Below, in pieces: positions 1 through 52,959 of a stretch of 52,959 nucleotides of DNA (positions are counted from its first letter, which is position 1; every line of letters starts with the position of its first letter). Location of the stretch: the NCBI GenBank assembly GCA_964572555.1, contig CAZNHG010000001.1, positions 1 through 52,959 on the forward strand, read 5' to 3'. Made by a program: the position numbers and the translations under genes. The notes below the pieces were generated by a model that ran no database searches, was not told the DNA's origin, and was given only the letters and a program-made list of their open reading frames with translations. This DNA is from an uncultured Devosiaceae bacterium (GTDB taxonomy: Bacteria; Pseudomonadota; Alphaproteobacteria; Rhizobiales; Devosiaceae).

Positions 1-2
1 AG

Positions 3-347
3 GTGTTCATCCTGAACAACGAGTACATGGGCATGGTGCGCCAGTGGCAGGAGTTGCTGCATGGCGGGCGCTATTCGCACAGCTATTCGGAAAGCCTGCC
101 GGACTTCGTCAAGATGGCCGAGGCATTCGGGGGCAAGGGCATCCGGTGCACCGACCCCGGGCAGCTGGACGACGCGATCCAGGAGATGCTGGATTACGAT
201 GGGCCGGTTCTGTTCGATTGCTGCGTCTCCAAGGAAGAGAACTGCTTCCCCATGATCCCCTCGGGCAAGGCGCACAACGAGATGATCCTGCCGGACACGG
301 CGGACATCGGCGATATCATCGACGAAAAGGGCAAAATGCTCGTTTAG
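3..347 (+). CDS. ilvI: acetolactate synthase (AHAS) large subunit, C-terminal fragment; 5' end lies outside the window
   Basis: The ORF runs to the window edge. The C-terminal sequence NNEYMGMVRQWQELLHGGRYS...CFPMIPSGKAHNEMIL is typical of a ThDP-dependent AHAS large subunit. The small-subunit gene follows directly. Confidence 0.9.
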   Translation: MFILNNEYMGMVRQWQELLHGGRYSHSYSESLPDFVKMAEAFGGKGIRCTDPGQLDDAIQEMLDYDGPVLFDCCVSKEENCFPMIPSGKAHNEMILPDTADIGDIIDEKGKMLV

Positions 348-365
348 GGCGCGGGAGAAACGGAT

Positions 366-920
366 ATGAATGCAAATCTACAACCGAGTGGATCGGTTTA
401 TTTCACCCCGCCCGAGACGGACGCACCGGAAAGGCACACGCTGACGGTGCTCGTGGACAACGAGCCGGGGATCCTCGCCCGCATTGCGGGGTTGTTCTCG
501 GCGCGGGGCTTCAACATCGACAGCCTTACGGTCTCCGAGACCGAGCATGAGAAGGGGCTGAGCCGGATCACGGTCGTGACCGTCGCCAGCCCGCAGGTGC
601 TCCAGCAGATCAAGCTGCAGCTCGAGCGGCTCGTGCCGGTGCACAAGGTTCACGACCTGACGGCCGAGGGCAAGCCGCTGGAGCGCGAGCTGGCACTGGT
701 CAAGGTCGCCGGCGTCGGCGAGAACCGCGTCGAGACGTTGCGCCTGGCGGATGCTTTTCGCGCGCAGGTGGTCGATGCCTCGACGGAGAGCTTCGTGTTC
801 GAGATCACGGGCAAGGGCTCGAAGGTCGAGCAGTTCATCGCACTGATGATGCCCCTGGGGCTCGTGGAGGTGGTCCGCACGGGCATCGCCGCGATTTCGC
901 GCGGGCCGGAGGGGATGTAA
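366..920 (+). CDS. ilvH: acetolactate synthase small (regulatory) subunit
   Basis: 184 aa. ACT-domain start HTLTVLVDNEPGILARIAGLFSARGFNIDSLTV. GGGAGAAACGG RBS upstream of the ATG at 366. Sits immediately after ilvI. Confidence 0.9.
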   Translation: MNANLQPSGSVYFTPPETDAPERHTLTVLVDNEPGILARIAGLFSARGFNIDSLTVSETEHEKGLSRITVVTVASPQVLQQIKLQLERLVPVHKVHDLTAEGKPLERELALVKVAGVGENRVETLRLADAFRAQVVDASTESFVFEITGKGSKVEQFIALMMPLGLVEVVRTGIAAISRGPEGM

Positions 921-933
921 TCTCCGATCCGCT

Positions 934-973
934 TAGATCGTCGGGCGATTAATCCAAATCGCCCGACGATCTA
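934..973 (+). terminator. perfect 17-bp stem hairpin downstream of ilvH (TAGATCGTCGGGCGATT / AATCGCCCGACGATCTA, 6-nt loop)
   Basis: The inverted repeat was read directly. It is followed by GATTCTT, a weak U tract. It lies between the convergent ilvH and DHFR-family genes. Confidence 0.55.
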
Positions 974-1032
974 GATTCTTAGTGGTCGCGCCGGTTAAGC
1001 GAAAAACCGGAGTCCACTTTTTCGCCCGGCGC

Positions 1033-1569
1033 TCAGTCCGGCACGCGGGTATAGGCGAGCCGGACCACGCCGCCGTCGAGATGGCGGGCGTCCTCCAGGT
1101 GCAGGGGCGTTTGCGCCTCGGCGCCCGGCCACAACGGTATGCCGCTGCCGATGAGCACCGGCATGACGAATATTTGAAAGTGATCCATGGCGTTCCGCTC
1201 GAGGAACGCCGACTGGAGCTTTCCGCCTCCGGCAATCCACGCATCCTTGTCCGGCAGGGCCCGGAGATGCGAGACGAGCGCATCGATACTCTCGGTCCAG
1301 ACGGTTACGCGCGCTGGCGGATCGGGCAGGGGATGCGAGGTAACGACGATGCTGTCGTAGCCGGGGTAAACCCACTCCTCGACTTCGTTGCGCAACCAGT
1401 CATAGGTGCCGCGGCCCATGACCACGGTGCCGACATTGGCGATAAAGGCGTCGTAGCCGTAATCGCCGTAGTCTATGCTGCCATAGGTATCCAGCCAGTC
1501 GAGGCGCTCGTTGGCGTCGGCGATGAAGCCGTCGAGGCTGCTCGCGATGAATCCTGTGATCCGGGCCAT
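1033..1569 (-). CDS. dihydrofolate reductase family protein (RibD C-terminal domain type)
   Basis: 178 aa. MARITGFIASSLDGFIAD...VVMGRGTYDW...AWIAGGGKL pattern of the RibD_C/DHFR-like family. Confidence 0.8.
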   Translation of the reverse strand: MARITGFIASSLDGFIADANERLDWLDTYGSIDYGDYGYDAFIANVGTVVMGRGTYDWLRNEVEEWVYPGYDSIVVTSHPLPDPPARVTVWTESIDALVSHLRALPDKDAWIAGGGKLQSAFLERNAMDHFQIFVMPVLIGSGIPLWPGAEAQTPLHLEDARHLDGGVVRLAYTRVPD

Positions 1570-1777
1570 GAGCGTCTCCCGTGGACAACGATAAACGCCT
1601 GCTTATGAGTGCTGAGCGCCTTGTTGAGTCATGATGCAAGAGCACCGGAATCCCCGCAGTCCCGCGATGTCGGCGGTTCAAGGTCGATTCGCATCGCATA
1701 TGCAAGCTGATTGCGGAGCGGAACGAAAACCGGCTAAGAAAAACCAATAATAACAAAAAAGACTTGGGAAGGCGAAC

Positions 1778-2350
1778 ATGATGGCGCGGCGCAAGGAGAT
1801 ACCCGACGAGGAGGTGTTGGAGGCTGCGGGCCGCGTAATGGCTCGGTGCGGGCCGGTTCGGTTCACGCTGGCCCAGGCGGCGATAGAGAGTGGCGTGGCC
1901 GCCGCGACACTGGTACAGCGCTTCGGGGGAAAGCGGGGGCTGATCGTGCGGGCCTTCGAGCACGACAATGCACGATTTGCCGCGGCGCTGGCCTCCCAGC
2001 CGGTCACCACCGGGGCCGAGGGGATCACCGATCTGCTGGTCGGCTGGACCCGGGAGGTGGAGGACGGCGATGTGGCCTGCCTCGCGGAGCAGCTTCAATG
2101 GCTCGCCGAGGACACGCGCGACCCGACGTTACGGGCGTTGGCGGAAAAGAGGTTCGCGATGATGCGGGCGGCGATCCTGGCGCGTCTGCCGGAGACGCTG
2201 GACGCCCCGCATACGGCCGCGCGGCTGATCGAGGCGCACTGGCATGGAGCGACGGTCCGATGGGGAGTTGAACAGGACGGCAGTTTGGCGCAGAAAATGC
2301 GGGACGAACTGCAACCCCTCCTTGCCCTCGTCCTGGGCCCAGCCGGATAG
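1778..2350 (+). CDS. TetR/AcrR family transcriptional regulator
   Basis: 190 aa. N-terminal HTH region FTLAQAAIESGVAAATLVQRFGGKRGL. Divergent from the DHFR-family gene. Confidence 0.8.
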   Translation: MMARRKEIPDEEVLEAAGRVMARCGPVRFTLAQAAIESGVAAATLVQRFGGKRGLIVRAFEHDNARFAAALASQPVTTGAEGITDLLVGWTREVEDGDVACLAEQLQWLAEDTRDPTLRALAEKRFAMMRAAILARLPETLDAPHTAARLIEAHWHGATVRWGVEQDGSLAQKMRDELQPLLALVLGPAG

Positions 2351-2355
2351 CCGAC

Positions 2356-3129
2356 ATGACCAAACTCTCCGTCAATCTCAATGCCGTGGCGCAACTGCGT
2401 AACCGGCGCGATGTCGGCTGGCCGAGCGTGACCGGTATCGCACGCGTCGTGCTGGACGCCGGCGCCGACGGCATCACCGTGCATCCGCGCCCGGACGAAC
2501 GGCATATCCGGCGCACGGACGTCTACGAGTTGAACGCGCTGCTGCGGGAGAGCTATCCCGGCGTCGAATACAACATCGAGGGGTACCCGTCCGAGGATTT
2601 CCTCGAGCTCATCGAGGAGGTCCGGCCGGATCAGGTGACTTTCGTACCGGACGATCCGGCGCAGGCGACATCGGACCACGGCTGGGACGTCGCGGCGTCC
2701 GAGCCCCAGTTGCGTCCCGCGATCGCGCGCATGCAGGACGCGGGCGTTCGGGTGAGCCTGTTCATCGATGCCGATCCGAAAATGCCTGCCAGGGCCGCTG
2801 CCGTCGGGGCGGACCGGGTCGAACTCTATACGGGTCCCTATGGCGCAAACTTCAATGGGCCGAAGGGCGAAACGTATCTCGCGGCGTTATCGGAAACGGC
2901 CCGGGCGGCGCAGCAAGCGGCGCGGAATGGCGGCGCGGGCGGGCAGGGGCTCGGCATCAATGCCGGGCACGATCTCACGCTGGAGAACCTGCCGGCGTTC
3001 GTCGAGCGGGTGCACGGGGTGGACGAGGCGTCGATCGGGCACGGGATAACCGCGGATGCCCTCGTTCTAGGCTTCGCGGAGGCGGTGAAACGCTACAAGG
3101 CGATCCTGGCGCTCAACCGCGAGGATTGA
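2356..3129 (+). CDS. pdxJ: pyridoxine 5'-phosphate synthase
   Basis: 257 aa. LSVNLNAVAQLRNRR...ITVHPRPDERHI...NAGHDL motifs typical of PdxJ. Confidence 0.92.
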   Translation: MTKLSVNLNAVAQLRNRRDVGWPSVTGIARVVLDAGADGITVHPRPDERHIRRTDVYELNALLRESYPGVEYNIEGYPSEDFLELIEEVRPDQVTFVPDDPAQATSDHGWDVAASEPQLRPAIARMQDAGVRVSLFIDADPKMPARAAAVGADRVELYTGPYGANFNGPKGETYLAALSETARAAQQAARNGGAGGQGLGINAGHDLTLENLPAFVERVHGVDEASIGHGITADALVLGFAEAVKRYKAILALNRED

Positions 3130-3141
3130 CGGCACCTCATC

Positions 3142-3582
3142 TCACTGCGCGGCTTGCTGGCGGTCGAATTCGGCACGCGCCTGCTGAATGTCCCCCTTGT
3201 AGGTCTGGGCCCAGCGGCCGAGTTCGCGCACGGGGCACAGCAGTTTGCGGCCGAGGTCCGTCAAGGAATATTCCACCTTCGGCGGAACCGTGGGATGGAC
3301 AGTGCGTTCGACGAATCCGTCCCGCTCCAGATTGCGTAGCGTGGTGGTGAGCATCTTCTGGGAAATCGTCCCCAGCTCACGGCGCAACTCGGAAAAGCGC
3401 ATCGTGCCGTTTCCAAGCAGCGAAACCACCAGAACGCTCCATTTATCGCCGATCCGGCTCAGGATATCGCTCACCATGCCGCAGTCCTCGTTCACGGTGA
3501 AGCGCTTGTCCTGCTCCCGGTGAGGTTCGGGTTCCTCACTTACCTCGGGGTGGCCGGGTTTCGAAAAAGTGCCGTCTTGCAT
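3142..3582 (-). CDS. HxlR family transcriptional regulator
   Basis: 146 aa. C-x...IGDKWSVLVVSLL...MRFSELRREL..ISQKMLTTTLRNLERDGFVER...VEYSLTDLG winged-helix signature. Divergent from the FMN reductase gene. Confidence 0.85.
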   Translation of the reverse strand: MQDGTFSKPGHPEVSEEPEPHREQDKRFTVNEDCGMVSDILSRIGDKWSVLVVSLLGNGTMRFSELRRELGTISQKMLTTTLRNLERDGFVERTVHPTVPPKVEYSLTDLGRKLLCPVRELGRWAQTYKGDIQQARAEFDRQQAAQ

Positions 3583-3648
3583 GATCTGCCTCGGTATTCA
3601 TATGAACGTTGGTTACCAATGGATACCAGACTTGGAGGTCTAAAACAA

Positions 3649-4248
3649 ATGCTCAAAATCGCAGTCATCATCTCCAGCACGCGCGATACCCGTTTCGCCG
3701 ACAAGCCGGCCAAGTGGATCTTCGATCTCGCCAGCAAGCGCGACGATCTGGATGTCGAGCTGGTGGACCTGCGCGACTATGACCTGCCGTTCTTCAACGA
3801 GGCAGCGTCGAACCTCTGGATGCCCAGCGAGGACGATAACGCCAAGCGCTGGCAGAACAAGATCGCCGAGTACGACGGCTACATCTTCGTAACGGCCGAG
3901 TACAACCGCTCGATCACCGCGGCTCTGAAGAACGCGCTCGATCAGGCGTACAACGAGTGGAACCGCAAGCCGGCAGCCTATTTCGGCTATGGGTCGATGG
4001 GCGCGGCACGGGCCATCGAGCATCTGCGCGTGATGAACGTCGAACTTCAGATGGCCCCGATCCGGCAGGGCGTGCATATCGGCGGCTCGGACTTCTTCAA
4101 GGTTCATCCGCTCGGCGCCGACGAGCCGATCGAGGTGCTCAACGACATGCTCGAACCCGGTGCGAACACCATGCTCGAGGATCTGAGCTGGTGGGGCCAT
4201 GCGCTCAAGCAGGCCCGCGAGGAAGGCGTCGCGCTCGCGGCCGAATAG
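3649..4248 (+). CDS. NAD(P)H-dependent FMN reductase family oxidoreductase
   Basis: The track ORF starts at 3520. The ATG at 3649 has a GGAGG RBS at 3635-3639 and yields MLKIAVIISSTRDTRFADKPAKW..., the canonical FMN_red N-terminus. AEYNRSITAALKNALD motif is present. Confidence 0.85.
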   Translation: MLKIAVIISSTRDTRFADKPAKWIFDLASKRDDLDVELVDLRDYDLPFFNEAASNLWMPSEDDNAKRWQNKIAEYDGYIFVTAEYNRSITAALKNALDQAYNEWNRKPAAYFGYGSMGAARAIEHLRVMNVELQMAPIRQGVHIGGSDFFKVHPLGADEPIEVLNDMLEPGANTMLEDLSWWGHALKQAREEGVALAAE

Positions 4249-4270
4249 CCGGTTTCTCCTGCACGAACGG

Positions 4271-4305
4271 AAAGGGCCGCTGCACAGCGCGTGCAGCGGC
4301 CCTTT
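4271..4305. terminator. bidirectional rho-independent terminator (AAAGGGCCGCTGCAC-agcgc-GTGCAGCGGCCCTTT)
   Basis: Perfect 15-bp stem with T/A runs on both sides. It lies between the convergent FMN reductase and coiled-coil genes. Confidence 0.7.
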
Positions 4306-4351
4306 TCATGTGTTGGCACGCAGGGAGGCCGGCGGTGCCGCCGCGGACGCA

Positions 4352-4654
4352 TCAGTTCTTGCGGCTGACTTCGTCCTTGATCCGGCCCGCGGCCCGGCCC
4401 GTGCTGTCCTTGATCTCGGTTGCGGAGGTTGAAATCGCATCGAAGATGCCGCGGGCACGCTGTTCGATGTCGTTCGTCGCTTCGCTGCTGCTCTTCTCGA
4501 GCTCGGCGATCTGATCCTCGAATTTCTTGATCTTCTCGTCGGTCTTGAGGCGCGCTTCCCCTTCGAGACGCGTAGCCTCGGCCCGCAGCTTCTCGAGTTC
4601 GGCGCGCAGCCTTTCGGCCTGCTCCTGTGCGGTGCGCTTCTGGTTCTCGAACAT
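4352..4654 (-). CDS. hypothetical 100-aa charged coiled-coil protein
   Basis: Internal ATG of track ORF 4352..4996, preceded by an AAGGAG RBS 7 nt upstream. The sequence MFENQKRTAQEQAERLRAELEKLRAEATRLEGE... is a heptad-like E/K/R-rich helix. Terminator hairpins flank the gene. The longer ORF extension is R/P-rich junk. Confidence 0.6.
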   Translation of the reverse strand: MFENQKRTAQEQAERLRAELEKLRAEATRLEGEARLKTDEKIKKFEDQIAELEKSSSEATNDIEQRARGIFDAISTSATEIKDSTGRAAGRIKDEVSRKN

Positions 4655-4805
4655 GTAGCAACTCCTTGAGTATCTGGCCAATGTACGAAATCCATATTGG
4701 CGGCGAATGGGGTCGAAGTTTGCACAAACATTGGAAAAACAGTGATTTGCGTGCGCAAGAACTTGGAAAGCGGCCTCAAAGGCCAGTGACCGGGGAACCC
4801 AATAC

Positions 4806-4833
4806 TGAAAAGGCCGCCGGGAAACCGGCGGCC
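4806..4833 (-). terminator. rho-independent terminator of metA (GGCCGCCGG-gaaa-CCGGCGGCC followed by TTTTC on the minus strand)
   Basis: Perfect 9-bp GC stem 5 nt after the metA stop, with a U tract on the minus strand. Confidence 0.7.
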
Positions 4834-4838
4834 CTCGA

Positions 4839-5795
4839 TCAGGCGCTGATGTCCTGGGCCATGCCCGGGCCGGGGTCGGACGTGCCGATCCGCTCCATCT
4901 CGTAAGGCGTGGTCTGATAGATCTCGTTGATCCAGTTCTGGAAGAACAAATGGGCCGTCGCGCGCCAGGTGTTGAGCGGATGGCGCGCCGGATCATTGTT
5001 CGGATAATAGTTGACCGGCAGGGCCGGGTTGAGCCCCGCTTTTTCGTCTCTGTCGTACTCGTCTGCCAGCGAGCGGTTGTCGTACTCGAAGTGGTTGAGC
5101 ATGTACAAGGCCCGGTGCTTGTGGTCCTGGAGCATGCAGATGCCGACCTCGTCGCTGTCGATGAGCACCTCGAGCGAGCCGTCGCGCGGCAGGCTGTCGC
5201 GGTCGATGTCGTTGTACCGGCTTACCGGAATGGCGAAGTCGTCCGAAAAGCCCCGCAGGTAGGGTGATCCGGGCGCAATGTTCTGGTGGCGGTAGATGCC
5301 GACCGCCTTCTCTTCCCGCCGTTTCCGCTCGACGCCGTGAAAGTGATAGAGCGCCGCCTGCATGCCCCAGCAGATGAACAGCGGCGAATGCACGTGCGTC
5401 TGGGTCCAGTCGAGAATTTCGACCATCTCGCGCCAGTACAACACATCCTCGAACGGAAGGTGGGCGATTGGCGCGCCGGTGACGATGAATCCGTCGAACT
5501 TGCGGTGCCGGACGTCCTCCCACTTCTCGTAGAACGAGTTCAGATAGTCCTCCGAGGTATTCTTCGACTTGTGATCGGAGATACGGATGAGGGTGAGATC
5601 GATCTGTAGCGGCGTCGCGCCCACGAGGCGGGCGAACTGGGTTTCGGTGCGCTGCTTGTTGGGCATCAGGTTCAGCAGGCCGAACCTGAGGGGCCGGATA
5701 TCCTGGCCGGCAGCGCGGGATGAGTCCATCACGACCACGCCCTCGCGCTCGAGGATGGCGCGGGCGGGAAGATTGTCTGGTATGCGGATCGGCAT
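4839..5795 (-). CDS. metA: homoserine O-acyltransferase, MetA type (O-succinyl/O-acetyl)
   Basis: 318 aa. [11 protein letters not shown]...[18 protein letters not shown]...[10 protein letters not shown]...ICWG conserved MetA blocks. Confidence 0.92.
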
Positions 5796-5942
5796 TTCGT
5801 TTTACGTCTTTCCGATTGCCCGGACGCGCGCCGGCGGCCGGATACCGGCGGGCGCGCTGCCCGGATGGGTGCACAAGGATTGTCTCGATTGCAAATCCCT
5901 CACGGGCAGCGCGCCGCGCGCGCTCGTGGCCCCGCGAGGGCC

Positions 5943-6812
5943 TCACATGCTCTTGCGAGCCGCAATCGCCTTGCGCATGAGATCGATGAAGTCGCGTCCG
6001 TCCCTCAGGGTCGCGACTTCGCTGGCATCCACCGTGTAGCCATAGCGATCGGCCAGGGCCTGATAACGCGGCAGACGGTCATGGATCAGCTCCTCGAAGC
6101 CCCAGGCAGCGAACCGGGCGGGATCGACCTCGTCGTCGGCCTCGATCCCGTTGGTCCGCTTGTACTCGGTCCACTTCGCCACGAGAAAGTCGGGGTCGTA
6201 GTACATCGGCTTGGGCGCCTTGGTGAAGCGCCTGATGAGTTCGGCGGAGTCCTCTTCGCTCCCCCTGATGTAGATAAGCGTCGTGTGGCCCGTCAGGGTA
6301 GACAGAACCGGGTCCTCGGGGTCGTCCATGTCGAGGACCTCGATCAGCGACCCGCCGGTGTCGGCGACGAAATCGGTGTAGCCATAAAGCGCCTTGGCGC
6401 GCTCGATGAAGTAGGGTACGTCGCACAGGGCGGACACTTCCGCGAGGCGATGCTGTTCCTGCCGGCGTTGATATTCCTCGAACGGCAGCCCGTCGCGCTC
6501 GGTATCGCCGGGCGTGCCGAGATAGGTCGAGAGCGGCTCGAGATTGTCGAACGTGATGTTCGACGAGATGTAGATCGAGTCCGAGATCAGCAGGTCCCGC
6601 AGGAAGGGAACCTTCATGGCGTGGTACTTGAAGTTGTCGACGATGTACTCGCCCATGTGGCGCGTGCCGATCCGGTAGTCCACGGAAAAGTGGAACCAGT
6701 CGTTCTTGCGCAGGAGCGCCGCCAGCCGTGTCTTGCCCACGCCGGACATGCCGAACACGGTCACCGCGCGCTCGGGTGCGTTCGCGAACTGCTCTGGATC
6801 GTCGTACAGCAT
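5943..6812 (-). CDS. uncharacterised P-loop NTPase (shikimate-kinase-like N-terminus with a ~170 aa extension)
   Basis: 289 aa. Walker A FGMSGVGKTRLAALL followed by FSVDYRIG. No further family assignment is possible by eye. Confidence 0.7.
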   Translation of the reverse strand: MLYDDPEQFANAPERAVTVFGMSGVGKTRLAALLRKNDWFHFSVDYRIGTRHMGEYIVDNFKYHAMKVPFLRDLLISDSIYISSNITFDNLEPLSTYLGTPGDTERDGLPFEEYQRRQEQHRLAEVSALCDVPYFIERAKALYGYTDFVADTGGSLIEVLDMDDPEDPVLSTLTGHTTLIYIRGSEEDSAELIRRFTKAPKPMYYDPDFLVAKWTEYKRTNGIEADDEVDPARFAAWGFEELIHDRLPRYQALADRYGYTVDASEVATLRDGRDFIDLMRKAIAARKSM

Positions 6813-6880
6813 GGGCGTTAGAAACCTTTCGCGCCTGCTAACAGGCGTTTGCGAGGAATGCGTTTATCCGATGTGGCGGG

Positions 6881-6939
6881 GCGGCACAAGCGGCGTGCAG
6901 GGCGGCAGAAATTGCCCGAAGGCGGGTAAGACGTGCCGC
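6881..6939. promoter_or_regulatory. candidate enhancer (UAS) repeats for the flgE sigma54 promoter
   Basis: GCGGCAC (6881-6887), GCGGCAG-aaat-TGCC (6902-6916) and the inverted GTGCCGC (6933-6939). They lie 65-120 bp upstream of the -24 element. Confidence 0.3.
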
Positions 6940-7002
6940 GAAGGGGCGGAAAATTCCGACTAACAAACCGTTAAGATCGAGTAGTTTCAATATGTTATAG
7001 AG

Positions 7003-7019
7003 TTGGCACTCAACTTGCT
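7003..7019 (+). promoter_or_regulatory. sigma54 (RpoN) -24/-12 promoter of flgE
   Basis: TTGGCAC-tcaac-TTGCT is an exact match to TGGCAC-N5-TTGC. It lies 53 nt upstream of the flgE ATG. Confidence 0.75.
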
Positions 7020-7071
7020 ATCTCCTTTTGTGAATTGGCGCGTTTTGCGCCAGGGGCAAATGGAGAGTTGA

Positions 7072-8829
7072 ATGGGTATCTATGGGGCTCTTGCTACCGC
7101 AGTGACGGGGCTGTCGGCCCAGTCATTCGCGCTCGAGAACATCTCGGGCAACATCGCGAACTCGCAGACCACCGGCTACAAGCGCATGGAGACGACATTC
7201 GTCGATCTCATCCCGGACGCGCCGGTGAAGTCGCAGGTGCCGGGGGCCGTCATTGGCCAGTCGCGCAGCACGAACAGCGACAAGGGGGACATTGTCTCCT
7301 CGTCGTCGGACACCCACATGGCGCTGAACGGCTCCGGATTCTTCGTGGTCGAGGAGAAGATCGGCCAGAACGACGGCAACGCGGTGTTCGGCGGCGCGGA
7401 CTACTACACCCGCCGCGGCGACTTCGACGTGGACAAGGAAGGCTACCTGGTTAATGGCGCCGGATACTACCTCAAGGGCCTGCCGATCGACGCGTCGACC
7501 GGAAATGTCTCCGGCTCGGTGCCCGAGGTCATCCAGCTCTCGAACGACTTCCTGCCCGCCGAGCGGACCAACCGGGTCGACTACAAGCTGAACCTGCCGG
7601 AAATCCCGAAGAATGCCGGCTACGATCCGGCAAATCCGGGGAGCGAACTGATGTTCGCGCCGGACTACGCCAATGGTTCCGTGATCTCGGAGGCCGTCGC
7701 GACGGGGACGGGCGGCGGATATGCGGCAGGTGACACATGGGGGACGCACTTTGCCGACGGGGACACGTTGAGCCTGTCGGTCGACGGCCAGGAGGTTACC
7801 TTCGAAATCGACAACGACGGCAACACGACGACCGGCAACAACGTCATCGACGTGACCGATCCGAACTACGACGAGCTGGGCGAAATCCTTGGCCGCATGC
7901 AAACGGATATCCAGGCGCTGGGCGGCGACTTCTCGTCGGCGACTGTCGGGCTGAATGGCGGCAACGTGGAAATTGCACTGGGCACCGGTGCGACCTCCTC
8001 CATAACGGTCGGCGGCGATGGCGGTCCGGCCGCGTTGGGTCTCGCCCCGGGCATCTACCAACCCGACGTGACGCAGGTTTCGAGCATCCAGGCGAACGAG
8101 AACGACGAGTTCCTGTCGAACTCCATCGCGGGCGGTGCCGTGACCGTCTACGCATCCAACGGCTCGCCGGTCGACGTACAGTTGCGCTGGGCCAAGACGG
8201 ATAGTGCGGAAACAGGCGGCCAGGATACCTGGAACCTGTTCTACCTGTCGAACGGCAATGCGACCGGCTCGACGCCCATGTGGCAGAACACCGGACAGGA
8301 CTACATGTTCGACGCGGCCGGCTCGTTGACCCCCAACGTTTCCGAACTCAACCTGAGCAACCTCACGGTCAACGGCACCAATGTCGGCGATGTGACGCTG
8401 CGCCATAATACGGGTGGCGTGACGCAGTTCGCCGACCCCAACGGGACGGCGCAGGTGACCACGCTGACCCAGAACGGCTTCCCGGCGGGCGAGTTCGTGT
8501 CGGTGACGGTCAACGACTCGGGCCGCGTCGTGGCGAGCTACTCGAACGGCGAAAAGCTGGAGCTGGCGCAGGTGGTGGTGGCGAACTTCAATTCGCCGAA
8601 CGGGCTCAAGCGCATGGACGGCGGCCTGTTTTCGGCCACCTCGGAGTCCGGCGAGGCGGTGATCGAGAGCAATGCCAGTATCGTGGGCGGCTCGCTCGAA
8701 TCCTCGAACACCGACATCTCCGAGGAGTTCACCAAGCTGATCACCACGCAGCAGGCTTACGCGGCGGGTACGCGCATCGTCTCGACATCCGACGAGATGC
8801 TGCAGGAAGCCCTGAACATGCTGCGCTAG
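7072..8829 (+). CDS. flgE: flagellar hook protein FlgE
   Basis: 585 aa. N-terminal GLSAQSFALENISGNIANSQTTGYK and C-terminal SNTDISEEFTKLITTQQAYAAGTRIVSTSDEMLQEALNM are conserved flagellar axial-protein termini. GGAGAG RBS. Confidence 0.93.
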   Translation: MGIYGALATAVTGLSAQSFALENISGNIANSQTTGYKRMETTFVDLIPDAPVKSQVPGAVIGQSRSTNSDKGDIVSSSSDTHMALNGSGFFVVEEKIGQNDGNAVFGGADYYTRRGDFDVDKEGYLVNGAGYYLKGLPIDASTGNVSGSVPEVIQLSNDFLPAERTNRVDYKLNLPEIPKNAGYDPANPGSELMFAPDYANGSVISEAVATGTGGGYAAGDTWGTHFADGDTLSLSVDGQEVTFEIDNDGNTTTGNNVIDVTDPNYDELGEILGRMQTDIQALGGDFSSATVGLNGGNVEIALGTGATSSITVGGDGGPAALGLAPGIYQPDVTQVSSIQANENDEFLSNSIAGGAVTVYASNGSPVDVQLRWAKTDSAETGGQDTWNLFYLSNGNATGSTPMWQNTGQDYMFDAAGSLTPNVSELNLSNLTVNGTNVGDVTLRHNTGGVTQFADPNGTAQVTTLTQNGFPAGEFVSVTVNDSGRVVASYSNGEKLELAQVVVANFNSPNGLKRMDGGLFSATSESGEAVIESNASIVGGSLESSNTDISEEFTKLITTQQAYAAGTRIVSTSDEMLQEALNMLR

Positions 8830-8892
8830 GTGCAACGGTAACAAGGTGCCGGGCGGCATGACGTCCGGCGCCGATTGACCAGGGAGCCCAAT

Positions 8893-10740
8893 ATGGGTCT
8901 GAGCGTATCACTATCGAATGCCCTTTCGGGCATGCATACCACCCAGAAGGGGCTGGAGATCCTTTCGCGGAACATCGCGAATGCCGGCACGCCCGGTTAT
9001 CACCGGCAATCGGTGAACATCTCGGAAGAGGTGGGGACCAACAGCTCCTATTCGCGCCTGACGAGCGTGGAGCGTGCCTTTCAGGAGGCGACGCAGCACC
9101 TCTACAACAAGGAGCTGACCTCGGCCGCCTATGCCGAGACGCGGGCGACCTTCCTGGGGCGCGTGGAAACTTTCCTGGGAAAGCCGGGCGATCCGACCTC
9201 GCTCGACACGCTGTATCAGGAATTCGAGACGTCCATGCAGGAGCTGACGACCAGCCCGGACGACTACACGACCCGCTCCGAGGCAGTTTCGACAGCCCAG
9301 ACCCTGGCAACGCGGCTGAACCAGCTCACGGCATCGACGCAAGGCTTGCGGCAGGAAACCGAGAACCAGATCGCCAATCACGTGTCCGAAATGAACCGGA
9401 TGCTGAATTCCCTGGCGAACATCAACGTCAAGCTGAACGACCAGCGCAACGATCAGGCGACACGCGCCTCGCTGCTGGACGAGCGCGACAGGATGGTGGG
9501 GAGCATCGCCGAACTCGTCGATGTCCGGGTGGAGTACCGCGGCGACGATACCGTTTCGTTGATGACCAAGTCGGGCATGTCGCTCCTGGACAGCGGCGGC
9601 CCGACGCTGTTCGAGTTCGATCCCGCCGGCAGCATCAACGCGAGCGCCAAGTTCGAGATCGACGACTCCAAGAACGGCGTGGGCACGCTCTATGCCACGA
9701 CGCAGGCGGGCCTGCGCGTCGATGTGGTCGAGCAGGGTCTCATGCAGTCGGGGCGGCTGGGTGCGCTGTTCGAATTGCGTGACGAAACGCTCACGGACGT
9801 GCAGAACCAGCTCGACGAGATCGCGTCGGGCCTGGCGCAGGCGATGTCGACCGTGAACGGCGAAGAAGTGACCACGGGCGCGGACGAGAAAGGCTACCAG
9901 CTCGACCTCGCGGGCATCGAGAACGGGCAGAACTTCACGTTCAGCTATAGCGTGAATGGCACCCGCCACGATGTGCGAGTCGTGCGGGACGACAGCGTGT
10001 CGAGCCCGACAGAGACGACGGGTCCGAACGGCCAGCGCGTCATCACGATGGACTTCAGCGGCGGGGAGGCCGGTGTCGCCACCCAGCTGAACAGCCTCGG
10101 GTTTGCCGATATCGGCATCAGCGCGCAGACTGTCGGCTCCGAAGATGTGCTGCAAATCGTCGATGACGGTGCGGCCAACACTTCGTCCATCAATTATTTG
10201 CGCACGCATGCGACAAGCACGCAGGGGCAGGGGCTCGGGCTGGCGCTGTTCACCGACCAGGGGGGCAAGACGTTCACCGACAGCCTGGCCGGTGACGGGC
10301 AGCAATTGGGCTTTGCCGGCCGCATTTCGGTCAATACGGAAGTCGTCGCGAACAGCGAGCTGCTGGTGAAGTACGCCTCGGGCACGCCGCTCGGCGACGA
10401 CTCCCGGCCCAACGCGTTGCTGGCCAACCTTGAGAACATGACCTTCAAGGGCAAGACGGTAACGGCAGCGAAGAACGGAAATTTCGAGCTGAACGGCACG
10501 CCTGAGAACCTCATCGCGCAAATGATGAACTATCAGGGCAACACCATCAGCTCGGCCAACGGCGACAGGGAAACCGCCGACATGGCGCTCGATGCGGTCA
10601 GTCAGCGCATGGATTCCGAGACGGGTGTGAACATCGACGAGGAAATGTCGCGCCTGATCGAATTGCAGAATTCCTATGCAGCGGCCGCGCGCGTGGTCTC
10701 GACCACGCAGGAACTCATCGACCGGCTGATGGCGATCTAG
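8893..10740 (+). CDS. flgK: flagellar hook-associated protein 1 (hook-filament junction) FlgK
   Basis: The ATG at 8893 follows an AGGGAG RBS at 8881; the track start at 8875 is less likely. N-terminal LEILSRNIANAGTPGYHRQ. C-terminal VNIDEEMSRLIELQNSYAAAARVVSTTQELIDRLM. Confidence 0.9.
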   Translation: MGLSVSLSNALSGMHTTQKGLEILSRNIANAGTPGYHRQSVNISEEVGTNSSYSRLTSVERAFQEATQHLYNKELTSAAYAETRATFLGRVETFLGKPGDPTSLDTLYQEFETSMQELTTSPDDYTTRSEAVSTAQTLATRLNQLTASTQGLRQETENQIANHVSEMNRMLNSLANINVKLNDQRNDQATRASLLDERDRMVGSIAELVDVRVEYRGDDTVSLMTKSGMSLLDSGGPTLFEFDPAGSINASAKFEIDDSKNGVGTLYATTQAGLRVDVVEQGLMQSGRLGALFELRDETLTDVQNQLDEIASGLAQAMSTVNGEEVTTGADEKGYQLDLAGIENGQNFTFSYSVNGTRHDVRVVRDDSVSSPTETTGPNGQRVITMDFSGGEAGVATQLNSLGFADIGISAQTVGSEDVLQIVDDGAANTSSINYLRTHATSTQGQGLGLALFTDQGGKTFTDSLAGDGQQLGFAGRISVNTEVVANSELLVKYASGTPLGDDSRPNALLANLENMTFKGKTVTAAKNGNFELNGTPENLIAQMMNYQGNTISSANGDRETADMALDAVSQRMDSETGVNIDEEMSRLIELQNSYAAAARVVSTTQELIDRLMAI

Positions 10741-10753
10741 TGGGAGAAGCAAG

Positions 10754-12622
10754 ATGATTGTCAACAAGACGATGTTCCCGCTTAACCGGGGCTTTTCGAC
10801 AATCTCGAACATGCACCAGACGATGGAGAACCTGCAGACGCAGCTCGCCACGGGCAAGCGCGCCAATTCCCTGTCGGAACTGGGAAGTGAACGTGTCTAC
10901 GATCTCAGCATCCGCTCGCGGCAGAGCCAGCTGAACGCATACAAGTCCTCGATTCAAACCGTGGACCTGCGTTTGCAGGCGATGGACAACGTCGTGTCCC
11001 GTCTTGACGAGATCGAGGGGAACGCGCGCTCCTCGTCGGCCGCTGGCAGCTCCGGCGGCGACGAAACGGGCATGGTGACGGCACAATCGCTCTCCAAGGC
11101 GCGGCTCGACGAAGTGTTGACGATCCTGGGTACGGAGGTGAACGGGCGCCACCTGTTCGGCGGCAATGTCACGGACAAGTCGCCGGTCGCCACCATGGAC
11201 GCCATTCTCAACGGGAGCGAGGGGAAGGACGGCTTCCGCACGGTCGTCAGCGAGCGCAAGCAGGCGGACGCCGGGACGGACGGGCTCGGCCGCCTCGATC
11301 TGGCGAGCGGCGGCCTCGAGATCGCGCGCGCTGCGGACAGCGTCAGCCTTACGGAAGGCAACGCGACCGACTATCCGTATCGGCAGACCATCGACAGCGT
11401 GAGTGCCACGACCACCAATGCCGGTGCCATCACGGTCTCCGGGCCGGCGGGAACGCCGCCTTCGGCGGATGTGCAGTTCGGGACGAACCTGACCGACGGC
11501 GATACCGTAACCGTCGATGTCACGTTGCCCGGCGGGGGAACGGAAACCCGCACCCTGACGGCTGTCGCGGGCGCCCCTAGCAATCCGGGCGAATTCCAGA
11601 TCGACAACACTGACGCAACCAATACGGCGGCTAATTTTCAGGCAGCGCTCGAAGAGGTAACCGTTTCGGACACGGTGACGCTGGCCGAGGACGGCGATCA
11701 TCCTTTCGGTGCGAAACTGTCCACACCACCGGCGGATAGCGACTTTCTCACGGTCGATTTTGCCGATGGCGCGGCGCCGAAGGTGCTGAGCATGCGCTTC
11801 ACCGGGCAACCATCCGACGGTGACAAGGTCACGATCGGTGTGACGCTGCCGGACGGGTCCGAGACGACGCTCGAATTCAGCGCGACGGCGGGAACGCCGA
11901 CCTCGAACCGGCAGTTCCAGATCGGTGCGGACCCGCAGGAGACTGCCGCCAATTTTCAGTCCTCGCTCGAGAGCGAGCTCGAGCACATGGGCGAGACCGA
12001 GCTGGAGGCCGCTTCGGTCTATGCTGCGGCGGATGACTTCTTTGCCGGGCAGGGCGGGACGGTGCGCCGGGTGGACGGATCGACGTCATTCGCGGAAGCG
12101 ACGGGCTTTCTGACAAACCAGATCAGCCAGGACACGACGGTTCAGTGGTATACCGGAGAGGATACGCCGGGCCGCGCCCGCGATACCGTGCAGGCCAAGG
12201 TCGATGACGGAACCGTGGTGAGCTACGGCACGCAGGCGAACGAGGAAGGGATCGTCAACCTTGTCAGCTCGCTCGCGGCGATGACGGTCGAGAGCTATCC
12301 GGACACGGACCCGAATGCGTCCGAACGGTACAACCAGATGAACCAGCGCCAGCATACCCAGCTCTCGGAAGCCAACAACGACAACCCGGGTGCCATCGAG
12401 GTGATCAGCCTGGAACTCGGTATCGCGAAGTCGACTATCGGACAGGCCAAGGAGCGGCACGAGACGACCGGTGCGCAGCTCGACACGATGCTCGCCGATA
12501 TCGAGGAAGCGCCTGTCGAGGAGGTAGCGATGAAGCTGATGTCGCTGCAAACCCGCTTGCAGGCCAGCTATCAGACGACCGCCATGGTCTCTCAGCTGAC
12601 GCTGGTGAACTACGTAAACTGA
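10754..12622 (+). CDS. flgL: flagellar hook-associated protein 3 FlgL (flagellin-superfamily termini, unusually long)
   Basis: 622 aa. N-terminal LQTQLATGKRANSLSELG. C-terminal EEVAMKLMSLQTRLQASYQTTAMVSQLTLVNYV. Follows flgK with a 13-nt gap and a GGGAGAAG RBS. Confidence 0.85.
   Translation: MIVNKTMFPLNRGFSTISNMHQTMENLQTQLATGKRANSLSELGSERVYDLSIRSRQSQLNAYKSSIQTVDLRLQAMDNVVSRLDEIEGNARSSSAAGSSGGDETGMVTAQSLSKARLDEVLTILGTEVNGRHLFGGNVTDKSPVATMDAILNGSEGKDGFRTVVSERKQADAGTDGLGRLDLASGGLEIARAADSVSLTEGNATDYPYRQTIDSVSATTTNAGAITVSGPAGTPPSADVQFGTNLTDGDTVTVDVTLPGGGTETRTLTAVAGAPSNPGEFQIDNTDATNTAANFQAALEEVTVSDTVTLAEDGDHPFGAKLSTPPADSDFLTVDFADGAAPKVLSMRFTGQPSDGDKVTIGVTLPDGSETTLEFSATAGTPTSNRQFQIGADPQETAANFQSSLESELEHMGETELEAASVYAAADDFFAGQGGTVRRVDGSTSFAEATGFLTNQISQDTTVQWYTGEDTPGRARDTVQAKVDDGTVVSYGTQANEEGIVNLVSSLAAMTVESYPDTDPNASERYNQMNQRQHTQLSEANNDNPGAIEVISLELGIAKSTIGQAKERHETTGAQLDTMLADIEEAPVEEVAMKLMSLQTRLQASYQTTAMVSQLTLVNYVN
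11465..11659 (+). repeat. FlgL internal domain repeat, copy 1 (aa ~238-302)
   Basis: VQFGTNLTDGDTVTVDVTLPGGGTETRTLTAVAGAPSNPGEFQIDNTDATNTAANFQAALEE aligns with copy 2. Confidence 0.6.
11786..11983 (+). repeat. FlgL internal domain repeat, copy 2 (aa ~345-410)
   Basis: MRFTGQPSDGDKVTIGVTLPDGSETTLEFSATAGTPTSNRQFQIGADPQETAANFQSSLES aligns with copy 1. Confidence 0.6.
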
Positions 12623-12634
12623 CGCGTGCCCGAG

Positions 12635-12653
12635 CGAAGGGTCCCCTTCGTTT
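12635..12653 (+). terminator. weak hairpin after flgL (CGAAGGG-tc-CCCTTCG followed by TTT)
   Basis: Short 6-7 bp stem with a short T run. It may only attenuate read-through into the OmpA-like gene. Confidence 0.3.
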
Positions 12654-12747
12654 GAACGGGGCGCTCCACCCATCTCATTGCTAAAAATCCCGCAAGACAT
12701 GTTCAATCGCCTTGCGAGGCAACGGGTATTCGAGGGAGGGCGCTTTG

Positions 12748-13668
12748 GTGGCGATCGGAAAGGTGGGCCGTCTGGCGATCATCTGCCTGGCAGCATTTGT
12801 TTCCGTTTCGCCGGCGGGTGCGCAACAGCAGACATTCGCCGACAGTGAAGGCAGCGAAGTGCTCCTGCCTCAGGGAACCTTGTCGTTCGCCGATGCGTCG
12901 GTGAGCTATGAAATGGGCGAGCCCGCGCCGATCACGATATCCCGCGATCCAGACTCGGCGCTCGGGCCGCCGGACTGGGAGAACCTCGACACGGGCGACC
13001 GCAATCTTACACTGGGCTGCGGCGGCACCCTTGTTCTGCGCTTCGTCGACAATGCCCTGATCGACACACAAGGACCGGACCTCCATGTCTTCGAGGTGGG
13101 ACCGGACGTCGAGGCAACGGAACTGGCGATTTCGAAGAACGGCAACGACTGGATCGAGGTGGGCGAGATTTCGGGTGGCCGGGCGGAGGTCGACATTTCC
13201 AAGTTCGCCGCGCCTCAAGACAGCTTCAGCTTCGTGCGCCTGATCGACGACGGCGTGGATTGCGAGGGGCGCTGGCCGGGCGCCGACATCGACGCGGTTG
13301 CGGCCATCGGGACGGCGCAGCGCTTTGTCTTCGACGGTGCAGTGTTGTTCGAAACCGACAGCGCCGCCCTGCGTGAGGCGGCACGCAAGGACCTTGGGAT
13401 GTTCGTCGAGCAGGTGGCCAATCAGGACATCGCGGCGTTGCGCATCACCGGGCATACCGACTCGCGTGGCGCCGAGGCGTACAACGACGATCTGTCGGCG
13501 CGTCGTGCCGAATCGGTTCGCGGGTTTTTGAGCGGACTCGATGATCTGACGGGGCTGCAGATGAGCATCCGGGGTGCGGGCGAGAACGAGCCGGTGGCAA
13601 CAAATGCGACCGAGCGCGGGCGCCAGGATAACCGCCGTGTGGAGATCATCGCCGTACCCGGCGGTTGA
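12748..13668 (+). CDS. periplasmic OmpA/MotB-domain (peptidoglycan-binding) protein with an unassigned N-terminal domain
   Basis: The track ORF starts at TTG 12712. GTG 12748 lies 8 nt after a GAGGGAGGG RBS and gives the signal peptide VAIGKVGRLAIICLAAFVSVSPAGA/QQQ. The C-terminal OmpA-like motifs are ITGHTDSRGAEAYNDDLSARRAESV...NRRVEI. Confidence 0.8.
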   Translation: MAIGKVGRLAIICLAAFVSVSPAGAQQQTFADSEGSEVLLPQGTLSFADASVSYEMGEPAPITISRDPDSALGPPDWENLDTGDRNLTLGCGGTLVLRFVDNALIDTQGPDLHVFEVGPDVEATELAISKNGNDWIEVGEISGGRAEVDISKFAAPQDSFSFVRLIDDGVDCEGRWPGADIDAVAAIGTAQRFVFDGAVLFETDSAALREAARKDLGMFVEQVANQDIAALRITGHTDSRGAEAYNDDLSARRAESVRGFLSGLDDLTGLQMSIRGAGENEPVATNATERGRQDNRRVEIIAVPGG

Positions 13669-13685
13669 TACCTACACGGAAATCG

Positions 13686-13768
13686 CTTCGCGTTCCGGCA
13701 TGAGGGGATATGGGTTCCACTTGGTGACCCGCCCGGAGTGGCCGCCTTTTCCCTGCCGGAACGCGAAG
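13686..13768. repeat. 15-bp perfect inverted repeat (CTTCGCGTTCCGGCA ... TGCCGGAACGCGAAG) separated by 53 nt
   Basis: Read directly. It fills most of the 114-bp convergent intergenic region between the OmpA-like gene and the hydrolase gene. Confidence 0.6.
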
Positions 13769-13782
13769 TCTGCCTGTCGGGG

Positions 13783-14619
13783 TCAGGCCAGGAATGTCCG
13801 GATCGGGTCGATCTGGTCGGCGACGTTGAGCGCCGGGGCGTGGCCGACCCCGGGGACTTCGAGAACCCGCGCCCTCGGGCCGCGGCGGCTCATTTCACTG
13901 GCGATACTGGCGCTAAGCAGGTCACTGTCGGCACCGCGCACGAGCAGAGTTGGCGCGGTGATGGAGTCGTAGCTGGTCCATTGGTCCAACAGCCCGTCTG
14001 CTGCCTCGAATTGACGGACGATCTTCGGATCGTAGTGAACCGTGACGGCACCGTCGTCGGTGCGGCGTGCCGAGGTGTCGGCCATTCTGCGCCATTCGGT
14101 TTCCGTGAGCGGGCCGAAGGGGGCATAAACCGTGCGCAGCCAGGTTTCGAGTTCGGCAATGGTACCAAAGCGCGGCGGATTGCCGACATAGGTCGCGATG
14201 CGCTCGATGGCGGCGTCGGGGAGTTCGGGGCCGATGTCGTTGACGACGAGGTGGCTGATGCGGTCGCGCATCGGGCCGCCTGCGAGATGCATGCCAATGG
14301 CGCCGCCCATGGATGTGCCGATCCAGCGGTACTGTTCGGCGCCGATTTCATCGAGCATCTGCACGGCCATCCTGCCGAAGACATCCATCCGGTATTCGGC
14401 AGCCGCGTCGCCGGCCCACTGGCTGAGGCCGCGGCCCAGCGTGTCGGGGGCGAGGATATGGTAGTCGTCCTGCAGGGCCGCCGCGATGGTGTCGAAGTCG
14501 CGGCCGGTGCGGGCAAGGCCGTGCCACATGACGAGGACCGGCTTGCCCGGTTCGCCCCACTGGGTGACGTGGATTTCCCGGTCGCAGAGAGTGAAGTAGG
14601 TCGAGCGTGGTCCGGTCAT
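13783..14619 (-). CDS. alpha/beta-fold hydrolase, cytoplasmic
   Basis: 278 aa. HG oxyanion motif VLVMWHGLARTGRDF. Nucleophile elbow GTSMGG. No signal peptide. Its ATG overlaps the stop of the upstream permease (ATGA), so the two are translationally coupled. Confidence 0.85.
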   Translation of the reverse strand: MTGPRSTYFTLCDREIHVTQWGEPGKPVLVMWHGLARTGRDFDTIAAALQDDYHILAPDTLGRGLSQWAGDAAAEYRMDVFGRMAVQMLDEIGAEQYRWIGTSMGGAIGMHLAGGPMRDRISHLVVNDIGPELPDAAIERIATYVGNPPRFGTIAELETWLRTVYAPFGPLTETEWRRMADTSARRTDDGAVTVHYDPKIVRQFEAADGLLDQWTSYDSITAPTLLVRGADSDLLSASIASEMSRRGPRARVLEVPGVGHAPALNVADQIDPIRTFLA

Positions 14620-15677
14620 TCGCGGGTCCCCCTGAACTTGCCGACGATGCCCGTCGGGAACGAATAGACACTGATGATGAACAGCAGACCGAGCCAGAAC
14701 AGCCAGCGGTCAGGATGCAGCAGGTCGGTGACGAATGGAATACCGGCGGTGCTGCTGCTGGCGACGCCCATGACCTCGCGCAGGTAGTTCTGGGCGAGCA
14801 CGAAGATCGTCGCGCCCAGGATGGCGCCCCACATGGTGCCCATGCCGCCGATAACCAGCATGACGAGGATATCGATCATCAGGTCGAGCGAGAGCATGGT
14901 GTCGGGGCCGGTATAACGCAGCCAGATGGCCATGAGCACGCCGGCCAGGGACGCGACGACCGCGGAAATGATGGTGGCGATGGTCCGGAAATAGACTGTC
15001 TTGTAGCCTAGCGCCTCGGCCCGGAAATCGTTCTCGCGAATGGCCTGAAGAACCCGGCCGAAGGGCGAGTTGACGAAGCGCAGGAGCGCGAGAAAGAGCA
15101 CGAGTGCGCCCACGAAGACCAGGTAGTAGGCCAGCAGTTTGCCATCGAGCCGCACATCGAGGATGCGGAAGTCGGCCAGCTTGAAGGCCGGGGTGAGGAT
15201 CTGCGGGACGCGGTAGGTCAGCCCGTCCTCGCCGCCGGTGATGGTGTAGAGCTGCGAAACGAGGATCGAGAAGGCGCTCGCCACGGCCAGCGTGATCATG
15301 GCGAAGAAGATCGTGCGCACGCGCAGCGAGGCGAGCGCTATGACGAAGGCGACGATGGCGGCCACGATGACGCCGGCGACGGTGCCCAGTGCGATCGGCC
15401 CCCAGCCGGGCCCGAGATTGTGCGAGGCGATGGCGACGCCATAGGCGCCGATGCCGAAGAACATGGTGTGGGCGAACGAGACGATCCCGGTGTAGCCGAG
15501 CAGCAGGTCATAGCTCGCCACGAGCGCGATGATGATGCAGATACGCGCCGCCGTATCGAGCGAGCGCGTGCCGGGGAAGAGGAACGGAGCGAGAGCCAGG
15601 CATACGACGATGGCGATGATGATCGCGGTGAGGAGCGGCTTGCCGGGGCTGTCACCGGACAGGATACGCTTGAACAT
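14616..15677 (-). CDS. branched-chain-amino-acid-type (HAAT family) ABC transporter permease, LivM-like
   Basis: 353 aa polytopic membrane protein with LivM-like blocks (GYTGIVSFAHTMFFGIGAY, GGEDGL). Confidence 0.88.
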   Translation of the reverse strand: MFKRILSGDSPGKPLLTAIIIAIVVCLALAPFLFPGTRSLDTAARICIIIALVASYDLLLGYTGIVSFAHTMFFGIGAYGVAIASHNLGPGWGPIALGTVAGVIVAAIVAFVIALASLRVRTIFFAMITLAVASAFSILVSQLYTITGGEDGLTYRVPQILTPAFKLADFRILDVRLDGKLLAYYLVFVGALVLFLALLRFVNSPFGRVLQAIRENDFRAEALGYKTVYFRTIATIISAVVASLAGVLMAIWLRYTGPDTMLSLDLMIDILVMLVIGGMGTMWGAILGATIFVLAQNYLREVMGVASSSTAGIPFVTDLLHPDRWLFWLGLLFIISVYSFPTGIVGKFRGTRE

Positions 15678-15683
15678 GGCTGG

Positions 15684-16718
15684 CTACCTCGATCCGCTGG
15701 GCCGCAGAAGGCCCTGGGGGCGCCACATGAGAACGGCCACCATCAGAATGATGCTGGAACCGACGGCAAGTTTGGGCATCAGGAAGGCAGTGTAGTTGTT
15801 GGTCAGCCCGATCAGAAGGGCGGCGAGGAAGCAGCCCTCGACCGAGCCGAGGCCGCCGATGATGATGGTGATGAATACCAGAACCATGACGCTCATGCCC
15901 ATCTGGGCGGTAATGACTTCGTCATAGAGCGCCCACATGATGCCGCCGAGGCCCGCGAGCGCGGAAGCGGCGACGAAGACGCCGATGAACAGGATCGAGA
16001 CGCGATAACCCAGCGACTCCACCATCTCGCGGTTCTCGACGCCGGCCCGCACGAGAAGACCGATGCGCGTGCGTGTGAGAATGAGGCGCAGGGCGACGAA
16101 CAGGGCCAGCCCGAGCGCGACGGCGAGCAGGCGGTATTTCTCCATGACGATGTCGCCGACGATGAAGGCGCCGCTCAGGCTCTCCGGCCGCGGAATGGGA
16201 ATCTCGTTGGGCCCCCAGATGACGATGATGAGCTGCTCGACGACGATCAGGCCGCCCATGGTGATCAGAATCTGCTTGAGATGATTGCCGTAGACGGGCC
16301 GCACGATGACGCGCTCGAAGAACAGGCCAAGCGTTCCGGCAGCCCCCATTGCCGCCACGGCCGCAATGAGCAGGGCCAGAAGATTCAACCCTATCGAGGG
16401 CGCCATGTAGATCGGCCCCAGCAGGAGAAGGACGGACACGCCCGCGAAGGCACCGAAGGAGATCATCGCGCCGTGGCCGAAATTGAGAACGTCCATCAGG
16501 CCGAACACCAGTGTCAGGCCCGAGGCCATCATGAAGATCATCAGGCCCATGGCGAGGCCGGCCAGGGTGAGCGTGGCCCAGGTCGGGACGCTGCCGATAG
16601 GCAGCAGCGCTGCGACGATGAGCGCCGGTACGGTGAAATAGGCGAGCCGTTCCGCAATGAAAGTCAGCGGGCCGCTTGCGCCGTCCGAGACGGAAACGGG
16701 TTGATCCGATGCGCTCAT
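15684..16718 (-). CDS. HAAT-family ABC transporter permease, LivH-like
   Basis: 344 aa polytopic. GLTLVFGLMDVLNFGHGAM motif typical of LivH. Confidence 0.88.
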   Translation of the reverse strand: MSASDQPVSVSDGASGPLTFIAERLAYFTVPALIVAALLPIGSVPTWATLTLAGLAMGLMIFMMASGLTLVFGLMDVLNFGHGAMISFGAFAGVSVLLLLGPIYMAPSIGLNLLALLIAAVAAMGAAGTLGLFFERVIVRPVYGNHLKQILITMGGLIVVEQLIIVIWGPNEIPIPRPESLSGAFIVGDIVMEKYRLLAVALGLALFVALRLILTRTRIGLLVRAGVENREMVESLGYRVSILFIGVFVAASALAGLGGIMWALYDEVITAQMGMSVMVLVFITIIIGGLGSVEGCFLAALLIGLTNNYTAFLMPKLAVGSSIILMVAVLMWRPQGLLRPSGSR

Positions 16719-17443
16719 GCGGCATCTCCCTTCATGTTGAGCCCGAGGAGCCGGCCCTGCAGGTCGGGGTCGCCGGCAAGATCGGCCATGCGGCCGGTGT
16801 GGGTGATCTGTCCGTCATCCATGACCGCGACGCTGTCGCCGACGCGGGCGGCGAGGGCGAAATTCTGCTCGACCATGAGGATGGTCACGCCTGTCTGCTT
16901 GAGCGCGGTGATGGCCTCGGCCAGCGAGTCGACGATGGCCGGGGCCAGCCCCTTGGTCGGTTCATCGATGAGCAGCAGGTCGGCCGGTTCGATGATGGCG
17001 CGGGAGATGGCGAGCATCTGCTTCTGGCCGCCCGAGAGCTGGCCGGCGGGCCAGCGCCAGAACTTGCGCATGGCCGGGAAGAGCTCGAAGATCCATTCGA
17101 GCCGCTCGTTGTCGAACCGGCCCGAGCGCGCGGCGAGGATCATGTTCTCCTCGAGGGTAAGGGAGCCGAAGATCGCCATGCTTTCGGGCACATAGGCGAT
17201 GCCGCGACGGGCGATCTGCGGGGTGCGCAGGCCCTCTATGGGCGCGTCGTTGTATTTGATGGTGCCGGAGCGGGCGGGCCAGAGTCCCATGATGGTGCGC
17301 ATGGTCGTGGTCTTGCCGGCGCCGTTGCGGCCCAGCAGCATGGTGAGCTCGCCTTGCGGCACGTCGAGATCGACGCCGTGCAGGATGTGATATTGCGCGA
17401 TGTGCGTATGGACCGCGGAGAGGCTGAGAAGGGGATCGGCCAT
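16715..17443 (-). CDS. HAAT-family ABC transporter ATP-binding protein, LivF-like
   Basis: Only the last 242 aa of track ORF 16715..18370. Walker A GRNGAGKTT, signature LSGGQKQML, Walker B LLLIDEP. Start ATG at 17443. Confidence 0.9.
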   Translation of the reverse strand: MADPLLSLSAVHTHIAQYHILHGVDLDVPQGELTMLLGRNGAGKTTTMRTIMGLWPARSGTIKYNDAPIEGLRTPQIARRGIAYVPESMAIFGSLTLEENMILAARSGRFDNERLEWIFELFPAMRKFWRWPAGQLSGGQKQMLAISRAIIEPADLLLIDEPTKGLAPAIVDSLAEAITALKQTGVTILMVEQNFALAARVGDSVAVMDDGQITHTGRMADLAGDPDLQGRLLGLNMKGDAA

Positions 17444-17454
17444 GATACGTCTCC

Positions 17455-18219
17455 TCACTGTCCGCCCGTGCCGAGATAGGCGTCGCGCACGATCTCGGAA
17501 TTCATGACGTCCTCCGGCGCACCGGAGGCGACCAGCGCGCCGTTGTGCAGGACCATGATCTCGTCGGCGAGGGAGCGGATCACGTCCATCTTGTGCTCGA
17601 CGAGGATGATGGTCTTGGCGGTGTCCGCCTTGATCTCCCGGATGAGCTCGAGGATGACCGGCGCCTCGTCGGCGCTCATGCCGGCGGTAGGCTCGTCGAA
17701 CATGACGATCTGGCTTTCGAGCGCGAGGAGCATGGCGACTTCGAGCTTGCGCTGATCGCCGTGCGGCAGGTTGGCGGCCCGTTCGTCGCGCCGGGCGGTC
17801 AGGCCGCAGCGCTCCAGATAGCTGTGGGCCTGACCGATCGTCTCGGTATCCGCCGCGGCGCGGGAGAACAGGTGCATGGCGCGCGGATGCCGGGCCTGGA
17901 TCGCAAGGCGTACATTCTCCAGGACGGAAAGGCGGGGGAACAGGTTGGTAAGCTGAAAGGCACGGCCGATGCCGAGGCGCGTGCGCTCGGGTACGGACAA
18001 ACCGGTGACATCGCGTCCGTTGTGGTGCACCTGGCCCGCGGAGGCGCGCAGCTGGCCGGAAATCAGGTTGAAATAGGTGGTTTTGCCCGCGCCGTTCGGC
18101 CCCACGATCGCCACCAGGGATTCGGGGCGGAACTGGTAGGACACGGCATCGACCGCGACATGGCCGCCGAAGCGGATGGTCAGATCGCGTGTCTCGAGCA
18201 CGGGTGCGGAAGCGGTCAT
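17455..18219 (-). CDS. HAAT-family ABC transporter ATP-binding protein, LivG-like
   Basis: Start taken at the internal ATG (MTASAPVLETRDLTIRFGG). Walker A GPNGAGKTT, LPHGDQRKLEVA, Walker B IVMFDEP. Confidence 0.88.
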   Translation of the reverse strand: MTASAPVLETRDLTIRFGGHVAVDAVSYQFRPESLVAIVGPNGAGKTTYFNLISGQLRASAGQVHHNGRDVTGLSVPERTRLGIGRAFQLTNLFPRLSVLENVRLAIQARHPRAMHLFSRAAADTETIGQAHSYLERCGLTARRDERAANLPHGDQRKLEVAMLLALESQIVMFDEPTAGMSADEAPVILELIREIKADTAKTIILVEHKMDVIRSLADEIMVLHNGALVASGAPEDVMNSEIVRDAYLGTGGQ

Positions 18220-18303
18220 GGTCTGGAATGCGTCCCGATAATGGTTGCGGGACCGGGGCCGGCACCCGATGATGCCGGCCACGGCCGTTTTCCGGCTGTC
18301 GGT

Positions 18304-19494
18304 CTAGTTGCGAACGGGTATGTCCATTTCGCTGGCCTCGATCACATCGACCAGGGTGGGCACGCCCCATTCGACGCCCTCCTGCACCTCGATCTCGAAG
18401 TGATACATGTCCTGCATGGCCTGATGGTCCTCGGGCCGGAAGGTCATGGTGCCCTTGGGGGTGTCGAACGACATGCCTTCCATGGCGGAGATCAGGGTTT
18501 CCGTATCCGTCTCGCCGCCAGTCTCTTCCAGCGCCTTGACCACGGCTCCCGCCGCAGAAAAGCCCCCGGCGGTGAAGAAGTCGGGCGGGCCGTCGAAACG
18601 CTCCATGTGTTGCTCGACCAGCCAGTCGTTGATCGCGTTGTCCGGGATCTCGTAGTAATAGTAGGTCGCGCCCTCCATTCCCGGCAGGTCCCTGTAGGCG
18701 ACCATGGCCGGCAGGATGTTACCCCCACTGGCGAGCTCGATGTCGAGACGGCCCGGATTCATGTCCTTGATCTTGCCCAGCGGATTGCCGCCGCCGGCCC
18801 AGATCACGAAGATGATCTTGCGGCCTTCCTCACCCTCGAGCGCATCGAACAGGCGCTGGGCATGTGCAGTGAAGTCGGTGGTGTCCGTGGGCGCATACTC
18901 CTCGAATACGAGCTCGGCACCCGTACCATCGAGGGCTTCCTTGAACGCGGCGACCCCGTCGCGGCCAAAGGCATAGTCCTGCGCGAGGGTGGCGATCTTC
19001 ACGTCCTCGCCGCCAAGCGCCACCGCATTCGAGATGGCATCCTGCGAGGAGTTGCGGCCGGTGCGGAAGATGTAGCGGTTCCAGTTCTCGCCGGTGATGC
19101 TGTCGGCCACGGCCGGCTCGACGAGGAAGACCTTGCCGTATTCCTGGGCCACCGGAAGCATGGCGAGGGTGACACCGGAGCTGACACCGCCAACAGCGAG
19201 ATCGACCTCGTCATCGCCATAGGCCTCGGCGAGAACCGAGCGCCCGATATCGGGCTCGAGCTGGGTGTCCTTCTCGATGACCTCGATCTTCTTGCCTGCG
19301 ACCTCCATGGTGCCATCGGTGAAGTATTCGAGGCCCATCATGAAGCCGTTGTGCGACTGCGTCGCATAGGCTTCGAGAGCGCCGGTCTTGCCATAGACAT
19401 GCGCGATCTTGATCGTGTCCTCCTGGGCGAGGGCGCCGGAGCCCCCAAGAAGCGTTACGCAGGCGGCAACGCCGAGTGTTTGCAGCAGTTTCAT
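18304..19494 (-). CDS. HAAT-family (Leu/Ile/Val-binding-protein fold) ABC substrate-binding protein, ligand unknown
   Basis: Start at the ATG at 19494 with a GGAGG RBS. Signal peptide MKLLQTLGVAACVTLLGGSGALA/QED. IKIAHVYGKTGALEAY...LAQDYAFGRDG pattern of type-1 periplasmic binding proteins. Confidence 0.88.
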   Translation of the reverse strand: MKLLQTLGVAACVTLLGGSGALAQEDTIKIAHVYGKTGALEAYATQSHNGFMMGLEYFTDGTMEVAGKKIEVIEKDTQLEPDIGRSVLAEAYGDDEVDLAVGGVSSGVTLAMLPVAQEYGKVFLVEPAVADSITGENWNRYIFRTGRNSSQDAISNAVALGGEDVKIATLAQDYAFGRDGVAAFKEALDGTGAELVFEEYAPTDTTDFTAHAQRLFDALEGEEGRKIIFVIWAGGGNPLGKIKDMNPGRLDIELASGGNILPAMVAYRDLPGMEGATYYYYEIPDNAINDWLVEQHMERFDGPPDFFTAGGFSAAGAVVKALEETGGETDTETLISAMEGMSFDTPKGTMTFRPEDHQAMQDMYHFEIEVQEGVEWGVPTLVDVIEASEMDIPVRN

Positions 19495-19540
19495 CGTTAT
19501 CCTCCCAACTGGGCCCGTTACGGGCGCCGGTTCCGGTTCG

Positions 19541-19560
19541 GGGCGCCACAGGTGGCGCCC
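19541..19560 (-). other. intercistronic GC hairpin (GGGCGCCAC-ag-GTGGCGCCC) between bdhA and the binding-protein gene
   Basis: Palindrome read directly, with no U tract. A second one, CCCGG-tgac-CCGGG, lies about 20 nt away. Confidence 0.4.
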
Positions 19561-19601
19561 GGCTTCTGCGACCCGGTGACCCGGGCCGGAAATTCGTTCA
19601 G

Positions 19602-20393
19602 CTACTTCGCCGTCCACCCTCCGTCGATCGAGATGGCCGTGCCCGTGATCGAGCGGGCCATGTCGGAGGTGAGATAGAGCGCGAGTTCCGCGATCTCCTC
19701 GGGCTGGACGAACTGGCGCGTGGGCTGCGGGGTCAGCATGACCTTGCGCACCACGTCCTCTTCGCTCATGCCGTGGACCCGGGCCTGATCGGCCACCTGG
19801 GCAGCGACGAGCGGCGTCCAGACGTAGCCGGGACATATGGCGTTGACGGTGATGCCCTGTTCAGCGACTTCGAGCGCGACGGTCTTGGTGAGCCCGACGA
19901 CGCCGTGCTTTGTGGCGACATAGGCCGACTTGTACGGCGAGGCACGCAGGCCATGGGCCGAGGCGATATTGACGATGCGACCCCAGCCGCGCTCCTTCAT
20001 ACCGGGCAGGGCGGCGCGGGTGGCGTGGAAAGCGCTGTCGAGACTGACCGCGACGATGCGGTTCCAGTCTTCGGTTGCGAAATCATCGATGGCCGCGACC
20101 TTCTGGATGCCGGCGTTGTTGACCAGCACGTCGATACGGCCGAAGCGGTCGAGCACGGAACCGGCGAGTGCCTCGCTCTGCGCCTGATCGGAGAGATCGG
20201 CATGGAAATAGGCGACGCCGGCCTGGGCGGCGGTCCTGACCTCGCCAAGCGCTTCGGCCGCATCCGATTCGGTTTCGATGCCGTTGACCGCGACCGAGTA
20301 ACCGGCGGCGGCGAAACGCTTGGCAATGGACAGGCCGATACCGCTTGTCGAGCCGGTTACAAGCACCGTCCTGTTGTCGGTGTTCGAGACCAC
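19602..20393 (-). CDS. bdhA: 3-hydroxybutyrate dehydrogenase (SDR family)
   Basis: 263 aa with a GTG start 5 nt after a GGAGG RBS. TGSTSGIG cofactor motif, YKSAYVATKHG catalytic motif, C-terminal ISIDGGWTAK. Overall pattern typical of BdhA. Confidence 0.9.
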   Translation of the reverse strand: MVSNTDNRTVLVTGSTSGIGLSIAKRFAAAGYSVAVNGIETESDAAEALGEVRTAAQAGVAYFHADLSDQAQSEALAGSVLDRFGRIDVLVNNAGIQKVAAIDDFATEDWNRIVAVSLDSAFHATRAALPGMKERGWGRIVNIASAHGLRASPYKSAYVATKHGVVGLTKTVALEVAEQGITVNAICPGYVWTPLVAAQVADQARVHGMSEEDVVRKVMLTPQPTRQFVQPEEIAELALYLTSDMARSITGTAISIDGGWTAK

Positions 20394-20459
20394 GATTCCT
20401 CCACCCTCGGATTCAGGCCGGTTTGGGCGTCCGGCCGATCGTCGTTTTGGCCCTTCCCT

Positions 20460-20477
20460 TTCAAGGGGCGTGCCAAG
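20460..20477 (-). promoter_or_regulatory. sigma54-type -24/-12 promoter upstream of bdhA (minus strand CTTGGCACG-cccc-TTGAA)
   Basis: Reverse complement of 20460-20477. The -24 TGGCACG is perfect and the spacing is correct. The -12 reads TTGA instead of TTGC. It lies about 67 nt upstream of the bdhA GTG and directly downstream of a sigma54 EBP gene. Confidence 0.5.
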
Positions 20478-20502
20478 TTGAAACAGGCGGGGTTTGTGGT
20501 GG

Positions 20503-20542
20503 AGATATATCGAGTTTCCACAGAGAGATAGAGAATATATCT
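20503..20542. promoter_or_regulatory. AT-rich inverted repeat AGATATAT-N24-ATATATCT, candidate EBP binding site (UAS)
   Basis: Read directly. It lies 30-80 bp upstream of the putative sigma54 promoter and is conspicuously AT-rich for this genome. Confidence 0.3.
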
Positions 20543-20634
20543 AATGTTTCGGGCAAGCGTGGCACATCACGCCCATTGTCCGTGTTTCCGAACAAAACGT
20601 CCGCAAATCCGAACACTTGTGCGATGACTGGGTA

Positions 20635-22056
<1,422 letters not shown>

Positions 22057-22119
22057 GCGATTACCTTTCTCGACTGGTATTCACGGTAACCGTGCACCCG
22101 GATGCCCGCAAGCTGACGG

Positions 22120-24066
<1,947 letters not shown>

Positions 24067-24077
24067 TTTGCTCCTCC

Positions 24078-25259
24078 TCAGTCGCGGGCGATGCACATGG
24101 CGATGCCCATGCCGCCGCCAATGCAAAGCGTGGCGACACCCCGGCGGGCATCGCGTTTGATCATTTCATGGATCAGCGTGGTCAGGACACGGGCGCCGGA
24201 TGCGCCGATCGGGTGGCCCAGCGCGATGGCACCGCCGTTGACGTTGACCTTCCCGGCGTCGAGTTCAAGATCGCGCATGACCGCCAGGCTCTGAGAGGCG
24301 AAGGCCTCGTTGATCTCCCACAGATCGACGCTGTCTGTCGTCCAGCCGGCCCGTTCGAGCGCCTTGCGGCTGGCACCGATCGGGCCAAGGCCCATGACCT
24401 GCGGATCGAGCCCGACATGTGCCCAGGAGGCGATGCGGGCCAGCGGCGTGACGTTCGCGGCCGCCAAAGCCGATTCCGACATGAGAACCACGGCCGCGGC
24501 ACCGTCGTTGATGCCCGAGGCATTGCCCGCCGTGACCGTGCCGTCCTTGTCGAACGCGGGCTTGAGCTTCTGCATCGTGGCGAGGTCGGCGTCATGACGG
24601 ATGAACTCGTCGGCACTGACGATGGTCTCCCCCTTGCGGGTCTTGACTGAAACAGGGACGATTTCGGTGGCAAAGCGGCCGGCCTTCTCCGCGGCCGATG
24701 CACGCTGGTGCGAGGTGAGGGCGAAGGCGTCCTGGGCCTCCCGCTCGATCAGATACTGCTTGGCGACATTCTCCGCAGTGGCGCCCATGGGGTAGCCATA
24801 GAAGGCGTCGCTCAGCCCCTCGCTCATCACCGTGTCGGTGAAGGTGATATCACCAAGCTTCTGCCCCTGCCGAAGCGTGGCGACGTGCGGGGCACGGCTC
24901 ATGCTTTCCTGCCCACCCGCGACAACCGCTTCCGCCTCGCCGAGCGCAATCTGCTGGCCCGCGAGGGCGATGGCGCGCAAGCCGGAACCACACACCTGGT
25001 TCACGGAAAGGGCAGGGGCGCTGTCGGCGAGTCCGGCGGCACGAGCCGCCTGGCGCGCCGGGTTCATGCCCTGGCCGGCCGTAAGGACCTGCCCCAGGAT
25101 CGTTTCGTCGATACGGGCGGGCTCCAAGCCGGCGTCCGCGATCGCGGCGGTGATGGCAATGGTGCCGAGTTCATGCGCGGCGAGCGAGACGAGGCCCCCG
25201 TTCAGCGCGCCGATCGGTGTGCGGCGTGCCGCCACGATGTGAACGTTCTGCCCGGCCAT
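24078..25259 (-). CDS. acetyl-CoA C-acetyltransferase (acetoacetyl-CoA thiolase)
   Basis: The ATG at 25259 is preceded by an AAGGAG RBS that lies inside the track ORF's GTG extension. Active-site [12 protein letters not shown]-terminal [19 protein letters not shown] and LCIGGGMG. Confidence 0.92.
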
Positions 25260-25340
25260 GCCCGTCTCCTTCACGTATTCATGTGTCGCCCGTATTGGTA
25301 ACGCTTGCCCCGGAGGCGCAAATAGGCGTATTTATACGTC

Positions 25341-25919
25341 ATGTCGTCAGTGCGCTCTCAGACCGACGAACCCGGCGCGGGCTTTCTGTTTCCGCTCGAA
25401 GCGCTGCCCGTTCCAATGGTCTACGCCACGCACCGGATCATTCGCGATTGCAATACGGCCTTTGCCGAACTGTTCGGCTATGAGCGAGGCGAATTGCGCA
25501 ACGAGAGTTTCAACAGGCTCTATCCCGAATTGGCCGACTTCGTGATGGTGGGCGACCTGTGGCGCTCCAATTTCGCGGGCGGGCAGGCGTATGCGGACGA
25601 GCGTATCATGCGCAAGCGCGACGGCACGCGCTTCTGGTGCCGGGCGCGGGGGCGCTCGATGCTGCGAGGCGATCCGTTTTCCGAAGCGATCTACTGCTTC
25701 GAGCCGATGACGCGGCCCGTACATCACGCGCGCACGGAACTGACGCCGCGCCAGCGCCAGATCGTGACGCTCGTCTCACAGGGCAAGACGAACGCGGAGA
25801 TCGCCGGGGAGATCGGGCTGTCTAAGCGGAGCGTCGAGACTCACCGGCTTCGATTGATGCGTGCGCTGGGGCTGCGCAACAGTGCGGAACTCGTCGCCTG
25901 GTTTTCGGCGTCCTCTTGA
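25341..25919 (+). CDS. PAS-domain LuxR-family transcriptional regulator (solo, no receiver domain)
   Basis: 192 aa. PAS-like N-terminus (VYATHRIIRDCNTAFAELFGYERGEL...RKRDGTRFW). C-terminal LuxR HTH LTPRQRQIVTLVSQGKTNAEIAGEIGLSKRSVETHRLRLM. Confidence 0.8.
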   Translation: MSSVRSQTDEPGAGFLFPLEALPVPMVYATHRIIRDCNTAFAELFGYERGELRNESFNRLYPELADFVMVGDLWRSNFAGGQAYADERIMRKRDGTRFWCRARGRSMLRGDPFSEAIYCFEPMTRPVHHARTELTPRQRQIVTLVSQGKTNAEIAGEIGLSKRSVETHRLRLMRALGLRNSAELVAWFSASS

Positions 25920-26071
25920 GCCCGGACCGCTTGCCAACTCATTGAAAGCGCGCATTTGGCGCGACACGTGAGCATCGACCCGCCCCTATTGGTGCGGCTG
26001 CCACGTGATCGTGGCGATCACGAACTTCATGGCGGGTCTTGCGGCGAGAGAGAGGTTATGCGAACGTGAGG

Positions 26072-26091
26072 TTAGGAAAAGCTTTTCCTAA
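26072..26091. promoter_or_regulatory. perfect 20-bp palindrome TTAGGAAAAGCTTTTCCTAA, candidate LacI-family operator
   Basis: Read directly. It lies 136 bp upstream of the sugar-binding-protein gene, and a LacI gene is in the same operon. Confidence 0.55.
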
Positions 26092-26150
26092 ATCCGCGAA
26101 ATCATCGTGCCTATGAGGAGATTGGGACATGAAAAGCGGTTTATGGAATG

Positions 26151-26167
26151 AGAAAAGGTTTTCCGAA
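26151..26167. promoter_or_regulatory. second, imperfect copy of the operator (AGAAAAGGTTTTCCGAA)
   Basis: Shares the GAAAAG-N-TTTTCC core with the 26072 palindrome. Confidence 0.35.
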
Positions 26168-26226
26168 CGACGTGACGGCAAGTCAGCGCGAGTCGCCGTC
26201 ACATTGCGCTTAGAGGGGAGGAACCC

Positions 26227-27480
26227 ATGACACTATTCAACGGCCGCGTAGCCACGCGCGTGATCGCCGCCGCGTCGGTGACCGCGATGATGACGACAAC
26301 GGCGTTTGCTCAGGACATGACCATGTGGGTGCGCGAGAGCGCCGCCGATCCCGGTCAGCTCATGGTCGATCTGTGGAACAGTTCGCATGACACCCAGATC
26401 GAACTGACAGCCATTCCGGACAACCAGGTGGTAACCAAGCTCGCCACGAGCGTGCGTGCCGGTGATGCGCCGGACCTGGTCTCGTTCGACCTGATCTACA
26501 TGCCCGACTTCATGCGGGCCGGTTTCCTGACGGATCTGACCGACCAGCTCGAGGCCGATCCGAACTACGAAACCATGGTTCAGGCCTACAAGGACATCGC
26601 CACCTACGAGGACCGCATCTACGGCGTCGGCTTCACCCCGGACGTCTCGATCCTGGTGTGGAACAAAGAGCTGTTCCGCGAGGCGGGGCTCGATCCCGAG
26701 CAGCCGCCCGAATCCATCTACGAGATTCACGAGATGGCCACCAAGATCGGCGCACTGGGCGACGATACCTACGGCTTCTATTTCGCCGGCTCATGCCCGG
26801 GCTGCAACATCTTCGTCACCTCGCCCCTGATGGTGGCGGGCGGCGCCGAGATGCTGCCGCGCAGTGGCGACGATGCCGCGCTTGAAGGCGAGGCCGTCTT
26901 CGAGGTGCTCGACCAATACCGCCAGATGTGGGAGGAGGGGCTTATACCCGAAAGTGCCGAGGTCGACACCGGCGAGAACTTCGTCTCCGCCTTCACGCAG
27001 GGCAATATCGGCATCACCGGCTCGGGCGGCTTCCTCCTGTCCCTGATGGAGCGCCAGTTCCCCGACTTCGATTATGGGGTGACGCTTCTGCCGGGTCTCG
27101 AGCCGGGGCAGGTTTCCGGGTTCGTGGGCGGTGACGTCGTCGCCATCCCAGAGGGCACGCCCAACGAGGAGGCCGCCCGCGAGTTCATTGCCTGGGTGCT
27201 CAGCGACGAGGCGCAGCTCGAGGGGCTGGCCAAGAACTCGATCCTGACCACCCGGACGGACCTGGCCGACAACGAGTACTTCGAGGGCAACGAGAAGGTG
27301 CAGGCCACTGCAAGGGCGCTCGAGGCCGGGTACGTGCCCGCCGTCTTCCACTTCGCGACCATGGTCAACTCGGATTCGAGCCCGTGGATCAACATGATCC
27401 AGCGCGCCGTGTTCGATGGCGACGTTCAGGCTGCGATCGACGATGCGCGTCAGCGCATGCTCGATATCGCCAGCCAGTAG
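26227..27480 (+). CDS. carbohydrate ABC transporter (CUT1) substrate-binding protein
   Basis: 417 aa. Signal peptide ...MMTTTAFA/QD. Extracellular solute-binding family 1 pattern. GAGGGGAGG RBS. Confidence 0.88.
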   Translation: MTLFNGRVATRVIAAASVTAMMTTTAFAQDMTMWVRESAADPGQLMVDLWNSSHDTQIELTAIPDNQVVTKLATSVRAGDAPDLVSFDLIYMPDFMRAGFLTDLTDQLEADPNYETMVQAYKDIATYEDRIYGVGFTPDVSILVWNKELFREAGLDPEQPPESIYEIHEMATKIGALGDDTYGFYFAGSCPGCNIFVTSPLMVAGGAEMLPRSGDDAALEGEAVFEVLDQYRQMWEEGLIPESAEVDTGENFVSAFTQGNIGITGSGGFLLSLMERQFPDFDYGVTLLPGLEPGQVSGFVGGDVVAIPEGTPNEEAAREFIAWVLSDEAQLEGLAKNSILTTRTDLADNEYFEGNEKVQATARALEAGYVPAVFHFATMVNSDSSPWINMIQRAVFDGDVQAAIDDARQRMLDIASQ

Positions 27481-27543
27481 TATCTGCGACAAGGGCACCC
27501 GGCCGTTGGTACGGCCGGGTGCCGACGCTGCGGGGAGGGGCGA

Positions 27544-28419
27544 ATGCTTGCCACCAACAACAAGCTGATCGGACTGATGTATCTGGCGCCGGCTTTGCTG
27601 TTTGTCGCCGTGTTCGTCTTCTATCCGCTCAGCCAGCTCATCTACATCTCGATGACCAGCGAGTCGCTTCTGGGCGGCGGCGAGTTCGTCTGGTTCGACA
27701 ACTACATTCGGGCCTTCACGGATGCCGATTTCTGGAGTTCCTTCTGGTTCACTGTCCAGTACACAGCCTATATCACCCCGGTGCTGGTGGGGCTCGGTTT
27801 TCTGCTCGCGCTTCTGACCAGCGACAACCGGCCGGTCATCCAGGTTACCCGCGGCGTCGTGTTTCTGCCCGTGGTCATCGGCTTCGCCAGTTCGAGCCTG
27901 CTGTGGGTCTGGCTGTTCGACCAGCAGGTCGGGCTTTTGAATAAGTTTCTCGTCGATATCGGTGTGCTCGCCCAGCCATGGGTGTGGTTCAACAAGGCGC
28001 ATCTGGGCCTGTTCGCCGTTGTCGTTTCCGTGACCTGGAAGGTGGTGGGGCTCGGCATGATCCTGATGATCGCCGGAATCCAGACGATCAGCCAGGACGT
28101 GATCGAGGCCTCGATGATCGATGGCGCGCGCTATTGGCAGCGCGTGCGCAAGATCATCATTCCGCTCGCCGCCCGGTCGATCTTCCTGGCGACACTCATC
28201 GTCGTCATCGGCTCCATGCTCGCCTTCGATCAGTTCTACCTGATGACCGGCGGCGCCCCGCGCGGACAGACCTTCACGTCCGTTTACTGGATTTACCAGA
28301 ACTCGTTCGTCTACTTCAAACTGGGCTATGGCAGTGCGCTGTCGATCATTCTCACGGTCGTGATCATGATGATGGCCGCCCTGCAATTGTTCCTGCAGCG
28401 CCGGGGAGTGGCCAAATGA
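27544..28419 (+). CDS. carbohydrate ABC transporter permease (MalF/UgpA-like)
   Basis: 291 aa, 6 TM. EAA loop EASMIDGARYWQRVRKIIIPL. Confidence 0.88.
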   Translation: MLATNNKLIGLMYLAPALLFVAVFVFYPLSQLIYISMTSESLLGGGEFVWFDNYIRAFTDADFWSSFWFTVQYTAYITPVLVGLGFLLALLTSDNRPVIQVTRGVVFLPVVIGFASSSLLWVWLFDQQVGLLNKFLVDIGVLAQPWVWFNKAHLGLFAVVVSVTWKVVGLGMILMIAGIQTISQDVIEASMIDGARYWQRVRKIIIPLAARSIFLATLIVVIGSMLAFDQFYLMTGGAPRGQTFTSVYWIYQNSFVYFKLGYGSALSIILTVVIMMMAALQLFLQRRGVAK

Positions 28420-29324
28420 GCGCGACGACAACCATCGACACCGCGCCCGCGCCAATCGCCAAGGGCGGCGCCATCGAAGCGCAGGCCGTGGGCGGCAGCC
28501 GGCGCGTCCGCTATCTCGTCGGTGCCCTGTGCATTTTCATCATCGCCTTGATGCTCGCGCCGTTGGTTCTGTCGTTCTTTGCCTCGATCAAGACGCCGGA
28601 CGAGGCGGGCGCAGTACCGCCGACCTATCTGCCGCACGGGGTCAGCATCGAGAACTACATGACGGTGCTGACCTACCAGGCGGGCCTGTGGACCTATGTC
28701 TTCAATTCGCTCCTCGTGGCGTTCTTCACGATCGCACTGTGCCTCGGGCTCTCGGTACCGGCCGGCTATGCGCTCGCGCGCTTCGCCATTCCCGGCAAGG
28801 AGGTGCTGTTCCTCATGCTCCTGGCCAGCATGATGATCCCGTATCAGGCCATGCTGACCCCGCTCTACCTGATGTTCACGGAACTGGGCCTGACGAACAC
28901 TCATCTCGGGCTGGCGATCGTGCATACGATCCTGCAATTGCCGTTGTCGGTCTACCTGATGCGCAACAGTTTCGAGGGAATCCCGAAGGAACTCGAGGAA
29001 GCGGCCGTCATGGACGGGTGCAGCTCCTTGCAGATCCTCAGGCGCGTGTTCATGCCGCTGGTGATCCCGGGCATGGTCACCGTGTCGCTGTTCGCCTTCA
29101 TCATGTCGTGGAACGAGTTCATTGCGGCTCTGGTGTTCATGAGCAGCGAGAACAGCTTCACCGTGCCGGTGATGCTGACGGGCGTTTCCACGGGCATTTT
29201 CGGGGTCGTCGACTGGGGTGCGCTGCAGGCGGGCGTGATCGTCTCGATCGTGCCCTGCGTGGCCATCTACCTGATGTTGCAGCGCTACTACGTGTCGGGC
29301 CTGATGAGCGGCGCAGTGAAATAG
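28416..29324 (+). CDS. carbohydrate ABC transporter permease (MalG/UgpE-like)
   Basis: The ATG at 28416 overlaps the upstream stop (ATGA). EAA loop EAAVMDGCSSLQILRRVFMPL. The N-terminal part of the track ORF is out of context. Confidence 0.88.
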   Translation: MSATTTIDTAPAPIAKGGAIEAQAVGGSRRVRYLVGALCIFIIALMLAPLVLSFFASIKTPDEAGAVPPTYLPHGVSIENYMTVLTYQAGLWTYVFNSLLVAFFTIALCLGLSVPAGYALARFAIPGKEVLFLMLLASMMIPYQAMLTPLYLMFTELGLTNTHLGLAIVHTILQLPLSVYLMRNSFEGIPKELEEAAVMDGCSSLQILRRVFMPLVIPGMVTVSLFAFIMSWNEFIAALVFMSSENSFTVPVMLTGVSTGIFGVVDWGALQAGVIVSIVPCVAIYLMLQRYYVSGLMSGAVK

Positions 29325-29341
29325 GAGCAACGGACGCCGCC

Positions 29342-30412
29342 ATGACCGATTCAGACCCCAACTCTCCGGAGCCACAGGAGCCGCGTGCCGGCCGCTCGCA
29401 TGCCGGCCCGACCATCCGCGATGTCGCGCGGGCGGCCGAGGTGAGCATCGGCACCGTCTCCAAGGCCCTGAACAATTCCGGGACGCTACGCCAGGAGACC
29501 CGGGATCGCATTGTCGCGGTCGCGCGGGAGCTGGGCTTTCGGCCCAACGACCTGGCGCAGGCCCTGCACCGGGGGCAGAGCTTTACCGTGGGGCTGATCT
29601 CCAACGACAGCTTCGGGCGTTTCACCATGCCGATCATGGAGGGTCTGGAACGGGAGCTCGCGGCGGAGCGGATCGCAGTGTTTATGTGCAACGCCACGGA
29701 CGATCCGGGACGCGAGCGCCAGCACCTCGAGCAGCTCATGGGCAAACGGGTCGACGGGCTGGTGTTCACCGCCCGCCGTGCCGACCGGCGCCCGAGCGTC
29801 AGCGTCAATCTCGGCGACCTGCCGACGATCTTCGTGTTCTCGCAAAGCGACGATCCGGACTCCTTTTGCCTGTTGCCCGATGACGAGGGCGGGGTACGGA
29901 TGGCGACCGAACATCTGATCGCGGCGGGCCGGACGCGCATTGCCCATGTGACGGGACCGGAGCGGTTCGAGGCGGTCACGCTCAGGCGCAAGGGTTATGC
30001 GGCTGCGCTGAAGGCCGCGGGCCTGAATGCGCCGGGGAACTATTTTCTGTCTGGCAGCTGGTCCGAGCATTGGGGGCGCGAGGCGGTCGAGAAGCTGTTC
30101 ACGGGGCCGGACAGGGCGCCCGACGGGATCATCTGCGGGAACGACCAGATCGGCCGCGGCGTGCTCGAGGCCCTGCGCGACCGCGGCGTCGCAATGCCGG
30201 ACGAGGTCGGCGTGGTCGGCTTCGACAACTGGGAAGTCATGGCCGAAGCGGCCCGTCCCAGGCTCACCAGCGTCGACATGAATCTTTACGAACTGGGCCG
30301 TGAGGCCGGACGCCGGATCATCCGCATGATCGGCGGCGAACAATTCCACGGCGTACTGCGGCTGCCCTGTTCCCTTGTGGTGCGGGAAAGCTGTGGTGCG
30401 CAGGCGATCTGA
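29342..30412 (+). CDS. LacI family transcriptional regulator
   Basis: Internal ATG of track ORF 28529..30412. HTH PTIRDVARAAEVSIGTVSKALNN followed by a periplasmic-binding-fold effector domain. Confidence 0.9.
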   Translation: MTDSDPNSPEPQEPRAGRSHAGPTIRDVARAAEVSIGTVSKALNNSGTLRQETRDRIVAVARELGFRPNDLAQALHRGQSFTVGLISNDSFGRFTMPIMEGLERELAAERIAVFMCNATDDPGRERQHLEQLMGKRVDGLVFTARRADRRPSVSVNLGDLPTIFVFSQSDDPDSFCLLPDDEGGVRMATEHLIAAGRTRIAHVTGPERFEAVTLRRKGYAAALKAAGLNAPGNYFLSGSWSEHWGREAVEKLFTGPDRAPDGIICGNDQIGRGVLEALRDRGVAMPDEVGVVGFDNWEVMAEAARPRLTSVDMNLYELGREAGRRIIRMIGGEQFHGVLRLPCSLVVRESCGAQAI

Positions 30413-30452
30413 CAGAACGAAAAACGGGGGCCCGACAGGGCGGAGACGTTAC

Positions 30453-32354
30453 ATGCGCAAGTTTGCACCGGTTGATTTCACCAAGGTCACGCTGACCGGC
30501 GATTTCTGGAAGGAGCGGCTGGAGACCGTGCTCACGAGCACCATCCCTAGTCAGTACAACAAGCTCGTCGAATACAACATGATCGACGAGCTCGACATTC
30601 ACCAGCCGCCGCCACCCCTGACCATTCCGGCCAACAAGAGCGGTTTCACCACCCAGATCTTCTGGGATTCGGATATCGGCAAGTGGATCGAGGCGGCGAG
30701 CTATGCGCTGGCGCACCGGCGCGACGAGAAGATTGAGGCGCAGATCGACGAGATCGTCGACAAGCTGGAGCGGGCCCAGCTTGAGGACGGCTACCTCAAC
30801 ATCTGGTACATCTCGCGCGAGCTGGACAAGCGCTGGAGCAATCTGCGCGACAATCACGAACTCTACAATGCCGGCCACCTGCTCGAGGGCGCGATCGCGT
30901 ATTATCGGGTGACGGGGCGGCGCAAGCTGCTCGACGTGATGGAGCGTTATCTCGATCACATCCGGGCCACCTTCGGCACGGGAGACGGGCAGAAGCGCGG
31001 ATATCCGGGGCATCAGGAAATCGAGATCGGGCTGGTCAAGCTCTATCACCTGACCGGCGAGCGGAAGCAGCTCGACCTTGCCGCCTACTTCATCGACGAG
31101 CGCGGCAGCGAGCCGCACTATTTCGACGAGGAAGCCAGGGCGCGCGGTGCCGATCCGGCGAGCTATCACTTCGGCACGCACGAATACAGCCAGTCGCACA
31201 AGCCCGTGCGCGAGCAGGACAAGGTGGTCGGACACGCCGTGCGGGCCATGTACATGTACACGGCCATGGCCGACCTTGCCGCCGATCTCGACGACGACGC
31301 GTTGAGGCGGGCTTGCGAGGTGCTCTGGGACGACGTGACCTCAACCCGCATGTATGTCACCGGCGGGTTCGGGCCCTCGGCGTCCAACGAAGGCTTCACC
31401 ACCGACTACGACCTTCCCAACGACACGGCCTATGCCGAGACCTGCGCGTCGGTCGCCATGATCTTCTGGGCCCAGCGCATGCTCAATCTCGATCTCGATG
31501 GCCGCTACGCCGACATCATGGAGCTGGCGCTGTTCAACGGCGCGCTGTCGGGCCTGTCGCGTGACGGCGAGCACTATTTCTACGAGAACAAGCTCGAGAG
31601 TGACGGCAGCCATCGCCGGTGGGAGTGGCATCCGTGCCCGTGCTGCACCATGAATGCGTCGCGGCTGGTGGCTTCTGTCGGCGGCTATTTCTATTCGGTG
31701 GGCGACAACGTCATCGCCATGCATCTTTACGGCGGCAATACCGCGACACTCGAGATGAACGGGCGGCAGGTGACACTTGCCGAGGAGAGTACTTATCCGT
31801 GGTCCGGCGCGATCCGTATCACTGTCGAGCCGGAAGGGAGCGGTGCCTTCAGTCTCAAGCTGCGGATTCCGGAATGGGTGCAGGGTGCGACGGCCGCCGT
31901 GAACGGCGAGAAGATCGAGGTCTCCGCTCAGTCAAAGAACGGGTACCTGGATATCACGCGGGACTGGCAGAAGGGCGATGTCGTCGAACTCGACCTGCCC
32001 ATGCAGCCCCGGCGCCTGTTTGCCAATCCCCAGGTCCGCATGGATCTCGGACGCGTGACGCTGCGGCGCGGGCCGCTGGTGTTCTGCCTCGAGCAGGCGG
32101 ACAATGCGGATGCGCCGGTAACCCGGCTGACCCTGCCGCGCGACGCCGAAATCACCACAAAACAAAGCGATCTGTTTGACGGCATCGTAACGCTACAGGC
32201 CCGGGGAGGGGCGACGAGCGCGCAAGACTGGGGCAACACGCTCTATCGCACGACGCCGCCCGAGCAGGAACCTGCAACACTCACGGCCATTCCGTATTAT
32301 CTGTGGGCCAACCGCGAACCGGGACCGATGACTGTCTGGATCCGTGAAGAGTGA
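30453..32354 (+). CDS. glycoside hydrolase family 127 (beta-L-arabinofuranosidase, DUF1680/HypBA1-like)
   Basis: ATG at 30453 with a GGAGA RBS; 633 aa. Cys-rich catalytic/Zn motif WEWHPCPCCTMNASR, plus the HELYNAGHLLEGAIAY and GYPGHQEIE blocks typical of GH127. Confidence 0.88.
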   Translation: MRKFAPVDFTKVTLTGDFWKERLETVLTSTIPSQYNKLVEYNMIDELDIHQPPPPLTIPANKSGFTTQIFWDSDIGKWIEAASYALAHRRDEKIEAQIDEIVDKLERAQLEDGYLNIWYISRELDKRWSNLRDNHELYNAGHLLEGAIAYYRVTGRRKLLDVMERYLDHIRATFGTGDGQKRGYPGHQEIEIGLVKLYHLTGERKQLDLAAYFIDERGSEPHYFDEEARARGADPASYHFGTHEYSQSHKPVREQDKVVGHAVRAMYMYTAMADLAADLDDDALRRACEVLWDDVTSTRMYVTGGFGPSASNEGFTTDYDLPNDTAYAETCASVAMIFWAQRMLNLDLDGRYADIMELALFNGALSGLSRDGEHYFYENKLESDGSHRRWEWHPCPCCTMNASRLVASVGGYFYSVGDNVIAMHLYGGNTATLEMNGRQVTLAEESTYPWSGAIRITVEPEGSGAFSLKLRIPEWVQGATAAVNGEKIEVSAQSKNGYLDITRDWQKGDVVELDLPMQPRRLFANPQVRMDLGRVTLRRGPLVFCLEQADNADAPVTRLTLPRDAEITTKQSDLFDGIVTLQARGGATSAQDWGNTLYRTTPPEQEPATLTAIPYYLWANREPGPMTVWIREE

Positions 32355-32383
32355 GCGCGACCGGCCTTGAAGGGGAGGAGACC

Positions 32384-33463
32384 ATGGCACACGTCGAACT
32401 GAACCATCTGCACAAGCAATTCGGCGCCGTCGAGGTCATCCGCGACCTCAGCCTCGGGGTTGAGGCCGGCGAGTTCTGTGCGCTGCTCGGCCCGTCGGGC
32501 TGTGGCAAGTCCACGCTGCTGCGCATGATCGCGGGACTGGAAACCGTGACGTCGGGAAGCGTGGTGATAAACGGGCGGGACGTCACCCAGGTGCCGCCCG
32601 CCAGGCGCCAGATATCGATGGTGTTCCAGTCCTATGCGCTCTATCCGCACATGACGGTGCGCCAGAACATCTCGTTCGGCCTCGATATCGCGGGTGTGCC
32701 CAAGCAGGAGATGAACAAGAAGACCGACGAGGCGGCGCAACTGCTGCAGCTCGATGCGCTGATGGACCGCAAGCCGGCCCAGCTTTCGGGCGGCCAGCGC
32801 CAACGCGTCGCCATCGGACGGGCGCTGGTGCGCGATCCGGAGGTCTTTCTGTTCGACGAACCGCTGTCGAATCTCGACGCCAAGCTGCGCGTTCAGATGC
32901 GGCTGGAGCTCGCCAAGCTTCACCAGGAGATCGAGACGACGATGGTCTATGTCACCCACGACCAGATCGAGGCGATGACGCTGGCCAACAGGATCGTGGT
33001 GCTCGACGAGGGGCGGATCGCGCAGGTCGGCACGCCGCTCGATCTCTATCACCGGCCGGAGAACAAGTTCGTGGCCGCCTTCATCGGCTCGCCCGCCATG
33101 AACTTCATCAATGTGGCCGCGACGGGTGTCGACGGCCGGCGTGTGAAGATCGACCTCGGCGCCGGAGCGGTCGAGGTCGACATGCGGCACGACGGCAGTG
33201 GTGCCGGTTCGGACCTGGAACTCGGCGTGCGTCCCGAACATCTGACACCGACCAATCCGGGGGCGGTCGATGCCGTGCTCGACGGCAAGATCAGCATGCT
33301 GGAACGACTGGGGAACGTGACGATCCTTTATGTCGATACGGCAGCGGGCTCGTTCGTGGTGGAGGGCGACAGCGAGTCGACGGCGCAGATCGGGGATGCG
33401 GTGGGCTTGGCGTTCGATACCAAGCGCACGCATCTGTTCGCGCCGGACGGGGCGGTTCTCTAG
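32384..33463 (+). CDS. ugpC: sugar ABC transporter ATP-binding protein (UgpC/MalK type)
   Basis: ATG at 32384 after a GGGGAGGAG RBS. Walker A GPSGCGKST, signature LSGGQRQRVAIGRAL, Walker B FLFDEPLSNLD, and a C-terminal TOBE-like domain. Confidence 0.9.
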   Translation: MAHVELNHLHKQFGAVEVIRDLSLGVEAGEFCALLGPSGCGKSTLLRMIAGLETVTSGSVVINGRDVTQVPPARRQISMVFQSYALYPHMTVRQNISFGLDIAGVPKQEMNKKTDEAAQLLQLDALMDRKPAQLSGGQRQRVAIGRALVRDPEVFLFDEPLSNLDAKLRVQMRLELAKLHQEIETTMVYVTHDQIEAMTLANRIVVLDEGRIAQVGTPLDLYHRPENKFVAAFIGSPAMNFINVAATGVDGRRVKIDLGAGAVEVDMRHDGSGAGSDLELGVRPEHLTPTNPGAVDAVLDGKISMLERLGNVTILYVDTAAGSFVVEGDSESTAQIGDAVGLAFDTKRTHLFAPDGAVL

Positions 33464-33535
33464 TTTCGTGAAGACGGGAAGGTGGCTGGAAGGGGACGGC
33501 TAGCGCCTTGAAAACACGGCAGAGTTTTCCGAAAT

Positions 33536-33552
33536 CTTGGAACATTTCTAAG
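33536..33552 (+). promoter_or_regulatory. ICE/Irr-box-like motif, copy A (CTTGGAA-CAT-TTCTAAG)
   Basis: 3 mismatches to TTTAGAA-N3-TTCTAAA. It sits 29 nt upstream of the -35-like hexamer. Confidence 0.35.
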
Positions 33553-33580
33553 GTATAAGTCATTGTAATATATACGCTTC

Positions 33581-33608
33581 TTGACTTGGTGCAGGGCGCC
33601 GCTATAAC
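33581..33608 (+). promoter_or_regulatory. sigma70-like promoter, copy A (TTGACT-N16-TATAAC), now upstream of the AraC gene
   Basis: The hexamers and spacing are conserved in both repeat copies. Confidence 0.45.
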
Positions 33609-33652
33609 GGGGCAGTCCTGTTTGGGTCTTGAGCCCAGGTTGGGAAGTGCAC

Positions 33653-33688
33653 ATCACCTCCACCCCGCGCCCGGCCGATGCGGCGGGC
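33653..33688 (+). pseudogene. relic of the fhuF 5' end (ATC ACC TCC ACC CCG CGC CCG GCC GAT GCG GCG GGC = ITSTPRPADAAG)
   Basis: Matches the first 12 codons of the real fhuF at 35500 (MTSTPRPAATAG). The start codon is mutated ATG->ATC, and the frame ends at a TAA overlapping the AraC start codon (33716-33718). Confidence 0.5.
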
Positions 33689-33717
33689 CAACGCAGAACG
33701 AACTATACGGATTGGTA

Positions 33718-34662
33718 ATGTACACGACTTCTGAACCGGTGGGTTCCATTGCCCGGCCGGACATCGATGCACTTTTACAATCCGTGTGCGCCTTGGCCGA
33801 AGGTGAAGGCGTGACAGTGACACCGCTGCCCAATGTCTGGGTGATGAAGATGAGCCAGCAGGCACCCTATCATCGAGGGCGGAATGCCGGCATGTCCCTG
33901 GCGGTTGCCGCCTCCGGCCAAAAATCGGTCGTGATCGGGAACGGCCATCTCGTTAACGACGCTAGCCGGTATCTGGTGCTGCATGGCGAACAGTCCTATG
34001 ACGCGGTTGTTGAAGCCTCGGAGAATGAGCCCTACATCGCGCTCAAGCTGCAATTGCCGCCGGAACTGGTGGCAAGAACGCTGATCGAGCTTGCCGACAC
34101 CGGATATGCGCCATCGAATGCGGCTTTGACATCTCAGCCGACGGCTTTCTGCGACGATCTGACGACAGACTTCGCCGCCTCTTTGCTACGCTTGGTCCGT
34201 TCGTTCGACGATCCCGCCGACTGTCGGATGCTGGCCTCTCCCTGTCTGCGCGAGATCTGCTACAGGCTGCTGCGCTCCGATGCCGCCGGCATGCTCAGGG
34301 CGTCCGTCACGCGCGAAGACACGAAACTCATCGCGGCCATGCGCCTTATCGAGGACGACGCCACGGGCAGCCTGACCGTGGCGGATATCGCATCGAATGT
34401 GGCGATGAGCCCGTCGCATTTCGCGCATCGGTTTCGTTCCTGCTTCGGTGTATCGCCCATACGTTACCACAAACAGATCCGTCTCGAACGAGCGCGGCTT
34501 TTGCTCCTGGACACGGCTGCCACGGTTTCCATGGCAGCCGAGGAGGCAGGCTACGCCAGCGATGCCCATTTCACGCGGGACTTCAAGGCGCTGTTCGGGC
34601 TTTCTCCACGCGCCTATGCCCGCAACATGCAGGCGAAACTTGCCCCGGTCGGCAAACGCTAA
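33718..34662 (+). CDS. AraC family transcriptional regulator (AraC_N-type ligand domain plus a double HTH)
   Basis: 314 aa from the ATG at 33718. C-terminal HFAHRFRSCFGVSPIRYHKQIRLERARLLL and GYASDAHFTRDFKALFGLSPRAY. Confidence 0.85.
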   Translation: MYTTSEPVGSIARPDIDALLQSVCALAEGEGVTVTPLPNVWVMKMSQQAPYHRGRNAGMSLAVAASGQKSVVIGNGHLVNDASRYLVLHGEQSYDAVVEASENEPYIALKLQLPPELVARTLIELADTGYAPSNAALTSQPTAFCDDLTTDFAASLLRLVRSFDDPADCRMLASPCLREICYRLLRSDAAGMLRASVTREDTKLIAAMRLIEDDATGSLTVADIASNVAMSPSHFAHRFRSCFGVSPIRYHKQIRLERARLLLLDTAATVSMAAEEAGYASDAHFTRDFKALFGLSPRAYARNMQAKLAPVGKR

Positions 34663-34780
34663 GCGGCTTTTTGTCTTTCGCAGGATCAGGCATTCTTTCC
34701 GAAGAAACCGGTATGGGCGCGATGTCCGGCCAGTCTTATCAGCACCAGATGTTTAATGCTGAAAGACCGGAAGGAAAGAA

Positions 34781-35068
34781 ATGTCGGTTCAAGTTGTCGT
34801 TCAATTCAAAGCCCTGGCGGAGAAGCAGGCCGCGTTCGAAGCGATTATGGAGTCGGTCAAGGCCGATCTGCCGAAGGTGCCCGGCTGCCTGGGTGTTTCC
34901 GTTATGCAGGATATCGACGATCCCTGCAGATTTACGCTGGTCGAGACCTGGGAAAGCCAGGACAGGCACAAAGCCCACATTGGGAAGCTGATCGCGGATG
35001 GGACGTGGGCCGGCATTGAGAGTCATCTCGATGACCAGCCGGGTTCGGGCTATTTCCGGCAAGTATGA
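34781..35068 (+). CDS. antibiotic-biosynthesis-monooxygenase (ABM) domain protein, YgiN-like putative quinol monooxygenase
   Basis: 95 aa. Ferredoxin-like ABM pattern VVVQFK...GCLGVSVMQDIDDPCRFTLVETWESQDRHKAH. GGAAGGAAAG RBS. Confidence 0.8.
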   Translation: MSVQVVVQFKALAEKQAAFEAIMESVKADLPKVPGCLGVSVMQDIDDPCRFTLVETWESQDRHKAHIGKLIADGTWAGIESHLDDQPGSGYFRQV

Positions 35069-35160
35069 CGCAACAGGTATGTCGAGGCGTCCGGCGGTCA
35101 ACCGACCGTTCCGGCGGCGGCACGGGATGACCGGATGCCTTCAACTGTGGCGTCTATGCC

Positions 35161-35192
35161 CGTCTCCTGCGCCCGTGACGGCGCAGGAGACG
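35161..35192 (+). terminator. perfect 13-bp stem hairpin (CGTCTCCTGCGCC-cgtgac-GGCGCAGGAGACG) downstream of the ABM gene
   Basis: Read directly. There is no U tract, so the terminator function is uncertain. Confidence 0.35.
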
Positions 35193-35255
35193 AGGGTCCG
35201 CGGCTTCACGGCATCGGTCCTTCTGTGAGAAAGGGGCAGGCGCGGCATAGGCGCG

Positions 35256-35297
35256 AAGCACACACACCTGTTCGCGCCGGACGGGGCTGTGCTCCAG
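35256..35297 (+). pseudogene. relic of the last 13 codons of a ugpC-type ATPase gene (KHTHLFAPDGAVL, stop replaced by CAG)
   Basis: AAG CAC ACA CAC CTG TTC GCG CCG GAC GGG GCT GTG CTC here, against AAG CGC ACG CAT CTG TTC GCG CCG GAC GGG GCG GTT CTC TAG at 33422-33463. No ATPase gene body lies upstream. Confidence 0.6.
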
Positions 35298-35382
35298 GGA
35301 CAGGACCTGGCGTATGCGGAAAGGGCGGAGCGGAGAGGCACCCGCCTTAGCGCATTGAAAAACTGGTAGAGTTTCCTTCGAG

Positions 35383-35399
35383 TTTGGAACCTTTCTAAA
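35383..35399 (+). promoter_or_regulatory. ICE/Irr-box-like motif, copy B (TTTGGAA-CCT-TTCTAAA)
   Basis: 1 mismatch to TTTAGAA-N3-TTCTAAA. It sits 29 nt upstream of the -35-like hexamer. Confidence 0.5.
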
Positions 35400-35427
35400 C
35401 AATAAGTCATTGTAATATATACGCTTC

Positions 35428-35455
35428 TTGACTTGGCAAAAGGCCCCGCTATAAC
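35428..35455 (+). promoter_or_regulatory. sigma70-like promoter, copy B (TTGACT-N16-TATAAC), upstream of fhuF
   Basis: Same hexamers and spacing as copy A. It lies 45 nt upstream of the fhuF ATG. Confidence 0.45.
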
Positions 35456-35499
35456 GGGACTGTCCTGTTTGGGCCTTGAACCCAGGTTTGGAAGTGCGC

Positions 35500-36375
35500 A
35501 TGACCTCTACCCCGCGTCCTGCCGCTACGGCGGGCGAACTGTCACACAGCCTCGACGCGATAATCGCCGGTCTTGCCAGGCGGGTCGACGCGGTGTCGCC
35601 TGTGCGGCCGGGGGATCGGGATGGTGCCGTCGCCATTGCACGGGTTGCGTCCGCGGGAACGCCTTACGCTGCCGAGTGGCTGGCGGGCGAGGGGGCAGCG
35701 GTTCCCGGCGCGGACGACCGGACACGGGCCGCGTTCCTGATCGGGCGTCTCAGTTGGACCCTTGCGGGGTTCTGTGCCGGAGCGAGCCTGACGGGTGTGT
35801 CGCTGCCGCTCTTCGGGCCCGAGGACGTGTTCATCGCGCCCGAGCGCTTCACCTGGCACTACCAGGGTCAGTCGGGAGAGGCCATACGCTATCGCCTGTC
35901 TGTTGCCGGTGCACCGGAGACGGCCGCCGGCGACACCGGCCGGATCGAGACCATCCGCAAGAGCCTGGAGGCGGTTCATGCGCCGCTGATCGACGCGGTC
36001 GCAGCGCGAACCGGACTGTCGCGCGGTGCGCAGTGGCGCATCGTGGCGGACTCGGTCGCCGGCGCGTTTCTTCATGTCGGCAACCAACTTGGGTGCGCGG
36101 AACTGGCCATGGAAAGGGGGCAGGCGATACTGGCAGCGCCAAACTCGCCGCTGCGCAATCGAAAGACCGGTTATGTGCGCGTCGAGCTGCCCGATCCCGC
36201 CGGCGCGGAGCGGGTGTTGTTCGCCGACTGGTACTGCAGCCGTGGCGGGTGCTGCCGGTATTACTCGGTGCCCGGCGGCTCCTTCTGCGCGACGTGCGTT
36301 CTGCGCAAGCCCAGGGATCGCGATGCGCTCCTGCGGGCCGACCTCGAACGACGCTACCTGCTGGAAGCGCCGTGA
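35500..36375 (+). CDS. fhuF: siderophore-iron reductase, FhuF family (2Fe-2S)
   Basis: 291 aa from the ATG at 35500; the track start at 35476 is a TTG. The C-terminal CC-x10-C-x2-C cluster motif is CCRYYSVPGGSFCATC. Confidence 0.8.
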   Translation: MTSTPRPAATAGELSHSLDAIIAGLARRVDAVSPVRPGDRDGAVAIARVASAGTPYAAEWLAGEGAAVPGADDRTRAAFLIGRLSWTLAGFCAGASLTGVSLPLFGPEDVFIAPERFTWHYQGQSGEAIRYRLSVAGAPETAAGDTGRIETIRKSLEAVHAPLIDAVAARTGLSRGAQWRIVADSVAGAFLHVGNQLGCAELAMERGQAILAAPNSPLRNRKTGYVRVELPDPAGAERVLFADWYCSRGGCCRYYSVPGGSFCATCVLRKPRDRDALLRADLERRYLLEAP

Positions 36376-36410
36376 CCTCCGATTTCTCAAAACCTTCCGG
36401 AGATGTTCCC

Positions 36411-37385
36411 ATGAAGTTTCTGTCCGTGCTGGCCGCGCTTGCTCTGGCCGTGGTTCCGGCCGCTGCGCACGCGCAGGACGCATTCCCCGTCGCTATCGAG
36501 CATGTTTACGGTTCCACCACGATCGAGGAGGCTCCCGAGCGTATCGTGACGTGGGGATGGGGCGCGCATGATGCGGCGATCGCGCTTGGCGCGGTGCCGG
36601 TCGCCATCCCGTATTTCGATTATGGCGGCGACGAGAACGGCATGCTGCCCTGGACGCTGGAAGCGCTTCGCGAGCGCGGCGCGGAGATGCCGGGCACGCT
36701 CGACAACGTCAACGACGAGCCGCCCGTCGAGCAAATCGCAGCGGCACGGCCGGACCTGATCATCGCGGTCTATTCGGGATTGACCGAGCAGCAGTACAAC
36801 ACGCTGAGCCGGATCGCGCCCGTGGTGGCCTATCCCGAGGAGCCCTGGGCCACACCGTGGCGCGATGTCATACGACTGACGGGCGAGGCGCTCGGCAAGG
36901 CGGACGAAGCTGACACGCTGGTAGGCGGCCTCGAGAATTTCATGGCGGCAGAGGCGAAAAAGAGGCCGGCCCTTGCCGGCACAACCTTTGCGGGGGTCGC
37001 GAGCTACAACGAAGAGATTGCCGTTTACGCCGAACGCGATCCGCGCATGGAGTTCCTGGAGGACCTGGGCATGCAACTGGCACCGAGCGTGACCGAGCTG
37101 GCACCGGAGAACGGCTCGTTCTTCTATTCTCTGAGCCTCGAAAGGGCGGACCAGCTCGTCTCGGATATCCTGATAGGTTATTTCGCGACGGAAGATGCCG
37201 GCGATGCCTTCTTCGGGCAGCCCACCGTCGAAGTCATGCCGCAGGTCGAGCAGGGTGCGATTGCCGCAGTCGTCGGCGAGGCCCTTGTCAGTTCCATCGG
37301 TCCGCCGACAGCATTGTCGCTCGAGTGGGGGCTTCCGCGCTATCTCGATATCGTGGCCGAGGCAGCGCGGCAGGCCGGTGACTAG
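36411..37385 (+). CDS. iron-siderophore ABC transporter substrate-binding protein (no cognate permease or ATPase nearby)
   Basis: 324 aa from the ATG at 36411, inside track ORF 35433..37385. Signal peptide MKFLSVLAALALAVVPAAAHA/QD. The ERIVTWGWG...RPDLIIAVYSG pattern fits class-8 (FhuD/FepB-like) binding proteins. Confidence 0.85.
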   Translation: MKFLSVLAALALAVVPAAAHAQDAFPVAIEHVYGSTTIEEAPERIVTWGWGAHDAAIALGAVPVAIPYFDYGGDENGMLPWTLEALRERGAEMPGTLDNVNDEPPVEQIAAARPDLIIAVYSGLTEQQYNTLSRIAPVVAYPEEPWATPWRDVIRLTGEALGKADEADTLVGGLENFMAAEAKKRPALAGTTFAGVASYNEEIAVYAERDPRMEFLEDLGMQLAPSVTELAPENGSFFYSLSLERADQLVSDILIGYFATEDAGDAFFGQPTVEVMPQVEQGAIAAVVGEALVSSIGPPTALSLEWGLPRYLDIVAEAARQAGD

Positions 37386-37513
37386 GTGCCCGAATGTAGC
37401 GAGCCGTGGAGTGCCGGAAACCCTAGAAATTGCTGTGGTCTGGGCGCATTGCCTCTTGTTTTTGCCGCATTGAATGGAAAGATTGCGCCGCAAAGCGGAA
37501 CCGACGAGAACCG

Positions 37514-38638
37514 ATGAAGAAGCGCAAGACCAAACGCCGGCGCAGTGCGCTGGTCGACATTCTCAATGGCGTGCTGTCGCTGGTGATCCTCGCCATCATC
37601 GCGGTGGTCGGCGTGGTCATGTTTGCGGCGCACGAGTTCTATCAATCGGATGAGACGCAGCAGGAGACCACGTTCCAGATACACGCCGGAACAGGGCTGT
37701 CGACGATTGCGGCGCGCCTGGAGGATGCCGGGCTCATCGACAACCGATGGGTTTTCCAGTTCGGTGCGCTTGCAAACAGCAAGGCCCGCGAGATCAAGGC
37801 GGGAGAGTTCCGTATCGCGCGCGGCGCCAGCATGGCGGATATCCTCACCGAAATCACCGAAGGCGAGCCGATTACCTATTCGGTGACAGTGCCGGAGGGT
37901 TTTACCTCGTGGCAGGTTGTCGAGCGGGTCAGGGCCAGGACCGAATTGACGGGCGATATCGAGACCGTGCCGGAAGAAGGCACGCTTCTGCCCGACACCT
38001 ACATCTTCCAGCGCGGGGACGAGCGCAGCGAGATCATCCAGCGCATGCGCGCGGCACAGGACGAGGCGCTCGCGGAGATCTGGGCCAGCCGTGAACCCGA
38101 CCTGCCGCTCGAAACACCGGAAGACCTGGTAACGCTGGCTTCCATTGTCGAGAAGGAAACCGGTGTCCCTGACGAGCGGCCGGAGGTCGCAGCGGTGTTC
38201 ATCAATAGGCTGGAGCGGGGCATGCGGCTTCAGTCCGATCCCACTATCATCTACGGCATTACGAACGGTGAGGGGGCGCTCGGCCGAGGGCTGACGCGCT
38301 CGGAGATCGAAGAGGAAACGCCCTACAACACGTATGTCGTGGACGGGTTGCCGGCGGGGCCCATCGCCAATCCCGGCATCGAGGCCATGCGCGCCGTGGC
38401 GAATCCGGCCGAAAGCGACGCGCTCTATTTCGTTGCCGCCGGTGCGAACCCCTCCCAGGGCCATGTTTTCGCCCAGTCCTATGACGAACATCGCGAGAAT
38501 GTTGCGCAGTACCGGGCGGCGCTCGAAGAGGCGGCGGCCGTGGAAGGAGCCGAGGCGGAGGCGGCCCGCGACGAGCTTCAGGCCGAAGAGGCCGAGCAGG
38601 CGGGCAACGGGGCGGCACAACAGGAAACAGAGCAATAA
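37514..38638 (+). CDS. mltG: endolytic murein transglycosylase MltG (YceG family)
   Basis: ATG at 37514 (MKKRKTKRRRSALVDILNG followed by a TM helix). LASIVEKETGVPDERPEVAAVFINRL, LQSDPTIIYG and YNTY..GLP.GPIANPG motifs. Confidence 0.88.
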   Translation: MKKRKTKRRRSALVDILNGVLSLVILAIIAVVGVVMFAAHEFYQSDETQQETTFQIHAGTGLSTIAARLEDAGLIDNRWVFQFGALANSKAREIKAGEFRIARGASMADILTEITEGEPITYSVTVPEGFTSWQVVERVRARTELTGDIETVPEEGTLLPDTYIFQRGDERSEIIQRMRAAQDEALAEIWASREPDLPLETPEDLVTLASIVEKETGVPDERPEVAAVFINRLERGMRLQSDPTIIYGITNGEGALGRGLTRSEIEEETPYNTYVVDGLPAGPIANPGIEAMRAVANPAESDALYFVAAGANPSQGHVFAQSYDEHRENVAQYRAALEEAAAVEGAEAEAARDELQAEEAEQAGNGAAQQETEQ

Positions 38639-38678
38639 CGCGGCGGGGCGGCACGCCGGACATCAGGAAATGAAATCC

Positions 38679-39572
38679 ATGACCCAGCCGCTGGCTTCGA
38701 TGACCGGTTACGCCCGCATGAGCGGGTCATCCGGCCATTGCAGCTTCGATATCGAGATCAAGTCGGTCAACGCGCGTGGCCTGGACGTACGCCTGCGTCT
38801 GGCCTCTGGACTGGACGCGCTTGAGCCGGAGGTGCGCAAGCGGGTAAACGAGACCCTGACCCGCGGATCGGTTTCGGTCGGAATTTCGATGCGGCGCGAG
38901 GGACCGGGCGGCGAGCTGTTCGTCAACCAGCAGGCGCTGGGTGCGGTGCTCGATACGCTCGAAGCCTTGTCGGGCCGGCTCGATGCGGATCGGCCGCGTC
39001 TCGATGGCGTACTGGCGCTGCCCGGGGTGCTGGAAACACGGGAAGCGCCATTGTCGCCGGACACCGAGGACGCACTGCATGCGGCCGTTATCGAGACGCT
39101 CGAGACCTGTCTCGACGATCTGGTGGCATCGCGGCGGACCGAAGGCGAACGGATCGCCGGGGCGTTGCGGGAGCGTATCGACGAGATCGAGGAACTGGCC
39201 ACCAGGGCCGACGAGCATCCGGCACGCAGCCGCGAGGCCGTTCTCGAGCGCCTGCGCGCCCAGGTCGCGGAACTGGGCGAGGCCGGGGCGGAACTGTCAC
39301 AGGAGCGGTTGCACCAGGAAGCCATGCTGCTGGCGACCAAGGCCGATATCCGAGAGGAGCTCGACCGGTTGAAAGCGCATGTCGCGACGGCGCGCGAACT
39401 GATGGCAGGTGGCGGGCCGGTCGGGCGCAAGCTCGACTTTCTTTCACAGGAGTTTAACCGCGAGGCGAATACCTTGTGCTCCAAGGCGAACGCCGTCGAT
39501 CTCACCGCTATCGGTCTTGACCTCAAGGCGGCGATCGATCAACTGCGCGAGCAAGTTCAGAACATAGAGTAG
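38679..39572 (+). CDS. yicC: YicC family stress-induced protein
   Basis: Start at 38679 (or at 38670). SMTGYAR N-terminus. C-terminal GRKLDFLSQEFNREANTLCSKA. Confidence 0.85.
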   Translation: MTQPLASMTGYARMSGSSGHCSFDIEIKSVNARGLDVRLRLASGLDALEPEVRKRVNETLTRGSVSVGISMRREGPGGELFVNQQALGAVLDTLEALSGRLDADRPRLDGVLALPGVLETREAPLSPDTEDALHAAVIETLETCLDDLVASRRTEGERIAGALRERIDEIEELATRADEHPARSREAVLERLRAQVAELGEAGAELSQERLHQEAMLLATKADIREELDRLKAHVATARELMAGGGPVGRKLDFLSQEFNREANTLCSKANAVDLTAIGLDLKAAIDQLREQVQNIE

Positions 39573-39587
39573 GAGCCGAGCCCCGCC

Positions 39588-40229
39588 ATGAATTTCGAAC
39601 GCCGCGGCGTGATGCTGGTGATCGCGTCCCCGTCGGGTGCAGGCAAGACGTCGATCTCGCGGACCATTCTGGCGCAGGAGGACAACCTGTCGCTGTCGGT
39701 TTCCGTGACGACCCGCGAGCGCCGCAGCAGCGAGGTGGATGGAGTGCACTATCACTTCATCTCGCGGGGCCAGTTCGATTCCATGCGGGAAAACAATCAG
39801 TTGCTCGAATGGGCCGAGGTGCATGGCAACTTCTATGCGACGCCGCGCGCGCAGGTCGAAGAACTGATCGCGGGGGGCAACGACATCATGTTCGATATCG
39901 ACTGGCAGGGAACCCAGCAGCTCTACGAAACCTGCCGGCCGGACATGGTGACCATCTTCGTGCTGCCACCGTCCATCGCCGAGCTGAAGTCGCGATTGGA
40001 GCACCGGGCGCAGGATACGCCCGAGGCGATCAACCGGCGCCTGCTCAATGCGCGCGAGGAAATGGCGCATTGGGACGAGTACGACTACGTGCTCATCAAT
40101 GACGACCTCGACACGAGTTGTCAGAGGGTGACCGAGATTCTGGCGTCGGCCCGGCAGTGGCGGCGGCGGCAGGTCGGCATCGGCGGCTTCGTCGCGGAGC
40201 TTCAGGAAGAGATCGACCGGTTGCAGTAG
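39588..40229 (+). CDS. gmk: guanylate kinase
   Basis: 213 aa. P-loop SPSGAGKTS, TTRERR..E.DGV.YHF and WAEVHGNFYATP motifs. Confidence 0.93.
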   Translation: MNFERRGVMLVIASPSGAGKTSISRTILAQEDNLSLSVSVTTRERRSSEVDGVHYHFISRGQFDSMRENNQLLEWAEVHGNFYATPRAQVEELIAGGNDIMFDIDWQGTQQLYETCRPDMVTIFVLPPSIAELKSRLEHRAQDTPEAINRRLLNAREEMAHWDEYDYVLINDDLDTSCQRVTEILASARQWRRRQVGIGGFVAELQEEIDRLQ

Positions 40230-40238
40230 GTCGGGGAG

Positions 40239-41093
40239 CTAGCGCGCCGCTGCCCGCTGCCTGGCAAGTGCGCGTGCGATATCCAGAAACGTCCTGATGG
40301 GCAGCGTTTCCGCGCGTTCCGTGCCGATCAGCCCGACTTCCGCGAACAATTTGTCGAGCGGCAGGCCGAGCCCTTTCAGGCTCTGGCGGATCATCTTGCG
40401 GCGCTTGCCGAACGCTTCGCGCGTGACATCCTCCAGTACGTCGACGGGAACGTCCGGATCGACACTGCGCGGCTCCAGATGGACGACCGAGGAGGTCACC
40501 TTGGGCGGCGGGGTGAAGGCGCTCTTGTCGACGTTGAACGCAATGTCGGCGTGGCTGCGCCAGCCTGCGAGAACGCCGAGCCGGCCGTAGGACTTGGTGC
40601 CCGGCCTTGCGCAGATGCGCTCGGCCACTTCGCGCTGGAACATCAGTGTCATGCTCTCGAAGAATGGCGGCCACGGCTCCGTCGTCAGCCAGCCGGTGAG
40701 AAGCGGCGTGGCGACGTTGTAGGGCAGGTTGGCGACGATCTTCACGGGACCGTCCGCAAGGCTGGCATAGTCGATCTCGAGCGCGTCGGCTGAAATGACC
40801 TCGAGCCTGCCCGGATAGTGGTCGGAGATTTCCATGAGCGCGGGCAGAGTGCGCTCGTCGCGCTCGATGGCGATGACCTTGTCGGCGCCCTCGGCCAGGA
40901 GGGCCCGCGTCAGGCCGCCGGGACCGGGACCGACCTCGATGACGGTGCAGCCCGTCAAACGGCCCGCGGTGCGGGCGATGCGGGCCGTAAGGTTAAGATC
41001 GAGCAGGAAATTCTGCCCCAGATCCTTTCGAGCCCACAGGTCATGTGCAGTGATGACCTCGCGCAAGGGTGGGAGCCCGTCTATCGCGCTCAT
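40239..41093 (-). CDS. rsmA: 16S rRNA (adenine1518/1519-N6)-dimethyltransferase
   Basis: 284 aa. LGQNFLLD and SAM motif [12 protein letters not shown]. Overlaps the pdxA stop. Confidence 0.93.
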
Positions 41094-42106
41094 GGCGCTG
41101 CCCGGGTCATGCGGTCGGCGAGCCGGATAGCGGCCAGCAGGCTCGTGGCGGAGGCCTCACCGGTGCCGGCCAGGTCGAGGGCGGTGCCGTGATCGGGCGA
41201 TGTGCGCACGATCGGCAGGCCGAGCGTGACATTGACGCCGCTGTCAAAGGCGACCGTCTTGATCGGGATGAGAGCCTGATCATGGTACATGGCGATCACC
41301 GCGTCGTACTGGCGCCAGTGCGGCGGATGGAAGAGCGTATCGGCCGAGAGTGGCCCGACCGCGTCGATACCGTCCGCGCGCAGGTCTGCTATGGCCGGGG
41401 CGATCCGCTCCTCATCCTCCACGCCGATCGTGCCGTTTTCGCCGGCGTGCGGGTTCAGTCCCGCAATGGCGAGGCGCGGTGCGGCAATGCCGAAGCGTGT
41501 GCGCAGGTCATGCTCGACGATACGGGCGGTTTCATTGACGTGCTCTCGGGTGACAAGGCCCGGAACCTCGGCAAGTGGCACGTGAATGGTCATCGGGACG
41601 GCGCGTAAATCTGCATGCGCCAGCATCATCACCGGTGTAGGCGTTGTGCCGTGGGGGCCGGCGCACAGTGCGGCAAGGAACTCGGTGTGCCCGGGATGCG
41701 TGAAACCCGCATCATAGAGCGCGGCCTTGTGGATCGGCGCAGTGACGAGCCCGCGGCAGGCTCCCTCCAGCGACGCGGCGACGGCCCGCTCGATGGCGCT
41801 CATGACGGTGGCGCCCGCCTTGGGATTCAACCGGCCCGGAGTATCGGCCACGGCATCGCCGATCTCGGCGACGGGTAGGGCGGCCGGAAAAACCTCCGCG
41901 ACGTCCACCGGCGTTGCGGGCTCGACGGAGATGTCGAGACCGAGCCGCCGCGCGCGCTGGTGCAGGAAATCGGCTGCACCGAAAACGAGGAACGCCGGCA
42001 GGCCGAGATCCTGCCGGCGGGCAAAGAGCTGGAGGATCAGGTCGGGACCGATGCCCGCCGGTTCCCCCATGGTAAGGGCAAGAGGGCTTTCCGCTTGCTG
42101 GGCCAT
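41090..42106 (-). CDS. pdxA: 4-hydroxythreonine-4-phosphate dehydrogenase
   Basis: 338 aa. [27 protein letters not shown] and [13 protein letters not shown] motifs. Confidence 0.93.
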
Positions 42107-42109
42107 GAT

Positions 42110-43024
42110 CTAGTTGACCGAGATCGCCGCCCTCTGCCTGAGCTCCTCGAGATGGGCGTCTGCCTCCTCCTGCAGCTTCTCGTTGCCCGCTTCCTGGCGC
42201 AGGTCGTTCTTGATGAACGTCAGGTCGTGCGCGGATGCCTTGGAACACACCGCGAGCATGGAAACACCGCGATCCGTAACGCGCGGGGTCGTGATGCCGC
42301 CCTCGGACAGGTTCGCCAGCTCCCGGGCAATCGCGTCGGGCATCTGGGTCGCGTGGCGCCGCCCCACATCGATAACCGCGGCGTCGGTATAGGAAAGCGA
42401 CAAGTCCACTGCGCTGTCGCATCCGCTGAAGCTGCGGCGGTACTGATTGGCCTGGGCGGTGCGCCCCGATGCCGACATGCCGGAGCCGTCGGGCACGAGG
42501 AACAGAACCTCCTTGAGCAGGTAGTCATAGCTCTCCGTTTGCTCGAGCTGTTCTTCGGCCTGCTTCTCGAGTTCGAGATCGGAGATCTGCACACGGGGGG
42601 CGATCATCTGGCGAGTCACCCTCTGCCAGGCGATTCCGGCACGCAAGCGGGCGCGCAGCGTATCGGGATTCACGCCGTTTTCGGTGAGGATGCGCTGAAG
42701 GTTGGCTTCGCTGACATTCATGTTGCGTGCAACGTCCAGAAAGCGGCTCGAGACCTCGCTATCGGTCACACTGATCTCGAGCCGTTCGGCTTCCTGCAGC
42801 TTGAGAGCTTCCTCGATAAGTTCTTCGCGCGCCAATTCGAGACGCGCGCTGTTCGAGCTGCCACGGCGCTCGAGCCGCAGGAGATTGGCACGGGCGCTGA
42901 TCTGGGTGTCCGTGATGGAGGTGTCGTTGACCCGTATGCGCACGGTGGCTGCCCAGGCGGGGCTCGCCAACCCGATGCAAAGCGCAAGGACGGTGACAAC
43001 GGCGCTCAAACGCATGAAATTCAT
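42110..43024 (-). CDS. surA: SurA-like periplasmic chaperone (SurA N-terminal domain protein)
   Basis: Start probably at the ATG at 43024, giving signal peptide MNFMRLSAVVTVLALCIGLASPAWA; the track start is 43039. Its position between lptD and pdxA is the conserved surA slot. Confidence 0.8.
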   Translation of the reverse strand: MNFMRLSAVVTVLALCIGLASPAWAATVRIRVNDTSITDTQISARANLLRLERRGSSNSARLELAREELIEEALKLQEAERLEISVTDSEVSSRFLDVARNMNVSEANLQRILTENGVNPDTLRARLRAGIAWQRVTRQMIAPRVQISDLELEKQAEEQLEQTESYDYLLKEVLFLVPDGSGMSASGRTAQANQYRRSFSGCDSAVDLSLSYTDAAVIDVGRRHATQMPDAIARELANLSEGGITTPRVTDRGVSMLAVCSKASAHDLTFIKNDLRQEAGNEKLQEEADAHLEELRQRAAISVN

Positions 43025-43172
43025 TTTTTGCCTCGGCATAAGTTCATGGGGTCACGGCACCATGGCCGGGACCACCTGTTTATCGTGCTTAGCATTATCC
43101 GCGTGCCGCGCGGAAGTATCGGCAGTGTTTAATACTGCTTTCCGGCGAGAATATGCGCATCGGTTCGCTCGC

Positions 43173-45464
43173 CTAGAAACCGTATCCCTCACCGCCAGGC
43201 CCCTTGAGCATGAAGGACAGGCGGTAGCTCTGGCTTTCCGGGTTCAGAAGCTCGGGGCCGTCCGCCTTATAGGACGCAGTGACGGAGAAGTAGCCGTCGT
43301 CATAGGTCAGGGCCGCCGAGCGATCGAGGAACTCGTCGCTGGTGATATCCCAGCCTGCCGAGGCAGTCGCATACCAATACTCATGCAGCGGGATACGGAC
43401 CGCCCCCCCGACATCGTGCTGAGCCTCCAGGGCTCCAAGCGCCGGATCGGGGGCGGAATAGGCATAGTCGAGCGCCAGGCGCCAGCCCTCGTAGCTGAAG
43501 GCGGCGGCGACGGACCCGTGCTCGATGCTCGCATCGTCCGGGTCGACCTGGGTCTTGGCGCCGAACTCGATATGCTCGTTGACGGCGCCCCGCAGACCGG
43601 CCACCACGTAGGATGCCGTGTCGCCCAGCCCGGTGCTCGTGCCCGTCTGGGCGAGGTCGGATACGCCCAGCGCATTGGTGCCGGCGAGGTGGAAGGACTG
43701 TCCGGCCACGAAATCGAGATAGCTGCCATCGGCGAAATCGGCCATATAGTGGCCGCCGACATTGGCGCGCAGGCCGGTTTCCTGCCGGTCGATACCGGAA
43801 AAACGATTGAAGCTGAACAGGTTCGTATCGTCGAAGAAGAAGCTTTGTGCCTCGTCGTTGGTGATGCCGACCTTCGTCGTATCGCTGCCGCGATAAACGA
43901 TCTGCCCAATGGGTTCGACGATATGCGTTGCGCCTTCGGTAACTGCCGCCAAGGGATACCGAACGTCCAGCGCGGCGATGGGCGTTGCGTTGAACATCTC
44001 CGTTTGGCCGGGCATGAGCCCGCTCGCCCCGTCATAGGCGGCGAAGTCCGTGCGCAGGCCGGCATAGGGTGTCAGCAGAATGCCCGCGGACGTCGTCCAC
44101 TGTTTGCTCCAGCCGCCCTGGACCATGCCGTGCAGCTTGTTGCCCTCGAGACCCTCGACATAGGTAACGCCGTTGGCCGTGCTCGTGCTGTCCGCGGCGC
44201 GGCTGGCATTGAGCAGCTTGCCCGAGACCTCGATACGCCCGGCATCATGCCCCAGGTCCTGCACGTGCTCGAAGCGCGCCGTCGGCAATGCCAGGGCCTG
44301 CTTGTCCTGATCGTCGGCTGCAACGCCGGAACTCTCGTCGAGCTGAACGAACTCCTGCACCCGCACGTCCCCGAACGTATCGGGGTTCAGATAGGTGGCG
44401 TAGGCCTGATTGATGCTCGACTGGCGGATGGGCAGGTCGTAGTCGCGGAGATAGCCGCGATCGGAATGCAGCGAGTAGGCGCCGCCGACCGTCCAGTTCT
44501 CGGTCGGCGTGAACTTCGCGCTCGCTTGAACCGCGCCGCGCCAGTCCTCGTCGCCGACCGTGCCGGCAAATGCGCCGCGATCGAACTGGTAGAGGCCGGA
44601 CGCGGTGACCGAGACCTCGCCCAGTTCCCCGAAACGGTGGTCGACCCTCGTGCTGAGCAGCCCGCCCTGACGGGTCAACAGGGTCGGCGTGACGATCAGG
44701 TCCGTATCGAGGCTGACCGGGTAGAAATAGGGAAAATCGACTTTCAGCCCGTACTTCTCGGCATAGCTGTAGCTGGGGAGCCGGAACCCCTTGGCGCGCG
44801 GATTGGACGGATCGGGGAGCCGCACCCAGGGCAGCCAGGCGACGGGATAGCCGAGAACTTCCAGAATGGGCTGCTCAAGGTCGATGAGCTCGTTCTGCTG
44901 ATCGTAGACCATACGCTCGGTGCGCACCCGCCAGCCGATCCGGCGCCCTTTGTCGTCGATGCAGGTGCCACAGGGCGCATAGGTGCCGTCTTCGAGAATC
45001 GTGACGGTATCTTCGTCATGCAGGGTCTGGGACGCCGTGATCCTGGCGCCGTCCCGGGTCACCAGGACCATGGAATCGAGGATCGCCTTCTTGAAATTGC
45101 CCGTCACCTCGATGCGGTCGGCGGCGTATTCGGTACCACGCGGATCGCGGATGACGACATTGCCGATGAGCGTGACATCTTCGGTTCGCCGGTCGAAGAC
45201 CAGCTTGTCGGCTGTTGCGAAATAGCCGCGATAGGCCATATCGACCTGTCCGCTCGCGGTGATCACGCCTTCTGAATTCTGGGAAAGATAGTCGGATTCG
45301 ATGGCCGCCTGCTTGTCGCCGGGCTCGGGAACGCGATCGAAGAAGTCCTCGGGCAGGAGGGCGGCGAAAGCCGTCGCGGGAAGCAAGCACAGGGGCAGCA
45401 AGAGGCCGGCAGCAAAGGCCCGGCGCACCCCCGATCTCCAACCCAACTCACGGCGTCGACGCAT
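43173..45464 (-). CDS. lptD: LPS-assembly outer membrane protein LptD
   Basis: 763 aa with a signal peptide, an N-terminal OstA-like region (ADRIEVTGNFKKAIL..) and a large C-terminal beta-barrel ending in an aromatic residue (...EGYGF). Confidence 0.9.
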   Translation of the reverse strand: MRRRRELGWRSGVRRAFAAGLLLPLCLLPATAFAALLPEDFFDRVPEPGDKQAAIESDYLSQNSEGVITASGQVDMAYRGYFATADKLVFDRRTEDVTLIGNVVIRDPRGTEYAADRIEVTGNFKKAILDSMVLVTRDGARITASQTLHDEDTVTILEDGTYAPCGTCIDDKGRRIGWRVRTERMVYDQQNELIDLEQPILEVLGYPVAWLPWVRLPDPSNPRAKGFRLPSYSYAEKYGLKVDFPYFYPVSLDTDLIVTPTLLTRQGGLLSTRVDHRFGELGEVSVTASGLYQFDRGAFAGTVGDEDWRGAVQASAKFTPTENWTVGGAYSLHSDRGYLRDYDLPIRQSSINQAYATYLNPDTFGDVRVQEFVQLDESSGVAADDQDKQALALPTARFEHVQDLGHDAGRIEVSGKLLNASRAADSTSTANGVTYVEGLEGNKLHGMVQGGWSKQWTTSAGILLTPYAGLRTDFAAYDGASGLMPGQTEMFNATPIAALDVRYPLAAVTEGATHIVEPIGQIVYRGSDTTKVGITNDEAQSFFFDDTNLFSFNRFSGIDRQETGLRANVGGHYMADFADGSYLDFVAGQSFHLAGTNALGVSDLAQTGTSTGLGDTASYVVAGLRGAVNEHIEFGAKTQVDPDDASIEHGSVAAAFSYEGWRLALDYAYSAPDPALGALEAQHDVGGAVRIPLHEYWYATASAGWDITSDEFLDRSAALTYDDGYFSVTASYKADGPELLNPESQSYRLSFMLKGPGGEGYGF

Positions 45465-46534
45465 TACGCTCGCCCATCCTCCTTGTACAGCAGCACCGTC
45501 ACGCCAATGACGATTGCCACTATCGCGGGCCCCCAGGCTGCGAATGTGGGGTCGAGAACCCCGGCCGACCCGGCCCGGTCAGCCATCTCGGTGATCACAA
45601 ACACAACAAACCCCAATACGATACCGTACAGGATCGTACCGCCATATGAACCGGTTCTTCGATAACCGGCGGTAAATGCGAATGCAATTAACAAAGAGCC
45701 AACGAGAAGGCCGGGCAGGGCCATCAGCTTGGCAAAGCGCATGGCCGCAGCCGCCTGGGCGACAGGATCGGCCAGGCCCGACGCCAATGCCTGCTGCAAT
45801 TCGAAGAACGTGAAATCGTCGCCCGTGGTCAGGCGCAGTTCCAGTTCGGCCCGGGTGCTGGTGGTGTCGACAGTGTATTCCGGCACGAAGCGCGGGAATT
45901 GGTTCGAGGCGAGAAGCAGGGCGCTTTCGAGCTGCCACTCGCCTTGAGTCAGCGTGGCGTGATCCGCCTCGATCCGCCTGATTTCCCGTCCGCGCGGCAG
46001 AAAGAACGTGGCGTCGTCCAGAATATGCGCCTCGCGGCCGGTGCGCGTGGCCTGGATGACGATACGGCCGTCCGTACTGTCCTGTTCGAGCCAGACATTG
46101 TTCGGTCCGCCGATGTTGTTGTCGGTCAGGCGTGGAACCTTTTCGATGCCGCGGCTGAGCTCGGTGACCTGGGCGTCGACGACCAGGCTGACGAAGATGC
46201 TGCCAAGGACGATAAACACGACGGGGCCGCGCAGGATGCGCCAGATGGAGAAGCCACTGGCCTTGATGACCATGAGCTCGCGGCTGCGCTGCAGTTCAAT
46301 AAGCGCGATGATTGCCCCCAGAAGTACCGTCACCGGCAGCACCTTGATGCTCCAGCTGGCAGCGGCGGTGAAGATGGCGAGAAAGGCGAAGGCGCGTCCC
46401 TGGTTCTCCGCGAGGTAATCGAACCGCCAGCCGTCCATGGACTCGATGAGGACGATCAGGCCGAAAAAGATGACGACCACACCGATGATGCGCGAGGCCA
46501 TGCGCCGGGTGAGAAGCCAATCGATCCGGGTCAT
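45464..46534 (-). CDS. lptG: LPS export ABC transporter permease LptG
   Basis: The ATG at 46534 follows a GGAGG RBS and overlaps the lptF stop (ATGA). YjgP/YjgQ-type 6-TM protein with a periplasmic beta-jellyroll insert. Confidence 0.88.
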   Translation of the reverse strand: MTRIDWLLTRRMASRIIGVVVIFFGLIVLIESMDGWRFDYLAENQGRAFAFLAIFTAAASWSIKVLPVTVLLGAIIALIELQRSRELMVIKASGFSIWRILRGPVVFIVLGSIFVSLVVDAQVTELSRGIEKVPRLTDNNIGGPNNVWLEQDSTDGRIVIQATRTGREAHILDDATFFLPRGREIRRIEADHATLTQGEWQLESALLLASNQFPRFVPEYTVDTTSTRAELELRLTTGDDFTFFELQQALASGLADPVAQAAAAMRFAKLMALPGLLVGSLLIAFAFTAGYRRTGSYGGTILYGIVLGFVVFVITEMADRAGSAGVLDPTFAAWGPAIVAIVIGVTVLLYKEDGRA

Positions 46535-47625
46535 GCCGGCCTCCGTCTCATCAGCATGAGGCGCTGGCCGAAGAGCTTCGCCGCAGTCAGAACCAGCGCG
46601 AGACATAGCAGAAGCACCGCGCCGGTATACTTGCCGTCGGGGCCCAGCGTGTCCTCGGCAACCGACACGATGACGCGGTCACTCAGGCCGAGCACGAGCA
46701 CTACGACTTCTGCCGGTATCCTGTGGTTCGTTCGTCTGCCGTGCGGGAAGGCCGCCATCGCCGCCGCGACGAGGCAAAGCGCGAGCACGCGGGCCATGTC
46801 GGCAAAACGTTCATGGATCCGGGCCCACGCCCTGCGGTCCGTTTCGCCATCCATGACGGCCCCGATGATCTGGGGCGTTGTCTGTTCGGAAAAGTCGGTT
46901 GCCGAACCGTTCACCCCGCGCGGCCTGTCGAGGCCAACTTCGTACTGGCTGAAACCGATTTCGGTGAAGTCGTCACCTTCGCGCAGATACTGGACGGCAC
47001 CATTGCGGAGGCGGACGTTGTAGCCATCATCGGATATGACGATGACGGCGCTGTCGGCGACATAGGTGCGCGCCGAATCGGGGTCGCGGGTGTCGTGGGC
47101 GAAGAAGTTGGTGATCGTGCCGTCACGCTCGCGTCCGCCGATGATGACGACGAGGCCCGGCGTGACTTCGGAGAACCGGTGCGGGCTCAGGGCGCGGCCC
47201 ACCAGGTCCGCCGCGACCTGTTCCTGCCAGCGCGCGTAGGTCTTGCCGGCCAGCGGCTCGACCCAGTGCGCGAGCAGGCCCGTGAAGATGAGGCCCGCCC
47301 CGATGAAGACGATGACGGCCTGCCATATTGCACCGGTCCGGCCGCTGGCGTGGATCGTGTGAAGCTCGCGTGTCGATTGCAGGGTGCGCAATCCGCGCAC
47401 AAGGCCGATGCCCATGCAGATATAAGTGATGGTCAGCGTCAGGGGCGGCGTTGTCAGGAGCGACTGGCCGAGCAAAGTGAGCATATCCTGCCCCTTCGCC
47501 GTGACGAGGTCGAACAGGCGCAGGGTCTGGGTTATATAGACAAGGAAGATCGCGACGATGAGAAAGGACAGCGCCTCGGCAGAAAACAGCTTCACCAAGT
47601 ATCTGCTCAGGCGCGACATGGGCAA
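46531..47625 (-). CDS. lptF: LPS export ABC transporter permease LptF
   Basis: 364 aa. MSRLSRYL N-terminus typical of the YjgP/YjgQ family. Adjacent to lptG. Confidence 0.88.
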   Translation of the reverse strand: MPMSRLSRYLVKLFSAEALSFLIVAIFLVYITQTLRLFDLVTAKGQDMLTLLGQSLLTTPPLTLTITYICMGIGLVRGLRTLQSTRELHTIHASGRTGAIWQAVIVFIGAGLIFTGLLAHWVEPLAGKTYARWQEQVAADLVGRALSPHRFSEVTPGLVVIIGGRERDGTITNFFAHDTRDPDSARTYVADSAVIVISDDGYNVRLRNGAVQYLREGDDFTEIGFSQYEVGLDRPRGVNGSATDFSEQTTPQIIGAVMDGETDRRAWARIHERFADMARVLALCLVAAAMAAFPHGRRTNHRIPAEVVVLVLGLSDRVIVSVAEDTLGPDGKYTGAVLLLCLALVLTAAKLFGQRLMLMRRRPA

Positions 47626-47793
47626 AGCTCTACACTCTCAGACGGCCCGGTCAACGCTTTTTCCCGGCTTTTGCCAAGGCTCGACCCGGGATTGACCGGG
47701 CGCCCAAACTGACTATTTCTGAATGATACGGTTTCCTGCCGGACCATGGTTTCCTCAGGTCCGCCCGTCCATACAAAAGCGATTCACTCATTC

Positions 47794-49296
47794 ATGTCTG
47801 ACGAACTGATCATCAAAACCGCAAGCCTGTCGGCGAAACCGGCCGGAACCCTGGTTCTTTACGCCGATGACGGGCCGGTGCTCGCGGGCAGTGCCGCGGA
47901 AACCTGGGGCAGGACGGGCCTGGACTTCGAGAGGCTGAGCGCCGCCTCGCACTTCACCGGCAAGCAGGGGCAGATCCTCGACGTCCTCGCGCCCGCGAAT
48001 TTGGGCGTGGACCGGCTGCTGGTCGCAGGCGCGGGCAAGCCCGACGATCGGGCAGCGGCCACCGCAAGCGGATACAGGGACCGCGGCGGGTCGCTGATCG
48101 CAAAGCTGCTGGCAGCGAAGGGCGACAGGGCCTCGGTGGTGCTCGACGAGCTCGAGGCGGATCAGGTCGCCGAGCTGGCGGCGGGCATGCGGCTGCGACA
48201 CTACCGCTTCGACAAGTACAAGACGAAGAAGCGCAAGGACGACGACAACGGCGCTCCGGACAAGCTGACCGTTACCCTGCATGTGAACAACAAGGCAGCC
48301 ACTGACCGCGCCATTGCCGACCGCATGGCGACGGTCGAGGGGACGCTGCTGGCGCGCGATCTCGTCAACGAGCCGCCGAACGTTCTCGGCCCGCAGGAGT
48401 TCGCCGAAACGGCGCAGGGGTTGTCGGAGCTTGGCATCGAAGTCGACATTCTGACGCCCGAGGAAATGCGCGATCTCGGCATGGGGGCGCTGTTGGCCGT
48501 CGCGCAAGGGTCCGAACGGCAGGGGCGGCTGGTGATCATGCACTGGCACGGCGGGCGCAAGAAGGACGCGCCCATAGCCTTTGTCGGCAAGGGCGTCGTG
48601 TTCGATACCGGCGGCATATCGATAAAGCCCGCCGGGTCGATGGAGGACATGAAGGGCGACATGGGCGGCGCGGCGGCCGTTACCGGCCTGATGAAGACGT
48701 TCGCCATGCGCAAGGCCAAGGCGAACGTCATCGGTGTGATCGGGCTCGTCGAAAATATGCCGGACGGGAACGCCTACAGGCCCGGGGATATCCTGAAGTC
48801 GATGTCGGGCCAGACGATCGAGGTGGTGAATACCGACGCGGAAGGGCGGCTCGTTCTGGCCGATGCGCTCTGGTACACGCAGGACCGCTACAAGCCGCAG
48901 TTCATGGTCAATCTCGCCACTCTCACGGGGGCGGTCATGGTCGGGCTGGGGCAGGACTATGCCGGCTTGTTCTCCAACAACGACGAGTTGGCCGTGCGCC
49001 TGTACGAGGCGGGGATCGCATCGGGCGAAAAGGTCTGGCGGTTGCCCATGGGGCCGGCTTACGACAAGCTGATCGACAGCCGGTTCGCCGACATGAAGAA
49101 CACCGGCGGACGCTATGGCGGGTCCATCACGGCGGCGCAGTTCCTGCAGCGGTTCGTCAACGACGTGCCGTGGGCCCATCTCGACATCGCCGGGGCCGCG
49201 TTCAGCACGCCGGCGAACGAGACGAATGTCAGCTGGGCGGCCGGGTTCGGCGTGGCGTTGCTGGACCGGCTGGTGCGCGACCACTACGAAGGGTAG
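47794..49296 (+). CDS. pepA: leucyl aminopeptidase (M17)
   Basis: ATG at 47794. [16 protein letters not shown] and [12 protein letters not shown] metal-site motifs. Confidence 0.92.
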
Positions 49297-49323
49297 CCCC
49301 CGAACGGCGCCGGAAAGGCTGCG

Positions 49324-49770
49324 ATGACCGACATCTTCTTCTACCATCTCGAACAGGCCCCGCTTGAGCGGGCATTGCCCGCGCTTCTGGAGAAGACGCT
49401 GGAGCGCGGGTGGAAGGCCGTGGTGGAAGTGGGGAGTTCGGACCGGGCCGAGGCGCTCGATATGACGCTGTGGACCTATCGCGACGAAAGTTTCCTGCCG
49501 CACGGGCTGTCCGGCGGGCCGGCGGATGCGTTGCAGCCGGTTCTGCTGACCACGGGCGAGGAGAACGGGAACGGCGCCAATGTACGTTTCTTCGTCGACC
49601 GGGCGGTGCCGCACGGAGAGGGCGATTACGAGCGGCTGGTGTTCCTGTTCGACGGGCACGACCCGGATGCGGTGGAGGAGGCGCGCGGGGCGTGGCGGGC
49701 CCTGGCAAAGCAGAACGCGTGCACCTACTGGCAGCAGGAATCCGGCGGGCGCTGGGTCAAGAAAGCCTAG
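49324..49770 (+). CDS. holC: DNA polymerase III subunit chi
   Basis: 148 aa. FYHL...LDMTLWTYRDESFLPHG pattern. Conserved pepA-holC pairing. Confidence 0.88.
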   Translation: MTDIFFYHLEQAPLERALPALLEKTLERGWKAVVEVGSSDRAEALDMTLWTYRDESFLPHGLSGGPADALQPVLLTTGEENGNGANVRFFVDRAVPHGEGDYERLVFLFDGHDPDAVEEARGAWRALAKQNACTYWQQESGGRWVKKA

Positions 49771-50201
49771 GCCGCGCCGCCCGGCTGCCAGCCCTCGGGC
49801 GCCATCTCGAATCCCTCGAACCGGAAGCCCGGCGCGACCGTGCAGCCGACGAGCGTGTAGGCACCCATGGACTCCGCGCTCTGCCAATGGCCGGTGGGCA
49901 CGACAAGCTGCGGAAGCTGCCCGGCGGCAAGGTCGGGGCCGAGCGTGAATTGCTCGGCCGTGCTGCCGTCGGCGGACAGCGACAGGGTCAGCGGCGCGCC
50001 GGCGTAGTAGTGCCAGACCTCGACGGCATCGACGCGGTGCCAGTGGGAGCGGTCGCCTTCCTCGAGAAGGTAGAAGATCGCCGTCGAGCGGGAGCGGGTG
50101 CCCTCGACCGTGTCCTCGAATGTCTGTCTGAACCAGCCGCCCTCGGGATGAGGCTGCAGGTCGAGATGGTCGATGATTTCCCGCGCGGTCATGGTGGTCA
50201 T
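49767..50201 (-). CDS. cupin domain protein (DUF985 family)
   Basis: 144 aa, the C-terminal part of track ORF 49767..51662. LQPHPEGGWFRQTF...IFYLLEEGDRSHWHRV...LVGCTVAPGF motifs. Confidence 0.8.
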   Translation of the reverse strand: MTTMTAREIIDHLDLQPHPEGGWFRQTFEDTVEGTRSRSTAIFYLLEEGDRSHWHRVDAVEVWHYYAGAPLTLSLSADGSTAEQFTLGPDLAAGQLPQLVVPTGHWQSAESMGAYTLVGCTVAPGFRFEGFEMAPEGWQPGGAA

Positions 50202-52090
50202 GCCTGCTCTGCCTCCGCCTGTTCGAGTTCCGCGCTCTTTTCGATCCAGATCTCTTCCTGCTCGGCGATCTCCGCCTCGAAACGCGCCTTGTCCTTGCCC
50301 AGAGCGATCGCCGCATCCGGCTTGCCCGAATAGAGTTCGGGATCGGCCAGTTGCATTTCCACCTTGTCGAGTTCGGCCTTGAGCCGTTCGATCTTCTTCT
50401 CCGCGGCCTGGATTTCCTTGCGCAGCGGCGCGAGCTGGGCACGGCGCGCGGCCGCCTCCTGGCGTTCGCGGCGCCGGTCGGAGCCGCTGCCGTTTGCAGC
50501 CGGATTGGTGCGGCCCTGCGAGCTTTGCGCGCCGCCGATCAGCATGCGCTGATAGGCCTCGATATCGTCGTCGTAACGCTTGATCGTGCCGTCTTCGGCA
50601 ATCCATATCTGGTCGACGGTCGCCTCGATGAGGTGCCGGTCGTGGCTGATGATGAGCACGGCGCCCTCGTATTCGTTCAGCGCGGCGACGAGCGCGTCGC
50701 GGCTGTCGATGTCGAGGTGGTTGGTGGGCTCGTCGAGAATGAGCATGCCCGGCCCGCCAAAGGTGATCAGCCCCATGAGCAGACGGGCACGTTCGCCGCC
50801 CGAGAGGTTGCCGGCCGGCGTGTCCATCTTCTGCGTCCCGAGCCCCATCTGCGCCACGCGCGAACGCCGCTTGGCCTCCGCGTCGTAGGGCATGAGCGGC
50901 TCGACATGCTCGAGGGCCGATTGGTTCGGCTTGAGGATATCGAGCTGGTGCTGGGCAAAATAGGCGACCTCGAGCCCGCGGCCGCGGCGGAGCTGGCCGC
51001 TCATGGGCTTGAGTTCGCCCGCGATCAGCTTGGCGAAAGTCGACTTGCCGTTGCCGTTGACGCCCACCAGCGCGATACGATCCTCGGGATCGATGCGCTC
51101 GTTGATCCTGTTGAGCACCGGCGTGTCGCCATAGCCCACGGCCACGTCGTCGAAATCGAGCATGGGGCTGGCCATGGTCTTTTTCGGGTTCGCGAACTTG
51201 AAGGGCAGGGAGGTTTCGTCGAACAACGCTTCGGGTGGCCGCAGCTTCTCGATCATCTTGAGGCGCGCCTGGGCCTGCTTGGCCTTGGAAGCCTTGTAGC
51301 GGAAGCGATCCACGAAGGTTTGCATGTGCGCGATCTTTTCCTCCGCCTTCTCGCGCTCCTTGCCGGCGAGTTCCATCTGCATCCGGCGGGTGCGCTCGAA
51401 CGTGTCGTAGTTGCCGCGATAGAAGGTGAGCTTGCCGCGTTCGAGATGGATGATCGAGGAGGCGGCCTTGTTGAGAAGATCGCGGTCGTGGCTGATCATC
51501 AGCACCGTGTAGGGGTAGTTGGCGAGATAGCTCTCGAGCCACAGCGTCCCCTCGAGGTCGAGATAGTTGGTCGGCTCGTCGAGCAGCAGCAGGTCCGGCT
51601 GCGAGAACAGGACGCCGGCCAGGGCGACGCGCATGCGCCAGCCGCCGGAAAGCTCCTTGCACGCAACGCCCTGGCGCTCGTGCGGGAACCCCAGGCCGCG
51701 CAGGATGGAACTTGCCCGCGCTTCGGCGGAATGCGCGTCGATGTCGGCGAGACGCGTGTGAATCTCGGCAATGCGATGGGCGTCGGTGGCCGTCTCGGCC
51801 TCGCGCATCAGGGCTGCGCGCTCCTTGTCGGCCTTGAGCACCATGTCGAGCACGCTATCCGCGGTCGCCGGGGCTTCCTGCGCAACCGTTCCGACACGCG
51901 CCTTCTGGTGCACGCCGATTTCGCCGTCGTCCGGCATCAGGCGGCCCAGGATCAGGTTGAACAGCGTCGTCTTGCCCGAACCGTTGCGGCCGACGAAGCC
52001 GGTTTTCGAACCGGACGGCAGCACCACGCCCGCCTTGTTGAACAGGACGCGGTCCTCGATCTTGTAGGTGAGGTCGGTGATCGTCAGCAT
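50198..52090 (-). CDS. ABC-F family ATPase (tandem ABC cassettes, no TM domain; YheS/Uup-like translation-associated factor)
   Basis: 630 aa. Walker A GRNGSGKTT and GVNGNGKST. Signatures LSGGWRMRVALA and LSGGERARLLM. C-terminal charged coiled coil. Confidence 0.9.
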   Translation of the reverse strand: MLTITDLTYKIEDRVLFNKAGVVLPSGSKTGFVGRNGSGKTTLFNLILGRLMPDDGEIGVHQKARVGTVAQEAPATADSVLDMVLKADKERAALMREAETATDAHRIAEIHTRLADIDAHSAEARASSILRGLGFPHERQGVACKELSGGWRMRVALAGVLFSQPDLLLLDEPTNYLDLEGTLWLESYLANYPYTVLMISHDRDLLNKAASSIIHLERGKLTFYRGNYDTFERTRRMQMELAGKEREKAEEKIAHMQTFVDRFRYKASKAKQAQARLKMIEKLRPPEALFDETSLPFKFANPKKTMASPMLDFDDVAVGYGDTPVLNRINERIDPEDRIALVGVNGNGKSTFAKLIAGELKPMSGQLRRGRGLEVAYFAQHQLDILKPNQSALEHVEPLMPYDAEAKRRSRVAQMGLGTQKMDTPAGNLSGGERARLLMGLITFGGPGMLILDEPTNHLDIDSRDALVAALNEYEGAVLIISHDRHLIEATVDQIWIAEDGTIKRYDDDIEAYQRMLIGGAQSSQGRTNPAANGSGSDRRRERQEAAARRAQLAPLRKEIQAAEKKIERLKAELDKVEMQLADPELYSGKPDAAIALGKDKARFEAEIAEQEEIWIEKSAELEQAEAEQA

Positions 52091-52257
52091 GGGGAGCGTC
52101 GGGTCTCGGGCGTGGTATCGTGGAACTTACCGCGGAGGGGATAACGGTTTGCGGTCCGTTCGGCAATCTCCGGGCCGCGCAAACCCTTGTAACGGTCATG
52201 AGCAGCGGCTAAAAGGCGCGCAAACTTCAACCCCGTGAGTAAACAGGACCGTTTCAC

Positions 52258-52680
52258 ATGGCTCTCGAGCGTACTTTCTCCATCATCAAGCCCGACGCGA
52301 CCAAGCGCAACATCACCGGCAAGGTCATCGCCAAGTTCGAGGACGCGGGGCTGGGCGTCGTGGCGCAGAAGCGCATCCGCATGACGCGCGAGCAGGCGGA
52401 GGGATTCTATGCGGTGCACAAGGAGCGTCCGTTCTTCGGCGAGCTCGTCGAGTTCATGATGTCCGGCCCGGTCGTGGTGCAGGTACTCGAAGGTGAGAAC
52501 GCCATCGCGAAGAACCGCGAAGTCATGGGCGCCACCAATCCGGCCGAGGCCGCGCCGGGCACGATCCGCGCCGAGTTCGCGGAGTCGATCGGCGAGAATT
52601 CGGTGCACGGCTCGGACGCTCCGGAGACGGCGGCCGAGGAGATCAGGTTCTTTTTCTCCGACGACGAGATCGTGGGCTGA
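52258..52680 (+). CDS. ndk: nucleoside-diphosphate kinase
   Basis: 140 aa. [11 protein letters not shown], active-site NSVHGSD. Confidence 0.95.
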
Positions 52681-52791
52681 ATCAGCGACCGCGCCACGCG
52701 GCGCCAGCCATGTTATGCTCTCACCGGCGCTCGCGGAGATTCCCGCAAAGCGCCGGTTTTGAAGCGGGTTCCGCGATCCAGGGAGCGAATC

Positions 52792-52938
52792 ATGAACCGC
52801 AACACGTTGTACATCGTCGTCATTGCCATTCTGGTCGTGATCATCGGTTATCTGGGCTGGCAGTATTATCAGGACCAGAACAGTGCGGGCGTCGAGATCA
52901 ACATGGACGAGAACGGCATGTCGGTCGAGACGAACTAG
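52792..52938 (+). CDS. hypothetical 48-aa single-pass membrane protein (not in the ORF track)
   Basis: The ATG at 52792 lies 6 nt after a GGGAGCG RBS. Translation: MNRNTLYIVVIAILVVIIGYLGWQYYQDQNSAGVEINMDENGMSVETN, ending at TAG 52936-52938. One clear hydrophobic helix. Confidence 0.4.
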   Translation: MNRNTLYIVVIAILVVIIGYLGWQYYQDQNSAGVEINMDENGMSVETN

Positions 52939-52959
52939 ACTGGCTGCTTGCACGGCTGG

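What the first reader, a model, noticed from the sequence alone, without database searches (positions are those of the whole stretch)
13783..25259. Sigma54-wired ketone-body locus: thiolase, AacS, EBP, then bdhA, a Liv-type ABC transporter and a coupled alpha/beta hydrolase
Eleven co-oriented genes encode a complete route from 3-hydroxybutyrate to acetoacetate (BdhA), to acetoacetyl-CoA (AacS), to 2 acetyl-CoA (thiolase).

A sigma54 enhancer-binding protein sits in the middle, and a sigma54-type promoter sits in front of bdhA.

bdhA is followed by a five-gene HAAT (Leu/Ile/Val-type) ABC importer. The importer's last permease gene overlaps (ATGA) the start of a cytoplasmic GxSxG alpha/beta hydrolase.

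HAAT binding proteins are known to bind ligands other than amino acids. To my recollection, bdhA in Pseudomonas aeruginosa is RpoN- and EBP-dependent, and Ralstonia eutropha has a ~30 kDa alpha/beta-type intracellular 3HB-oligomer hydrolase.

Hypothesis: this operon imports 3HB or short 3HB oligomers or esters, which are PHB depolymerisation products. The hydrolase then cleaves them intracellularly, and the products feed BdhA. I do not know of a well-described ABC system for 3HB or 3HB oligomers.
Basis: partly seen in the sequence, partly recalled or inferred. Interest (0 to 1): 0.6.

Follow-up and report, generated by a model that had tools for sequence, protein, structure and literature searches.

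The report
Sigma-54 operon scavenging PHB breakdown fragments
A marine-type soil bacterium that apparently cannot make the storage polyester PHB carries one regulated gene block that most likely imports small PHB fragments released by other microbes, splits them inside the cell and burns them to acetyl-CoA, using an ABC importer type not yet described for this substrate.

Summary

New evidence:
- The hydrolase is 41% identical over its full length (E 1e-63) to the Cupriavidus necator protein named 3-hydroxybutyrate-oligomer hydrolase (PhaY2/PhaZc). That gene also lies beside bdhA and a PAS-LuxR regulator.
- ABC importer plus hydrolase is a conserved six-gene cassette. All five ABC genes are adjacent in 64 of the 80 closest loci.
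- The sigma-54 promoter, including its odd -12 TTGA, and the activator's PAS sensor are conserved with the cassette in other genera.
- Elsewhere the cassette sits beside other 3-hydroxyacid modules.
- PHA synthase, phasin and PHB depolymerase families were not found in this genome. PHA synthase was found in only 1 of 24 sampled family members.

Best reading (about 0.55): uptake and intracellular hydrolysis of exogenous 3HB oligomers or esters. The ligand is inferred, not shown.

First readers of this scan noted similar sigma-54/HAAT/hydrolase modules on other genomes. The parts are known; the importer's role would be new.

The parts
25341..25919 (+). PAS-LuxR (GerE) regulator, divergent from the thiolase gene; candidate second regulator of the ketone-body genes
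   Evidence: It matches a PAS sensory box plus a LuxR-type HTH. A 68%-identical copy lies divergent from thiolase-aacS in P. lacus. Homologues at 32-46% identity lie beside the cassette in Mesorhizobium-type loci, and beside bdhA/PhaY2 in Cupriavidus, Ralstonia and Janthinobacterium.
24078..25259 (-). Acetyl-CoA C-acetyltransferase (thiolase), 393 aa
   Evidence: Thiolase_N and Thiolase_C domains. TIGR01930 scores 468 bits against a cut-off of 241. An 11-nt gap separates it from aacS.
22120..24066 (-). Acetoacetate-CoA ligase (AacS), 648 aa
   Evidence: Equivalog TIGR01217 scores 801 bits against a cut-off of 521. NF002937 scores 864 against 639.
20635..22056 (-). Sigma-54 enhancer-binding protein: PAS sensor, AAA+ domain with a GAFTGA loop, Fis-type HTH
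   Evidence: Pfam domains PAS_4, Sigma54_activat, AAA_lid_14 and HTH_8. The GAFTGA loop is read in the translation. The PAS sensor (residues 1-150) is 35-77% identical to that of the activators placed directly upstream of the cassette in ten other loci.
20577..20615 (-). Two tandem imperfect palindromes of TGTTCG-N6-CGGAC type; candidate activator binding sites (UAS)
   Evidence: Read directly. TGTCCG/CGGACA-type repeats recur upstream of the promoter in P. lacus, P. halotolerans and UBA1912. Their function is inferred.
20461..20476 (-). Sigma-54-type promoter TTGGCAC-N5-TTGA, with -12 GA instead of GC
   Evidence: The block TTGGCACGC-N3-TTGA is invariant and is the only conserved block in four diverged upstream regions. 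Novispirillum has TGGCATG-N4-TTGC at the equivalent place. rpoN is present in the genome.
19602..20393 (-). (R)-3-hydroxybutyrate dehydrogenase BdhA, 263 aa; the only copy found in this genome
   Evidence: TIGR01963 scores 386 bits against a cut-off of 307. It is the only over-cut-off match in the genome. It is 53% identical to the bdhA beside C. necator PhaY2.
18304..19494 (-). Periplasmic substrate-binding protein of the HAAT family, with a signal peptide
   Evidence: Peripla_BP_6. It scores only 59 bits against the LivJ/K-type model, whose cut-off is 477. It matches PDB entries 3N0X and 3NND, Rhodopseudomonas proteins of unknown ligand, at E 1e-160.
17455..18282 (-). ABC ATPase 1 (LivG/UrtD-like); an alternative ATG start lies at 18219
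   Evidence: ABC_tran and BCA_ABC_TP_C domains.
16715..17443 (-). ABC ATPase 2 (LivF/UrtE-like)
   Evidence: ABC_tran domain. Its stop overlaps the start of permease 1 by 4 nt.
15684..16718 (-). Permease 1 (LivH/UrtB-like)
   Evidence: BPD_transp_2 domain.
14616..15677 (-). Permease 2 (LivM/UrtC-like)
   Evidence: BPD_transp_2 domain. Its stop overlaps the hydrolase start (ATGA).
13783..14619 (-). Cytoplasmic alpha/beta hydrolase of the PhaY2/PhaZc (3HB-oligomer hydrolase) family, 278 aa; Ser103 (GTSMGG), Asp233, His260
   Evidence: It is 41% identical to C. necator PhaY2 over residues 20-278 (E 1e-63), with identical GTSMGG, SD and GHAP motifs. Ser103, Asp233 and His260 are invariant in 18 homologues. 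The AlphaFold model has pLDDT 91.5. The nearest solved folds, 4OSE and 3BWX, have no assigned function.

Best explanation
This is a regulated locus for scavenging soluble PHB breakdown products made by other organisms.

Proposed sequence of events:
1. The periplasmic binding protein and the HAAT ABC importer take up short (R)-3-hydroxybutyrate oligomers. The dimer or trimer is most likely. Small 3HB esters and perhaps the monomer are possible.
2. The translationally coupled cytoplasmic PhaY2/PhaZc-type esterase splits them to 3HB.
3. BdhA oxidises 3HB to acetoacetate.
4. AacS makes acetoacetyl-CoA.
5. The thiolase yields two acetyl-CoA.

Transcription of bdhA, the importer and the esterase starts at a sigma-54 promoter. 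It is switched on by the adjacent PAS-domain activator bound to upstream palindromes. The divergent PAS-LuxR protein probably controls thiolase-aacS.

Shown: gene identities, operon layout, homology to the named oligomer hydrolase, conservation of cassette, promoter and activator, and the failure to find PHB-storage gene families.

Inferred: the ligand, the inducer, the direction of transport, and the regulator-target pairs.
For: 1. Enzyme families score above curated cut-offs.

2. The hydrolase is 41% identical (E 1e-63) to the C. necator protein named 3-hydroxybutyrate-oligomer hydrolase, with matching catalytic motifs. In a quick tree the ABC-linked and stand-alone (PhaY2-type) hydrolases form one family, far from an unrelated esterase.

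3. The PhaY2-type gene is next to a bdhA of 49-53% identity in Cupriavidus, Ralstonia, Derxia, Limnobacter and Roseateles.

4. Cassette conservation. Of the 80 closest hydrolase loci, 64 have all five ABC genes adjacent and 9 more are cut by a contig end. Only 2 lack them with room to spare. The cassette occurs in both Alpha- and Betaproteobacteria.

5. Four different neighbours all fit 3-hydroxyacid catabolism:
- bdhA-aacS-thiolase here and in P. lacus.
- Acyl-CoA ligase plus a BdhA-like SDR that keeps the BdhA substrate residues, in six loci.
- TetR, enoyl-CoA hydratase, acyl-CoA ligase and two MaoC genes in eight loci.
- CoA-transferase genes in C. necator.

6. The sigma-54 promoter and the activator's sensor domain travel with the cassette. 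rpoN is present.

7. PhaC_N, PHB_depo_C, Phasin_2 and Esterase_PHB were not found in this 89%-complete genome. PhaC_N was found in only 1 of 24 sampled genomes of the same family, many 99-100% complete, against 13 of 16 sister families. Five of the six relatives carrying the hydrolase have no PhaC_N match. An oligomer hydrolase without own PHB points to an imported substrate.

8. The binding protein is far below the Leu/Ile/Val and urea model cut-offs.
Against: - No ligand, expression or activity data exist for any member of the ABC-linked clade.
- 41% identity does not fix substrate specificity.
- The two nearest solved structures have no known function.
- In most genomes the cassette is not next to bdhA. 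Achromobacter pairs it with an AraC regulator and an aldehyde dehydrogenase.
- In Stappia, Hoeflea and Pseudoroseicyclus the last gene of the importer operon is an unrelated esterase of 24-26% identity.
- The promoter's -12 is GA, not the canonical GC.
- The genome is a fragmented 89%-complete assembly, so absence of PHB genes is not proven for it alone.
- The split between ABC-linked and stand-alone hydrolases has weak branch support.
Confidence: 0.55

Rival explanations
1. The importer takes up monomeric 3-hydroxybutyrate and/or acetoacetate. The hydrolase has a side role, for example clearing esters or acting on traces of oligomer.
For: bdhA lies directly between the promoter and the transporter genes. 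3HB itself is an abundant marine substrate, and Schroer et al. 2023 name hbtABC as the only confirmed bacterial 3HB uptake system (PMC10130141). That leaves room for other monomer importers. C. necator places a TRAP transporter in its ketone-body locus.
Against: A monomer needs no esterase. Yet an esterase is translationally coupled to the permease, and one is kept in almost every cassette. Where the PhaY2-type enzyme is missing from the 3' end, another esterase takes its place.
Confidence: 0.15
2. The cassette imports and hydrolyses a different small ester, amide or lactone, for example methyl or ethyl esters of other acids, hydroxycinnamate esters or acyl-homoserine lactones. Its place beside bdhA in this genome is a secondary, local rearrangement.
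For: The cassette moves between very different neighbourhoods and regulators: AraC, PAS-LuxR, the sigma-54 activator and TetR. The TetR-hydratase-ligase-MaoC neighbour would also fit other unsaturated or hydroxy acids. Related HAAT binding proteins of Rhodopseudomonas bind aromatic and fatty acids (PMC3223731; PDB hits).
Against: The family contains the named 3HB-oligomer hydrolase. bdhA or a BdhA-like gene sits beside family members in separate loci from several genera of two proteobacterial classes. No aromatic-acid genes were seen next to any cassette examined.
Confidence: 0.2
3. The hydrolase mobilises the cell's own PHB, as PhaZc does in C. necator, and merely shares an operon with an amino-acid importer, as current annotations state.
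For: Public annotations call the transporter a branched-chain amino acid system. PhaZc is described as taking part in intracellular PHB mobilisation (PMC3556143).
Against: PHA synthase, phasin and intracellular depolymerase families were not found here. PHA synthase was found in only 1 of 24 sampled genomes of the family. The binding protein scores 59 bits against the LivJ/K-type model, whose cut-off is 477. The ATGA coupling and the conserved cassette argue for one shared substrate.
Confidence: 0.05

Closest known systems
Cupriavidus necator (Ralstonia eutropha) H16 PhaY2 / PhaZc, the intracellular 3-hydroxybutyrate-oligomer hydrolase (H16_A1335), and its bdhA neighbourhood
   Same: - Same alpha/beta-hydrolase family: 41% identity over the full length, with identical GTSMGG, SD and GHAP motifs.
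- Both are cytoplasmic.
- Both lie beside a BdhA (53% identical between the two organisms) and near a PAS-LuxR regulator and acetoacetate-activating genes.
   Different: - In C. necator the gene is not in an ABC transporter operon; a TRAP system lies nearby.
- C. necator activates acetoacetate with a CoA-transferase, not AacS.
- In C. necator the enzyme serves the cell's own PHB.
- Here the gene is translationally coupled to an ABC permease, under sigma-54 control, in a lineage where PHA synthase was not found.
Pseudomonas bdhA-permease operon with its sigma-54-dependent regulator (P. putida PP_3073-PP_3075; from my own memory, the P. aeruginosa PA2003-PA2005 HbcR system)
   Same: A sigma-54 activator sits next to bdhA and a 3HB uptake gene. 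Fitness data tie all three to 3HB use (bioRxiv 10.1101/2020.07.04.188060).
   Different: The Pseudomonas transporter is a single-component permease for the monomer, and there is no esterase. I could not test whether the activators are orthologous.
HAAT-family ABC importers (LivJHMGF for Leu/Ile/Val, UrtABCDE for urea)
   Same: Same five-component architecture and the same Pfam families.
   Different: All components fall far below the Liv and Urt equivalog cut-offs. The gene context is ketone-body catabolism, not amino-acid or urea metabolism.
Ruegeria pomeroyi hbtABC (SPO2571-2573), the experimentally confirmed 3HB uptake system
   Same: It takes up a PHB-derived monomer in marine Alphaproteobacteria (PMC10130141).
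   Different: It is a three-gene system, not a five-gene HAAT ABC importer, and the paper describes no esterase with it. I did not compare sequences.

Membership tests
PhaY2/PhaZc-type 3HB-oligomer hydrolases | Full-length sequence homology to the characterised C. necator enzyme | tested here: met
   41% identity over 269 aligned positions, E 1e-63. The target is named 3-hydroxybutyrate-oligomer hydrolase by NCBI and UniRef. One family in the tree.
PhaY2/PhaZc-type 3HB-oligomer hydrolases | Ser-Asp-His triad with the nucleophile in a GxSxG motif | tested here: met
   Ser103 (GTSMGG), Asp233 and His260 are invariant in 18 homologues and align to identical motifs in PhaY2. The alpha/beta fold is modelled confidently (pLDDT 91.5).
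PhaY2/PhaZc-type 3HB-oligomer hydrolases | Hydrolysis of 3HB dimers and oligomers | not testable with these tools
   This needs an enzyme assay. No solved structure with a ligand exists for the family; 4OSE and 3BWX have no assigned function.
PhaY2/PhaZc-type 3HB-oligomer hydrolases | Genomic association with 3HB catabolism (bdhA) | tested here: met
   bdhA is in the same operon here. It is adjacent in 5 of 37 Burkholderiales loci examined, Cupriavidus and Ralstonia among them.
HAAT-family ABC importer | Periplasmic Peripla_BP_6 binding protein, two BPD_transp_2 permeases and two ABC ATPases | tested here: met
   Pfam matches for all five proteins.
Leu/Ile/Val (LivJ/K) or urea (UrtA) binding proteins | Score above the curated model cut-off | tested here: not met
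   59 bits against a cut-off of 477 (NF011933). 57 bits against 493 (UrtA).
3-hydroxybutyrate dehydrogenase (TIGR01963) | Score above the curated cut-off | tested here: met
   386 bits against 307. It is the only such gene found in the genome.
Acetoacetate-CoA ligase (TIGR01217) | Score above the equivalog cut-off | tested here: met
   801 bits against 521.
Sigma-54-dependent regulon (bEBP plus -24/-12 promoter) | AAA+ Sigma54_activat domain with a GAFTGA loop and a DNA-binding HTH; rpoN in the genome | tested here: met
   Domains. The GAFTGA loop is read. The RpoN DNA-binding domain is found on contig C111.
Sigma-54-dependent regulon (bEBP plus -24/-12 promoter) | GG-N10-GC promoter upstream of the regulated operon | tested here: inconclusive
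   The -24 TGGCAC element and the spacing are perfect, but the -12 is TTGA. The variant is conserved in three related genomes, and a canonical TTGC stands at the same place in Novispirillum. No transcript start data are available.

The most novel reading that the evidence does not exclude
The HAAT cassette is a dedicated ABC importer for PHB-derived 3HB oligomers, a function not described in any paper I found. It is paired with a PhaZc-family esterase and sensed by a dedicated PAS sigma-54 activator. In Devosiaceae it serves bacteria that make no PHB themselves and live off fragments released by other organisms' depolymerases or by lysing PHB-storing cells. [quoted passage not shown]
Probability: 0.45. 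Interest if true: 0.7.

Novelty: new variant of a known kind. Interest (0 to 1): 0.55.

Why it matters
PHB is a major microbial carbon store and a commercial biodegradable plastic. Extracellular depolymerases are generally reported to release mainly dimers and short oligomers (from my own knowledge, not checked here). How cells take these up is not described in the papers I found. One 2023 study names a single confirmed uptake system even for the monomer (PMC10130141).

If this reading is right:
- A widespread, mis-annotated ABC cassette would be tied to that step.
- The binding protein and its sigma-54 activator would be ready-made sensors for PHB breakdown products.
- The locus would mark bacteria that feed on PHB fragments without storing or depolymerising PHB themselves.

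The claim can be tested directly with one binding protein, one esterase and cultured Pelagibacterium strains.

Tried and rejected
- Papers on PDB entries 3N0X/3NND, the closest solved relatives of the binding protein. Searching the two PDB codes and the locus tag RPA4397 (recalled from memory, not verified) returned only unrelated papers. The Rhodopseudomonas thermal-shift paper has no hydroxybutyrate or keto-acid ligand in its main text.
- Searches for a described ABC system for 3HB or its oligomers found none. Absence from the held library is not proof.
- The S. meliloti PhaR systems paper gave no relevant transporter.
- The original PhaZc paper (PMC1196019) and the P. aeruginosa PA2005 paper are not held. 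PhaZc's biochemistry and the HbcR system therefore rest on secondary citations and on my memory.
- The ESM Atlas look-up gave only generic hydrolase names.
- NCBIfam's intracellular short-chain PHA depolymerase model matches only the N-terminal third: 44 bits against a cut-off of 300. The hydrolase is not a member of that Bacillus-type family. B. thuringiensis PhaZ is only a generic fold match (TM 0.75).
- The terminator and sigma-70 promoter scans found nothing above chance inside the operon.
- The hairpins in the bdhA/binding-protein spacer are no more stable than shuffled sequence (z = -1.2).
- An earlier scan note recalled Liv-like genes beside C. necator PhaZc. The locus I fetched has a TRAP system instead.
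- The careful tree search did not finish, so only the quick tree is reported.
- The tally of 170 of 301 Burkholderiales genomes includes one unpublished genome, G735. No other claim rests on it.
Full report
**What is there**

The window is the whole 52,959-bp contig C1 of a fragmented assembly: 581 contigs, 89% complete. The best-matching named proteins come from Pelagibacterium, at 68-71% identity for the hydrolase and 80-85% for the binding protein. The organism is therefore most likely a relative of that genus.

Between 13783 and 25259 there are ten genes, not eleven, all on the minus strand.

| Gene | Coordinates | Assignment |
|---|---|---|
| Thiolase | 24078-25259 | TIGR01930, 468 bits vs 241 |
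| Acetoacetate-CoA ligase | 22120-24066 | equivalog TIGR01217, 801 vs 521 |
| Sigma-54 activator | 20635-22056 | PAS, AAA+, Fis-type HTH; GAFTGA loop |
| BdhA | 19602-20393 | TIGR01963, 386 vs 307 |
| Binding protein | 18304-19494 | Peripla_BP_6, signal peptide |
| ATPase 1 | 17455-18282 | ABC_tran |
| ATPase 2 | 16715-17443 | ABC_tran |
| Permease 1 | 15684-16718 | BPD_transp_2 |
| Permease 2 | 14616-15677 | BPD_transp_2 |
| Alpha/beta hydrolase | 13783-14619 | 278 aa, GTSMGG, no signal peptide |

- ATPase2/permease1 and permease2/hydrolase overlap by ATGA. The other gaps are 6-107 nt, except 241 nt in front of bdhA.
- No terminator-like site above chance lies inside the block.
- A PAS-LuxR regulator gene (25341-25919, plus strand) is divergent from the thiolase gene.

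**The promoter**

TGGCACGCCCCTTGA lies at 20475-20461 (minus strand), 68 nt before the bdhA start. Its -12 reads GA instead of GC. Within the window alone the motif count is no better than chance (61 found, 54 expected), so I looked at relatives.

- In P. lacus, P. halotolerans and the MAG UBA1912, TTGGCACGC-N3-TTGA is the only conserved block in the otherwise diverged region upstream of the binding-protein gene.
- Novispirillum has TGGCATG-N4-TTGC at the same place.
- Upstream of it, all four Devosiaceae-type regions carry TGTCCG/CGGACA-type repeats. In the window these are two tandem palindromes at 20577-20615.
- rpoN is present in the genome.
- The activator's N-terminal PAS sensor is 35-77% identical to that of the activators sitting directly upstream of the cassette in ten loci from other genera.

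Promoter, activator and cassette therefore form an old regulatory unit. In this genome bdhA sits between the promoter and the transporter genes.

**The hydrolase**

- Sequence searches against solved structures give two proteins of unknown function, 3BWX and 4OSE.
- A confident model (pLDDT 91.5) finds the same two as best folds.
- An earlier scan note on another genome recalled a likeness to C. necator PhaZc, so I tested that.
- In an even sample of Burkholderiales, 170 of 301 genomes have a homologue at E <= 1e-40 (the tally includes the unpublished genome G735).
- Of 37 loci fetched, five have a bdhA of 49-52% identity directly beside the hydrolase. Exact look-ups place these in Derxia, Limnobacter, Roseateles, Cupriavidus and Ralstonia.
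- A search from the Cupriavidus protein returned the 293-aa C. necator protein named '3-hydroxybutyrate-oligomer hydrolase'. It lies on a 4,052,032-bp contig, which I take to be chromosome 1 (size from memory). PMC3430594 lists PhaY2 as H16_A1335.
- The window hydrolase is 41% identical to it over residues 20-278 (E 1e-63), with identical GTSMGG, SD and GHAP motifs.
- In a quick maximum-likelihood tree the ABC-linked hydrolases and the stand-alone PhaY2-type hydrolases form one family, far from an unrelated esterase. The split between the two sets is compatible with the tree but weakly supported.

The C. necator locus reads as follows:

- an SDR gene;
- a TRAP transporter;
- a thioesterase;
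- a PAS-LuxR gene, 32% identical to the window's;
- two divergent CoA-transferase genes;
- a DUF411 gene;
- bdhA, 53% identical to the window's;
- PhaY2, divergent from bdhA.

**The cassette elsewhere**

Among the 80 closest hydrolase loci in species-representative genomes:

- 64 have all five ABC genes adjacent;
- 9 are cut by a contig end;
- 5 lie on contigs too short to tell;
- 2 lack the ABC genes although there is room for them.

The gene order is SBP to hydrolase in Alphaproteobacteria and hydrolase-first in Achromobacter and Bordetella (36 loci).

In an even sample of 400 other Alphaproteobacteria, 21 genomes carry an orthologue of the binding protein. In the 20 loci fetched:

- the activator lies directly upstream in six;
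- a TetR, enoyl-CoA hydratase, acyl-CoA ligase, MaoC, MaoC and second-esterase operon is divergent in three;
- TetR and the ligase alone are present in two more.

In Stappia, Hoeflea and Pseudoroseicyclus that same operon lies convergent. There the second esterase, only 24-26% identical to the window's, takes the 3' place in the importer operon.

In six Mesorhizobium, Aquibium, Zhengella and Brucellaceae loci, a PAS-LuxR gene is followed by an acyl-CoA ligase, a BdhA-like dehydrogenase and then the cassette. The dehydrogenase scores 259 bits on TIGR01963 and 257.6 against 258 on NF009093. It keeps the residues that I recall as binding the carboxylate of 3HB in Pseudomonas fragi BdhA.

The full set of bdhA, aacS, thiolase and activator accompanies the cassette only here and, rearranged, in P. 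lacus.

The neighbours differ, but each is a way to metabolise a 3-hydroxy acid:

- oxidation then CoA activation (this window);
- ligase plus dehydrogenase;
- ligase plus an (R)-hydratase and an (S)-hydratase;
- CoA-transferase.

**No PHB of its own**

- PhaC_N, PHB_depo_C, Phasin_2 and Esterase_PHB were not found in this genome.
- One incomplete genome proves little, so I searched relatives. PhaC_N was found in 1 of 24 sampled genomes of the same family, many 99-100% complete, against 13 of 16 sister families of the order.
- Of the six relatives that carry the hydrolase, five have no PhaC_N match. Two of these are 99% and 100% complete.
- An oligomer hydrolase in a lineage without PHA synthase is hard to explain by mobilisation of the cell's own PHB. 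It fits an imported substrate.

**Reading**

The most likely mechanism is uptake of short 3HB oligomers or esters by the ABC system, cytoplasmic hydrolysis by the PhaY2-type esterase, then BdhA, AacS and thiolase. The bdhA-importer-esterase part would be under sigma-54 and the PAS activator. Thiolase-aacS is probably under the PAS-LuxR protein.

I put this at about 0.55. The main alternatives are:

| Alternative | Odds |
|---|---|
| Another ester as substrate, with a local bdhA fusion | 0.2 |
| Monomer uptake | 0.15 |
| Own-PHB mobilisation plus an amino-acid importer | 0.05 |

The binding protein is far below the Liv and Urt model cut-offs, which weakens the annotated amino-acid reading.

**What is known**

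- Sigma-54-linked bdhA with a monomer permease is documented in P. putida.
- PhaY2/PhaZc is cited as a 3HB-oligomer hydrolase taking part in PHB mobilisation.
- Schroer et al. [quoted passage not shown]
- I found no paper describing an ABC importer for 3HB or its oligomers.
- First readers of this scan noted similar sigma-54/HAAT/hydrolase modules in other genomes. Those notes are unchecked and are not independent evidence.

**Verdict**

Every enzyme belongs to a known family. The new element is the proposed role of a widespread, mis-annotated ABC cassette, and its occurrence in bacteria that appear not to store PHB.

Noticed in passing
L001:6400-16330 (Achromobacter insolitus, CP022199.1): In Achromobacter the hydrolase-ABC cassette lies between rplN and rpsQ, inside the conserved ribosomal-protein gene cluster. 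With it are an AraC regulator, an aldehyde dehydrogenase, an Asp/Arg hydroxylase-like gene and an unknown gene. Together they look like a roughly 10-kb insertion splitting that cluster.
   Followed up: no
L084:16346-20028, L085:15619-19195, L086:15694-19234, also L099, L102, L105: A conserved operon accompanies the same ABC importer in Stappia, Hoeflea, Rhodobacterales and others. It reads TetR, enoyl-CoA hydratase, acyl-CoA ligase, two small MaoC-type hot-dog proteins and, in some loci, a BioH-like esterase. It would fit conversion of (R)-3-hydroxyacyl-CoA via the enoyl-CoA to the (S)-form, but it is uncharacterised.
   Followed up: partly
window:25341-25919 and L147:6233-6778: A small PAS-LuxR (GerE) regulator of 181-192 aa recurs beside ketone-body genes in both proteobacterial classes. 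It is divergent from thiolase-aacS here and in P. lacus, and divergent from the CoA-transferase genes in C. necator. It also lies near bdhA/PhaY2 in Ralstonia and Cupriavidus, near the PhaY2-type hydrolase in Janthinobacterium and Collimonas, and next to the cassette in Mesorhizobium-type loci. I know of no described function for it.
   Followed up: partly
genome-wide, G000 and 24 genomes of its family: The PHA synthase N-terminal domain was found in only 1 of 24 sampled genomes of this family, against 13 of 16 sister families of the same order. The family as a whole seems not to store PHB.
   Followed up: partly
window:19495-19601: The 107-nt bdhA/binding-protein spacer folds into three GC-rich hairpins without a U tract. 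The fold is no more stable than shuffled sequence (z = -1.2).
   Followed up: yes
L021 and L076: Two close hydrolase homologues (58-59% identity) stand without any ABC genes within 10 kb. One lies next to a LysM/adhesin-like gene and an F420-type oxidoreductase, the other next to a caprolactamase-like subunit.
   Followed up: no

Follow-up and report, generated by a model that had tools for sequence, protein, structure and literature searches.

An uncultured Devosiaceae bacterium (Alphaproteobacteria; Rhizobiales) carries, between the gene for a sugar ABC transporter ATPase and fhuF, an inserted gene pair encoding an AraC-family regulator and an ABM-family protein; the insert is bracketed by two diverged direct copies of the junction between its neighbours, both of which are intact, so that the locus reads [ATPase end-P-fhuF'] AraC-ABM ['ATPase end-P-fhuF] (Table 1). 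With a probability of roughly 0.58, a homology-guided insertion duplicated the ATPase-fhuF junction and captured its promoter, the incoming junction copy having diverged beforehand. As a recombination scar the locus is clean but ordinary, and it exemplifies promoter capture. The window, that is, the whole stretch of DNA analysed, comprises 52,959 nt (GCA_964572555.1, contig CAZNHG010000001.1, positions 1 to 52,959, forward strand).

Table 1. Features of the duplicated junction, its insert and the adjoining genes
Feature	Coordinates	Strand	Remarks
MalK/UgpC-type sugar ABC transporter ATPase	32384..33463	+	Pfam ABC_tran/OB_MalK/TOBE_2; NCBIfam UgpC subfamily above cut-off; last 14 codons inside copy A
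Repeat copy A	33422..33692	+	271 nt: real ATPase end, spacer, promoter region, dead fhuF start
Irr-box (ICE)-like palindrome, copy A	33536..33552	+	CTTGGAACATTTCTAAG; 11/14 consensus positions
35-nt core	33555..33589	+	ATAAGTCATTGTAATATATACGCTTCTTGACTTGG; identical in both copies; contains putative -35
Putative -35 box, copy A	33580-33585	+	CTTGAC; inside 35-nt core
Putative -10 box, copy A	33602..33607	+	CTATAA; read from alignment; 16 nt after -35
Dead fhuF start	33653..33692	+	ITSTPRPADAAGQ; ATC ACC TCC ...; from translation
Insert between both copies	33693..35255	+	1563 nt
AraC-family regulator (AraC_N + HTH_18)	33718..34662	+	314 aa; Pfam
Conserved direct-repeat motif	34677..34725	+	TCGCAGGATC ... 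CCG[C/A]AG[G/A]A; AraC-ABM intergenic; five-locus alignment
ABM-family (antibiotic biosynthesis monooxygenase-like) protein	34781..35068	+	95 aa; Pfam ABM, E 4e-14
Strongly structured non-coding stretch	35150..35254	+	from folding; abuts copy B
Repeat copy B	35256..35539	+	284 nt: orphan ATPase end, spacer, promoter region, real fhuF start
Orphan ATPase end	35256..35297	+	KHTHLFAPDGAVLQ; stop -> CAG (TAG -> CAG)
ICE-like palindrome, copy B	35383..35399	+	TTTGGAACCTTTCTAAA; 13/14 consensus positions
Putative fhuF promoter, copy B	35402..35454	+	identical core; putative -35 35427-35432, -10 35449-35454
FhuF-like ferric-siderophore reductase	35500..36375	+	Pfam FhuF_C above cut-off
Periplasmic iron-siderophore binding protein (Peripla_BP_2)	36411..37385	+	35 nt after fhuF

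The Duplicated Junction

By gapped BLAST the two copies form a single alignment of 284 columns with 75.7% identity (E = 1.4e-53), and the 53-kb window contains no third copy detectable in this way; a repeat search resolves two collinear blocks, one of 42 nt (33422-33463 / 35256-35297, 86%) and one of 192 nt (33501-33692 / 35348-35539, 82%). An initial annotation had described two segments aligning end to end, each made up of the end of one gene, a promoter region and the start of the next; the boundaries are exactly those claimed there, and composition and overall layout agree as well, the unit consisting of the last 14 ATPase codons, the intergenic promoter region and the first 13 fhuF codons. 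Copy A has the real ATPase end, KRTHLFAPDGAVL*, and a fhuF start disabled by ATG -> ATC, copy B an ATPase end that no gene body precedes, together with the real fhuF start, MTSTPRPAATAGE; this assignment, too, had been proposed and agrees with the translations. The frame of the dead start continues to a TAA at 33716-33718, which overlaps the ATG of the AraC gene. The orphan ATPase end matches the real one at 12/13 residues, in a C-terminal tail that is highly variable among homologues. On its left side copy B is sharply bounded: the reading frame has a TGA 10 codons ahead of the orphan end, and in a sensitive local alignment of 35069-35255 with the 3' body of the ATPase gene the score was no better than 34% of shuffles.

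Pairwise alignment bears out that the similarity extends beyond the promoter core into both coding stubs and has sharp ends; judging by these limits, the repeated unit must go back to a locus in which ATPase gene and fhuF were adjacent, and AraC-ABM would be the derived insert. The stubs also bear on the idea that the repeats are old paralogous regulatory regions, or belong to a family of repeated intergenic elements, with merely coincidental coding relics. Bacteria commonly have homologous promoters ahead of genes that are unrelated (PMC3575422), but here the similarity covers 42 nt of the ATPase frame as well as 40 nt of that of fhuF, the two frames are kept with mostly synonymous differences, and there are only two copies in 53 kb, at E = 1e-53; the relic codons refute this reading, which is barely conceivable.

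The ATPase gene, for which "ugpC" is a family-level name only, is the last of an SBP-permease-permease-LacI-GH127-ATPase operon (GH127 sugar uptake). The database version of the protein has 359 aa, and its closest homologue (78%) is that of Devosia nitrariae, in which a GntR gene rather than fhuF comes after the sugar operon; synteny of the operon is seen in L008-L010. The FhuF-like protein has a C-terminal CC-x10-C-x2-C motif, as read in the translation, and its best homologue anywhere is 41% identical; the Peripla_BP_2 gene probably shares its operon. In the collections searched neither a close relative of this Devosiaceae lineage nor an empty site or donor locus was found, and both metagenome scans gave no match.

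The AraC-ABM Insert

Every AraC homologue of 66-77% identity has an ABM gene as its partner, and the ABM protein has relatives in the PDB (3gz7, 4dn9). The pair recurs with 70-80% DNA identity (L002-L007, L011 and L012) beside different neighbours each time, its contexts comprising a Rhizobium plasmid and six or more metagenomic or MAG contexts; between these loci and the present one, homology is confined to 33710-35088. By this comparison the two genes are evidently a self-contained, portable pair. The direct-repeat motif between them, which is absent from the repeat units, probably serves the ABM gene as operator or promoter. Comparison of third-position composition, suggested earlier as a check, reveals a deviant insert: the GC3 of the pair, 0.70-0.71, falls short of the window mean (0.832, sd 0.034) by more than 3 SD and matches that of AraC-ABM pairs in lower-GC hosts (0.65-0.73).

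Just 25 nt of non-repeat DNA separate the fhuF relic from the ATG of the AraC gene and the upstream box common to the closest modules (L003, L004 and L011) is absent at the insert, so that AraC can be transcribed only from copy A or via read-through; this accords with the earlier proposal that the regulator sits behind a duplicate, if putative, fhuF promoter.

Flanking direct repeats and a module found in many contexts might also suggest a mobile element, be it an integrative island, a transposon or an IS-mobilised unit, with the repeats as att sites or target-site duplications. However, as had been stated before, no integrase, transposase or IS-like end, and no recombinase either, is detectable in the 1563-bp insert or in the rest of the window, terminal inverted repeats were not found, and no repeats flank the module at four other loci; moreover, repeats of 271/284 nt that are 76% identical are too long and too diverged for att sites or target-site duplications. 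A mobile element is effectively refuted by these findings and very unlikely.

The Promoter Region

Conservation is uneven along the repeats: the copies share 86% identity in the ATPase end, 62% in the spacer, the first 36/49 nt of which are essentially unalignable, 82% in the ICE-like box, 87% in the promoter core as well as in the 5'UTR, and 82% in the fhuF start. By permutation, P = 0.002 is obtained for an identical run of at least 35 columns, such as the core; both hexamers, -35 and -10, are likewise the same in the two copies and their spacing is kept, with 5/16 bases between them differing. CTTGAC and CTATAA would be -35 and -10 boxes, and promoter and ICE box alike are putative, being matches to consensus sequences; a strict sigma-70 scan calls nothing, because CTATAA is without the final T. 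Both promoter copies appear to be maintained by selection, although the identical core could instead reflect a short gene-conversion tract.

The ICE consensus TTTAGAA-N3-TTCTAAA belongs to Irr-controlled iron-uptake promoters of Rhizobiales (PMC1698941); a search of the 53 kb with it matches at both repeat copies only (0.07 expected), and no irr gene is present in that window. We infer that both copies may be active promoters under iron/Irr control.

Origin of the Duplication

In the mechanism we propose, an iron-regulated promoter and the fhuF-fhuP operon would originally have lain directly behind the sugar ATPase gene. A promoter-less AraC-ABM module, consisting of the regulator, its own operator and the ABM target gene, would have entered through recombination, with homology to the junction as the guide, the incoming DNA bringing a second, already diverged junction copy from a closely related lineage; the native AraC promoter would thereby have been lost, and the spare fhuF promoter copy would drive AraC. 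Either a circle carrying the junction and AraC-ABM might have integrated by a single RecA-type crossover (Campbell-type insertion-duplication), or a linear fragment [AraC-ABM - truncated ATPase end - promoter - fhuF...] might have been joined through a homologous anchor in fhuF and an illegitimate joint at fhuF codon 13. The latter, one-sided homology-facilitated illegitimate recombination, is absent from the initial annotation and fits as well as Campbell integration; with no close relative in the collections searched, Campbell integration cannot be told apart from the other routes. Furthermore, a donor circle or fragment presupposes an earlier illegitimate event, which means that the primary joining is only pushed back. 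Precedents exist for homology-facilitated illegitimate recombination (PMC3240628) and for transformation creating duplications (PMC3784515), and we infer both the recombination route and the foreign origin of one junction copy.

Signs that one copy may have diverged beforehand are the 12/13 residues retained in the orphan tail, a third-position bias and the small number of stub differences compared with the spacer. In the relics 8 of 13 codon differences fall on third positions (P = 0.035 vs uniform placement), with 7 synonymous against 4 non-synonymous, statistics based on 27 codons and 13 differences; the coding stub differs at 6/42 positions, the adjacent spacer at 27/72 plus indels (P = 0.01).

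It is possible, if rather doubtful, that a single event in this lineage made identical copies in situ, which since diverged to about 76%, either by a replication template switch from fhuF codon 13 to an AraC-ABM template and on to ATPase codon -14, or by a tandem duplication with insertion at its junction; purifying selection would have kept the functional stubs, regulatory selection or gene conversion the cores, and the relics would have decayed. Such a duplication predicts the same layout as a homology-guided insertion, and the relics show exactly the disabling changes of decay, ATG -> ATC and TAG -> CAG. A third-position bias is expected as well, half of the divergence accruing in still-coding copies. 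Still, in the relics 5 first- and second-position differences are seen where 9.8-12.8 are expected under this model (P 0.057-0.006, the former with third positions as the neutral yardstick), indels are lacking beside a partly unalignable spacer, the orphan tail is well preserved, and two precise switches, or an insertion exactly at the duplication junction, are required. The third-position bias to which the initial annotation had drawn attention is thus present but weaker than implied, since against an in-situ model with one copy functional (P 0.006-0.06) the relic codon statistics are only borderline; constraints of another kind could also act on the relics, which might, for instance, belong to the AraC 5'UTR or serve as upstream promoter DNA.

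A point for the in-situ reading is that strongly structured palindromic DNA, known to promote template switching, lies immediately beside the right junction: a perfect hairpin of 12 bp (35162-35191), unique in the window, is enclosed by an 11-bp outer stem (35150-35160 / 35244-35254) whose right arm adjoins the first base of copy B. Folding of 35069-35255 gives z = -4.26; the structured stretch has no Rfam match and no homology in related AraC-ABM modules.

Relation to Known Systems

As in Campbell-type integration, exemplified by laboratory insertion-duplication mutagenesis with a non-replicating circle bearing a chromosomal fragment, two direct copies of one contiguous chromosomal segment flank the insert, no dedicated recombinase is needed, and the neighbouring genes stay intact because the end of one and the start of the other both lie within the duplicated segment. 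Unlike the laboratory case, the locus is natural and has no vector backbone, the circular intermediate is hypothetical, and the copies are only 76% identical, which implies either a homeologous incoming copy or an old event.

Homology-facilitated illegitimate recombination, which combines one homologous anchor with one illegitimate joint (PMC3240628) and which de Vries and Wackernagel reportedly described in 2002, accounts for the entry into a chromosome of a short foreign module lacking homology at one of its flanks, a single new junction in the recipient being sufficient; weak similarity around the left joint of the insert would fit a microhomology joint. In reported events recipient DNA is usually deleted, whereas here a duplicated anchor remains, and the donor arrangement needed, AraC-ABM beside a truncated ATPase end, was not observed.

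The locus also resembles the putative mobile promoters surveyed by Nijveen, Matus-Garcia and van Passel (PMC3575422), and promoter capture such as rnk-citT in Cit+ E. coli (cited in PMC3575422), in that more than 50 nt at 80% or higher identity stand ahead of two non-homologous genes in one genome and in that the incoming gene no longer has a promoter of its own and is placed behind a copy. In contrast to mobile promoters, the block carries stubs of both flanking genes, and was therefore copied as a whole junction and not as an element; it forms a single tandem pair around an insert rather than a dispersed family, and lies only in part within the positions considered in that survey (-150 to -50 of both genes). 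Finally, the candidate ICE boxes resemble those of Irr/ICE promoters of Rhizobiales in sequence, and a box directly precedes the putative -35 of a siderophore-utilisation operon, a position compatible with positive control (PMC1698941); at the fhuF homologue of a Devosia MAG (L001), a TGA-N9-TCA palindrome stands in place of the ICE-like box.

The duplicated junction

A repeat search returned two collinear direct-repeat blocks, which both MAFFT and gapped BLAST join into one end-to-end alignment of 284 columns (75.7% identity, E = 1.4e-53); the limits of copies A and B are those proposed in the initial annotation, and the window holds no third copy of the unit. The AraC and ABM genes thus stand between two direct copies of one contiguous segment, each made of the end of the sugar ABC ATPase gene, a promoter region and the start of fhuF. 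As had been claimed, the similarity takes in the coding pieces and not the promoter core alone: both stubs can be read in both copies, and the translations agree with a real and an orphan ATPase end and with a dead and a real fhuF start, so that each pair of truncated gene pieces has one functional and one orphaned member. An in-frame TGA lies ten codons upstream of the orphan ATPase end, and in a sensitive alignment 35069-35255 was no better matched to the 3′ body of the ATPase gene than 34% of the shuffled sequences; the orphan end thus has no gene body in front of it. Since ATPase end, intergenic region and fhuF start are contiguous in both copies, the unit must stem from a locus that had the ATPase gene next to fhuF, and the AraC-ABM pair is, to judge from the sequence, the derived insert.

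The ATPase gene, for which "ugpC" is a family-level label only, is the last of an SBP-permease-permease-LacI-GH127 sugar operon. The product of fhuF scores 24.2 bits against FhuF_C of Pfam (cut-off 20.5) and carries at its C-terminus the 2Fe-2S motif C-C-x10-C-x2-C of FhuF-type reductases (CCRYYSVPGGSFCATC in the translation). Elsewhere the window carries chromosomal core genes (among them ilvH, pdxJ, metA, flagellar genes, rsmA, pdxA, surA, lptD/F/G, pepA, holC, ndk).

Features in and around the duplicated junction (paired positions are copy A / copy B)
Feature	Position	Remark
Sugar operon	26227-33463	
GH127 glycosidase	30450-32354	Pfam, NCBIfam
MalK/UgpC-type ABC ATPase	32384-33463	Pfam, NCBIfam
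Repeat unit	33422-33692 / 35256-35539	
First repeat block	33422-33463 / 35256-35297	42 nt, 86% identical
Second repeat block	33501-33692 / 35348-35539	192 nt, 82% identical
ICE-like box	33536-33552 / 35383-35399	three mismatches / one mismatch
Longest identical run	33555-33589 / 35402-35436	35 nt
Dead fhuF frame with overlapping AraC ATG	33647-33720	VH-ITSTPRPADAAGQRRTNYTDW*
AraC_N + HTH regulator	33718-34662	Pfam, NCBIfam
Direct repeat between AraC and ABM	34677-34725	TCGCAGGATC...CCGCAGGA
ABM protein	34781-35068	Pfam, NCBIfam
ABM stop to copy B	35069-35255	187 nt
FhuF-like protein	35500-36375	Pfam, NCBIfam; CC-x10-C-x2-C at the C-terminus
Peripla_BP_2 siderophore-binding protein	36411-37385	
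MltG, YicC, Gmk		downstream of the Peripla_BP_2 gene, in this order

Segments of the repeated unit
Segment	Copy A	Copy B	Identity
ATPase end	KRTHLFAPDGAVL* (real)	KHTHLFAPDGAVLQ (orphan)	86%
Spacer after stop codon			62%; its first 36/49 nt can hardly be aligned
ICE-like box			82%
Promoter core			87%
5′UTR			87%
fhuF start	ITSTPRPADAAGQ (dead, ATC)	MTSTPRPAATAGE (real, ATG)	82%

Coding relics and the origin of the two copies

Three routes all yield the observed layout. In route (a), a circle carrying one copy of the junction together with the module would have entered by a Campbell-type single crossover; in route (b), a linear fragment of the order AraC-ABM, truncated ATPase end, promoter, fhuF would have found its anchor in fhuF, with the illegitimate joint at codon 13 of that gene, that is, by homology-facilitated illegitimate recombination (PMC3240628); duplications during transformation have also been described (PMC3784515). 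In route (c) the junction would have been duplicated in situ, through a template switch or through a tandem duplication with an insertion, and diverged thereafter. Under routes (a) and (b) one expects two functional orthologues that had already diverged when they came together, under route (c) relics in neutral decay.

The 27 relic codons hold 13 differences (7 synonymous, 4 non-synonymous and 2 in a start or stop codon), 8 of them in the third position of a codon (P = 0.035 if placement were uniform), and only 5 fall on first and second positions, where the in-situ model would predict 9.8 with third positions as the yardstick (P = 0.057) or 12.8 with the spacer (P = 0.006), all from tiny samples. 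The ATPase stub, also a tiny sample, differs at 6 of 42 positions, the adjacent spacer at 27 of 72 and by indels besides (P = 0.01); the orphan ATPase tail has kept 12 of its 13 residues, and the same tail is very variable across 120 homologues. The hint, drawn earlier from third-position changes, that both copies evolved separately before joining comes out weaker than first put, with P values from 0.057 to 0.006 against the in-situ model. The relics may also have been constrained as 5′UTR or as upstream promoter DNA rather than by a coding history before joining. On balance the data lean towards route (a) or (b) over route (c), and we put the probability that a pre-diverged copy was joined through homology-guided recombination at about 0.58; duplication in situ followed by divergence is considered rather unlikely.

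Two further origins are effectively excluded, because the hallmarks of a mobile element were not found and because of the relic codons, respectively. As to an integrative island or transposon, no integrase, transposase or other recombinase is encoded in the insert (AraC and ABM only) or by any scanned gene of the window, and the insert ends have no terminal inverted repeats, in line with the initial annotation, which had noted neither such enzymes nor IS ends; the flanking repeats (271 and 284 nt, 76% identical) are not the short, near-identical sequences of att sites or target-site duplications. The structure is neither an integrative element nor a transposon. As to paralogous promoters, it is the relic codons within both copies that speak against them.

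The closing TAA of the dead fhuF frame overlaps the ATG of AraC by one base (TAATG), which is a translational-coupling layout; the frame's own ATG is now ATC, and an in-frame GTG two codons upstream overlies the ribosome-binding site. This arrangement may be fortuitous, or else a vestige of a coupled leader peptide.

Promoter region and proposed promoter capture

Identity varies unevenly along the unit, and the longest identical run is longer than expected from a permuted match/mismatch vector (P = 0.002). It begins directly 3′ of a box resembling the Irr box or ICE, the consensus of which is TTTAGAA-N3-TTCTAAA (PMC1698941); the matches in copies A and B are the only two in the 53-kb window (0.07 expected by chance), and that in copy B falls within the putative promoter of fhuF, a gene with an iron-related function. 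An ICE located upstream of the −35 element has been linked to positive control (PMC1698941). The identical core includes CTTGAC, and CTATAA follows 16 nt further on; both hexamers and their spacing are the same in the two copies, and 5 of the 16 spacer bases differ. Hexamers kept with spacer bases varying are the pattern that selection on a promoter would produce; a short gene-conversion tract is another possible cause of the identical core. The hexamers are regarded as a putative promoter in both copies. A scan of the sequence called no intrinsic terminators and no strict sigma-70 promoters, the latter missing CTTGAC-N16-CTATAA because its rule requires the −10 hexamer to end in T.

The fhuF relic ends only 25 nt before the ATG of AraC; having no other upstream DNA, AraC must depend for its transcription on copy A or on read-through out of the sugar operon. 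The repeat units contain no AraC operator-like motif, which would have suggested control of fhuF by AraC, and, by eye, no RirA-type TGA-N9-TCA box; no Rfam family was found in 33300-35700. A locus from an uncultured Devosia (L001) has, 16 nt before the ATG of its fhuF homologue (39% identity), a perfect palindrome at 1502-1524, AACATGA-TAAGTCAAC-TCATGTT, of the TGA-N9-TCA form of RirA boxes. The octamer ATAAGTCA occurs both there and in the identical core of the repeat; L001 has no ICE-like box.

With 82% identity over 192 nt and 87% over a 54-nt core, upstream of non-homologous genes (an AraC_N regulator and a FhuF-like protein) of one genome, the copies lie within the definition of a mobile-promoter pair (at least 80% over at least 50 nt); of the shared part, only about 36 nt fall within the fixed −150 to −50 windows of the respective survey (PMC3575422). 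The locus can be seen as a functional case of the promoter capture or reuse described there, where the means of promoter movement is given as unknown (PMC3575422). It differs from the dispersed "mobile promoters" in that the copied block still holds stubs of both flanking genes, which makes the copying mode visible; such stubs record a mechanism that is usually invisible to surveys of promoter reuse. In structure it works like natural insertion-duplication and reveals no new kind of system, nor anything that a specialist would find surprising. It does illustrate that a horizontally mobile regulator-target pair can be added without damage to either neighbouring gene and can gain a ready-made promoter, here probably an iron-regulated one. 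Expression of AraC-ABM is predicted to follow that of fhuF, and the module could, in rare cases, be lost through recombination at the 35-nt identical core. For annotation, the 14-codon and 13-codon stubs should be read as relics, not as genes.

A bolder reading, which we hold to be doubtful, is that both copies are live, selectively kept iron-responsive promoters of the Irr/ICE type, that an AraC-ABM pair of the redox or electrophile type was recruited into the iron-starvation regulon, and that homology-guided recombination brought in the whole junction from a sister lineage. If true, AraC-ABM would belong to an iron-starvation regulon adjoining fhuF-fhuP, the intergenic junction with both gene stubs would have been imported without a mobile element, and the locus would be a rare case of bacterial promoter reuse "caught in the act".

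Relatives of the junction

No close relative and no empty, single-copy junction was found in genome, metagenome, protein or plasmid collections. Among 5.8 billion proteins there is no FhuF homologue above 41%, an exact-protein look-up returned no identical FhuF, and genome contigs gave a single locus, that of the Devosia MAG (39% identity). The metagenomes scanned contained no match to the 27-nt promoter core or to a degenerate THLFAPDGAVL pattern; the plasmid collection matched the AraC-ABM part only, and 35069-35560 had no match there. The FhuF-like protein is an outlier in its surroundings, its best match being 41% identical as against 77-78% for the neighbouring ATPase and AraC regulator.

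The ATPase has its closest homologues in Devosiaceae (Devosia nitrariae, 78%; Pelagibacterium halotolerans, 73%). The nearest sugar operons (L008-L010, from D. nitrariae and a related MAG; 78% and 76% identical at the amino acid level) are syntenic with that of the window; the gene downstream of them is a convergent GntR, not fhuF. Upstream they adjoin YCII and ECF sigma genes, the window's operon a thiolase and a PAS-LuxR gene; with different flanks on both sides, the operon was relocated in one of the lineages. YCII and ECF sigma genes, which adjoin the operon in Devosia, are found in L003 in the vicinity of AraC-ABM as well; with an identity of only 42%, the two sigma proteins are paralogues, and a local rearrangement via these genes was dropped as an explanation.

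The AraC-ABM module

Homologues of the AraC regulator (66-77% protein identity) are directly followed by a 95-aa ABM gene in all contexts examined (L002, a megaplasmid of Rhizobium sp. 32-5/1; L003-L007, L011 and L012), with different neighbours each time, and DNA homology to the window (70-80%) is confined to 33710-35088. A direct repeat between the two genes, TCGCAGGA...CCGCAGGA, is conserved between loci and is probably the operator of the AraC regulator in front of the ABM gene, which would make AraC-ABM a self-contained regulator-target module. The longer form of this repeat listed in the table is conserved in five loci (the window, L002, L003, L005 and L006), which elsewhere are only 70-80% identical.

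Four of the other loci have no direct repeats flanking AraC-ABM, which marks the duplicated junction as specific to the window's locus. The closest modules (L003, L004 and L011) share an upstream box, GCCGGATTGTAAA.CAGGGCGC.ACCATCT, that is absent upstream of the window's AraC, and the module's own promoter is taken to have been lost here. Microhomology at the left junction was limited to a weak ungapped similarity to L003 and L011 (about 52-55% over 29 nt), which is not enough for a call. The comparison of GC3 between insert and flanks suggested earlier sets the insert apart: 0.71 for AraC and 0.70 for ABM, against 0.832 ± 0.034 for 32 genes of the window (minimum 0.763); in other hosts the pair has a GC3 of 0.65-0.73 and resembles its neighbours.

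The 187 nt from the end of the ABM gene to copy B are homologous neither to the related modules nor to any Rfam family and occur only once in the window; they fold far better than shuffled sequences (z = −4.26). An 11-bp outer stem (35150-35160 with 35244-35254) encloses a perfect 12-bp hairpin (35162-35191), and the right arm of this stem ends one base before copy B; the structure could be a terminator-like insulator or one that favoured the illegitimate joint.
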